A stretch of 64,000 nucleotides of DNA from Octopus vulgaris. Taxonomy: Eukaryota. Every line of letters starts with the position of its first letter. Within the stretch, counting starts at the first letter, position 1. Under the pieces are notes generated by a model. It had not been told where the DNA came from and ran no database searches. It worked only from the letters and a program-made list of their open reading frames with translations. Location: NCBI GenBank assembly GCA_951406725.2, contig OX597814.1, forward strand, positions 167,710,001 to 167,774,000, in the 5' to 3' direction. Shown here in pieces: positions 1-64,000 of the stretch. The position numbers and the translations under genes are program-made.

Positions 1-360
1 GTAAAAGAATATTTTACGACATGGTTAATGGCAGATCTAACCTGATTCAGTGATAGATTTAATGATGTTGCAGACCTTATCATGGGTAGGGATCAGTGGT
101 GAGTATAGATTGGCGAGTGTTAGGTTCACAACATCACTTATTTTGGAAGAGGATGTTGGAGATTAGATCAATTTGGTATGCTGTATAGATCTTTAGTCTT
201 GTCATATCAGTAAATATATATTCATATTTTAGGCAACATCATCTCATCAGCAGCAGAAAAGATGCTTAAAAGAAAAAAATTTTTAATGAGTCAACAAAGT
301 GCCTTTATGTAGTTGTTTGGCCTGCTTGAAATGGCAGGCAAGTCTCACATAACACCATAC

Positions 361-591
361 CTATTTCTTTACTACCCACAAGGGGCTAAACACAGAGGGG
401 ACAAACAAGGACAGACACATGGGTTAAGTTGATTACATCGACCCCAGTGCGTAACTGGTACTTATTTAATCGACCCCTAAAGGATGAAAGACAAAGTCAA
501 CCTCGGTGGAATTTGAACTCAGAACGTAACTGCAGACAAAATACCACTAAGCATTTCACCCGGCGTGCTAACGTTTCTGCCAGCTCACCGC
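361..591 (-). mobile_element. tRNA-derived SINE, family B (Nin/Deu-like core), young copy
   Basis: Minus strand has head GGCGGTGAGCTGGCAGAAAC, box B GAGTTCAAATTCC and core CTTTCATCCTTTAGGGGTCGATTAAATAAGTACCAG. Flanking direct repeat CTCACATAACACC at 344-356 and 592-604. Close relative at 14803-15036. Confidence 0.85.
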
Positions 592-703
592 CTCACATAA
601 CACCTTGCCATCTTGAAAAAAAATGGAAATGCCAAACTGGCAAAGTGTATGTAATGCCTGAAATAAGAGATAGGAGATTAATAACTGGAATACCTTTGAT
701 TAA

Positions 704-923
704 CCCTTTAGCATTTAAAGTGACAGCATCTGGCCAAAATATTCTACCTGTTTCATGTTCAAACTGGCCAGATCTAACCTCTCACACTTACCCTGCAATG
801 TTTTTCTAATCATAAACAATAATATCATTTAACTCTCAAATCTACAAGATAATGCATGGTTAATTCAAAACAATGTGAATAAATAAACCTTACACCTAAG
901 AAAGTAATCTGTGTGTGAGAGGG
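704..923. mobile_element. piggyBac-like non-autonomous MITE, family 1
   Basis: TTAA|CCCT...AGGG|TTAA (TTAA at 700-703 and 924-927). Homologous copies at 5622-5807 and 25322-25543. Confidence 0.8.
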
Positions 924-3643
924 TTAAAGGCCTGCTTGATCAACCCTGACTAGAAGCTATACAACATACTACCCAAAATACTCATGAATTACAATTATAT
1001 TTATCTATAACTTCCTTCTGTACGAACAACTGTGCATCTCACTCAGCTTACTTCTCACAATTGTACAGTGATTTTTATTTTAAGTACCAAGAAATCATTT
1101 TCCTTTAAAACCATTATATTTTCAGTTTCCATCTAAATTTTACTTTCATTTTCTTCCATGTAACTCTAGACTTGTAGGTATGAGATAAAAACAAAATTAA
1201 TATTATAAGAAATTTTTAATTTTATAAGGTAAAATTCTGAATTTAAGGAGGGTGATTGTAGTCTGCTTAGCAAACTACTTCATATTTGATATGAATTTGT
1301 GGAGAAAAAATTGCAGGGAGTTGATTTACCATGTGGAGCGAAAAATACATTTCCCCTATTTTCATGTCTTTTTGCAACAACAATAGTATTAGACTCTATA
1401 TTATTTCCTTCTAATGTTTACTACTGAATTGTATTACATATAAAATAAAGAAAGAAGACGTTCAAATAAATTGTGTGTGTGTGTGTGTGTTGATAAATCA
1501 GTTCTTCTCGACTGAATTCTGCTTTTAAATTGTTTCAAACATCTTTCCTTTCTATAAAGAAAAATACCCATACATCATCATCATAAGTCTGCATTAAATA
1601 GACAAGTAGTTGTTTATTGTTGATAGCATTTTTAAAATGGTAACATTTGCAGAGATAATTGTGTTCCTTCTCTGTATAAATTCTTATTTTCCTTCAATTT
1701 CAAAAATGTATTGTTTGCTTTATCATTATTTGTTCTGTCACTCTCCACTTCAGCATTATGTATTATTATGACATATTTCTTTCCTTTTCTTGTCTGTTTC
1801 TCTCCTATCTCATCTCTTTCTCTCTCATCTCTCACCCTCTTTCTCTTTGTCATTAATTTCAAACATATTTCATGAGAGAATACTTAGTACAAAACAAGAA
1901 TAAATGTATATAGCAAGGGAGGGCAGTACTGAGGGATGTTAACATGATCAGAGCATTCAACTTAGTGCTGATTGCATCTACAAAAGGAACCTACATATAT
2001 AATTCCAATACATAAAAAAAAAAAAACATTGTTATATAAGATGAGATCTAATATTGGTATTGTCAGTTTTAGTGATACACACTATTGTGATCACCTCCCA
2101 TTTATCATAATATATTATTCTTTATGTCAGCTTGTGAAAAGAGAAGCATGGTGTCTATATGACTTTAACAGTGTAAATAGTTATGAACAAGATCTATAGT
2201 ATAAAGGTGTTTATGTGAGATTACTTTGAACTGTGGCCATGTCCTTTTTAATAGAAGTAATAACAGAACTTTCTTTATAGGTTTCTTATTTCTGTTGACA
2301 GATAATTGCTTTCAACCAGATTCTGTTGAAATGAGAAGATGAAGGGATTGTATGAAATTAGGACAGTTGATGACAAAGAGATGCTCAGAGTTAGATTATT
2401 GAGAAAATATACAAGATACAGATTGGTTTTAAAGGGCATGAGTGGCTCAGAATTTGGTTTGTGTGAAACTACTCAAGTGGCAAGTTTTACAGATAGTCTC
2501 AAGTAAAACTAAGTTGCTGGTCCAAACAGTAAAATTCATAAGATCCCATGGAAGAGGTAAAAAAAATTACAGATAATCAAATGAATTGAGGTTTGAATGT
2601 TTTCAATTTAGTGAAATATTGTGATTGTTGTTTAATAAATATTTAGTATTTCAGCCTAGTGTACCACACTAATCATTTTCTCATACAAATGTAAGCTTTG
2701 TGGAATAGAGTATTTCTGTCAAAGCTGTTTTTACATTTGCTTATGTTGAAAAGTTTCACCAGTGTCCAAAAGAGAATGGGTGAGATGAATTTGTTTCCTG
2801 CAGATTTCCCTAAGTTTTGGGCCACAGCATAGTCCAAAACTTGAGAAGCTTGCTTAACAGTCATGAAATTCTGTGTTTGAGCCTACAGCTTAACATCTTG
2901 GGCAAATGTCATTTTCTGTAGTCTTGGATCGATCCATAACGTGTGAGTGACATTGGACTGACTGATCCTGTATAAAAGCCCATCGGGTGGATTGTTCCTG
3001 TAATTCTTAAAGGTACAGCTTTATCAAACAGTGTCACCAATTCTACATGACAATTATGTTAAAAGTACATGTGCCTGTGAACTGCTCAACCACCTACACC
3101 ATTCAGGAGCAGGTAATTCAGTTGATTGAACTGAAACTTCATCACCAAATGATGGAGATCCACCATAATGTCTGTGTGCATGTGCATATACGCACTGTAT
3201 CTGCACAAAAAAAGGAAGAAATTATTTTTAAAATGGTGTTTTAATATCCCTCTGGTATATTCTTGGTATGCTAAATGTTTAGACATGTTGCAGAGGTTGT
3301 GTAGATTGGTGTAGCTTGCTGCCCTGTGAGCTGTGTTTATCACTCAGTCATATAGTGTTCTTATGAAAATTGCCTTGGATGTAATTCCAAATTAGAACGC
3401 ATCAGTGGAGATCATTGGAATAACTATCAATAATGGGTTTGGCAATCAGGAGGTCACAGTTATTATGAACAGAAACGATGTGGTGAATGAAATCATTTCT
3501 GATTTAGGCAATAAACTCTGTGTAATTCAGAGGAAAGAACTTTTTTACTACCTTTGATCAGTGTATCTCATGGACATATTGCTGCTTGAATTCTTTGGAA
3601 CAAAATAAGCCACAAATACAAACTACCTGAATATGGTATAAAT

Positions 3644-3675
<32 letters not shown>

Positions 3676-4434
3676 CATATCAGTTCGGTTTGAACTCCAG
3701 CATTCATTGAAAAATCTAGGTTTGGTTATGCATGCTAACCTTATTTTGTTGTAAGATTTAAAATTTAAGGTATACTGTTGAAATAGATTTGGTTGGTATA
3801 TGAAGTCTGACATGTAGTTATGTAAGGGTTTCCCTTTTTAATGTTTTGTACATAGGAAAGAAGTTTGTATGTATCTCTTTGCTAAGAAATTTGCTAATTC
3901 TAAGAGCAGCAGTTTTAGTTGTACTTCATGGAGAATACCTAATAAGTTGTTCATTGTAGTTTAAATTTCTGTTGTCTTTTGCATGCCCCCCACCCAATTA
4001 CTGACACTACTTGTTGGTTTAATTCCTGACAGCAATGCCACTGTGACCTCCCCGTTGCTGACAAGAAGTGAGATTTAAACTCTGTATGTACACAGTTGGA
4101 ACAGATATACAAGACATTCTATCCAAAGATCTGACCATTCCTCCAATCCACTACCCTGGATTGGTATGTTATTTATTGAACCTGTAAGGATGAAAAACAC
4201 ACTTGACTCCTCAGCAGGATTTGAACTTTGAGTACAGTCAACAAATGCCTAAAAGCTTTCTATCTGACTATCTAATGCCTCTGCCAATTTGCTACCTTTC
4301 AGCATATTAATTACACCATTGTTAAGAATAGCTCAGATAGATATTATAGCTTACTAGAAAATAAGAATTCTATAATCAAAATTATTTGATCAGTTTTACA
4401 TAATAGTAATGATTCATGTCCAATAGCAATTATA

Positions 4435-4670
4435 ATGTTATCGTTTGTTGCCTCAGGTCAGACTTCATTGAACATATATATATATATATATATCCTCAAA
4501 GGTGTTCAAGCCTTGATCATCGTATCTTTTTGTATATCAAAGACTACAATATCCAATGTGTCCTTCCTATTTTTTTTTAAGGACAGTAAGATGGGCTTTA
4601 AAAAAAGATTTGGTTGCTATTACTAGCAGTTTGAACGACCATGTAGAGGTTTTCTTTATTGGGTGGTGAT
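4435..4670 (-). repeat. Dispersed repeat family D (retroposon 3' segment ending in (CAA)n)
   Basis: Shared motif ...CCAATGTGTCCTTCC...GCTATTWCTAG recurs near 301-970, 11270-11420, 42290-43620, 45430-45660, 47530-47715, 54305-54430 and 56760-56965. Confidence 0.55.
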
Positions 4671-5621
4671 AGCCGTCGCAGCAGTTCAGTTTAAAACATT
4701 CAAGCAAATTGCTTACTTTTTTTTTTTACTGAAATCGTGTGATATTCACCAATTAACAGATATGAATATTGAGCTTACTTTGACATCCAGAATTTCCTTC
4801 TAATATAACATGACCAAACATGTATCTATTCTTGAATGTGTGTTTAATTAGCATGTGCAAAATTCACATTTTTACTTTTGAGTGCATAAGAAAATCAATC
4901 TGAAAATCAATTTCACACTAAAAGCTTTATTAATAGTTAGTTACAAGTTTGAGTTAGTTACTGCTATCATACCGGAAATTAAAAACATTTTTGAAATTTA
5001 TTTATTCGTAGAATCCACACTTTGTTATGGATAAATCAATTATAGCATAAAGAAAATTTATTTTATGGTTTTTTTTTTTGGTGAAGGGGGGAGTAGGTTA
5101 AATAACATTATCACTTTCCTTTTGCTTGTTAGAATCACCAAGCAACAAAGCATTTTATTGATATACATCTTACCTGTCTGGTCTTTAACTTATCTAAGCA
5201 AAAATATGTTTATATATTATCAGAATACATTATTGCATTTCCATGATATTCCATGCATTTTCAATAATTTAGAGTCTATATAAAGCCCCTTCAAATTTAA
5301 TATTCTGTGCAGTTTCTAATATCTTTACAACAAATACAATTCTGATCTTCTGTTCTAAAATATATGAAGCCTACCTTTAATAGCTCACATAAGTTAAATA
5401 TTTAAAAGTGCCATTTATTAAATTTAAGACAGGCAACTTTGCAATTTAATCGCATATTTTATTTAAAATGAAAATCACTTTTCTTTAAAAGAGTTATGTG
5501 ATGAAAATTATTTTTGGATTTTTTAAACTTATAGAAAAGCTATAGAATAAACACCCATCACCAGTACAATATTTAATCCTTTGTGTTGTTTATTGTAATT
5601 TTTTGTGGAGTGATATTTTAA

Positions 5622-5807
5622 CGTTTAGCATTTACACCGGCCATATCCAACCAAAATATTTTACAAGTTTTATGTGCAAATCAGCCAGATCTAACCTTTC
5701 ACACCAACTCTACATTATCATTCTAAAAATTAACAGCAACCTCATCAAAATCTTGAAAGCCACAAAATAATGCATGATTAATGCAAAACAATGTGAATGC
5801 TAAAGGC
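5622..5807. mobile_element. piggyBac-like MITE, family 1 (older copy)
   Basis: TTAA at 5618-5621 and 5808-5811; internal similarity to 704-923. Confidence 0.7.
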
Positions 5808-5841
5808 TTAATACATCTTCAGTGTTGTTAACATCTAACTG

Positions 5842-6005
5842 AAGGAGTAATATTTTAGATACTGATATTGACAGTTTCTAAATTACCTGTTAAAATAATA
5901 ATTAGTGCTTCACACACACACACACATATATATATAAGGAGTAATATTTTAGATACTGATATTGACAGTTTCTAAATTACCTATTAAAATGATAATTAGT
6001 GCTTG
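5842..6005. repeat. ~69-bp direct duplication split by (CA)n(TA)n
   Basis: AAGGAGTAATATTTTAGATACTGATATTGACAGTTTCTAAATTACC...AATTAGTGCTT occurs at ~5842-5910 and ~5936-6005. Confidence 0.85.
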
Positions 6006-6006
6006 A

Positions 6007-6067
<61 letters not shown>

Positions 6068-6139
6068 AGTTAGACAGTTTGGGAGATGACTCTTATGTTG
6101 AATTACTCAGTCCATTCCATCTTAAAATTTCAGACATTA

Positions 6140-6570
6140 TATTAGGATCTCCTGAGTGATCTTACTCAACAGAGTGTGTAGCACAGAGCTGAGTTGCAAC
6201 TTCTTTGCATTGAGAGGCCACAGCTCCAGTACTATGGACATGTAATCAGAATGTTGCAGGAAACAATTGCAAAACTGATTCTTCGAGCCAAGCAGAGGAC
6301 TTAGAGTTAGCCCAAGAATGAGATGGTTGCATAATATTCTTAGTCTCAGCAGGTCACACTTGAGAATGCAGCTGGAAAGCATTATGATGGTTGCTTCTGA
6401 TTGGACTCTATGGGGGAGGTACCTTAGAACTCTACCCTCATGACCCTCCCCGGAATAATGGACAGAGAAGATGGATAGATAGCAATGGTGATAGTAGTGT
6501 GTCATCTTGAATATGATGATGATGACGGTGATGATAATGACGGTGATGATAATGATAACAACAACGACAA
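6140..6570 (+). mobile_element. RTE-clade LINE 3' fragment, decayed
   Basis: Plus-strand translation IERPQLQYYGHVIRMLQETIAKLIL...SPRMRWLHNI matches the RTE ORF2 C-terminus pattern (QLRWxGHxxRM...RPRxRW). Followed by a (GAT)n-like tail. Confidence 0.7.
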
Positions 6571-7918
6571 AAATATATGAACCACTTTGGTCAAAATTCT
6601 CCAATAGAATTGATAAATTCCTTTCTGCTGTATTTACCATTCCATTATGTCTAAATCTGAATTACGATTGTTTTCAGAGCATCCACTCACTGTGAATTGT
6701 AGAAAGCAGTCAAATTAACAGATAACTGGATTTACTACCTGGTTTTCACTCCAGGATGCAGCTATTTCACTTCTCTTGTATTGCTAATAAATATGGGAAG
6801 GGATGCATATTCTCCTTTCTTGTCCTAAGATTCTATTTCTGCTGATAAAGGACTCCTTTATTTGCAAAATCCTGCTCTGTAATCTGTGAGTTTGAAGAAT
6901 GATTAAGCAATGAAAGCTGAAGATGAGTAATAACTTCTAGGAAATAAATATGAAGTGTTGAATATCCTATATAAATCAGTAAGGTACTTGTTCATGAGGA
7001 GGTAAGGAAGATTATTGGAAATTAGATATAATTAGATATAACTCTATCATAATTTATTGAGAAACTGAAAGAGGGAGAGAGCATGTATAACAGAGATAAG
7101 AGTTTAGGGTTGTGCACACGTGTGTGTGTGTGAGAGAGAGAGGTTTGAATTATTAGGAATGATACAAACAGAAAGCTAGCAACAGTTTGGGTAAGTTAAG
7201 AAATACATGATAAATAATTTTAGATTGATCTTTGGGGTTTAGGCATGGGAGAAGAAGTAATCAATAATTGCAAAAATTAAAAAGAAAAACTTGTTAAAAC
7301 TAATTATTAAGTTAACATGAAGAACATGCCAGGAATTGGAAATGAATAAACTCTCTAGGCTATGTATTCAGAACTTTACTTTTCATTCACATGTGCATGT
7401 GCTTGTGTATGTATGTGTATGTATGTATGCATGTTTGTATGTCTGTGTGTATACATATATGTGTGTATATATATATATATATAAAAAATTACCTGTCATG
7501 TGACAGATAACTTTGGAAGTATTCTTTCGCCACCATGGGTAATATCAGGAGATATGGCATATATGCAATTATTATAATTTAACTTCTATCAAATTTCTTG
7601 GTACTTATACAAAATGATGAAATGAATATTAATTTTCAAATGAAAAATATTTATTACTTGAAAATAAAATCAAATAAAACAAATTTCCTATTTGTATACC
7701 TCTTCCTATAGCTATGCAATTTTCTCCCTCTACTCCTCTTCTGTCTCTATAATTCTTTCTCTCTCACCAAAAGTATGAGTATAGCAGTCTTTTGCTCATC
7801 CTGTGCCTCTAATATCAACTCTCTTTGTATCTCCCTTTTATTCTCTCATTCCCTCTCAAAATAATGTAAAGCATGCCTCATGCCTGAAGAAATCAACCAA
7901 CCAACTAACATTTCTATC

Positions 7919-7954
<36 letters not shown>

Positions 7955-7969
7955 ACACACACATACATA

Positions 7970-8400
7970 TCATCATTGTCATCATCATCATTGAATGTCC
8001 ATTTTCCATGCTGGCATGGGTTGGACGGTTTGGCTGAAAACTGGTAAGCTGGGGAGCTGCACCAGGTTTCAGTCTAATTTGGCATGGTTTCTACAACTGG
8101 ATGCCCTTCCTAATGCCAGCCACTCCAAGAGTGTAATGTGTACTTTTTACATGCCACCAGCATGGGTACCAGTTACAAAACACTAGCATCAGCCACAACT
8201 GCAATCTCACTTTGTTTGACAGGTCTTCTCAAGCATGGTATATTGCCAAAGGTCTCAGTCACTTGTCACTGCCTTCTTGAGGCCCAAAGTTTGAAGGGTG
8301 CTTTTTTACGCGCCACCGGCACAGGTGCCAGTTATGAGACACTGGCATTGGCCATGGCTATGATTTCACTTGGCTTGATGAGTCTTCTCAAACATGGCAT
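7970..8400 (-). mobile_element. 5'-truncated RTE LINE 3' UTR
   Basis: Reverse complement of 59400-59720 type sequence (GGAAGGGCATCCAG...AACCCATGCCAGCATGG...(GAT)n). Confidence 0.75.
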
Positions 8401-10515
8401 GAATAATTCAAAATTACAGTTCATGTAATTTGACAGGGATCAATTAGAACTATTACTGGACTTTTTCCATTTGAGTTTCTTATGTTATTCATTGTTTCCA
8501 AGGAAGTTTGATTTTTGTTTGGGTTTTATGTATGGTACATTTGCAAATAGACTTTTATTTTTCATATCAAGAAGATATGTGCTTATTCTGCTAACCTCTA
8601 CAACTAACATACACATGTGCATGAGTATTCATTTTACTGTTTGTGATTTTGAGGAATTTAAGGTGGGGACTAAGTGAAGAGCTGAGGGCATGATTATTAA
8701 GCAGAAACAAACATATGTCTTTCTTTATCTTAAGAGTTATGCACTCAACCCCTCCTTTGTGTTGCAACAAACATTTCCTTTTCAATTAAATGCAGATGAT
8801 AATTATAATTACATAATTCATATGTTCTTTTCATGATAACTAGATGCTTTAGAATCTTCAATTCTGATCTCTCAAATATCTTGAGAAACTGTTTGTTTGA
8901 TTTTTTTTTGTTTTTTTATTCAGTGTTTCACTTCAGCATTAATGGTTATATTTTAGTATTTCCTCTTGGTTTACTTTTCTTGTTTCTTATGGTTACTAAT
9001 ATTTAAACTGTGTTCATTTTTGTTGTTATTTTTCTTTTATTTTGTTTGTGAATTGGAAAAAAAGAATTCTGATTAAATGAGCTGCAATTTACATGAAATT
9101 GTTTTCTAAGAACTATAATTAGGTCATTTAGAGAAATCAATATAATAAATTCTGCTCAAATTTTCAACAATGCATGATTCAAATCAAACAGGTTGTTCCT
9201 TCACTGTTTGTCCTGCTTCTTCTTAAACCTCTTAGTGGAGCCAAAAGATTTAACAACTGGCTCTTATGAAGCACTTAACCTATTTTATAGTTGAAGCATT
9301 AATTGCTTATCTGGCTTTATGAAAAGCCAAATTTTCTTCATATCCAAGAATCCTTTCTGTTTCTAAGAGCAAAGAAGACATAAAGTGTAAACAAGTTTGA
9401 ATATATGTTAAGACCAGGAACTAAGCCTATTTTATAAGCTTCCAATACCACAAGGTTCAATTTTATTGACTAAAATGAGAAAAAATTTTTAAAAATTAGA
9501 ATATCGTAGTAACATTTCTGAAAGTTAATATATTATATATTCATAAATCATTAGATTATTATTAAATTTCAATCTCTCCCACCCCACCCCACCCCTGCCA
9601 CTTCTCATTTTACAAGCTGTAAAAGTAATCAGCTTTTTATTCTTTTATTCATGTATCACATTTTAACAGCATCTTATTATTAAAATTAACTCCACTCATA
9701 TCTGATTTAATATGACTTTTATCAATAGAGAAATTTGTTGATAGATAAAGCAAAGCTTATCTTGATAATGATATGCAAATGTTGTGTAATCCGAAATTCT
9801 TTTTTCAATTCTGTATACAAATTGATGCAGCTTTCAAAAGTAATCCAGTTTGACAAAATAATTTCCTGTCTCTGTCTGTCATCTTTCTCCTGTATATCAT
9901 CTCGTATTGGATTACTATAACTTACAACATATTTTAATGTAACAAAACATAATTGCTTTGGAGTCATAATGGTTTTAATTAATCACTTGCTAGATTAAAT
10001 TGTAAAATTCTAATTTTTCAACTGCTGAAATCAATATTTTTTTTAAACAACTCATCAAACTATTCTTGTGAAACGATGATGCCAATTTCTAATCTCTTCA
10101 ATTAAAATCAATTGCAGCATTTAAAATAATAATAATAATGATAATAATAATAATAATAATAATTATATTTATTACTACTACTACTTTTAATATCTTTCAT
10201 GCTAAACCATGCTAATATTGACCAGAAATATAATGTTCATTGTGTTGTGAAGACATTGATCTTATTCAGAAATGTTATTGTCAAATGGTATTATAACAGT
10301 TTTGGGAAACTATTATTGCTGTTTCTATGATTTTATTTTATAGTTTGGAATACTGCTTTGTCTAATTTTTTATGTTGCTACTAGTGATGAGTGACTAAAT
10401 ACCAAGGTTTTTAGTAGAGCATTTGATCATGCGCATTGCAATGTTCAATTGTGTCACTCTGAGTTCAGGTCTGGCTTCAGTCAGTTTTGCTTTTCATCTC
10501 TTCAAGATTGGTTAA

Positions 10516-10737
10516 CCCTTTTGTTACCATATTTCTGTTGAAATACACTGCTTTTGTTTCAATTATTTTTGAAAGTAAAGAAGAATTGATTAATATCGCT
10601 TCACCATTATTTAACTGGTGTTTTGAACATAAATTAACGTGAAATTTTGATGAGAAGTTTTTAATTTAGAATACCTTAAATAAAAAGTTTGTATTATAGA
10701 ACCTGAGGCAGCCTCAGGTAGATTGGTGTCAAAAGAG
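10516..10737. mobile_element. piggyBac-like MITE, family 2, nested in a SINE-B
   Basis: TTAA|CCCTTTTGTTACC...GGTGTCAAAAGAG|CTAA; the SINE core resumes (AATAAGTACCAG) after it. Homologous to 19456-19673. Confidence 0.7.
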
Positions 10738-11680
10738 CTAAATAAGTACCAGTAATATACTGATGTGTTCAATCAGTCAACTATACCTATCTCTTGGGGA
10801 AAGAAAAATTGTTCTGCAGCTAAACAAAAGAAATAAATATTTGTTAGATATACAAACAGTTATAAAATCCAAGTACTTAACAAAATAGAATATCGAATAC
10901 TTGCTCTTGGCTCATGTGTTTTGAAGCTATTGCAACATTATATCTTAGCTTTGAGTAAAGAACTTTACTTAAACTTTGCAGCAGAAGCAGATTTTCAGAT
11001 TGGCAATTCTGATGGAAGGATTGATACAACGTATGGTGCATTTCATTGTAAATCTGATTTGATATACTTTCTGAATGCATATGTGTACTTTATGTCACTA
11101 TATATTACGTTACATATTAGAACATCACAGAAAGTATGAAATTCTTTATTTTAAAAAAAAATATATTTTAGACAGGAACATTTCTTATACATGAGTTGTC
11201 TTAGCTATTCCAATATGCTGACCTATTGACTTTTCTTTTTACAACATGATTCATTGAAGGCACCTGTAAATGGTTGCTGAAACAGCTAGAAATAACAATG
11301 AAATCTTCCTCAAATTGCATGATATTTTTCCATCTTGAATAATGAAAGAACACAGTATCCTAGAGATTCCTCTAAAAAGATCAAATGGTCATGGTTGACC
11401 TAAGATAAACAATAGCAACTATTTTCAATACTGAAGAAATTTGAATGTCCTGAGTTTCTCAAAAAACTAGTTCCAAACTATATCATTAAATAAAGTCTCT
11501 CTCTCTCTCTCTCCCTCCTTTTTACTCTAAACTGTTATCAACATACATAATCTTCATTTTACACCTGCTTTTACTTGTTGGTATGGCTCAGACAGATCTT
11601 CAAAGTCTGAATCAGTTACTTGCCCACCCACCCCTAGTTGGGCTGCAGAACACATATTCACATGTTCCATTTTTTATATA

Positions 11681-12183
11681 CTGTAAATCTTCTAGTATAG
11701 TCCGCCCTTGAGTATAATACTCAGGGGATATTTAGGGGGCTGTACTTCTGAAAAACCTAAACCTTGTGTATAATACGCACCCCTTGAGTCAAGGAGCTCT
11801 GTATAATGTCCTTGGTTTGTAAAAATGTATACGGTAACGTTCTTTATTATTATTGTATGTATAACATAATGCAAACGTGTAGCTTTTTTGTGCATTTTGT
11901 TTGCAGAAAATAAAGAAATAACAGTAATAACATTTAATAAATGTTGCTTACTGCAAGTTATGGATGATTCTTTTATGACTTCATTGATTTCAGGATTAGC
12001 TTAAGGTATTTTCGTGCCCTACATCACAAAATGCGTCTGAATAAACATTGCTGGACAGCAAATAGAGACTCGGACATTGCTTAGAAAGTATTTTTCATTT
12101 TTAACCTTGTGTATAATATGCACTAGGGATTTTGACCTTTAAATTTTGGGAAAAATATGCGGATTATACTTGAGGATTTACAG
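11681..12183. mobile_element. Tc1/mariner-superfamily (Tc2/pogo-like) MITE
   Basis: TA|CTGTAAATCTTCTAGTATAGTCCGC ... GCGGATTATACTTGAGGATTTACAG|TA gives ~25-bp TIRs with a TA TSD. Internal repeat ACCTTGTGTATAATAYGCAC at ~11761 and ~12104. Confidence 0.85.
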
Positions 12184-12454
12184 TATATGATTTCTATGTC
12201 TGAATGCTCTTCCTATCACAAACAGTTTTACAAAGTGTACTGGATGCATTTCATCTGGTTACTAGTTGGCAGTAGTCCAAAGGGGAATATCTTGCCTCTA
12301 GAAAGACTAAAGAGCCCTTTGTATTCTACATTGTCTCTTTTCATTTATTTACCAGCATCAGGAAAGTTGTGTCATTTTCAACAAGACTGAAGAGAATCCT
12401 CTCTTCTTTGTTTTGTCTCTGCTGTTTGTTTCCCTCGCAACTGGATTTTGGAGA

Positions 12455-12630
12455 GAGGGGACTAGTTGATTACATCGACCCCAGTGTTCAACTGGTACTT
12501 ATTTTATCGACCCCCAAAAGGATGAAAAGCAAAGTCAAGTTGGTGGAATTTGAACTCAGGACATAAACACAGACAAAATGCCGCTAAGCATTTTGTCCAG
12601 TGTGCTAATGATTCTGCTAGGTCACTGCCA
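12455..12630 (-). mobile_element. SINE family B
   Basis: Homologous to 361-591. Confidence 0.75.
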
Positions 12631-12994
12631 TGCGTTCTATTTCTCATCAAATAGGGAATGTGGTGAGGAGGAAAAAGAGGAAATGTGGTAGAAGAGAACA
12701 AGGAAAAAGGAATAGGAAGGTGTTTGAAGAAAGTAATGTATGAGCCAAAACAAAAAGATGAGAATGAAAAGAACGGCAGGGAAATAAAAGAAAATGTAAT
12801 GGAGGAGATAGCGAGAATGGTAGTAAAAAGCCAGAACAAAAAGTGTAGAAGAGAGATAAAGTAAGAGAGCATAGAAGAAGAGAGACAAGGTAATGAAAAA
12901 GAGAGCATCTGTATTCTTGGTTTGTCACTGAATTCATTGCCAACTCTTATTGACTGTCTTGAACTTTCAGGAGTGACTTTTGTTTGTGAGTAAA

Positions 12995-13304
12995 GTGCTC
13001 TTAACCACTACACCATATGCCTATGGTGTAGTGGTTAAGAGCACGGGCTACTAACCGCAAGATTCCGAGTTCGATTCCAGGCAGTGACATGGAGCACGGG
13101 CTACTAACCCCAAGATTCCGAGTTCGATTCCAGGCAGTGACGTGAATAATAATAACAACAACAACATTGAAAAATACCTTAAGAATGAGAACCCAGGTTC
13201 GAAATTTCCCCAAGACACCTGATGAAGGCTGGAGGGTATATCAGCAAAAAGGTGTTAACAACAAACAAGATGAGGACAAATATCCATCAAATGTAAATAA
13301 TGTA
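12995..13304 (+). mobile_element. tRNA-headed short element with 5' fold-back and hammerhead-like tail (putative Penelope-dependent SINE)
   Basis: 23-bp perfect hairpin at 12995-13044. Box A TGGTGTAGTGG and box B GAGTTCGATTC. 50-bp tandem duplication of the head. CTGATGA plus a GCTG/CAGC stem at 13219-13245. Confidence 0.6.
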
Positions 13305-13799
13305 CTAGACAAAATGCTTAGTAGTTTTTCATCTGTCTTTACATTCTGATTTGAAATTCTACCAAAGTTTACTCATCGTTTGTGGGTTAATGAAATAGAT
13401 GCCAGTTGAGCACTGGGGCCAATGAAATCAACTAGTGCTCCCCTACAAAAAAAATTTCTGGTCTTGTGCCTATTGGAGAAAGGATTATTATTTAGTTATT
13501 TTTATTGTATGCTTTTACTGCACTACCAAGTGCAGCTCTTTATGCTTTGGGCATGTGCTGTATTTTCTTTTGGTTTTGTTACTGTTTTGAAAGCACTTTA
13601 TTTAATATGTGTGTGGTACCTAACAGTACTATTTTCAGTATACTGTACTTATTTTTAAGTTCTGGATTGTGTTATCTTTTTTTTTTTTTTCATGAGTTTT
13701 GGTCATTTCACAAGTATCTGTTTATAAAGATTGCTTTTGTTTTTAGGCTTAATATTTATGTTATCTCTTTCCAGACTTTTATATAATTTTTCTATCTCT

Positions 13800-14040
13800 T
13801 CTAGCAATACATTACCATCTTTTGGGTTGTTATGTCAATTAGAAGACATTTCTTTACTTGATGGTCCTTGATAATAATATCTGGCCAGTTAGTTTTGATC
13901 TCCTTGTCAGAGTGTTGCCATTCTAGATCTTTTCTGGTGTATGACTATACCATCTCTTTTTTGTTAGTGTTTCATAATATTGGTATAACTTGCAGTGAAT
14001 GTAAGCACCAGGTCTGTCTTTTCTGTGAATGTATGAAGAT
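13800..14040 (-). mobile_element. R4/Dong-type (RLE) LINE fragment, decayed
   Basis: Minus translation DKEIKTNWPDIIIKDHQVKKCLLIDIT fits the restriction-like endonuclease motif RPD(I/L)...ID. Confidence 0.65.
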
Positions 14041-14049
14041 GTTAAAGTC

Positions 14050-14395
14050 TTGATGTTGTATTTTTGATTGTTTTAAAAAATTGTTAGATACCATTTGCTA
14101 ATTTAGTTAAAATTTTTCAATAGTAGTTTCGCAATATTTCAAAACTTTGACTGTAATAATAATTGCTAATTTAGAATTATATCCAGTGAATGCTTGTCAT
14201 AATTGTGTATTTGTATTACCATAATTTTATAATGGATATTTTAAGTTATTGTAATCTATCTTCAAAGAAATATATCTTTTAGATAGAATGGTAAAGCTTA
14301 TTTAAGTCTTTCTTTCAAAATCATATACCAATGTATTCTTTAAATTTATTTACTTCTCATAGAACAACTGTTAAATCATAAACATTTAATTCTTC
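14050..14395. repeat. AT-rich dispersed repeat, second copy at 16860-17220 (possible Penelope relic)
   Basis: Long shared blocks such as TTGTGTATTTGTATTACCATAATTTTATAATGGATATTTTAAGTTATTGTAAT and GAACAACTGTTAAATCATAAACATTTAATTC. Confidence 0.7.
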
Positions 14396-14802
14396 CTTGG
14401 TTAAGGTCAGGCACCAGAGAGTATGTGGTTAATTGTTTTTTCTCTGTCTCCGCATCCACATATTCTGCAGTTACTTATCATCATCATCATCAACAACAAG
14501 GTGGTGAGATGGCAGAATTGTCAGCATGCTAGACAAAATGCTCAGCATCATTTTATCTGTCTTTATGTTGTGAGTTCAAATGTTATTCTGGGCAACTTTG
14601 CCTTTCATCACTTTGAAGTCAATAAACACTGAGTTTGATGTAACCAACTTACCACTATCCCTAAAATTCCAGGGCAAAATTTGAAACCTTTATTTATTCT
14701 TATTATTATTCTTATTATCTCTAGTGTCGTATTCTGCCAGCAACAAGCTGACAGAATACAATCATTAGTATGTTGGACAAAATGCTTAGCAACATATTTT
14801 CT

Positions 14803-15036
14803 TATTTCTTTATTGCCTACAAAGGGCTAAACATAGAGGGGACAAACAAGAGACTGACAGAGGGATTTAAGTCGATTACATCGAACCCAGTGTGTAACTG
14901 GTACTTAATTTATCGACCCCGAAAGGATGAAAGGCAAAGTTGACCTCGGCGGAATTTGAACTCAGAACGTAACAGCAGATGAAATATCGCTAAGCATTTC
15001 ACCTGGTGTGCTAATGTTTCTGCCAGCTCACCGCCT
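14803..15036 (-). mobile_element. Young SINE-B nested in an older, oppositely oriented SINE-B
   Basis: 17-bp TSD TTAGCAACATATTTTCT at 14786-14802 and 15037-15053. Host copy runs ~14745-14802 plus 15054-15210. Confidence 0.9.
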
Positions 15037-15209
15037 TTAGCAACATATTTTCTAGCTCTCTACAGTCTGTGTTCCAATTCTGTCAAGGTTGACTTTGTCT
15101 TTCATCCTTTCAAAATCAATAGAATAAGTACCAGTTGAGCACTGGAGTTGATGAAATTGCCTAGCACCATCCCACCAAGATTTCAAACCTTGTACCTATA
15201 GTAGACAGG

Positions 15210-15405
15210 ATTATTATTATATTTTCTGTGATGCTTTTGCTCTAGCAGATGTTACATTGATATTATACCAAAAGATCCAGCTATATCCAGGGGGCCAAAG
15301 GTCCTCTGGGTCATTCTTTCTCCTTCAACTTTCCAACACCCTCCTTAGAATCCTTGCTATTCCTAACAAGGCTGTTTTCTGCAGCAGTCCTGTCTTGATG
15401 GTAAT
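15210..15405 (-). mobile_element. R4/Dong-type LINE extreme 3' end
   Basis: Minus translation LQKTALLGIARILRRVLES* is typical of the R4/Dong ORF end; short UTR and (TAA)n tail follow. Confidence 0.7.
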
Positions 15406-15494
15406 TCCTGTTGCTGTTGGTGCTGCTGCTGCTACTGATAATGGTGATGATGATGCTTTTCCTCTTTTTGGGGTTACAAGCTGCCAAAATACCT

Positions 15495-15935
15495 AGTGGT
15501 ATTTCTTTTGGCTCTTTACATTCTGAGTTCAAATTCCACTGGAGATGACTTTATCTTTCTTCCTTTAGGGTCAATAAAATAAGTACCAGTTTAACACTGG
15601 GGTCAGTGTAATCAATTTATCCCCTCTCCTGAAATTGCTGGCCTTTCACCAAAATTTGAAACTGCTATCATCATCATTGTCATCATCATCTTCATCATCA
15701 TCATTATTATTATTAAGGCAGTGAGTTAGCAGAATTGTTCGCATGCAGAACAAAATGCTAAGTGGCATTTCTTCCAGCTTATTACATGCTAAGTTCAAAT
15801 CATGCCACAGTCAATTTTGTCTTTCATGCTTTAAGGGTCAATAATATAAAGTACTAGTCAAATAATGGGATTGATGTAATCAACCAAACTGTGCCTGCCA
15901 AAACTGCTGGCCTTACTCCAACATTTGAAGCCACT
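15495..15935 (+). mobile_element. Two older SINE-B copies in tandem
   Basis: GAGTTCAAAT-type box B and AAGTACYAGT core, present twice. Confidence 0.65.
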
Positions 15936-16425
15936 ATTATTATTATTATTTCTACTTATAGCCCGAATAGACAACTTTTGAGCTTCTCAGTTCAATTTGA
16001 AAATTTTCAAAACTTTGGCAGAGTGTTTGGTTTAATCTCTCTCTCTCTCTCTTTCTCCCTCCCTCTCTTTCTTTCTCTTTCTCCCTCTCTCTCTCTCTCT
16101 CTTTCTCTTCTAGTATGAGATGTAAAAATAGTTAAATGCTGGTTTTAATCTTGACTTAATCAATGGTTAAATGGTTAAATTAAGCAGTACATTTATTTTT
16201 CTCTTCATGTTGCTTATTTCCTTTGTCAGTAGATTCCATTAATTTTTTTTTTTTAAGGGAGCTACTTTTGTTTAATGTTGATTCTTTTTTCTTTCTTTTT
16301 TTAAAGAAATAATGAAATAATTGTTTAAAAGTTTTTTTGACTTTGATATTAATATCCGTATACAGTATTCTCTTTAAAGTAATAAGTTTAATTTTAAAAA
16401 TCCATTTGTTTCTTTTTTTGTTATG

Positions 16426-16612
16426 TTCATCCTATTCTATTTTCTCATTAGTATTTTGGTTTATCATAATAGTGTCAAACTATAAAACTATTTTTTTAGA
16501 CATATCTTGTCTTCATCCTTAAATCTATTTTTTCATTAGTATTTTGGTTTATCATAATAGCATCAAACCACCAAACTATTTTTGTATAAATTTTTTTTTT
16601 CTTCATCCTTAA
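16426..16612. repeat. ~90-bp tandem duplication
   Basis: CATTAGTATTTTGGTTTATCATAATAG...CTTCATCCTTAA occurs twice. Confidence 0.8.
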
Positions 16613-19169
16613 CACCATCAACTAATTCTTCCACACATAGTGAAGCATCATGATTTATTAATTTGTCTTGAACATTTTTTATTCTTTTTTTGTATAAGCA
16701 TTTATGTTATTTCAGATTTAAGATTGGATTTTTACTGTTTCCATTAGCTAGGTTTGGGGCTATTAATCAGAATAATCTTAGAAACCTCATTTATTAAATT
16801 ACCTTTGTTCTAGAGTAGTAAACAACATTTTTACACTGTTGATAAAGATATTAAAATCTTGATGTTATCTGTTCAAATGTTTTTTTTTAAATTATTGATA
16901 CCATTAACCAATTTAGCTAAAATTCTTCGGTAGTAGTATCACAATGTTTTAAAACTATCATTGTAGTAATAATTGCTAATTTGGAATTATATCTAATGAG
17001 TATTCATCATAGTTGTGTATTTGTATTACCATAATTTTATAATGGATATTTTAAGTTATTGTAATTTTTCTTCAAAGAAATGCATCTTTCAGATAAATAG
17101 GTTAGGCCATTAAATTTTCGTTCAGACATCATTACTCTGAAAGTATACTTACTAATGTATACTTCAATTTTATTTATTTACTTCTATTAGAACAACTGTT
17201 AAATCATAAACATTTAATTCATTATTCAATGGTGACTGTCTCTCATGAAGGACCTATTATATTATTTCTGCTTTATATAGATTTTCAGTCCCAGTACTAA
17301 AGATTAGTAAGATCGACTTGGTTGACCTTTACTGTAAAATATCACAGTATAGAGGAATGCATTAATGGATAATTTTTCTCAGAATGGTGGCTGGTGAATA
17401 AGAAGTGGAAGCTTGGTGAAAGGTATAATTTATTAAGAATTCGGATAGATATTGTGAAAATATGAAAGGAGCTAGACAGTGTGAAAAGGATCACATAATT
17501 TATCTGTGTAATAAGATCATTCTATAAATTGTAAAGCCAATAGGAAAATTCTTTGCTTTATATGTAAAAGCAATGTAGAAACTCATTATCCATGTAACCC
17601 GATATTTATAATGTGTAAAACACTGCCAGTTTGAAATGACATCTTTGTACAGAAAGCCAAGTTGTTATAGAGATAATTGATAAGGTCAAGGAAAATCATT
17701 ATATAGGGAACTTTCTGTTATGGAAATTGGTTCAAAGATGAGCTGGCTTACAAAATTTGCAAAATATATTTCTTTGTTAGCAAGATAAAGAAAGACTAAC
17801 TAGATATTTGTCAAGAAGCTTCCTGGAACTTCAACATAGAAACGGTCACTTCATGTAAATATTAAATTGCAACACCTATAATATCATTTTATTGTAGTAA
17901 TGTGATAGCATTGTCATGGTTAAGAATCTCTTTCTCTTTCTATCTTTATATTATATATCTTTATCTCTTTCTCTCAAAGACACGTACATAACAGTAGTTT
18001 TCTTATTAAAGTTTCTGTAGCTTTTCTTTTTATTATTTTGTAAAGCTATTAAGACATATCTACTACTTTTAAACATTTTATTAAGTTTAGTGTCTTTTGC
18101 AGTAATGTGTAAATAGAAAAAGTAATAATCAGTTATCTCCATTATTATATATCATGTATTATGTTTCATGTTTTGGAACTTTTTTTAAGTTAGTTCAGCT
18201 TGAGATTCTGATGGATATGACAAGCACAAATAAGAGAACAATATTAACAAGAACAATGTACATTCCAACCATTGATCCAAAATAGAAGTAAAATAGAAAC
18301 CTAATATTTTTCATTACATATGCTTTATGATTGTATATAATACGATTTGTTATAATATAATTGAAAATGTTCTGAGAGAATATTCTATTCCTTATAATTT
18401 GCTAATATAGCTGTCTATATCAGGTTTTTCTCATTTTAACTCCAGCTGCTATTTCACAGGATAACAATAAATAGAATATATTGTGTATTAAACAAAATGA
18501 ATCCTTCATTGTATCTAAAATCAATGTCTATCTTGGATGAAACAGCACAAATATTAAGCTTAGAACTTAAGAAAATAAAATAATGCTGTGTATGTGTGGA
18601 CAGAAGTAGCAAAATGGTTAAATGGATGAGATGCCCAACTAGCTGCTTCTGGACTATCAGCCAAAATCTACTGCAGATGTTGCAGTGATTCACTCGACCT
18701 AACTGCTGAGACTAGGTAGTGCATCATTTGGTAATGTGGCCTCCTGTAATAAACAGGCATCCTATCCTAAGAAAAATTTAAATCTCATCTATTTCTACTT
18801 CACATCATGAAACTGGATCTAAGAACTAGCTACTGAAGCCCTCTAAGGTGTAGAAGCTACCTGTGTGTGTGTGTGTGTACATGCGTTGCACTTCCATTTA
18901 CAGTTAAGTTCATTAGAAACTTCTGGATTTGCCGCTAGAAATTCAGAATTCTTTGAAATATTTCACAAAATCTTTAGTCCATATCCATATGATGGTTATT
19001 GTAAGGCTGGTGCAGATTTGCAGTTGATACATTTATATGGCTTATTCTATTTCCTGTTAAATATATGCTGTTGGTTTGAGTAAAAAACTTCTATAGCCAT
19101 TCTTAAATAATACAAGCAATATCTTTTATTTTTTATAGTGCTTTTCTCTGCCAAAGTTTACTCATATCA

Positions 19170-19740
19170 TAGGCACAGCCATGGTTGTGTGGTTAGGCAC
19201 TTGCTTCCCAACCACATAGTTCTGGGTTCCGTCACACTGCATGGCACCTTGGGCAAGTATCTTCTGCTATAGCTCTGGGCTGACCAAAGTCTTGTGAGTG
19301 GATTTGATATATGGCAATTGAAAGAAGCCCATCGAGTATATATGTGTGTGCATTTTCGCCCCCAATACCACTTGACAACTAGTGTTGGTGTGTTTATATC
19401 CCCCATAACTTAGCTGTTTGGCAAAAGAGACTAAGAGAACAAGTACCAAGCTTAACCTTCTCGATACCAACCTGGCTGAAACCACCTCTGGCTCTTTAGT
19501 ACAAATGCCTTGTTTTCATAAGTTTTGTATTAAAATCTTCCATCAAACCTTAGTCACAATTTATGTTCCTAACACCAGCTCAATGATAACTTATTTTACT
19601 ACATTCTTTGTTATATTTAAAATCAATTGAAAGAAACACAGAGCATCTCAAAATAAATACAGTAACAAAAGGGTTAAAACAAAAAAGCACTAAAAGTTTT
19701 TCAAGGCAGTGCTCTAGTATGGCTACAGTCCAATGACTGT
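19170..19740 (+). mobile_element. tRNA/CORE-like SINE family A interrupted by a MITE
   Basis: Head plus GGCACCTTGGGCAAGT core; tail resumes after 19677. Confidence 0.75.
19456..19673. mobile_element. piggyBac-like MITE, family 2
   Basis: TTAA at 19452-19455 and 19674-19677; ends CCTT...AAGGG. Confidence 0.8.
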
Positions 19741-21619
19741 TGTTTCAAATATTCCCCAATCCATTGTATTTTAATGTGCCTCTGAAATCACTTCTGGTTC
19801 TGATACATGGCATTTTCATTTTTAACAGTTCAGATTTAAAACCTCTTGACATAATTTTACGTAAAACACTTTTTTGTTAAAATACATTTTAAACACCAAC
19901 TTAATGAAAGTTATTTCCCTGAATCCCTCCAAATACTTGATTATTTTAAAAATCAAATGAAACATACTAGTGGTGCCTTCATTAGAAATGTGAACACAAG
20001 AATTAATAAAGCAAGCAATAGAATGTTTACTTGAGACTAGAAAACATTTTGGCTGTGCTACATAAAAGAAAGATGCATTGGTCTATCTTAAATTTTTTGA
20101 TACTTACGATAAGATCTTGGATCAATCAACAAATTGTTAGTAAATATATTGATTGGTAATTCAATCAAAATAGCAAAAAAGGCAAAGAAAGATCTAAGAG
20201 ACTAAGCATTTTTTTAAAAATTTCATTTCTTGTTGTTGATGTGTGTTCAATAATGTCTGACCTAATAATTTATACACTGATGTTCTACCATAAGTTTAGC
20301 AAGTAGGAATAGTTGTGTTTGTTAATCTAGAGTTTATAGTCTTTTATGATTAGGATCAACATGATTCACGTCCTGACATTTGACATAACATTGTAATGTT
20401 ATATTGTAATTTACTTGTCGTTAAACTGTTGTTAACTATATGATTTTTTTTTTATGTTGACTTTTAAATTCACATCGAGCTAGTCTAATTCGCAGTACTG
20501 TTAGTAACTACATATGTTTTGTTTGTAAGTCTCTCCTTGTGAAATGCTAGTTATATGTGAACATATGATATTTGAAAAGTCAAGTATATATTTTTGCAGA
20601 CTGAAAATAAAATCCCTGTTTCACTCATATGTTTTCACTACTAACCATCATCATTTTATTGTGATAAAGCTACTGTACCTACAGTTCTGAGTTGAAGTTT
20701 TGCTATAGTTTCCTTAACTAAGTCTTCTCTTTGTCATTTTCATTTTGTAAATTTGAGAGATTTTATTCTCTGCATACAGTCTAGGAAAATGTTATAGCTT
20801 GGTGCTTTTATAACACTACTTAATAGGTACAGAATTTTTTTTCCTTTCCTTCCTTTTTTTTTTCAACTAAGCAATGCCTTACACTTGAAGTGTCAGTTGA
20901 TATCTTTAGGTATTTTCACATTTAATTGATTCCATGAGTTCTTTCGAGTTTTGGATGTCTGCAGGAGATTTGAGATTGATTCTTGAATGCAAAACCAAAC
21001 CATTTGTATAGAAGTGACCTTGTGCATTTATTCATACAGGTCTGTTTTTTTAATTAATAACTGAAATGAAATGAAGTAATTTTCAGATAAAATCATGTGA
21101 TTTTACATCCATCTATTGCCTAAAATGACTTAGTAACTGACTATCATAAATAGATAGTTGAAGTGGCAACTATTGTGCTGCAAAAGCATGTTCCCAACAG
21201 GATCAAGTTTTGACCTACTTATGATACATGTCTGGGACTTTTTCACTTCATTTACATTATTCATATTGATTTTAGACAGGTATGAAAATTTCAACTTTTA
21301 CTTCCCCTCCATTTCAAGTAGTAACTAACAATAATGTCTTGATAAGTATTATTGACAATGAGCATTTAGTCAGAAATTGAAGGCATTTTTTAAATATTTT
21401 TTCTTTTAGTGGATTCATTACAATTGTTTAAGATAAATATCTTGGATTCATAGATTGAAACATGGTCTAAATCACTCATAGGCAATCTACAGCCCATGGG
21501 AGTTTCTAAACAGCATACCTACCAAAAGAATTACCTTTAATTTCTTTAGTAGTGCAGCACACCAAATGATGAGTTATGCCTCATGCGGCCTACTTTTTGA
21601 AAAATGTTGCCCGTGCTTA

Positions 21620-22019
21620 GGCACAGGAGTGGCTGTGTGGTAAGTAGCTTGCTTACCAACCACATGGTTCCAGGTTCAGTCCCACTGTGTGGCACCTTGG
21701 GCAAGTGTCTTCTACTATAGCCTTGGGCTGACCAAAGCCTTGTAAGTGGATTTGGTAGACGGAAACTGAAAGAAGCCCGTCATATGTATACATGTATGTG
21801 TGTGTGTATATATTTGTGTGTCTATGTTTCCCCCCAACATCACTTGATAACCGATGCTGGTGTGTTTACATCCCCGTAACTTAGCAGTTTGGCAAAAGAG
21901 ACTGATAGAATAAGTACTAGGCTTACAAAGAATAAGTCCTGGGGTCGATTTGCTTGACTAAAGGCGGTGCTCCAGCATGGCCACAATCAAATGGCTGAAA
22001 CAAGTAAAAGAGAAAAGAG
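21620..22019 (+). mobile_element. SINE family A, full length
   Basis: Box A TGGCTGTGTGG, box B GGTTCAGTCC, CORE-like ACCTTGGGCAAGT, internal (TA/TG)n and tail ...GAAACAAGTAAAAGAG. Confidence 0.85.
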
Positions 22020-22204
22020 TGCTGGATATAAACTGCCATATATGCAAACCTTGCTACTGACCTTGCATCTGCAAAACACTTGTACTTATTTTGTTTGATC
22101 ATGTACAGTATTTAAAACATTTAATGAAACATTAAACAAATGTTTAAATTTGCTACATTAAAAAATTACTATAAAATCCTTAAGAAATATAAGTTTGTAC
22201 TTAA

Positions 22205-22610
22205 CCTTTATCCTTTCGTTTGCACTTTGTTTCAGTCATTGAATTGTGGCCTTGCTGAGACACCCTCTTGAAGGGTCGAATCTAACAACTCAACCCCAGT
22301 TCTTATTTTGGTGGTCTAGTACTTATTCTTTTGGTCTCTTTTGCAGAACAGCTAACTTATGGGGGCCTAAATGAACCAACACCTGTTATCAAGTGGTGGA
22401 GGGGACAAACATGAACACAAAGATATATGCATATACAAATATATAATTGCTTCTTTCACTTTGTCTCTACCAAATTCACTCACAAGGCATATCTTGGCCC
22501 AGGGTGCAGAAGAAGACACATGCCCAAGGTGCTGTGCCATGCGACTGAACCTGAAACCACATGGTTTCAAAGTAGGCTTCTCAACCACACTTCCACACCT
22601 ATGCCTGTTT
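22205..22610 (-). mobile_element. SINE family A, older copy
   Basis: Reverse-complement similarity to 21620-22019. Confidence 0.7.
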
Positions 22611-23124
22611 TTGTATATATTGTATGTAGATGTGAATATAAGATAGAATGAATGTAAAGTAAACAGAGAAAAAGGAGTGAGAGAGAGAGAGAGACAGACC
22701 TGTTGTCATTTGTTTGAAGCTTCATCAACTCCTTCAGATGGCAGTATTTGAAACAAAAACAAATGCATCTTTTAGCTCGACAAATACAGAGTATGATTCA
22801 TTAGATCTGCTAAGCAAACTGTGAGAAAACCAAGTTGAAAATACAATATACTATTAGAGATAATTTTTATGTATGCACTTGTGAAGGAGAAAAAGCAACA
22901 GACAAAGAACAAAGATTTTATTGTATTTACTTTTCACCTTCTTGTTCATTTCTTTCTGAAACAATACCACTAAGGTGAATAAAATGTTTATTCACAATTG
23001 TAGGTTTTTCATATTGATTTTGAATTTTGGTATTGTTTATTCAAGTTGCTATAAACATGATTATTCCACTTTATAGTTATCAAAAGAATACGAACAGTTT
23101 CAACAATGAACGCAACACAATACA

Positions 23125-23169
<45 letters not shown>

Positions 23170-23172
23170 CAT

Positions 23173-23215
<43 letters not shown>

Positions 23216-23355
23216 CACATATACATATATATATATGCACACACATATACATATATACATATATATTATATACACATATATATACATATATATATACATA
23301 TATATATGTGTGTGTGTGTGTGTGTGCACATATATATATATACATATATGTATGT
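23125..23355. repeat. Compound (TA)/(TG)/(CA) microsatellite
   Basis: Direct reading of the sequence. Confidence 0.95.
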
Positions 23356-23754
23356 ATTGTTAATGTCATAAAATTTTATAAATTTTTGAGAGAATATGAA
23401 ATAATTTTTTTTTTAAACAGTGGATCTTGAGACACATAAAACCATGAATAATAGCATATAGATATTGGGTTGAAAAATCTCCTTTGGATAGAACAAGTTG
23501 AAGGCTGTCCATAGGACTTGACACCACATCTCCTGTAGATATGATGGACATTCTACCAGTGGACCAAATTAATCTTTCGAATTTCTACATTCATTTCAGA
23601 AGCTTTATTCTTCCTGTCTACAAAGTATGTGAGTGTGATTATTTTTTCTGTCCAAAAGGGTTTCCAAGTCAATATTTTCATGCTCTAAGTTTTGGCATTA
23701 GATACTTCAAGATCCACTGTTCCAAAAAAGTATTTTGTGTGTGTGCATGTGCAT

Positions 23755-24165
23755 GCAGAGACGTGGCTGTGCGGTTAAGAAGTTCACCTTCCAACCATAT
23801 GTTTCATGTTCAGTCGCATTGTTTACCACCTTGGGTAAGTATCTTCTATCATATCCCTGGACTAAGACAAGCCTTGTGAGTGGATTTAGATGAAAACTTG
23901 CCAAAGCCCATTGTATGTGAGTCTGTGCTTGTGTCTCTTTGTCTTGACATCACATGATAATTGTAAATGGGTGTCACCATCACGCCTATACTCTCATTCA
24001 TTTGTAACCTTCCATGAAAACATGTCTAGACACAGGTAAATTTTACCTTGATTGGAAATAGGTGGGGGTTGGTAACAGGAATTGTATCTAGCCATAAAAT
24101 TCTGCTTCAATAAATTCTTATTGATCCATGCAAGCGTAGAATAATGGACATTAAAATGATGAGTA
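23755..24165 (+). mobile_element. SINE-A variant carrying an RTE-type 3' tail
   Basis: SINE-A head and core, but ends ...CCATGCAAGCGTAGAATAATGGACATTAAAATGATGA like the RTE LINE end. Same layout at 54860-55275. Confidence 0.65.
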
Positions 24166-25229
24166 TATATATTTAATCAACTGAAAGTTACGAAAGTGTT
24201 TCAAGAGCTGAGAGCTTCATGCATAGCACTTGTCAAACTGACTTCAATTCTGGCAGATTCATTCTTATATAGAATGAATTAGAATTTCTGGAATTTTTGA
24301 TTAAACATTAATATTGAGGAGAGGTCACATGAAAATTACAAAATTTTGGATAATCTGCTTATTAAACAGAAAGTTGTTTGGAAATAAAATAAAATGCAAA
24401 CACCAGCTGTCACACACACACACACACATGCACACTTATTAATGTATGTACAAACTTAAAATATACTATACATATTTAAGTTTATACATGCATTAATTTT
24501 CACATGTGAATATATTCATATGTTAATATATAAATACATTTAAATATTGTGTCAATATTTTCCTATGAATACACACAGGAGCTAATTGAATGTGCACGCA
24601 CACACATACATACACATGTACATATCCCTACACACATGCACGTGCGCGCACACACACATTGCCCAAAGTGCCATGTAGTGGAACTGAACCCAAAACCACA
24701 TGATTGCGAAGTGAGTTTCTTAAGCATCCAACTATGCCTGCACTTATTGTTTACTTAATTTGTAAAAATTAATTTTTCTTTTTTGTTGTTGAAATAAAGA
24801 AACAAGACAAAGGGTGACTATTAGCCTATGATAATAGATTTATCTATTTTGTTTTATTTAATTATGTTTCTTTTGTTAGCTTATATTCAGTTCATTAATG
24901 AATAAATTTATCTATGCGTTAGATAGAAAATAAAGTTTAATTAATTAATTAATTACTTCATCAGGCAAATAAAATATCTATCTTTGTTTAATACAAAGGT
25001 AAATAAATATTTGTTTTCTTATTTTATAAAGTAAAAGGATTTTATTCATTTTTGGCCAAAGAAAGAAGAAAGTAGAAATACAATGTAAAGGAAGATGTGA
25101 TAGTAAATTTGTATGTTTATTTTGTTATTCATCAGTAGGCATTATTAGCCAAGAAAAGGGAGTCTTTCAAAACAGGCAGCTGACAGAAGGACCAGCCATT
25201 TTTAGTTGACAGCAGTGTGATAGATAGAT

Positions 25230-25774
25230 TAGACATTGTTGTGTACAGGAAGACATCATACCCAACGAATGGTGTAGCAGCATTATAGTCAATTGTTACA
25301 AGGGCAAAGGAGATGCCTTAACCCTTTAATATTCAAATTACTCTATCAAATGTAATACTTGTTTAATCATACTGTTTCTAATTAATCATGCATTTTCTCA
25401 TAGCTTTGAGATTTTGATGATGTGATTGCATATTTTTTAGAATGACATTGTAGGATAGGTGCTAGAGGCTGGAACTGGTTGGTTTTGAATATAAAGCAGG
25501 TAGAATATTTGGCCCAGATATGGTTGGTTTAAATACTAAACAGTTAAGAGGTATCAAATTGCTGGGACATTCCACGAAAGTTACAAAAAGAAAAGAGTTA
25601 GATGAGATGAGATGAGATGCTTTTTTTTTTTTTTTAAGCTAGGAAGAAGTACTACTGATGCTCTCTTCCAAGTAAGGCAACTGCAGAAGCATTTAGCCAA
25701 AAGTAAACCATTGTACTTGGCTTTTGTTGACCTGGGGAAACCCTTTGAAAGAGTCCCTCACTCCATGATCTGTG

Positions 25775-25834
<60 letters not shown>

Positions 25835-26170
25835 GATATAACCCATGCTAGCATGGAAAGAGGACATTAAACAATGATGATGATTATATATATATATATA
25901 GTCACTGCAGAGGCTAGGCATAAACTGAATGGCTGTTGAGAGCCATTCAAACCATGTACAGGGATGCTGTCAGCAGGTGAGAGTTGGCAACGACCACAGC
26001 AACAAATCCAGTATGCAAGTAGTAGTCCACCAGGGCTTGGCATTCAATTCCTTCCTGTTTATTATAGTGTTCCAGCTCATAACAATGCAGTTTATGACTG
26101 GTTGCCCATGGGACCTCCTCTATGCTGATGAAATATAGCTAAATCTGAGTAGAATTAGAAAACAAATTCC
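25230..26170 (+). mobile_element. RTE LINE reverse-transcriptase fragment, decayed and interrupted
   Basis: GRSTTDALFQVRQLQ...LYLAFVDL and DLLYADE motifs; homologous to 57912-58530. Split by a TTAA MITE and a (CT)n tract. Confidence 0.8.
25322..25543. mobile_element. piggyBac-like MITE, family 1 (inverted)
   Basis: TTAA at 25318-25321 and 25544-25547; reverse complement of 704-923. Confidence 0.75.
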
Positions 26171-26612
26171 AGTATACTCTGTAAAGTGTTTGATGTTAGG
26201 AAGGGTATCTACCCATAGAACCTATGCCTAAGCAGACATTGGAGCTCAACACAGTCCTCTGCCAATCCTTGCCACCATGTAATATAGACATTAAATGAGC
26301 TTCATTCAGTTTCTGTCTGCCAAATCCATTCTCAAGGCTTTGATAAGCCTAGGTTGTAGTAGAAAATACTTGGCCAAGGTGTCACACATCCTTTTGAATA
26401 ATAAGATTGTGGGACCTGCAGTTATGCTACATTTATCCAAATATTGCCTGGAATGTGACAGTTTTCTACATTTTATGAAGAGATTATGGTCCGAATTACT
26501 GTCATTGTTGTACAGTTTGGTTGGATAAAGCTGGACATAAGGTCAGATGGTCATGTAACTACATAAATAGTAGTTGCCCTGAAAATTAAGGTTGTTTTAC
26601 AGAAATTATAAA

Positions 26613-27222
26613 AATAATAATAATAATAATAATTGTGTACAGTGCTCAGGTGCACTACAACTCATCTAAAGTGTATATATAATCAGGTGAAGTTTCGGCG
26701 GATTTCGGAAAGCATGAGGGCCTTAAAAGATGCAGTGTCATGGCAGTCAACAACTGACGCAGGCAGTTTATTCCATGCTTCAGCAACTCTGAGCGTGAAA
26801 AAATGTTTCCGAAAGTCATGGGAGCTGTATTGTTTTCTGACTTTGTAGGCATGTCCACGTGTGTTAGACACATGGAGATCAAAAAGGTGTTCAGTGTTGT
26901 TGTTGGTGAGGTGGTTGATAACTTTGTGGGTGTTTACCAAGTCCGTCGCCAAACGCCGGAGCTTCAGAGAATCCATGCCCAGGGAAACAAGGCGCTCAGA
27001 ATATGGTAGGTGTCTGATGGAGGGTATGCGTTTGGTTGCACGTCTCTGGACAGATTCCAGGAGGTCAATGTTCTGTGCAAGATAGGGGTTCCAAACTGAT
27101 GATGCGAATTCCAAGTGTGGTCGTACCATAGCTGTATACAGTTTTAAATAGATGGCTGGAGAGCGGCTAACAAAAGACCTGCTGAGTGATGCCAAGACAC
27201 CCTCGGCCTTCCTGACAATCAT
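26613..27222 (-). mobile_element. CR1-clade LINE, 5'-truncated young copy
   Basis: Stop-free 179-codon frame: LYTAMVRPHLEFASSVWNP...LESVQRRATK...YSERL...TRGH...FFTLRVAEAWNKLP, the CR1 ORF2 C-terminus. Short UTR and (TTA)n tail. Confidence 0.9.
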
Positions 27223-27279
27223 GTGAGACCATGGATAAAAATTATGTGTTATGTCTATGTATCTATCTAGTTAGTTAGG

Positions 27280-27328
<49 letters not shown>

Positions 27329-27392
27329 TTTATATACCGGAGTAAACAAGGTGGAAAAATAGTACTCAAATACCAGTGGCAGAGTAATATGG

Positions 27393-27465
27393 TTTATTTA
27401 AAGCAGCAGAAAATTCAACAAAACCTGTAACAGGTTTTGTTGAATTTTCTGCTACTTTAAATAAA
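27393..27465. repeat. 36-bp inverted repeat (palindrome)
   Basis: Arms 27393-27428 and 27430-27465 with one mismatch. Confidence 0.9.
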
Positions 27466-27504
27466 GTATATATATATATATATATATATAGATAATGTGT
27501 CAGT

Positions 27505-27570
27505 TCACTACAGCTGTTTCCTTTTAATTTTTTATTGATTAATGGAGACATTAAATCATCAGAAAAAAAC
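27505..27570 (-). ncRNA. Minimal hammerhead ribozyme core (Penelope type), probably degenerate
   Basis: Minus strand: CTGATGA-TTTAAT...ATTAAA-AG-GAAA-CAGCTG-TA, with palindromic stem III. Stem I is weak. Confidence 0.5.
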
Positions 27571-27831
27571 ATTTTCATCACGTAATTGACTCATTATTCA
27601 TCAGTTATTTATTTATTATTCACCTCACTCAGAACCTGCTCCTTGTGTACATCCAAAGTATATTCTGGACCATACAGTTTGTACAATGTACGTTTCTTGA
27701 TTAGTGGTATCGATATACTCAGTCGGGTAAAACTAATTGTATACATAACCTGAATATCTTTCTGTCTGTACTTCAGTACCCACATATGTATTCCTCTATT
27801 TTTGTTGTACACATTTTACACTCAACCAAAC

Positions 27832-29205
<1,374 letters not shown>

Positions 29206-29227
29206 ATTGTGCTTATATCTACAAGTG

Positions 29228-29548
29228 AAGGCACATGGCTGAGTGGTGAGAGTATCCAACTCATGACCGTAAGGTTCTGAGTCCAACTCCTGGTGGCACA
29301 ATGTGTCCTTGAGCAAGACACTTTATTTCACATTGTTCCAGTCCACTCAGCTGGCAAAAATGAGTTGTACCTGTATTTCAAAAGGGCCAGCCTTGTCACA
29401 TTTTGTTTCACTCTGAATCTCCCTGAGAACTATGCTATGGGTACATGTATCTGTGGAGTGGTCAAGCACTTTCACATTAATTTCACAAGCAGGCTGTTCT
29501 GTTGATCAGATCAACTGGAACCCTAGTCATCACCACCAACAGAGTGCC
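29228..29548 (+). mobile_element. tRNA-derived SINE, third family
   Basis: Box A TGGCTGAGTGG and TGTGTCCTTGAGCAAGACACTT core. Body resembles ~3000-3165. Confidence 0.6.
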
Positions 29549-29613
29549 AGTATTTATATATGTGCATACTAGCATGGAAAATGGGCATTAAATGATATGT
29601 GTAAATGTTTGTG

Positions 29614-29713
<100 letters not shown>

Positions 29714-31169
29714 GTATGTATGTATATATATATATATACATACACACACACACATATGTGTGTGTGTGTGTTTGTATCTATCTGTATATATATAAATGTG
29801 TATGTGCATATGTATGTACATACATATATATACACACACATGTATGTGTGTGTGTCAACATCAATCTTTGAATGACCTTCTTCCATGCTGACATGCAGAT
29901 AGAACATTAAATATATAAAAAAAATATATAACAACACAGATATTGAAATATTATCTTCGAGAGAGAGAGAAAAATTATCCTTTCTATTTGTGATATTCAA
30001 ATTACCACATAAGTAGAGGTGTAGAATTTTGTGCTGTGGATTGTGTTCTATAGACTCATTGTCTAGGTGAGAGGATGTGTAAGAGGAGTAATTGGATGTA
30101 GACCTGTGATGCATTGTGAGTCTTAGGAATGGTTTATTGATAGTATCTATCGGCCCTCAATCAATTCTAGTCAATTGTAAATTGTTGGCCTGTGTTTTTT
30201 TTTTTCTCAGAATATTATTTCTTTTATCCAAAGGTTACTCATATTGCATGTCCTTGTTCATGTTCCTACTCACACATATGATTACTAACTTAGCATCTAT
30301 CAAAAATCACTGTCTTTATTTCTGTCTCCTTTCAGTAGTTCTTATTCTTTCTTATTCAAGCCCTGCTCTGTCACCTTCTAGTGTTTTATCCCCTTTCAAT
30401 TCTTCTTATTCTTTTCCTCTCATTCACAGTTTCTGTTTCTTTTTGCGTTTGTTGTTAGTTTACAACACTTTTTTTTCCCCGGTTCATGTTGATCATTGAC
30501 TTGTTTTTTTTCTTCTTGCGATAATTGTGGTCTTTTTGTCATTCAAAGACGGGCAGTTTCTTGGAGAATATGGCTGACTGACTTTGTTTCACATCTGTCT
30601 TTCCATACTGGTATGTGTTAGATGGATGCTTATTGAGATAGTGTTTTACAGCCCGATGGCCTTCCTTTACCAGTTTTTAAACTAAGGGAATTTTTATTCC
30701 ACTTGTTCTCAAAAGTGCTTAGCTAGATGAGGATTTATTGAGAGGGAATGTCAACATAACATCACTGTTTTTTGCTCAATACTTTCATGTGAGGATGCAG
30801 AATGTATACATTTACAGAGACAAATGCATACACATGTGTAGCATGCATGCAAACTCACATACACGCACGCGCGTGTGTGTGCATGTATTACTGACACCCA
30901 TCATCTCCTCCTCTTCTTCTTCCTCCTCCTCCTCAATCCACTTCTATTTCCTTCGCTTTTACTCTCAACTGATGTTCACTATTAACCATACTTTCATCTA
31001 TGCTCCACTCATTGTATTCACCTCTATCCCTGTCTCTAACCATTTATCTGTCTCATTTCACGTTCTCACAAACTTACCTGCTCACCTATCCTTTCTTCTT
31101 CTCTATCCTTATTCTCTCTCTTATATCCACCTATTCACCTACCCACCACTACAATAATGATATCCTAAA

Positions 31170-31460
31170 GACAAGGTCTCACATAAAAAGCATTGGCACA
31201 GGTGCCATGTAAAAAGCACTAGTGCTGGTGCCATGTAAAAATCACTAGTGCTGGTGCCACATAAAAAATACTGGTGATGGGGCTACCTAAAAAGCACCTG
31301 GTACATAAATTAAATTGGTTGGTATTAAGAAGTGCCTCCAGCTGTAGAAACCAAGTCGAAACAGACTATGGAACCTGGTACTGCTTCTGGCCTTGCCAAC
31401 TCCTGTAAAGCTCTCTCACCTATGCCAGCGTGGAAAATGGATGCTAAATGATGATGATGA
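31170..31460 (+). mobile_element. RTE LINE 3' end with ~26-bp minisatellite
   Basis: GGTGCCAYRTAAAAARCACT units followed by the RTE terminus and (GAT)n. Confidence 0.65.
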
Positions 31461-31912
31461 CAACAGTCTTGTACCTTGAGAGTATACCCTCACCATCTCT
31501 TTTTCTCCCTTTTCATGTTGGGAAGCTGTGTATCTCCTCTACTGCAAGACACCTATTTCCGTCCCTCATATTTTAACCTCTTAACACCTAGCACAGAGCC
31601 ATCCAACCCATCCAGCATAGACGACAGATGCTAAATGATCATGGTATACCAGGTTTCTTTACAGTTTCCTTCTATCTACTCTGTTCCCAAGTTTATTGGT
31701 CAACCCAGGGCTTCAGTAGGAGACCAAGGTGCTATGCAGTGAGATAGAACTGGAGACTATGTGGTAACAAAAGTAAACTCCATATCATCATAACTTTGTC
31801 TCTGCCAATACTTCTTTTATGTAATTATATGGCTGTGTGCATGAATATATGTATTTAAGTGTATATATATGCACATAAACGCCTACACAAACATACACAC
31901 ACACACACAGTC

Positions 31913-31943
<31 letters not shown>

Positions 31944-32334
31944 CTTGTATACAACATATACATAACTATGCCTTAGGTTAACCACCTCCTATGTCTAATT
32001 CTATTCAAATTTATGCCTTTTATCTTTAATTCACTAAAATCCAGCTTATTTATACACACACTCACATCCATATCCAAACATAAGCATTCACATTTATACA
32101 CACATGTCCATACACACACTTTCTCTCTTTCTCTCTCTCTCTCCCTCTCTCTCTCTCTTTCCCCTCTCTCTCTCTCTCTCCTTCTCTTTCCCTCTCTCAT
32201 CACTAACCAAAGCTAGACAATACTCTCCTCCCTGCAAGTTGTACCATATCCCTCTTCTACCTTCCCAAATCTTTGTACATGTATGGAACCCCTCCTTCAA
32301 CAGACTTCTTATTAGCTAAAACCCCGTTTGTTCC

Positions 32335-32611
32335 TGTGATAAGTGTGGTGAAAAGGAGCGTAACAGAACAAGGAAAAGAATTAGAAGTGTAATTTGGTCT
32401 TACCTGCAGAGATGAAGCCGGATTCGTCTTGAGCCAACTTGCTAGCGTCTTGTCGTCTTGGCGTCGTTCTCGAGTCTGACTGCCCTGGTCGATGCCGCAC
32501 ATGCGTTCTGTCTCTCACTTCCGCTTCCGCCGGCGCATGCGCCCTGCGAGACCTGCAAGACCCACTTCCACTCCCTCCCTCTCTGTCACACTCCCTCATC
32601 ACCACACCACA
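32335..32611 (-). repeat. 3' LTR (277 bp)
   Basis: Matches 36301-36557 apart from 2 substitutions and a 20-bp indel. Confidence 0.97.
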
Positions 32612-32624
32612 CGCCCCCTGATCT
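32612..32624 (-). other. Polypurine tract
   Basis: Minus-strand AGATCAGGGGGCG immediately before the 3' LTR. Confidence 0.7.
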
Positions 32625-32646
32625 ATAGATCACTGAACCGGCTTCC

Positions 32647-34647
32647 TCACTCGCTCCCGCACCTGAAACTGGTTTCGTAGTCAGCCAACCAGGGAGGAGG
32701 GTGCCGCTCCCTCTGTGGTTGCAGTGCGACCCTAGGACTTGTTTCTGGCGTGTTGCTGCCGACCTCGTCATCCTGTCTGTTGTTATCGTCTTGCCCACTG
32801 TTGCTTGTCCCATCCTCCGGGGCATGGACAATCCTCCGTATGTCCAAAACGTGGCGTGGCATACCATCTACCGAGATGTTATTCTTTGAATTTACGGAGG
32901 TTATTGTCCCCTTTCCCCATTGCGATGTACACCGTGCGTTCGGGGGTTTCACCCAGACTTCCTCCCCGACCTGCACGAAGGCGTGCTCTTCCTCTGCCCC
33001 GGGTCGCATTGATGTAGTACACGGATGCCTCCACTCGTACCTGAATATTGCCCTGTGTGGCACTGACTCCTCGGCCTGTCCTGATCTGAGCGACATGTTG
33101 TACCAAAACACGGCCTCGACTGGTGAAATGTGACCCCTCTCAGCCATGGCCTTGATGGTACGATGATGCCTTTCCACCACCCCGTTTCCACTTGGCCGGT
33201 ATGCCGCCCTGAAGAAGCGGTTGACCTTCCACTCATCAAGCATTTCTCTCAGCGCCTCCGAGCGAAATGCAGTGCCGTTGTCCAGAAGCAGTTCATCCAC
33301 GGGGCCTCGTTCCAGGAATATCTCGTTCAGCACTTTCGCAATTTCTTCTGCGGTTCCTGACCTCATCTCCCTCCATATGGCGAACCGCCCCGGTCCGCAG
33401 TCAACCATTGAGAGGTATGTCCCCTGCCGGTAGTGTGTTATGTCCACCGCCAGTCGTCTCCAGTCCTGGTCCACTGGAATACTTCCCGCTTCATGCACGA
33501 CCGGAGCAGGGTCGATGGACTGGCACCTGTCACAACTGCTAACCACTCTCCGCACGCTCTGTCTTGTTACGTCGGAGTCGACTTTTCTGGCCAGGAACAA
33601 CGTCCTGTCCACACCCATGTGATGCATGGTGTGCAGTCTCCGCAACTCCGAGTCGCTCAGATGGCATACTGCAGCTACATCCTGCTTCGCGTCCTCTGGC
33701 ACTTGCAACCAGGCTCGCTTAACCCTGGTCAGGACGTCTGCCCTGTTCTTCTCGGAAGGCACAAAGATCACGCTCAGCTTCAGATTGAACTCAGTGGTCA
33801 GTTCACGCAGTATCCCCAATCGACGCTTTACCAGCATCTCTGCAGCCCCTTTGGTCCGCACCCTCCGCTCATCGGTGATGACTGCCGTCGCCCAACCAAG
33901 TACAGTGGCTGAATCAGTCCTGATTTCTATGGTGTGCAACCCCCACTTCAAGGCTAGGTTCACCCCCTTCAGCACGGCTTCCAACTCCGCCACGTTGATG
34001 TGACTGCAGTCATCCATCTTCCTGAGCCAGGCTGCATCTTCCACCGTGACACCTCCCACTTCCAAGACAATCCCTATTGCGATGCTACTGGTGTCACACC
34101 ATACGATCCCGCTCTTTGATTTGGGAACGTACCAGCTGCCCCTCACCGGGTCCTCTGCTCTTACTCTGACCAGGACTTCCTGCATCATGTCGATCGTCCT
34201 CTCCTCCACTTTATCATTCCACTTCACTCCTTCGGCTCGTCTCTTGATGAAGCTGCATGCTGTCCGGAGCCAGCCTGCAATCGGGTAGTGTCCCACCAGC
34301 TTCCCACACACAGAGAACAGCTCCCGTCTACTCATGCTGGCGCCCAGTTCAGGGATCTCATTCCCTCGCCGGAACACCAAGGCGCCGGCTTTGTCTCTCC
34401 ATAGCTTGAGGCCCAGTGCAGCACCTCCCTCCATAGCCTCTGGCGGCTTGGCGATCAGTCCAAAACTCTTCAGGTGGCCTATGACCTCCGTTGCTGGTAT
34501 CACGGTTTCATCCACCAGAATGTCGTCGATGTATGAATTGGTGGCCCTTTTTACTCTGTCCACCTTCCCCAGGACGGCCTTGAGAATTGTTGCCATAATC
34601 TTCGGAGCTGAATTCAGCCCGAATCCCAACCTGGTCAGACAGTACGT
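32647..34647 (-). CDS. pol: Pol C-terminal part: RT (YIDD), RNase H, integrase
   Basis: RT: YCLTRLGFGLNSAP and NSYIDDILV. RNase H: WCDTS, ELEA, TDS, ADVL. Integrase: H-H-CDRC plus D(ITH), D(NG), E(R). Separated from upstream pol by a frameshift. Confidence 0.93.
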   Translation of the reverse strand, partial: TYCLTRLGFGLNSAPKIMATILKAVLGKVDRVKRATNSYIDDILVDETVIPATEVIGHLKSFGLIAKPPEAMEGGAALGLKLWRDKAGALVFRRGNEIPELGASMSRRELFSVCGKLVGHYPIAGWLRTACSFIKRRAEGVKWNDKVEERTIDMMQEVLVRVRAEDPVRGSWYVPKSKSGIVWCDTSSIAIGIVLEVGGVTVEDAAWLRKMDDCSHINVAELEAVLKGVNLALKWGLHTIEIRTDSATVLGWATAVITDERRVRTKGAAEMLVKRRLGILRELTTEFNLKLSVIFVPSEKNRADVLTRVKRAWLQVPEDAKQDVAAVCHLSDSELRRLHTMHHMGVDRTLFLARKVDSDVTRQSVRRVVSSCDRCQSIDPAPVVHEAGSIPVDQDWRRLAVDITHYRQGTYLSMVDCGPGRFAIWREMRSGTAEEIAKVLNEIFLERGPVDELLLDNGTAFRSEALREMLDEWKVNRFFRAAYRPSGNGVVERHHRTIKAMAERGHISPVEAVFWYNMSLRSGQAEESVPHRAIFRYEWRHPCTTSMRPGAEEEHAFVQVGEEVWVKPPNARCTSQWGKGTITSVNSKNNISVDGMPRHVLDIRRIVHAPEDGTSNSGQDDNNRQDDEVGSNTPETSPRVALQPQRERHPPPWLADYETSFRCGSE

Positions 34648-35543
34648 CGGCCCCTATACCTGACGAGCTGGTACCTCCATAGTTTCTCAGCCACATGAAC
34701 CTGAAGGTATGCCGACTTTAAATCGACAATCGTGGAGGCCCCCGCCGTCTGCCTCCACTCTCGCAAGGTGTCTCCGCAGACATCCGTGGCCTCGCCACCT
34801 GTATGACACGACACGTGGTCATTCAGCTCTCGGAAGTCGAGCACTGGCCTGACCTTACGCTTTGTGGGCAGTGGCAGGACTCCGCTCTCTTCTTTTTCCC
34901 AGGGGATCAGTATGCCCTCCTTAATCCACCGCTCCACCTCCCCCTCGAACTCACTTCTGGCATCTCCTTTTAGAGTATGCTGATAGCAGCCCACTTTGTT
35001 CTTTAACATCGGGGGCTCTCCCTTCCAGTGCCACTCCACTGTCCACCTCTCGCCATCAAAGACAGCCCGAAAATCCTGGTCTTCAATGGTGTGCGCCGCA
35101 TCCATTTCCTCACGGTTGTCGTCGGTGCGTGGTGTCGCCCTACACGGCTTCCCTGCTAGCCCAAACGTTACGCCAGCCTCGTTGACGGTAACACCTCCCA
35201 GACGGGTGATCGCATCCATCCCCATCACCACGTCGATCTCGTCCACCAAGTGACCGACCACAATCGCTCGCAACGTCAGCTGCAGTCCCTGCACCACGAT
35301 CTGCGCATCCATAACCCCTTCGCAGTGCACTTCTCTTCCGTCGACTGCCCTGACATTGCTTCCTCCACTCCACGTCTCTGCCACTTCTGTGGTCATCAGG
35401 GTCGTCGTACAGCCCGTGTCCACCAGGGCTCGCGACATCTTCCCCTTCACCAGAATGTCGACCACAGGTAACGATGAGAAACGCTCCGCTACTAATCCAA
35501 AGGGACAACTACCGGCGCAGTAGTCTCCCGCGGTCCGTTTCCC
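34635..35543 (-). CDS. pol: Pol N-terminal part: aspartic protease and RT N-terminus
   Basis: ALVDTGCTTTL protease motif; KVRPVLDFRELN and VDLKSAYLQ RT motifs. Lies in the -1 frame relative to gag. Confidence 0.9.
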   Translation of the reverse strand, partial: GKRTAGDYCAGSCPFGLVAERFSSLPVVDILVKGKMSRALVDTGCTTTLMTTEVAETWSGGSNVRAVDGREVHCEGVMDAQIVVQGLQLTLRAIVVGHLVDEIDVVMGMDAITRLGGVTVNEAGVTFGLAGKPCRATPRTDDNREEMDAAHTIEDQDFRAVFDGERWTVEWHWKGEPPMLKNKVGCYQHTLKGDARSEFEGEVERWIKEGILIPWEKEESGVLPLPTKRKVRPVLDFRELNDHVSCHTGGEATDVCGDTLREWRQTAGASTIVDLKSAYLQVHVAEKLWRYQLVRYRGRRTV

Positions 35544-36247
35544 CGCAGACACTCGCTGGCCACATGCCCCGGCTCTCGGCACCGGTAGCAAATCACCTCG
35601 GGCTTGGGCAACGCGCAGTCACGGACCATGTGTGGGCCCTGGCACCGGAAACACTGTCCCTTAAACGACCGCACACGTTCTTTCCCCAGCCCCTCTCCGT
35701 TGCTCCTAGCTGGGCCACTTTTCGACGTTGCAGTCGCTGCTACCGACGTCAACCTGCTGCACGACACCAGTACACGTGCCCGTGATATAATCTCGGCCAT
35801 CGGCATCGAACGCACGTTCGGGAGCTTCTGTAGCTCGACCGACATGATGTCGGGAAAGCCGGTCACGAACGCTAACCTGACCGTGCGTTCTAGCGACTCT
35901 CCCTCATATCCCGCAAGTTTTGCCAACCTTCTAAGCTCGCCGGCGAACACGTCCACCTGCTGTCCTGTCCACCTCATCCTACCCAGTCGAGTGTACGCTT
36001 CGAACATTCCTTCCGCGAAGGCCTCCATAAGTCGGATCTCCACCTTGTCCGCGCTGCGTTGGTCCGCTTCCTCCATCTCCAGATATAACGCCAACGCCGG
36101 GCCATCCAAATACAACGGCATAAAACTAGCCAGGTCAGCTATGCCGTGTAGCTTCGCCACCAACTTCACCCTCCTCAACCAAGCGACCACGTCGGTGTCG
36201 CCGCAAAACGGTGTTATAGGGTCGCGTGAAATCATAGCAGTCTGCAT
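35492..36247 (-). CDS. gag: Gag (251 aa) with two zinc knuckles
   Basis: ATG after an A-rich leader; CFRCQGPHMVRDC and CYRCREPGHVASEC. Confidence 0.92.
   Translation of the reverse strand: MQTAMISRDPITPFCGDTDVVAWLRRVKLVAKLHGIADLASFMPLYLDGPALALYLEMEEADQRSADKVEIRLMEAFAEGMFEAYTRLGRMRWTGQQVDVFAGELRRLAKLAGYEGESLERTVRLAFVTGFPDIMSVELQKLPNVRSMPMAEIISRARVLVSCSRLTSVAATATSKSGPARSNGEGLGKERVRSFKGQCFRCQGPHMVRDCALPKPEVICYRCREPGHVASECLRGNGPRETTAPVVVPLD
35502..35543 (-). promoter_or_regulatory. -1 programmed ribosomal frameshift signal
   Basis: G GGA AAC heptamer in gag frame (35543-35537), 7-nt spacer, then hairpin GGGA-GACTACTG-CGC-CGGTAGTT-G-TCCC. Confidence 0.85.
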
Positions 36248-36288
36248 AATTTTTATTTTTTATTTTCACGAAACCGAGTGATTATTTT

Positions 36289-36300
36289 GCCGAAATAGCT
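36289..36300 (-). other. Non-canonical primer-binding site complementary to tRNA-Phe nt 1-12
   Basis: Plus strand GCCGAAATAGCT equals the 5' end of metazoan tRNA-Phe(GAA). It abuts the 5' LTR with no spacer and no TGG. Confidence 0.7.
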
Positions 36301-36557
36301 TGTGATAAGTGTGGTGAAAAGGAGCGTAACAGAACAAGGAAAAGAATTAGAAGTGTAATTTGGTCTTACCTGCAGAGATGAAGCCGGATTCGCCTTGAGC
36401 CAACTTGCTAGCGTCTTGTCGTCTTGGCGTCGTTCTCGAGTCTGACTGCCCTGGTCGATGCCGCACGTGCGTTCTGTCTCTCACTTCCGCTTCCGCCGGC
36501 GCATGCGCCCTGCGAGACCTGCAAGACCCACTTCCACTCCCTCATCACCACACCACA
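36301..36557 (-). repeat. 5' LTR (257 bp)
   Basis: TGTG...CACA ends; followed on the plus strand by TSD GTTCC. Confidence 0.97.
36462..36508 (-). promoter_or_regulatory. LTR U3 motif cluster: NRF1-like palindrome, tandem ETS sites, E-box
   Basis: Minus strand GCGCATGCGC-CGG-CGGAAG-CGGAAGTG ... CGCACGTGCG. Confidence 0.5.
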
Positions 36558-37690
36558 GTTCCAATTGAACCAACACAGCTAAAACTTATAAGTAACTGTC
36601 ACATTTGATATACAAATTATGTTTGACTTGACAATTAGTATTGAGTTCTACATCAGATATGGTTTTTGTTAATGTTTAACTTTCCCCCATATATGTTGAA
36701 TATCTGTGCTATAAATTCATATCATATCCAGTGGTTTACTATGTCTTAATTTGTAATGTGGCCATTGTTATTCCTATATTTAGTTTGTTAGAATGATGTT
36801 TTTCTTAGATGTTACTCTTATCAGAAACCTGTTTTTGTTTTTAATCAAGAATTACTATCTATAATAAGAAATTTTTAAAAAAAGAAAGAAAAAGGCTAAA
36901 TAAATATAAAAATAACCTAAAAATTCTGTAGGTGTGTATAAGAAAAATTGTGGGAGTGAAAAAAAAACTAATGTCTTTTACAAAAGAAAATTTGTTTCAC
37001 TTAAATGATCAATGTTAATTGATTCAGATAGTATTTAAATCAATAGTAGTATTATATTTGCAAAAGGCAAATTTCAAATGGTACTGGTTGAACCTTCTGG
37101 GGGAATGCCAGATATCGATGAAAATACATTTCAATGTATCATCATTATTCCATTCAGTGGAATTATGAACTTGATCATGAAGTTAAAGTATCAGAGCAGG
37201 ATTGCTTTGCTACCGACTCATTATTTCATGTTTTAGCAGACTTTTTTTTTAATGTTTTTATGTATTTTATATTTTGATTTTGATATCATACTAAAAGTAA
37301 TATCAAATGACTTAGTTCAGTTGTTTTGTTTGTTTTTACAATTACTGAGGCATTGTTTTACAGCCAGATACCCTTCCTGCTGCCTACCCTTATCTATTTT
37401 ATCTTTTCAACTTAAGGAGTTTTCATTCCACTCATTTCAAAAGCACAGAGCTACTGGATAAGTTGTTAACAGGGAAATGGTAATAGATGATGGTGTCCAT
37501 ACTTCAATGATTTTTCAGATTACCAAATATAAGCATTCACACTGACACACATATAAACATACTAAATTCCCTTACAAGACATTGGTTACCCCAGGGCTAC
37601 AGTAGAAAATATTTATCCAAGGTGTGACACAGAGGAACAAGACCTGAAACCAAAGTTGTAAAGTGAATTTTCTTAACCACAAACAGTCAT

Positions 37691-37902
37691 TCTCTTTTTA
37701 CTTGTTTGTCATTTTGACTGCGGCCATGCTGGAGCACCGCCTTTAATTGAGCAACTTGACCACGGGACTTATTCTTTGTAAGCCTAGTACTTATTCTATC
37801 GGTCCCTTTTGCCAAACCGCTAAGTGACGGGGACATAAACACACCAGCATCAGTTGTCAAGCAATGATAGGGGGACAAACACAGACACACAAACATACAC
37901 GC

Positions 37903-37933
<31 letters not shown>

Positions 37934-38093
37934 CGACAGGCTTCTTTCAGTTTCCGTCTACCAATTCCACTCACAAGGCTTTGGTTGGCCCGAGGCTATA
38001 GTAGAAGACACTTGCCCAAGGTGCCACACAGTGGGTCTGAACCCGGAACCATGTGGTTGGTAAACAAGCTACTTACCACACAGCCACTCCTGC
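37691..38093 (-). mobile_element. Young SINE-A nested in an older SINE-A
   Basis: Full body; GTCAT repeated at 37686-37690 and 38094-38098. Confidence 0.85.
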
Positions 38094-38317
38094 GTCATGT
38101 CTGTATTTATTTTATAAATATAGTAAGGAAAGGTATAAACAAATTTAATACTCATTTACTACTAAGTGTCCAGTGTTGCTTATAAGAGTGCAGTGCACTA
38201 GGGGATGAGGGCTTATATGGTAACTAGATGTTGTATCTCCTTTGTATCAAGTATATAAACTTGTCGCTTATTCTAGTACAACAGTAATGTCCAGAGATAA
38301 GATTTTAAAAATATCTC

Positions 38318-38521
38318 TTATCTTTTATTTGTTTCAGTCATTGGATTGTTGCCATGTTGGGACATTACCTTGAAGGGTTTTAGTTGAATCAATTGACCCT
38401 AGTATTTATTTTGCTAATTTTTTAAAGCATTCTATCAGTCTCTTATGCCAAACCGCTAAGATACAGGGATGCAAACAAACCAACATTGCTTGTCATGTGG
38501 TAGCAGAAGACAAACACAAAG

Positions 38522-38554
<33 letters not shown>

Positions 38555-38735
38555 CATGCACACACACACACAGTGGGCTTCTTTCAATTTCTGTCTACTG
38601 AATCCACTTACAAGGCTCTGGTTGGCCCAGGGCTATACTTGGAGGTGTTTCCTACTCGAGGTGCCATGCAGTAGGACTAAACCCAGAACCATATGGTTGG
38701 AAAGCGAACTTCTTACCACTCAGCAATGTTTGCAC
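38318..38735 (-). mobile_element. SINE-A, older copy
   Basis: Similarity to family A copies. Confidence 0.7.
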
Positions 38736-39479
38736 TTATGTATTAATTTTCTTGTTTTCTTCATTTACGCTATTATTTTGAAAAGAAATAGGTCAATTTT
38801 TCCTCATCATAAATATATTACTTAAGGTTTCTGATAATTGCAATGGTTTCCCAACAAATCTACCCAAATAATTGAGTTCCCAAAATGAAAAATATAAAAA
38901 CAGTCTCAGCATTCTAAGAATAAAAGTTCTTCTATTGGAATTTTTATCTGAAATTTTTTTTTCCTTCTTTTTTCAGCTCTTATGTGTCACTTAGAACTTG
39001 ATTTTCATGTTATTTATACAGTAAAAATCAATAAATGTATTGGAAAAAATAGAAATATTATTAGACAATGGTAAACATGGGCATGCAGCGATACCATACA
39101 TCTTAGTGTGTGTTATAAGTTTTAATAAATGCTAAGGTAGTCAAACCATATAAAACCATTCTGTAGTGTGTTTTCAGTCAGTCTTTATTTTCTGTTATTC
39201 ATTTTATAGTCTCGTTATAAAGATTAAATATTGAAGGTTAATGGTCATATAGTTTCATTTTATTTTATCGTGTCCATTGATACAGTGTATATTCTAGTTA
39301 ACTGCTTGTCTTAGAACTGTTATATTCCACTCTGTGATTGCTGTGTAGTGTTTACCTATCATATTTTAAATTTGCCACTTACAACTAGTCAAGTTGCATC
39401 TAACGTACTGAATGTAGTTAACCAAAAAATGTTTATTTAATTGAAATTACACTTGTTAGGAGGAAGAAAAATTATTAGC

Positions 39480-39754
39480 TTTTTATCTTTTATGCGTTTC
39501 AGCCATTGGGCTGCAGTCATGCTGGTGCACTGCCTTGAAAATGTTTTTTTTGTTGAACAAATTGTCCCCAGTATTTAAATTTTAAGTCAAGTAGTTATTT
39601 TGTTAGTCTCTTTTATCAAGCCACTAAGTTACAGGGATGTGAACAAACCAACATTAATTGTCAAGGGGTGGAGGTGGGGGCAAACACAGTTGCAAAGAGA
39701 TATATTCCAACGTGTGTGTGTGTGTGTTTATATATATATATATGTGTGTGTGTT

Positions 39755-39785
<31 letters not shown>

Positions 39786-39795
39786 ATGTATATAA

Positions 39796-39845
<50 letters not shown>

Positions 39846-40190
39846 ATGTATATATATGTGTATATATGTATATGCATGTGTGTTTATATGTGTGTGTGTG
39901 TATGTATATATATGTGTATATATGTATATGCATGTGTGTTTATATATATATGTATACATATATATATATATATGTATGTGTGTGTATATGTATACATATA
40001 TGCATATATATATGTGTGTGTGTCTTTGTACCTGTATTTGTTCCCCACCCCCCATCACAGACTTCCAAGTAGTTTCCGGCCCTGGATTATACTGGAAGTT
40101 ATTTGCCCAAGGTGCTATACATGGGACTAAACCCAAAATCATGTGGTTGCAAAGAGTGGACTTCTTGACAACACAGGCATGCCTGTGTCT
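39480..40190 (-). mobile_element. SINE-A with expanded internal microsatellite (39712-40022)
   Basis: Tail at 39480-39700, head at 40060-40190, TG/TA expansion between. Confidence 0.7.
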
Positions 40191-42403
40191 ATATGTTTTT
40201 TGTGAGCTTTTCTTTTTTACTTTTTTGCAAAGGAAACAACTTCAAAATCCAAATTAATTAAAAACTGGATGGAGCATGCAATGGGGAGCTAGCATTATTA
40301 TTTGGCAAGTATGATGATATGATAGCTCTGAACATGTTTTGGTCATATTATATTTCTTCAACTAAGCATAGTATTATATTTAACAGATGCCAAAATGATA
40401 TGGTGTATTTTTTTTTAAATTGTTGTAGATCACTACTTATATTTCTTGGATATTCTTGTGAATAGCCTTTAAAACCAAAAGTACTCTAAGGTTTACTTTT
40501 TTGTTTTTGTAGCTATTTCAGTGATTTTATGCCATTTTTGTCTATCACATTATTTGATTTTGCCTATGCTATTACTTTGGATTATGTGTCATGTGTCAGA
40601 CAATTGAGTAAGATTAGTATAGTAAACACAGAATGTAATGAGCTGAATGTTTTTGCCATGCAAGAATGCTACTGAGAAGACACTCGACAAGATTGCAATC
40701 CTTTCCTGAAGGGCTGCATGTAACAATTGATGCAGAAATAGAGAAAGAGATAGCTTTGCTAAATATTACTGCAGTCTGTTGTTTGTATAGTAGCAATTTA
40801 TAATATTTAGATCTTGTAGATAGTTAACAGCATCTCATGAATGAATTGTTTCATGGTTATGGTGAGAAAACTAAATCTTCAGGATGCAAAATGAGTTAAG
40901 TTGAGATCGTGGAATTTCTAACAGATGGAAAGTGTTGTTAAACACTTGTCATATGAAATCTGATCTGAAATGTTTGTGTAAATCCCCAAGTTCCGTATTA
41001 GTAGCTCCATATTTGCATTTATTAAAGGAGCTCTGTTACGTTACATCTCATTAACTCTGAGTGTCATCAAAGTTCCATTATATTCTCAATATTTATTCCA
41101 TTAATGTTAATGATCCATTATCTCCAATCTCCTTTACTCATTTGCTAGGAGTATAATTTCAAATCCCTATTGACTTTAAAATGTTACAATGTGATAGCCT
41201 AAAACTTAGGATTCTTTTCTTTTAACACAATTAACTTAAATGTTCCATGTTTAATGAGAGATAAACTCAAATGCCACTTGTCTCTAAGAAATATTACAGC
41301 ATTGACCTCACTTTTTTTAAAAATATGTACAGCGCATGGTTAAAAGATTCTCTTCAATACTGATGTCAAATCCTGATAGTTTTCCTAAAACTTCATAAAA
41401 ATGATTCACTTAGCTTTCCAAAAGTAAAAATTCTTAGTTTACTTTAAATCTGAACAATTCATCTTAATTATATAATGTAAATCTTAAATTTTAGTCAATT
41501 ACCAAGTGCTGTTTTAATATATTTCATGACAAATCTACCTCAATTATTAATATTTTTGTTATATCCAGAAATGGAAAAATATCATCAGTTTGATTGGCAA
41601 CTATAGTTTGCCAATTATAGCCAACTTAATCTTTCATCTGTTTTTACTAATCTCTACTCCTCACAATTTTTTCAAACCTACTTGAAAATTCTTATTGCAT
41701 TTATCTTGTTTTTCTCCACCTTTTGAGTATCTCTTTTGTTATATTCAGATTATTTAGTATTGGTTTATATCACCACCAGTGTTTTAAGGATAAATTATTT
41801 TGTATCTATGTGCGATAATGACAATGTTTCACTCCAGGTCAGCTCTGATTAATTAGACTGATAACCAGAGGCATTTTAGCCATTACCATCCCATTTTATT
41901 TTCAAGCACAGTGTGTCTTTGGAGACCTAGTTTTTTTATGTAGGAATCTACAGAAACTACACCATTGACTGGTTTCCCCATTGATTTTTTCCTGATCCAC
42001 AATTAGACTTGAAGTAAACACTGTAAGCAACTGAACCACTAATTAAATCTATAAGTCTCTAGTGAACTATACCGCCTTACAATATCTACTTAAAACTAAG
42101 TGAATGTAGTTATTGAGTGTTCGTTAATTTAAATCCAACATTACCACTACCCAGGTATTCCAGTCTCTTGGCCTTGGAAACTTAAGGAGTTATGGGCACT
42201 GCACCTTCTCATCAAACTAAAATATAAATTCTATTGAGTGACTCTGTGTGTTTGTAGTAGTAGCAGTAGTAGTCAGCGGCAGAGGCGGCGTTTAGCCACA
42301 TGTAAGCCCTGACTGAGTCTACTTAGATGAAAAGCATTCTAACCATGAATATTCTGTCTTTTCCTTTTTCTTTTTTCAACATTATGTACCTAAGACAAGG
42401 TTA

Positions 42404-43529
42404 TTAGGTTCGCTAAAAAGTTCATTTGGTTTTTGTCAACATCAAACTTCAAGCACTTCCATCTGTCCCTTGTGCATGCACACTCATTAGTTGCTTGACA
42501 TTTCAATATAGTTCAATGTGAACTTGCAACAAGACAAGTTGTACTTTGTATACTTAAAATCACCTTGAAAACAGGGAACCAAAACAAACAAAGCACAGAA
42601 ACCTGCAGAAAGATATGCACTGTGTATGGATAAGATGCAGTTATGAAATATGTATGCCAGAAGTGGTTTTTCAAGATTTCAATCTGGAAGTTTTTCAGTT
42701 AAAGATGCAAATCAAGTGTTGAAAACCATCTGCATTAACTTGGATACACCAGCTAGCTTAATATTCGGGTCCCACATCAGTTGAATGAGGCTAACCTCAC
42801 CCTCTAGATTTCCAGCTACAGTTCATTGTAGAAATGGGAAAAAAAATTATTCTTATTTGGAAGAGAATGGTGACAGGGATATAAAAAACAAAACGGATTA
42901 TCTATAACACTGTGAAGCACAAATGATCATGGAGAAAGCACAGCAAACCACCACAAGCAACATGCAAAGCAGGGTTTAACCTGAAGAGAGTTATGCTTTC
43001 AATTTAGTGGGATTGGAAGGGTGTTTTCTTTTATAAGCTTCTTCCCACAGTCAGAACCATCAATTTAGACATGTACTGTTGGTTACAATACACATTGAAT
43101 TGATGATTCTGACTAGACAAATTAAATGTGGTAGTCTACATCCAGCACTTGCTAATTGTAAGAGCATTGTCTTTTATCATAACAATGCCAGACTGCACAC
43201 TTTTTGCTGACATGGGTAGAAGCAACTGGGGCTTGACTATGAAGTTTTGCTGCACTCACCTTCAGATTTCCACCTATTTCAGTTTCTTCAAAATTCATTG
43301 AATGGACTGACCTTCAGTACTGAAGGATGTAAAACTTTATTTGGAAGAGTATTTTTGCGAGTTAAACAGGAAATTTTTGAGCAGGAAATAATGGATCTGC
43401 CCACAAGATGGCAGAAAATACTGAAATGTAACAGTAGTTATATCACTGATTGAATAACTAATTTTGTACTTAAGACTTCTGCCTGATTTTCACTTTAAGA
43501 AAAATAAACAGACTTTTTGACCAACCCAA
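42404..43529 (+). mobile_element. Mariner DNA transposon with transposase pseudogene
   Basis: TA|TTAGGTTCGCTAAAAAGT...ACTTTTTGACCAACCCAA|TA TIRs. Relics CRKICTVYG, CQKWF, VPHQL, MVTGD, WDWKG, HNNARLH and PSDFHLF with stops and frameshifts. Inserted in a family-D repeat. Confidence 0.9.
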
Positions 43530-43749
43530 TATATAATGTGTCCTTCCTTTTTTAAAATGTAAGGGTGTCATTTGGGGAGGATTTGACTGCTATTTCTAGT
43601 AAGTAGGTAACTCCTTAGCTCCATAACAGTGTGTAGACAGTTAGCAAAAACCTTGATGTAATCATTTGCCTGAATTTGGAGCTAAATTAGTTACATTAAA
43701 TATTGCTTGTTATGGAGAAGGCGAAATAGAGTATAAACTGGCTGATTAA

Positions 43750-43919
43750 TCTTTTGATACCAACCTAGCCAATACTGCTATTGGTTCAATTATACAAACT
43801 TGCTGTTTGAAAGTGATCTAAGTGACAACAACAAAGTTATTTTAGTAAATTCTTCATTATTTTAAAATCAAAAGGAATCAAAGGCAATGCATTTTAACAG
43901 AAATGCAGTAATAAAAGAG
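43750..43919. mobile_element. piggyBac-like MITE, family 2 (old, internally deleted)
   Basis: TTAA at 43746-43749 and 43920-43923; similar to 19456-19673. Confidence 0.55.
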
Positions 43920-46879
43920 TTAATGATAAAATATTAAGTATTATAAGGTGATAGATTATTGTTTTTGTTATTTATTCATTTTGTCCCCAGATCAGATTGT
44001 TTAAACAGACCTATGATCAGACATTCTCCCTGTAACAATTTGCTCAATGATTGTAGATAGAAGCTACAGGTAGGCTTGACAGACCTTAGTAATGTTAAGT
44101 TAGTTAAGTTAGTTTTAATGTATTTAATTTGTTCAGGAAACATAAAAAAAAGCTAACTAGAATTAATTACATCGTGAAGAACATAGACTAACAGTTTTTT
44201 TTTTTTCCTTTTTTTCTCTTTCATCACCTAATTAATCTAAGTTTAACTTTTTTGATGCTTCTCATATTGAATATGTTAACACTAACTAAACCACTGTTTT
44301 TCATACAGATGGTGTTCCTGAGTAATTTATTCTCTAAACAGACCTCAAAAAATTTATGCTAACAAGAGACACATTTGAAAGTAGAAACTTTAAATGGAAA
44401 TAAGTTTGTAAACTCGCTCAAACCATACTGATTGAGATAGATAGAAATATATAATGATGGTAGGTGGTAGTATTTTAGTAAGTGATGCAGAAGTTTTGTT
44501 TTTACTGTACAAATATAATCAATGTTTAATATAAAACTTACTAATCATTTGCAGAGGCATAAAAGTAATTAAAGACTAATTTATTTATGCTAACAAAATG
44601 TCAGCTTATCTGAACATGAAGCGAATTATATATAATTTGACATGAAAAGTGTTTGGTGAAAGATTGTGTCATTACTAGAAAATGAAATATTAACATAATA
44701 AGAGTTTTTCAGATGATTGACTTAAAAGGGTAATATTCAACATCAAACCGAACATACTACCAATTGTTTCATGAAACAGCTGAATCTGTAGACCGTTTAT
44801 TTGTTTACTATTTTGTACTTGTTTGTATTTGAGCTAACATTAAATAGCTTTGTCTGGTTTGCAACTGATCAAAGATCAACTTATTTATTTTCTTGTTTGT
44901 TCAGTAATTTGCTATAATTTGAGCTTATGGCCATATCTGAACATATTAATCTAGTACTTTAACCACTTACTCCTTATGTCCCTTGGTAGATTGTAATTGT
45001 AGGTCTGTGTATTGGCAGAATCATTAGAGTTTTGGATAAAATACCTTGCAATATTTAGTTGCACCTTTACATCAACTTTACCTTTCATACTTCTGGGAGT
45101 TAATAAAATATAATATCAATCTAAAGATGATGTACATTTCAATAACGCATCTTAAGTATGAAAGGAATTATAGTAGAAGACTAAGACTAAAATCCTATTT
45201 AATCTTCAGAGGTATACAAATATGAGGAAATGCTTGTGTAAGAAATGAAAATATTAGTTTTCTTTTATATTAATATAATATTTTAAATCTAAAGGAGGTG
45301 ATGGAATGTTATAAGGATTATGTCTTTCCTGAGAGCTTTAGCACTGTTATGTTAAATCTAAATATTTGAATATCTACTGAATAAAAATGGGTTTTAGGTT
45401 TATTAATAAACTTCAGTTTATATTAGTTATTGTTGTTTAACTCCAGGATAACCATGATCTGGCCTGTAGGAAGTCAGCCTAGTGACTTGCTGCAATCAAG
45501 TAAGGTATCAACTCTTTATTGTTTGACCAGTGTTCCATCCATACCACATGCTATCTCAATTTTAGGCAAAAGACATCCAATGTGTCCTTCCTTTCCCCTT
45601 TCCCATAATAAAAATGTATGGTTTGAAAGTGATTCTTTACTTTCAGTAGTTCATGCAACAGCATAGAGGGTCCTTTCTTAACTTGGTTTACATTGTTTTT
45701 GAGTCTGAGAAACAAATCCCATTACCTTTCTGATAGACATTATTTATTTTATTTTGTAATTTAACAATAGCATTGTTTCTTGAAGGTTTCCAACCTGCCA
45801 ATCACTGGTTTATTGCATTTTTAATGGCAAGAGTGTCAAAGGAGTGTCGCTACTTTTTCAGTTTTTTACTATAAAGGCCCCTTTTGATCATGACAGCCTA
45901 TGAGTTTCTGCACCTTCGAAAGTTTTCCAAGGTACAGGCCTGGCCAACAGTTTTGGCAAGCAGACCAGTAGTTGTCCATGCATGCAACTCTCCACCTTCC
46001 ATGCTACCAATAATATCCAGAAGAAAATCAATGTCAATACAGCTTGGCATTAGTGTTATTACAGGTGTTGCTCTCAAAATACAAATAGCCAAGACAGGTG
46101 CTGCAAGGCGTCCCATTCAGTGCTTTAACAGTTCCTCCAGTCCCCTTCTTTGGGCTGATACATTTTTAGCAATCCCAAAAGGATGAAAGCCTGGAAGGCT
46201 CCCTTGGAGTTGATAGTGTTTGTTACCTAGGTGACCTAATTACCAATGGAAGTGAGTGTTCTGAAAGCATAGTAGTCAACATGCTCTTTCCATTCACCCT
46301 CCTCTCTCCTTTCCACTCTACCATACAGTCCATATGACTAGAAATGATATTAGATATGTCATCCTTCTGACTGTCATCCTCTCTCCATTTTACTGTGTGT
46401 CACCTGTGTAGCAAGAGTTGGCATTCTACCACTCCTCTTGCTTTCTCTTCCACTATGATGCCTTTGTATGAGTGGGTAGCATCACATCTGTTCATATCTT
46501 AAAGGCTCTATCATCAGCCTTATTGTACTGCCAATCATCACTCTTTTTCCTCCCCTTCCATCATCTCATATCTATTACCATCTATCACTTGATATTTCTT
46601 TTATGACAGCAAACATCTAGCTATTATCAATGCCTTACTTCCACTTTATTGTCACTCTCCCCAACTCCCTCATCTACTTTCTTACTCCAATTACTGTTTC
46701 TCTCATCATATTCCCTTTCCCTTCACCCACTTATCATTACTTCTCTTCTATATATATCCATTGCTCTCCATTCTACACATCTTCTTCATGTTGTGTTGAA
46801 ACCTATTGAGACACCTGTAGTATAGTGAGAACTTGATAGCCTTGCAGAACAGAAGTGAATCTCACTAATACTGGAATCA

Positions 46880-47215
46880 TAAAGAAAAGCACCCAGTACA
46901 CTCTGTGAAGTGGTTGGTAAATGTGTAAAGACAATGCCTAGGTAAAAGGGTCCTTTAATCTTGCCAAGGACATTACAATTTCTCCGGCATTAGTGCCACA
47001 AAAAAAATGTACCCAGTACATTCTGTAAAGTAGCTGGTGTTAGAAAAAAAAACATCAAGCTATAGAAACAATACCAAAGTTGAACTTACAAGCATGACAT
47101 AATTCTTCGACCCGTCTAGCCAGGCAGTAACACTGAATAAGCACTGACTCAGACTGTGATGACCTGTTCAACACATACTAGCATAGAAAGTAGATGTAAA
47201 TGATGATGATGATAA
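46880..47215 (+). mobile_element. RTE LINE 3' end, decayed
   Basis: ACCCAGTACAYTCTGT unit twice; ...CATACTAGCATAGAAAG...(GAT)n terminus. Confidence 0.55.
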
Positions 47216-48109
47216 TAATGGTGGTGATAAATTTGTATATTTGAATACTGTTAAATAATATTTTAAACATTAGCTACTCGACTATAAAATTCATGTGGCA
47301 GCCATTATCAGTTGGACAGATTATATGAGGTGTAAAGTTTACTGTCTAAGCAAACAGTGTTAATTACCAGGTATCAAGGTCACAATGCTTTTGTCTGTAG
47401 TCCAATATCACATCCAGTAATTCTGTCTGTAGTTAAGAATGAAAATATGTAATAGAATTTTCCTGTGAAGCTATTGTTCCTCTTTTTGTGATATTAGTTA
47501 TGGAGGCTTTGTGCTAGAAATCAAATGTCAGCTGTGCTTGAACAGCTAGAAATAGTAACCTTAAAATTCTACCCAACTATCTTAAAGAAAAGGATTCATT
47601 GATTAATGTAGTTCTTCATGCATCATATCTTTAAAATAACTTGTTTACAACTGGAAGACCTTTTATTCTGTATCTGCTTGATCAGAGTTGACCTAGGGCT
47701 AAGCAACAACACTCCAACATTAGTTTTGAGCTTCCTGGTTATTAAAAGTATAGATCATGTTCATCTTTTATTTTACAATTGGTAACTGTAACCCCATAAA
47801 ATTATACTGAAGACCATGGATATACCATGAATTATACTAAAGATCATGGATATATCATACATGTAGTACTAATTTAGGACTAAGCACAAGGATAGTTTTT
47901 AAAATGGAATGTTACAGCCAGTTATATTACTTGTACTATTTTATTAATTCTACAGAGAGGAAATTCAACTCTGCTGAGATTTCAAGTCAGAAACTAGAGA
48001 GACAAGACTAACTACTATGGGTCATTTAACCTGATGCTTTACTTTTCTCCCAACTTACCCCACATTTCTAAAGTTGAAGGCACCTTGCCATACTCAAGAA
48101 AACCCATCT

Positions 48110-48362
48110 GCCACAGCAGTATTGATACTGATGCTGGTGCCACATAAAAAGCACTTGTGCTGGTGTCACATTAAAAGCACTGGTGCCACATAAAAAGCGT
48201 CCAATACACTTTGTAGAGTCATTGACATTTGGAAGGGCATCCAACCATAAAAATCATGCCAGAACAGACAATAGAGCCTAGTGCAGCCCCTGGCCTTACC
48301 ATCTCCAGTCAAACCATCCAACCTGTGTCAGCATAGAAAATGGACATTAAATGATGATGATG
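48110..48362 (+). mobile_element. RTE LINE 3' end with minisatellite
   Basis: Three GGTGCCACATAAAAAGC-type units followed by the RTE terminus. Confidence 0.65.
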
Positions 48363-49469
48363 CTGAAGAGCATTTTTTTTCTTTTAAAGAGGGGAATAGT
48401 TAATTAAATCAACTGAAGTGTTCAACTTTGCTATTCATATTCATCCATTATGTACATATTAGACGAATGGCTAAGTTGATCCTAGCAGGATCTGAATTCA
48501 GATTGCAGAGGTATGCTGAAAGGTAATTTGTCCATTACCTTACCAGCCCTACCAATCCACCACCCTCTTTTAATGTAATATTTCCTTGAAATAATTATTT
48601 TTATAATTTCAGTTATTCACAGTAAAATATCAATTTGAAAGATAAATATTTTTTGTAAATCTGAGTAATAAATGCATTTATCATAAATTATATAATGGAA
48701 TTTACCCTCCAGAAAATTTCTTTCTCACAAAAATTTTACTTAGTGGTAGAATTAGGGGGTTTATTTTATTGCTTTTTTACGAGAAGAGGAATTATTTGGG
48801 GGGGGGGTATCACTTATTTCAGTCTTATTGCTACATTGCTGAATAAACTTGTCAGTATTTTGCAATTATCAGAAACGAACATCTCAAATATTTAATTTTA
48901 CTTTGCATTATTTACGCATAAAAATGTTTGCCAGCCATGATTGTGTTAAACGCTATCATAATTCACATCATGTTTTTCCACATCAGCAAATGTCATGTCA
49001 ACATAACTATGTATTCTTCTGTGTGTTAACTTGGAAAATGTTATAGGATAGATGGGAGAAGCTAGGAAGATTTGTTTTTCTTGTTTTGATTTCCCATTAT
49101 TTACATGGATTAAAGGATTTCCTAAATTCAGTTATACGATATTGTATTGAGTATCATATTTTACTAACTTGAAATCTGATTAATCGCTATCTGCCTTCAG
49201 TTAGATTGAGAAAAACAGAAAGTTATTTCATACATAGATACTTTGCCTGAGATTTATTGGAGGGAAATGAGACCTATGGTACTTGTGCCTTTCTAATAGG
49301 CCTAAGTGACTTGAGTGAAAGGAAATATCAGGCAGGTCTGAGTTTGCAATCATGCAGATTCAGATCTGATCCTACTGCACAGCACATTTAGTTAGTGCCT
49401 TCTAACATAGACATAGATTGAATTAAGTATCTGGAAACTGTGTAGAAACCAATGATATATGTATGCACA

Positions 49470-49648
49470 TTCTTTTATTCTTTTACCTGTTTCATTCATT
49501 TGCAGCCATGCTGGCACACCACCTTGAAGGGTTTTAATCAAACAAATCAACCCCAAAACTTTTTTAAGCCGAGTACTTATTCTATCAGTCTCTTTTGTTG
49601 AACTGCCAAGTAATGGGGATGTAAACACATGCGCACACACACACATAT

Positions 49649-49689
<41 letters not shown>

Positions 49690-49839
49690 CATACAATAGT
49701 TTCCATCTGCCAAATTCATTCACAAGACTTTGGTCAGCCCAAAGCTATAGTAGAAGACACTTTCCTAAGGTGCCACACAGTGGGACTGAACCTGGAACCA
49801 TGTGGTTGGGAAGCAAGCTTCTTACCACACAGCCATGCC
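49470..49839 (-). mobile_element. SINE-A
   Basis: Similarity to family A. Confidence 0.75.
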
Positions 49840-52736
49840 AAATGAAGTCCTTTGTGATATTAGTTCTGCCTTAATGGACAGTCTCATTCATTCACCATCA
49901 TAAATGCTGTGAAGCAGCAATTGTCCCATTGAAAACTTTTAACCAATGACACAATTCTTTACAAAATGAGATATAAAATTAATAAGACAGGTGGAAATTG
50001 GGAACAAGTTGTATGTTTGGCTTTCTAAAATTTAACTTTGTTTATTGTATTTGCCTAAGACAAAATAATGAATTTTACTTGTGGAGGCTATATATTTTAT
50101 ACCCCTTTATTTATAAGCTAATGAAATCCACCATTTTGACAATTCAGCAACAAGGCAGCTTTTTAACAATATGGAATCGTCCATGAATTCACATTTATTA
50201 ATATATCAGAAAAGTTTAATTTGAAATAGAACAGCAGAAAGGGAAAAATGGACATGAAAACAGTGTTGATCGTGATGTTGATGATTAATAAGGTGAAATT
50301 GTTGATTGCTTGAGAAGAGATTGAAAATAGAAGATAAGAAATGGCTGAATAAATGATAAATGCTAAAAGTAGATAATAAGCAGAAAATGTAATTAAGTCA
50401 GGGAAAATTTTGAATGAGGCAGTTAAAATTGGTCTGAAGGAAATGGAAGAAACAGAAGATATGAGCTTGGTAGAATATTGCATAAAGTAATCATGAAACC
50501 TCATCTAACTGATGTTAGCCTGAAAGAAAGAGAAAAAGTATTTATAGTAGCCTAATCTCAAACATTATTTTTTCTCTACTGGTCCCAGTTATATATCTGC
50601 ATTGACTGCTACTTCCACTGCGTGATTGTTTGCTTCTTACTTATCTATTTTCCTCCATCCATTTACATCAAACATTTTTCACCTCATTTTTTTTTCCCCA
50701 TCTGATACCATTATCTTCATATGATTTTAATCTCATTGAAATTTATAGTTCTAAGCTGCATGTACTGTATGCTGTTTATGTTCAATTGTGTTTTTAGTTT
50801 TAAAAATCAATACCTTGATTTGAATGTTAAAATAGTCTCCTAGAAAAAAAAAAACTGGGTTTTTTCTCTCCTCCCTGGTTATTTCTCTATGTCAGAATGG
50901 ATAGGATGGTTTCTGCCTATTTGGATATTCACATATTGTTAGACCAATATTTTTTATTATGTAGTTGTTCTACTACAAATATTCAACCTTAAAGAATGAG
51001 AGGTACCTGGCATGCAGACTGATTCAGTTTCAGTAAAGTTTTGTTTAAGTGAAAAAGACAATGGTTTCAGACAAAATTGGATGCTAGGTCCACTTGCCCA
51101 ATAACTTAACTGTATAACAGCTATTTTAGAAGAGTGTATAAATGTTTGCTTCTTATTTGCATCATATGTTGAGCTCACTTTTTTTATTGCTTACTTGCAA
51201 ATCAGAGCTTATCTATATATATTAAAATTTTACTGGATTTAATATTCTTCAAAAATTCTTGATAGTACATTCTCTATAACAAACACTTTACCTCACCAAA
51301 ATATTTACATATTGCTTTAAAAATTGTACTGTTCTCTGATTTTCTTTGTAAAATGATAAATCCCCAGTTTGCAATTTTCGATAACTTCATCAATCATTTT
51401 TATTGATTCATCCATTTAAAACGCTAATGCTTTGTATGTATTTTTCACCAACATTAACTTCAGTCACCCACCATAATGTGTATAGAATAGAAACACAGTA
51501 AATAAGAAATGACAAGACTTTCCTTGCTTTAAGATCATGGTCCTCTTTCATTTAGTCAGCTATTGATGTGATTGAGCATAATGCTTCTGATATCAAACAC
51601 TACTTAGAGATAAGTGCAAAATAATGTAATGCAGCTAACATTACTTAAAATGATATTGACAATTATGATAATGCTCACAACAATGATGAATAGTTTTGAA
51701 AAAAATTTTTTTTTTTTTTCTGTTTCTAGTGTGTGTTCTGTTTTACGTATAGCAATAAAACATTCATAAAAGATATTTGAATAACGCTTCCTGTTTATTC
51801 CCCATCTGGTTTTATAGTGAAAGATTATTCATAGAAAAATAACTTTCACTGATAAAATGAATTTTCAAATCAGTAAAAAGTATATGACTTCTGCCATGCA
51901 TGCTAACTCTGAATGTTATATTGTATAAATTGTCATCTTATTAAGCCTTAAATTTCAATTTTTAAAAAATATTCACGAGTTAAAACTCCCAATCACGAGT
52001 GTGATGTGATTAGTGTTTTGTTTTCTGTTCACCTATGGACTTGAAACTCACAAACAGAAAATATTAAAACCTATCCATATAGCTATTAAAGCTGCATTTT
52101 TGTTTTTTTGTTTTTTTTCAAAATGTTCCAAACAGCAATCTAACATGATTTAATAATAGAAAAACAAAAAATTTAATATGTTTACATTTTAATCCTCTAT
52201 CTATTATAAAAGAGTTCAAGTAATAATAAATCATAATACTCTTTTGAGACAGTTTGAGAAAGGAAAGGAGAACAATCTAATCTTCTTGCAGATAAGTAAA
52301 AGCCTGTGTAACTAAGTTTGTGGATGTCTTAAGTTCAGGATTCTAAATTAACTTTCTAAATAGCTACGTTACCATGTATAATGAATTATGTGAAATGTAG
52401 ACAGTGGCTTTCAGCATGAAAACAGTGCATCAACTTTAGTAATTAAAGAGTAATGAAGTAGATAGATGGATAATTGGGTAAATATTATAATAGTACTATA
52501 ATGTAATTCAGAACTTCTTAAGTATGTAAGCACCTGGAGATAAATGGCCTAAACTGAATGGAATATTTATTTCATAGGTTATAACTAAAGATGATAGATG
52601 ATAACTAAAGTAACTTGAAATAAATCAACTCTGACAAAATAGTATTCATACTAGATAAGATAAAGAAAAATCATTTTTTCTTGAGAGATGAAAAAACTTG
52701 TGGCAATAGATAATATTACTAATAATAATGATGATA

Positions 52737-53138
52737 GGCGCAGGAGCGGCTGTGTGATAAGTAGCTTGTTTACCAACCACATGGTTCCAGGTTCAGTCCC
52801 ACTGCGTGGCACCTTGGGCAAGTGTCTTCTACTATAACCTCGGGCCGACCGAAGCCTTGTGAGTGGATTTGGTAGACGGAAACTGAAAGAAGCCCGTCGT
52901 ATATATGTATATATATGTATGTGTGTGTGTATGTTTGTGTGTCTGTGTTTGTTCCCCTAGCATTGCTTGACAACCGATGCTGGTGTGTTTATGTCCCCGT
53001 CACTTAGCGGTTCGGCAAAGGAGACTGATAGAATAAGTACTGGGCTTACAAAGAATAAGTCCCGGGGTCGAGTTGCTCGATTAAAGGCGGTGCTCCAGCA
53101 TGGCTGCAGTCAAAATGACTGAAACAAGTAAAAAGAAA

Positions 53139-53170
<32 letters not shown>
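52737..53170 (+). mobile_element. Young full-length SINE-A with (GAAA)n tail
   Basis: CpG-rich copy, close to 21620-22019 and 37691-38093. Confidence 0.9.
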
Positions 53171-53172
<2 letters not shown>

Positions 53173-53289
53173 ATAATAATAATTACTTATGGTTGTCCAT
53201 TGATTTGTCCATAACATCGTAAAGAAAGAAAATATGATTTACACCTATACTGTAAATGGTAAAGAAAATATTTGAAAATAATGCTGATG

Positions 53290-53970
53290 ATTATTGTCAC
53301 TACCATTTAACATCCATCTTTCAATATTTGCATGGGTCAAACAAAATCTGTTGAAATAGATTTTCTACAGCCAAGTATCCTTCCTGTCACCAACACTCAC
53401 CTGTTCCTAGATAACTTAATATTCCCTCTGGCTACACATTTTTTTTTCCATGAATTCTTGGAAACAAACACATCTTGTATGATGGTGATGTTCATTTACA
53501 GACATCAGGTGATGTTAAGACAAGGGTACACACACGTACACACGTTTACACACACAACAGATTTCTTTTTGTTCCTCTCGACCAAATCCACTCACAAAGC
53601 TTTGGTCAGCCAAGGCTATAGTAGAAGATACTTGCTCAAGGTGCCACAAAGTGGGTAACAAGCTTCTTAAACACATAGCTGTCTGTGCCTGTTATTAATA
53701 TTCATCATTATCATCATCGTTTAACATCTGCTTTCCATGCTGGCATGGCTTGGACGGTTTGACTGAGGACTGGCAAGCCAGTAGACTGCACCAGGCTCCA
53801 TTCTGATTTCCTACAGCTGGATGCCCTTCCTAATCCCAACTATTCTGAGAATATAATGGGTGCTTTTTACATGCCACTGGCATGGGAGCCAGTCAGGGGG
53901 CACAGATATCAACCACGTTCACATGTTGCTTTTTATGTGCCAATGGTACAGGGAGCCAGTCACGTGGCAC
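53290..53970 (-). mobile_element. SINE-A/RTE-tail variant (53290-53690) next to an RTE 3' end (53702-53970)
   Basis: Reverse-complement similarity to 54860-55275 and 59550-59720. Confidence 0.6.
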
Positions 53971-54859
53971 TAATGATAATAATCATTTCTAGTTCAGGTA
54001 TAGTGCCAGCCATTTTGAGGAGAGAAGAACAGTTGATTATATTAAACCCAGTATTTGAATGATATTTTATTTTATTGACCTTGAAAGTTGGCTAAAAGGT
54101 ATCAGTTCTAATTGTATAAACTGTGAATGTGTGCTTTCAGAGATTGCTAAGAAAACATTCAAATTAACCTGAGAATATAAATTAAGTTTATACCAACATG
54201 ATGCTGAAACTTCAAACATAAAATGTATTGAATTAATACAGTTTTATAATTGAAAAAGCTTCTAATTACATGGAGTAAACCAGAGAAGTCACTATGTGAA
54301 CATTTTCACTACTAGAAATAGAAGTCAAATGTCCCTCAAATTACACTAGAATAAAGACTGGATGGTTACTGCTAGAACACTTTTCATCAGTCAGAGCTGA
54401 CCTCCTTTGAACAACAACAACAACAACAACCCATTTCAGTTATTCATGTAAATATCTGAACTCTGGAGAAACACATTGGACAATGCAATCCATGATTTCA
54501 TTATTCAGTACATCCATTCTGAGTTCATGACAGGAAAAACATGACAACAGTAGACATAACTGAACTCCCTTTGATCATAATTGTCTCCTTAATCAGGGAT
54601 GACATGATTAATGTGTATTGAGTTATATGCTGTCATTTATTATATCTAATCAAATAAAATGTGTACTTACCAAGAATTCTTTTCCATTGTTTTTTTTTTT
54701 GTTTTTTTGCTCTGGACAAAATCAGCTGCAGGCAGATTTGGTCTAACAATACCAAAGACGTATGTCATGATGACATCCCTAACACTCCATCAGGAGTTGA
54801 GGAAGCAAGGCAAGGCATTGTCATTATATGCAAGTATTGCTTATGTAATAATAGTACTT

Positions 54860-55275
54860 GCATGTGTGGTTAAGAGGTTTGCTTCCAAACCACTTCAGCA
54901 AGTGCCTTCAAGTATACTTGGGTTGAGCAAAGCCTTGTAAGTGGATTTAGTAGACAAAAACAAAAAGAAACCATCATATGCATATATCTGTGTGTGTGTG
55001 TGTGTGTGTGTGCACAAATGTGCATATGTTTGTGTCTCTTTGTTTTGATGTCATCTGATAGTTGTAAATGATTGTCACTGTCATACAAGCAGTGTCATTT
55101 ATTTCCAATAATTATTCTGCAAAAACATGTTTGGCATTGAGGAAGTATGACCTTGCTTGGAAGCAGGTGACAGTTGGTGGCAGGAAGGGTATCTGGCTGT
55201 AGAAAATCTACCTCAGTAAATTCTGTCCAACCCATGTAAGCATGGAAAAGTTAATGCTAAAGCAGTGATGATGAT
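54860..55275 (+). mobile_element. SINE-A variant with RTE-type tail
   Basis: Head and core, then GGCAGGAAGGGTATCTGGCTGTAGAAA...AACCCATGTAAGCATGGAAAAG...(GAT)n. Confidence 0.7.
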
Positions 55276-56039
55276 TATTACTTATGTATTATAAGTATTA
55301 CTACTTTAGTATTAATTCATTTAAAGCTTGCATTTGGATTCAGCTATCAGATTATAGCAGTTGTCATATTTCTTGAGGTTAGATAATTAAGACTTAAGGC
55401 ACTGAGTTTCTGTGTTGCTTCAAGAGATGCTCTCCAGAAATTATTATTATTCATGTATTAGCATAAGCAGACAATATTAATCAGGCATTAACACATGGCA
55501 GTTTTATTATTGATATATGCATATATTATTAATTAGAGCATCAGACTGCCTTGCAGTATTTTTTTCTGATTCTTTGTACTCTGAGTTCAAATGCAATGGA
55601 GGTCAACTTTGCCTTTCATACTTTCAAGATCAATAAAGTGCTAGTCCTGTACCAACAATAATTCTTCCACCCTCTCTTTTTCTTTCTGGGAGAAACTGGA
55701 TGTGAGTAGACATTTAGTATGGGAATGTTACTGAACCTGGCAGAGATATTGTTGTTGTTGTTGTTGTTACTGTTATTTAACTTCTATGTCATCAGGTCAT
55801 CTGATTGACTAAGTCTTTGATCAAAAGTATTCTAATCATGATCATCTCTTGTTAAAGATATAATGTATCCAGGACTACATTATATCACACACGTATATAT
55901 CACCATCATCATTTCATCATTATCATTTCAACATCTTTTCTATGCTTGCACAGGTCAGACCAAATATATCGAGGCAGATTTTCTACATCCAGATGTCCTC
56001 CCAATTGTCAACCCACACTTGTTTCTAAGCAAGGTGATA

Positions 56040-56290
56040 TCATCATCATCATCATCATCATCGTTTAGCGTCCGCTTTCCATGCTAGCATGAGTTGGACG
56101 GTTCAACTGGGGTCTAGGAAGCCAGAAGGCTGCACCAGGCCCAGTCTGATCTGGCAATGTTTCTACGGCTGGATGCCCTTCCTAACGCCAACCATTCCGT
56201 GAGTGTAGTGGGTGCTTTTTACGTGCCAGGCGAGTCTGGCAAACAGCCATGATTGGATGGTGCTTTTTACATGCCACCGGCACGGGGGCC
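56040..56290 (-). mobile_element. Young RTE LINE 3' end
   Basis: (CAT)n then CGTTTAGCGTCCGCTTTCCATGCTAGCATG...GGATGCCCTTCCTAACGCCAACC. Confidence 0.75.
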
Positions 56291-56505
56291 AGATATATAT
56301 AGATATATATCTGGAGGATTAAAAACGCATGTCAAAAGACTTCATACTATGGTACTGATTCCTTTTGCTGGCCAGCAATAAAATATGCAAATTTTTGCCA
56401 TGGCTCAAGGGTTATAGGAGGACCTCACATTGAATTATTGACTCATTTCAATGATTTTTTTTTCTAGCAATGGCTTTTCTCATATATGAGAAAGCAACCA
56501 TCATA

Positions 56506-56536
<31 letters not shown>

Positions 56537-57911
56537 TTATTTTATTTTAGGATATGTAGACTGTGTGATTTGAGGGATAGTTGGCTGTCATTTAAATTAA
56601 ATTCATAACAGTCAAATTAACCATGATGTGGTAAAAAAAAAAGAGTCTTTAACACCTGCACATAGCCTGTTCCACTACTTCTCCTTTTGCTTTGCAAGTT
56701 TAACTGGCTCCTTCAGTTGAACCTGCATTATAAACTGCTAGCATCTCAGACCAATGAGTGAGACTCTGAGCAGTGACTCAACTTGAAAGAAATTACTACT
56801 AAATATCCCTCTAAAATCATACCTGCCATCTTGGAAAAGAACACATTATGTTTTTGATATTGGGTGCCCTGTGCCTAGAAAATAGACTGGATGGTCTTGG
56901 CTGGAACACCCTTTATTATAGGTCTGCAGGATCATGGTAAGCCTGAGACTAGAAGACAACAGCCTCCTACAAGGGGTACAATTCCAATTTCTTTCATGAC
57001 CCATATTTTGTAACTTTCTCTAGAGTTTTATGCTGCTTGATCTTTTTTTTTTCATTTCCAAATATTCTGTTATTCCCTGGTGATGTTGCTATATCAATTA
57101 TCCAATAAACTCTTCTCTTTTGCAACAATGACATTTTCAGGTATTCTTTCCTATTTCTCATAATCACTTTCGATGTTGAAGTCCTTATTAACTCTACCAC
57201 TGGGACAGGCTGGTTCTCATAACACTTTTTTGTTCAGCTTATGTTTCTTGTACAACCGCCAGTGCACAATTCTGTCAGTGCCTTCTTTTGTATTCTTTTT
57301 ATGGTAGTTTACTACACATTATAATGTGACTGACCATTTTCCCTTTCATTCTACAGTCTACATCTATATGGTTTTATCAATATTCAATTTCACATAATTA
57401 GTTCTCAGAGATTGCTCTCATACTGCTCATATTAAGGCTTCAGTCTTGATCTACATGTCCATTCAAATGATGCTTACTTATCTATTCCACTTGCCAGATC
57501 TCATATAAATTGGCCATGCATTAATTGATCCATCTACTTTTTTCTTTATCTGCTTTCTCTATCTCTTCTACTTTTCTTTTATTATAATTAGTATTTTCTA
57601 TACTATTTCAGTCTGTAAAATGTCATATTGTTTTACTTCCATCAGCCAAAGTTCAGTATTGTTCTTTATGTACAAACCAAGATTGTTTTCTTTTCATTAT
57701 TGTTATTATTCTTGTTATTGTTTTCACTATTACTCCCTACAGAAAAATTACCTCCATCATTGGTACAGGTGTGGCTTTGTGGTTGAAGGTTCACTTTCCA
57801 ACCACATGGTTTGGGATTCAGTAGCACTGCATGGCACCTTGAGCAAGTACCTTTACTGTTGAACTTGGCCAACCAAAGCCTTGTGAGTGGATTTTGAGAT
57901 ACTTGAAATAT

Positions 57912-59720
57912 TTGGCTGTGTAGTCATCCGTATTGTAAATCAGGTGATTCACAAAGGAATCATACCTAATGACTGGTGTGGCAGCATCATAGTCAACTGC
58001 TACAAAGGTAAAGGTGATGCCTTAGATAGAAATAATTACAGGGGTATCAAATTGTTGTATCAGATGATCAAAGTTATGGAGATAGTCATAGCCCAACTAA
58101 TTAGGGGGAGAATTTGTCTAGATGAGATGCAGTTTGGTTTTGTGCCAAGGAGAAGCACCACTGATGCTATATTTCTGGTATGGCAGCTGCAGGAGAAATA
58201 CATAACCAAAGATAAACCTCTGTACTTAGCTTTTGTTGACTTGGAGAAAGCTTTCGATAGGGTCCACCGATCCCTTATCTGGTGGTAAATGTGAAAATTA
58301 GGGTAGACAAGTGGCTGATGAGACTGTACAAGCCATGTGCAGAGACACTACCAGTAAGGTGAGGATTGGCAATGAGTACAGCGAAGAATTCAGGGTACAA
58401 GTAGGAGTTCACCAAGGATTGGTCCTAAGTCCCCTCTTCTTCACCATAGTCCTCCAGACAATAACAAAGGAATTTAAGACAGGCTGCCCCTGAGGGCTCT
58501 ACACTGATGACCTTGTTCTTATAGCTGAATCACTACCAGATCTAGAGAAGTTCCGGGTATGGCAGCAAGGTCTCAAATTGAAGGGCCTTAGAGTTAACCT
58601 AGCAAAAACCGGTCATAGTAAGTAGGAAGGCAGGCAAATTACAAGTTCCTTCAGATAGAAGGCCCTACTTGATCTGTAGAAAATGTGTAGGTAGTAACTC
58701 TGTAAGGGGCACCCAGTGTAAAGCATGGGTGAAACATGGGCTGTGACAGCCAAGGACATGCATAGGCTTGAAAGAAATGAAGCCAGTATGCTTTGCTGAG
58801 TGTACTATGTCAGTGTGAATGTCCAACAGTGTAAGCATCTTGAGAGAAAAGTTAGGCATAAGAGGTATCAGATGTGGTGTACAGGAGAGACAACTGCACT
58901 GGTATGGTCATGTGATGCATATGAACGAGGGCAGCTGTGTAAAGAAGTGCCGATCCTTAACTGTGGAGGGAACCTGTAGTAGAGGGAGACCCAAGAAGAC
59001 ATGGGATGAGATGGTGAAGCATGATGTCCAAACTTTGGGCCTTACAGTGGCAATAACTAGTGGCCAAGACCTTTGGCAATATGCTTTGCTTGAGAAGACC
59101 TATCAAGTCAAGTGAAATCACAGTTGTGGATGATGCTGGTGTCATGTAACCGCACCTATGCAGGTGACACATAAAAAGCACCTTTCGAGCATTGAGCCTT
59201 ACAGAGGCAAAGTTGTTAAGTTCCTTTCAAATAGAGGCAATGACAGACATTGGCATTATGCTGTGCTTGAGAAGAAGACCCATCAAGCCATGTAAAATTG
59301 CAGTCATGGCAGATACCGGTGTCATACAAATGGCACCCATGCCAGTGGCATGTAAAAGGACCTTTTGAGCATTGGGCCTCACAGAGGCAAGGACCAAGAC
59401 CATTTGGCATTATGCCATGCTTCAAGGAGGCAATGACCAAGACTTTTGGCATTATGCCGTGCTTGAGAAGACCCATCAAGCCAAGTAAAACTGCAGTCAT
59501 GGCAGATACTAGTGTCATGCAAATGGCACCCATGCCGGTGACTCGTTAAAGCACCCATTACACTCTTTGAGTGGTTGGCGTTAGGAAGGGCATCCAGCCT
59601 TAGAAACCATGCCAAAGCAGACCAGAGTTTGGTGCAGCTTTCCAGCATGCCAGCCCTGGTCAAACCATCCGACCCATACTAGCATAGACAACGAACATTA
59701 AATGATGATGTTGATGATGA
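57912..59720 (+). mobile_element. RTE-clade LINE, 5'-truncated, internally deleted, nested in a SINE-A variant
   Basis: KGKGDALDRNNYRGIKLL, QFGF, FVDLEKAFDRV, GVHQGLVLSP, YTDD, QLHWYGHV and RGRPKKTW with stops and frameshifts. Repetitive 3' UTR and (GAT)n tail. SINE head at 57765-57895; SINE body resumes at 59720. Confidence 0.92.
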
Positions 59721-59835
59721 AACTGTAAAAAGCCTGTTGTACATGTGTGAGAAAGAGAGAGTGTGGATGTGTACTTGCATGCACATTAGTGTCTTCTTGT
59801 CTTGCTTGACATCATGTGATAGTCATAACGCCATC

Positions 59836-60289
59836 ATCATAAAAGCAATGTCCTTCATTTCCAATCCTCTGCAAAAATTGCCCACCCATGTAGAAATATT
59901 ACCTTACCTAGAAGCAGGTGGTGATTGGTGACAGGAAAAGCATCCAACTATAGAAAATCTGCTTCAACATATTCCATAAAAATACAATTGTTGCATGAAT
60001 TTGTATAAAAATTTGCTGATACAACATCATGTTTATTGGTATACTTTGTGAATATGGTTTTCACCTTTTCAATTTTTCACTTTTACCTATAAGATATTTT
60101 ATAGGTAAATGTGAAAAAAATTTTTATACAAATTCATGCAACAATTGTATTTTTATGGGACTTGTTGTGGCAGATTTTCTATAGTTGGATGCTTTTTTTG
60201 TCACCACCTGCTTCTAAGTAAGGTAATATTTCTACCTGGCTGGATATGTTTTGCGGAGTATTGGAAATGAAGGGCATTGCTTTTATGAT
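59836..60289. repeat. Fold-back inverted duplication (~175-bp arms)
   Basis: 59836-60014 is the reverse complement of 60118-60289; the innermost 41 bp are perfect. Confidence 0.92.
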
Positions 60290-61089
60290 TCCTGGGCTTT
60301 GATTTTCAGCCCTATAGCTGAATTTGTGTTCCAGTTGTCTCTATCTTGAAGTGTTTACAACAGCATTAGAAAAGGCATTCTGTGATGTACCTTAATCTCC
60401 TCCACTGATATGATACTTACATTATCCAATTGATGTAAGTATTTCAATCTCATCATTCATTCTGACAAACATTTCTTCAGGAAAAAGTTGAAGAATATAC
60501 TCAGTGAGCCTTGCTTCTAAATTCAAAGGTTTTGTACTGCTTACATCACTAATGTAAACATCAATACACTGATCATCTATATGATGATTGCACACCTTTC
60601 CAGAATTGATAAACCCCAATATTACTTAGATTAATTTTATGTACAGCTGATGCTGAAATATCATTCTAATTATTTTCTCTGAGTCTTAGCTCAATTTTTC
60701 TTATTAAAACATTAATAAATAACAATAAATAATATACTGATTTTTCACTCACACATCGAGATATTAACCACTATGATAATCGAAAATCTTGCAGCACAGA
60801 ATTTTCAGAGTTAAATCTGATGGTTGGTAGAAAAAAAGAACATTAGACAAATTTCTCTATTGTATTTAGTAATATCTGTTTAAGACCTGAATTCAAATGG
60901 TACTGTAGGTTGACTCTGGTTTTTGTATTTTGTCGAGTAAACAAAAGAAAATACCAATTATATACTGAATGCAATTAAATTGACTGTGTCTTGACCCAAA
61001 TTTGTAACTTGGTGATAATATTAGAAAGTAGTATTAATATTTTTACTGTTTTATGTTTCAGTTAAGCAATTATTATCCATGTCTTTGTA

Positions 61090-61790
61090 GTATATTTTAT
61101 TTCCCGTATTTGGCTTTTGGGTGGTGTATTTTAATTACTGTCATTATTTTCCTTGCCTGCATATCTGGTTTTCATAACTTCTCTTAAATTCCAGTTGAGA
61201 ATATTATTACTGGACACAAAAGTATCATTACCAATTAATTTATTTTTGGCATTTAGTTCTTTAATATTCCTTCTCTGTTTCTGTAATTAACATGATATTA
61301 TATAGCGGGTGGTTTCCCCTCTTCAATGTTGCTTTGTGAAATTTTCTAAATTTCCTTTCCAATTTCACTGTTGAATTCTTCACTGTATGAAAATAACAGT
61401 GTCTTATTGTTTGTGATTACTAGTATGCAGCTTCAAGTTTTCCACACCTGTCCCTTTTATCTTATTGGTTCATGGTGTTATTGCCAAACAGAAAGGCTGG
61501 GAAGAGGAGTAGTGTTTTCTTTGGAATATTCCTCCTCTGACAGGGATTAGTTTCATGTTTACAATCCACTCTTTTGTTTGGATATGTACAACTGTCTTTC
61601 ATATACTCATTGCATGTTTGATGTTTCTGTTTGTTAATGGTATCATCTTACTCATTGATAGTGTTTCCAAAGCCTTTTTAACAATGAATCCATGTCTCCT
61701 TTCTTCTCTTTTAGTGTTCACAAACTGATCTTGACATCCATATGAGTTTAGGCTACACAGCTCTTCTACTTTTCTGGAAGTGTATTATAT
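61090..61790 (-). mobile_element. Highly decayed R4/Dong-like LINE fragment
   Basis: Minus relics KREERRHGFI (cf. RxEGGRGL) and ETTRYIIS (cf. ETxxHIIS); weak match. Confidence 0.4.
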
Positions 61791-62707
61791 TGCTGCTTTT
61801 AGTCATTTGATTGTGGTCATACTGGGGCACTGACTTCAAAGGTTTTAGTCAATCATATCATTGCTAGTACATACTTCTGTCTGATATTTATTTTATTGAA
61901 TCATTAAGTTAGACTTTTGACATATAAGACACACCACACTGGTTCACACCAATAAACATTAATACAAACAAGTGCATGTTCATGCACACAGATATGCATA
62001 CAAATGCACATTAAGTTCTTGTACTGTTTGTAGCTACCAAATACCATTCACAAAGCACTAATCAACCCAAGGCTAGAGTAAAAGACACTGGAGCAATGTG
62101 CCCTACGGTTCAATCAAACTCAAAATCACCAGGACTGTTGTTTCTGAAGCAAATTTCTTAATCACACAGTTCCACATATGTTGGATTATATCTTTTCTAC
62201 TGTCTATAATGAAAACTTATATTTTTGCATTAGGAATTACATAAGTAGGTAAACAAGTACTGAGTTTGTATATTTAGAGAAATTCATACTTCAGTTTCAG
62301 AGATTAACATGTTTTTTTCCTTTGTTAATTGTGCAGGTCTTTCACTATTTCAATAAATTTGTTATTATTAAGATTATTACCATAATTGTTATTGTTACTA
62401 TCTGAATTAGAGAAGAGCCTGATAAAATATCTTGCATAAGTTGAAATTCCACCGTAATCAATTTAATTACCTAATCCCTTTCACACATTATGTAGACTTG
62501 TTTCTATGTTGAGATATTTTTATCTCTAGTAGATTATTTTTATCTTAAGTGATTGGTAAAATCTTTGTCCCTGAGAGATTCAAGCTTTGTTCACAGCATT
62601 ATAACCTCACCCTTCTCTCTCTCATTTTCTCAGTTTCCATATTTTTAGAATTTCTGTATGTGTTTACACACACACACACACACATATGTAACAAAATGAG
62701 GTATGAG

Positions 62708-63188
62708 GAGTGGCCTATGGCATGTAAAAACAGAGACATACAGATATATCAAATACCATTGAACATAAATTCATGATTTATTAAAATTATCTTCACCTCT
62801 AGAGTATGTATCACAATTACCAAATGGCATCTGTGACCAGCTCCATTTAAGAAAGGGAGATAATCTCAAGAATCAAGGATTCTCCAAAGCTGACTTGCTA
62901 TTAAGAAAGATGATAGGCTTATTGTCTGAGGATAAGAGGACAGTCATGGACATGTGTTTCTACCTCAGCAGCATCATAAAGCATGACAATAGTCATAGAC
63001 ATATATGAAAGGAGTACAATGCATTCATGGCCTAAGTAATTTGCATTAACTGAAGAAAAATTAGTTAAGGGAAATAACTCAGAGTGGCTAATGGCATGTA
63101 CATACAGAACAAAAACAAATATAATTATATCAAATATACACCATGAATTCTTGATTTATTAAAATTATCTCTGCCTCTAGAGGGTGTA
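62708..63188. repeat. ~100-bp diverged direct repeats 62708-62810 and 63082-63188
   Basis: GAGTGGC..ATGGCATGTA ... GATTTATTAAAATTATCT...CCTCTAGAG occurs twice. Confidence 0.7.
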
Positions 63189-64000
63189 CGTATATATAAA
63201 ATGTACTCTAAATTGCCAAACCTTCAGAAATTCAAACATTTTTAAAAATTCATTTTTCCATTTCTCAAATAGTATACAAAAAGAAATCAGCATGGTCAAT
63301 TTGATATATTGGTTTCACCACAGAATCAGCACTATTTGTTCTATATTGAAAATGTGTATGTGGGGAGTGTGTGGGTGGGGGGAATAGCTGTGAGCTAAAT
63401 GACAAGTTTTAGCAAGCACCTATCTTAGCTTGTAATTATCTAGCTACTACAATTGATCTAATCTTAATTTTTTTTTTACTTTATTTATAATATTTTGTTT
63501 TCCTTTTGGAACAGATCTAGACAAGATGGTAACATACATATAAAAACAAAAAGGATATGTGTTAAATAGAACAAATTTAAAAAAAAAAAGAAAGAAACAT
63601 GTAGTTTATGCCATCTTATTTCCTACAGGATTATCTTCTCAAATCGACTTGTTTGCAGGTTTTGCTTGAAAATAGAATGAAATAAATTGTTTTTATTAGA
63701 TCTGCTTTAAAGCTATTAATATTTTACTTTTTTATTATATTTATATAAATATAACTCTTATTCAAAATTAAATTGTAAAAGAATGTAAATCAGTTAAAAC
63801 TAAAGACGAGGTTGATACTAACTTGTTGGAAGAGACTTAACTAGCTAAACCCAAGTATTTTTTAAGCATATCAAGATTTAAAATAATGTAATTTTCCAAA
63901 GTAAAAGAAAAAAAATAACATGATAAATGTTATAAAAGGTATCGCAGTGGATGGGAAAATCTATTGAGATTGAACAAATATCCTTTTTTCTCTCTCTCTC

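Follow-up and report, generated by a model that had tools for sequence, protein, structure and literature searches.

A putative primer-binding site matching the extreme 5' end of tRNA-Phe in a Gypsy-order LTR retrotransposon lineage of Octopus vulgaris

Which RNA primes reverse transcription in a retrotransposon whose long terminal repeat (LTR) is followed directly by the complement of the first nucleotides of a tRNA? The question is raised by a young 4.2-kb LTR element of Gypsy-type order, with a DUF7047 domain in pol, that lies on the - strand of a 64,000-nucleotide stretch of the Octopus vulgaris genome (GenBank assembly GCA_951406725.2, contig OX597814.1, positions 167,710,001 to 167,774,000), here called the window. 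In the accessible part of a large survey of LTR elements three types of primer are distinguished, namely the whole tRNA, a half tRNA cut in the anticodon stem, and a self-primer (PMC6317226), and the accessible part of another study places anticodon-loop sites in fungal Copia and Helenus elements and 3'-end sites in animal Gypsy elements (PMC10886601). From comparison of sequences, the best reading of the Octopus site is truncated-tRNA priming that uses the extreme 5' end of the tRNA, in a Gypsy-order lineage.

The features of the element are collected in Table 1. Along pol, Pfam finds protease, reverse transcriptase (RT), DUF7047, RNase H and integrase in that sequence, and with an integrase downstream of RT and RNase H, two TG...CA LTRs and a target duplication the element is an LTR retrotransposon of Gypsy-type domain order; 5-bp target duplications are found in further families too. 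Aligned with each other, the two LTRs show 2 substitutions and 20 gap columns; about 20 nt of the 3' LTR (window 32578-32597) that are absent from the 5' LTR occur with the same letters in a contig of run X13. The pol of this copy is broken over two frames, whereas other copies have a single long open frame. In the -1 frame overlap of gag and pol (35492-35618), a slippery-looking G GGA AAC stands just 5' of the gag stop, and at a like position a distant relative, L341, has A AAA AAC. Elsewhere in the window there are dispersed repeats of about 200-370 nt with a SINE-like look (19170-19373, 21618-21991, 52735-53114 and others) and, near 28,000, long AT microsatellites.

Table 1. Features of the element in the window (positions count from the first letter of the window).
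Feature	Position	Strand	Remark
Target-site duplication GGAAC, upstream copy	36558..36562	-	
5' LTR, 257 nt, TG...CA	36301..36557	-	
Primer-binding site (putative)	36289..36300	-	complementary to nt 1-12 of host tRNA-Phe(GAA)
Leader, 41 nt, PBS to gag start	36248..36288	-	first base is the most variable near-PBS site among close copies
gag	35492..36247	-	two CCHC-type zinc knuckles, one by Pfam zf-CCHC, the second by eye
pol part 1: aspartyl protease, RT start	34635..35618	-	-1 frame overlap with gag end
pol part 2: RT palm, DUF7047, RNase H, integrase	32647..34653	-	
Purine-rich tract	32612..32629	-	CG at its end directly adjoins the 3' LTR
3' LTR, 277 nt	32335..32611	-	
Target-site duplication GGAAC, downstream copy	32330..32334	-	

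On the + strand of the window the candidate primer-binding site (PBS) reads GCCGAAATAGCT. Read along the element, which is itself on the - strand, AGCTATTTCGGC (36300-36289) stands immediately 3' of the terminal CA of the LTR and is followed by the leader and then by gag; in the element RNA the junction runs ...UCACA and directly on into AGCUAUUUCGGC. An earlier, sequence-only reading had described a 12-nt match to the 5' end of tRNA-Phe with neither a spacer nor UGG after the CA of the LTR, and both statements hold: the CA adjoins the site with a spacer of 0, UGG is absent, and 36289-36300 is the complement of host nt 1-12. The start of tRNA-Phe on which that reading relied agrees with the host genome, where a 15-nt tRNA-Phe start has 94 matches (0 for the reversed control) and a tRNA-Phe(GAA) gene starts exactly at the match in each of the 12 loci scanned among those 94, so that the site is the complement of tRNA nt 1-12. 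In this orientation the 3' end of a primer at nt 12 would point into U5. Genome-wide, CA joined to the 12-mer is counted 287 times and the reversed control 14 times. Among the host tRNA genes themselves there is a tandem tRNA-Phe array of 200-bp period at G000:C18:30147732-30157146 (locus L344 is part of it), in which tRNA-Phe(GAA) is the call for 7/7 units of the 1.5 kb fetched, and clusters at C18:4.25 Mb (L345) mix Phe and Asn tRNAs.

Conservation of the site was followed from close copies to distant ones. Among 40 matches, the window copy counted, the closest 30 were fetched, and 29 of these carry the 12-mer exactly. In a set of 60 loci with 47-92% Gag identity, taken from 153 Gag matches, 37 carry the exact 12-mer, 17 depart from it at one position, 5 at two, and 1 lacks the site; 59/60 are thus within two mismatches, down to 47% Gag identity, and ACA stands directly 5' of the site in 56 of the 59. 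Selection of the first 20 of these loci came after the pattern list was known and was not blind; they comprise 14 exact sites, 5 one-mismatch sites and 1 two-mismatch site. The other 40, selected on their Gag rank and their coverage of the N-terminus, comprise 23, 12 and 4 in the same classes and 1 locus that has no site. In 12,000 trials with shuffled 12-mers, one mismatch was reached 4 times and zero mismatches never. Column entropy over the 59 loci is 0-0.53 bits at PBS positions 1-12 and 1.75 bits at the next base, and this jump means that conservation stops exactly at mature tRNA nt 1, beyond which the mature tRNA has no next base. All 40 pattern matches fetched (from the first 100 of the 287) are preceded by ACA, their flanks are highly varied, and most lie before gag or pol remnants. 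With a 12-mer kept at the LTR edge while its diverged neighbours vary, as had been proposed as a check, the site is, judged by its conservation, a real, lineage-wide feature.

A set of 20 loci selected by DUF7047, half of them picked for lack of an exact match, gave 11 with the site after ACA (at most 2 mismatches), 1 ambiguous and 8 without it; an intact LTR-leader junction was not recognised in any of the 8, and no different site was found at any LTR edge among the 20. As a control, 20 ordinary Gypsy elements from a handful of families were fetched from the same host genome, and TGG lies within 0-3 nt of the LTR in 19/19 of those with an LTR pair. The base after the PBS is changed on 13 of 62 near-neighbour links, which are not independent of one another, and this is the highest count among 72 positions (the next is 10). 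Such a variable base would fit an RT that runs off the 5' end of its primer, and this is only suggestive because the base stands in a CpG context, whose decay could explain part of the variability. Ty1 and Ty3 are reported, in the accessible text of PMC7472051, as not copying the primer into the PBS. In two copies (L215, L256) a short stretch of the leader start is duplicated just after the PBS, and the duplication carries the final letters of the PBS region again, which looks like a slipped strand transfer at the junction. Three others (L221, L223, L243) are internally deleted, with about 0.3-1.3 kb between LTRs that are 97-99% alike and with the PBS kept, and are possibly non-autonomous derivatives.

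Outside the host genome, the register of the site is kept in 3/3 relatives that show the junction. The nearest of them by protein, L213 (Gag 36-47%, pol 58%), retains the Phe 12-mer after ACA. In L341 (Gag 28%, pol 41%), ACTAAA is followed by AGCTATCCGGGC a few bases 5' of the gag start; this is a stray contig within a prokaryote bin, its junction follows AAA and not ACA, and no second LTR fixes the edge. A tRNA-Lys gene of the Octopus genome (L347), which is maybe not the genome of the L341 host, begins with the complement of the L341 site; a start of this type has 3 matches in the Octopus genome, 1 of them a tRNA gene. A forward primer for human tRNA-Lys3 opens with the same complement in the accessible text of PMC3832253, and the L341 site probably pairs with the 5' end of tRNA-Lys. 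The decayed copy L343 reads TTACA, then AGCTATCACGGC, then a gag remnant, and the complement of its site opens 8 ARAGORN-called tRNA genes among 40 matches in viral contigs, so that it would fit tRNA starts known from records other than that of L343. In both sites the letters facing tRNA nt 8-12 and 1-3 are retained and just 2-3 letters per site are altered, all of them in the acceptor stem opposite nt 4-6, as expected if the site tracks tRNA 5' ends. Related elements with a TGG PBS, which would have spoken against the sequence-only reading, were not seen; where distant relatives have an altered site, the alteration follows the 5' ends of other tRNAs.

The Lys-type site is not enriched in the Octopus genome (3 occurrences against 9 for the control). 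Two further Lys-type 12-mers in prokaryote bin G001 proved to be unrelated DNA, L214 was rejected as a chance match, and in L342 and L364 the sequence ends before the junction. None of 120 pattern loci in viral contigs encodes a pol of the DUF7047 lineage, a Gag scan over prokaryote genome contigs gave no match, and DUF7047 searches added no element from a further 85 and 401 genomes. Two prokaryote bins, G001 and G002 (L341-L343, L360-L386), are rich in retroelement-like contigs, apparently through eukaryotic contamination.

A protein search returned 956 relatives of the element's proteins, with Octopus, Argonauta, Aplysia, Petrolisthes, Oratosquilla, Hydra and Macrosteles among the named source organisms, and DUF7047 relatives span molluscs, arthropods (crustaceans and insects) and cnidarians. 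The DUF7047 element group that carries the site is widespread in animals and little studied. In a tree of RT sequences, a very long branch (100/99) separates 25 DUF7047 proteins from 5 ordinary Gypsy RTs of the host; the tree is rooted at its midpoint, contains neither an outgroup nor named references and comes with a warning on long branches, so that it shows the distance of the lineage and not its position. The RNase H of the lineage matches the Pfam models RVT_3/RNase_H and not the usual Gypsy model RT_RNaseH. By these comparisons the lineage is one of deeply diverged, Gypsy-order LTR retrotransposons. Fold and PDB searches gave only a general PR-RT-RNase H-IN likeness. For the names MolGy, PolGy, Mag and CsRN1 the readable supplements of PMC6238403 hold no matching strings, and a clade name could not be recovered from the accessible parts of the mollusc, annelid, crustacean or Ginger literature. 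A sister group (P0249, P0253, P0256, P0267, P0270) has a DUF7047 RT, its gag and pol are fused, and its longer integrase contains an H2C2 domain that is clear; no closer member of it was found in the Octopus genome.

How could such a site be used? We consider it likely that minus-strand synthesis is primed from a 5' fragment, 10-12 nt long, of a mature tRNA, here tRNA-Phe, and the geometry of the site suggests that the primer is a 3'-truncated tRNA. Computed energies are -18.7 kcal/mol for the 12-bp duplex of PBS and tRNA and a cost of 9.2 for opening tRNA nt 1-12, in a minimum-energy fold that is not a perfect cloverleaf. The PBS contains UUUCGGC, the same seven letters as the 3' acceptor strand of tRNA-Phe, which would allow it to displace that strand and to open the D-stem. 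During this invasion, in which the zinc knuckles of Gag would help, the acceptor strand would be displaced and the D-stem opened; a cut in the tRNA at the edge of the 12-bp RNA duplex, or close to it, would then give a free 3' OH at nt 10-12, the RT would extend this new 3' OH into U5, and removal of the primer would define the end of the LTR. That the cut is made at the duplex edge by the element's own RNase H, in the style of Tf1, has in our estimate close to an even chance and is slightly favoured over the trimming of a host fragment. The fuller proposal is held a little more tentatively: the RNA of what would be a large, old animal lineage with DUF7047 pol would invade the acceptor stem and its own RNase H would cut the tRNA in trans to a 10-12 nt primer, with the tRNA switchable (Phe, Lys, others) and the register at nt 1 kept. 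If true, tRNA priming and Tf1 self-priming would be united in a single mechanism.

The cut may be located inside the D-stem (nt 10-13) and not in the D-loop, with the 3' end of the primer at nt 10, 11 or 12. In 19 of 22 junctions counted, a CG dinucleotide stands between the purine tract and the TG of the 3' LTR, which suggests that the DNA ends are processed by 2 nt; in that case nt 10 may be the last of the primer, or two ribonucleotides may be left behind by RNase H. The sequence-only reading had named a D-arm-cleaved 5' tRNA fragment as the primer; the sequence of the site supports the 5' fragment, and the place of the cut is now refined to the D-stem, at nt 10-12.

It is possible, if somewhat doubtful, that the element's RNase H is uninvolved and that a host-made 5' tRNA fragment of at least 14 nt anneals by its first 12 nt and has its tail trimmed by a host 3' exonuclease. 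Since the LTR end offers no pairing for tRNA nt 13-15, such trimming would halt at nt 12. Neither a conserved U5 structure like that of Tf1 nor auxiliary pairing was seen, nor, in 11 elements, a common RNA fold around the PBS, and 5' tRNA fragments are a described class in the accessible text of PMC7472051. However, the fragment would have to be present across molluscs, arthropods and cnidarians. Host 5' tRNA fragments end in the D-loop, at about 14-16 nt or longer, and a cut at nt 10-12 within the D-stem counts against the proposed 10-12 nt primer. A shorter primer of nt 1-10 only, with the LTR-adjacent AG as a 2-nt overhang removed by integrase and with nt 11-12 matching either fortuitously or because they add pairing ahead of the cut, seems rather unlikely to us. 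The same CG before the TG suggests 2-nt processed ends on the other side, but the AG is conserved as strongly as the rest of the site, is retained in 3/3 outside relatives and is the exact complement of nt 11-12, and the same DNA end would result if RNase H left two ribonucleotides.

Self-priming in the style of Tf1, or priming by another part of the element RNA, is very improbable. A spacer of 0 and a site of 11-12 nt do resemble Tf1, but among 21 elements the best complement in the LTR reaches 8-11 of 12 letters even with G-U pairs and at scattered positions, with energies of -8.7 to -13.6 against -8.9 to -11.1 for shuffles and -18.7 kcal/mol for the tRNA; an internal 12/12 match with G-U pairs occurs in 1/21. 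The lack of a self-priming complement, claimed earlier for the LTR in the window, thus extends to all 21. It is also improbable, to a lesser degree, that the site binds an intact tRNA or a 5' fragment for packaging, silencing or integrase recognition while priming proceeds otherwise, for example from a freed CCA end. Displacement of the acceptor strand would indeed free the CCA end, but the site lies exactly where a primer must end to form the LTR edge, and a canonical tRNA-Phe 3'-end site is present at best with 2-3 mismatches and at scattered positions, with no conserved second contact: between tRNA nt 13-76 and U5 or the leader none is conserved in 21 elements (z -1.7 to +1.9). TGG near the LTR end is found in 0/21 elements, and a hidden canonical tRNA-Phe site was rejected, none being found in the 21.

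Priming by a truncated tRNA 5' end can be set beside the systems already described. The half-tRNA systems (Drosophila copia, yeast Ty5, Osser, Bryco, Bianca and fungal Copia/Helenus) share with the present proposal a 3'-truncated tRNA at the LTR edge, as far as described in the accessible parts of PMC10886601 and PMC6317226. Their primers, however, end in the anticodon arm, at about half of the tRNA, and are reported in lineages of Copia order, with integrase before RT, whereas the Octopus site covers nt 1-12, that is, the acceptor strand and the start of the D-stem, in an element of Gypsy domain order; complementarity to the anticodon arm, of the copia/Ty5 type, is not found at it. In Tf1, the primer is 11 nt long and is released through RNase H. 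The self-priming of Tf1/sushi and Tj1 resembles the present case in that the short 5' end of an RNA, paired at the LTR edge, must be cut free (accessible text of PMC4600332), but there the primer comes from the element's own transcript, whereas the Octopus element would take a tRNA in trans, its LTR has no complement, and it has no chromodomain by Pfam. Self-priming and unexplained sites are treated in PMC4600332, PMC5006619 and PMC6934838, none of them of the tRNA nt 1-12 kind in the text accessible, and the accessible text of PMC13191261 holds nothing further on such sites. With canonical Ty3/Gypsy elements the lineage shares the PR-RT-RH-IN order, TG...CA LTRs and 5-bp target duplications, but these prime from the CCA end of the tRNA, whereas the Octopus element has no TGG site.

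No description of a site matching tRNA nt 1-12 was found in the literature searched, in keeping with the earlier statement that such priming was not known as described; Repbase, GyDB and most subscription journals lay outside that search, and an earlier note is possible. The sequence of the 12-mer itself appeared there, in the text accessible, only in works on RNA methyltransferases. Primer-binding sites are searched by tRNA 3' ends only in the methods of PMC13524379, as far as accessible, and under searches limited in this way the lineage would score as lacking a PBS, which is a blind spot. If the proposal is true, a primer made of the first 10-12 nt of a tRNA would be a fourth type beside the whole tRNA, the half tRNA and the self-primer of the accessible survey text (PMC6317226), and truncated-tRNA priming would be known outside Copia. 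It would require either an RNase H able to cleave a tRNA on an RNA duplex, or else a very short fragment of host tRNA that has gone unrecognised. Host 3' tRNA fragments silence elements at the PBS, according to the accessible text of PMC7472051; such fragments would not match the site of this lineage, whereas 5' fragments would.
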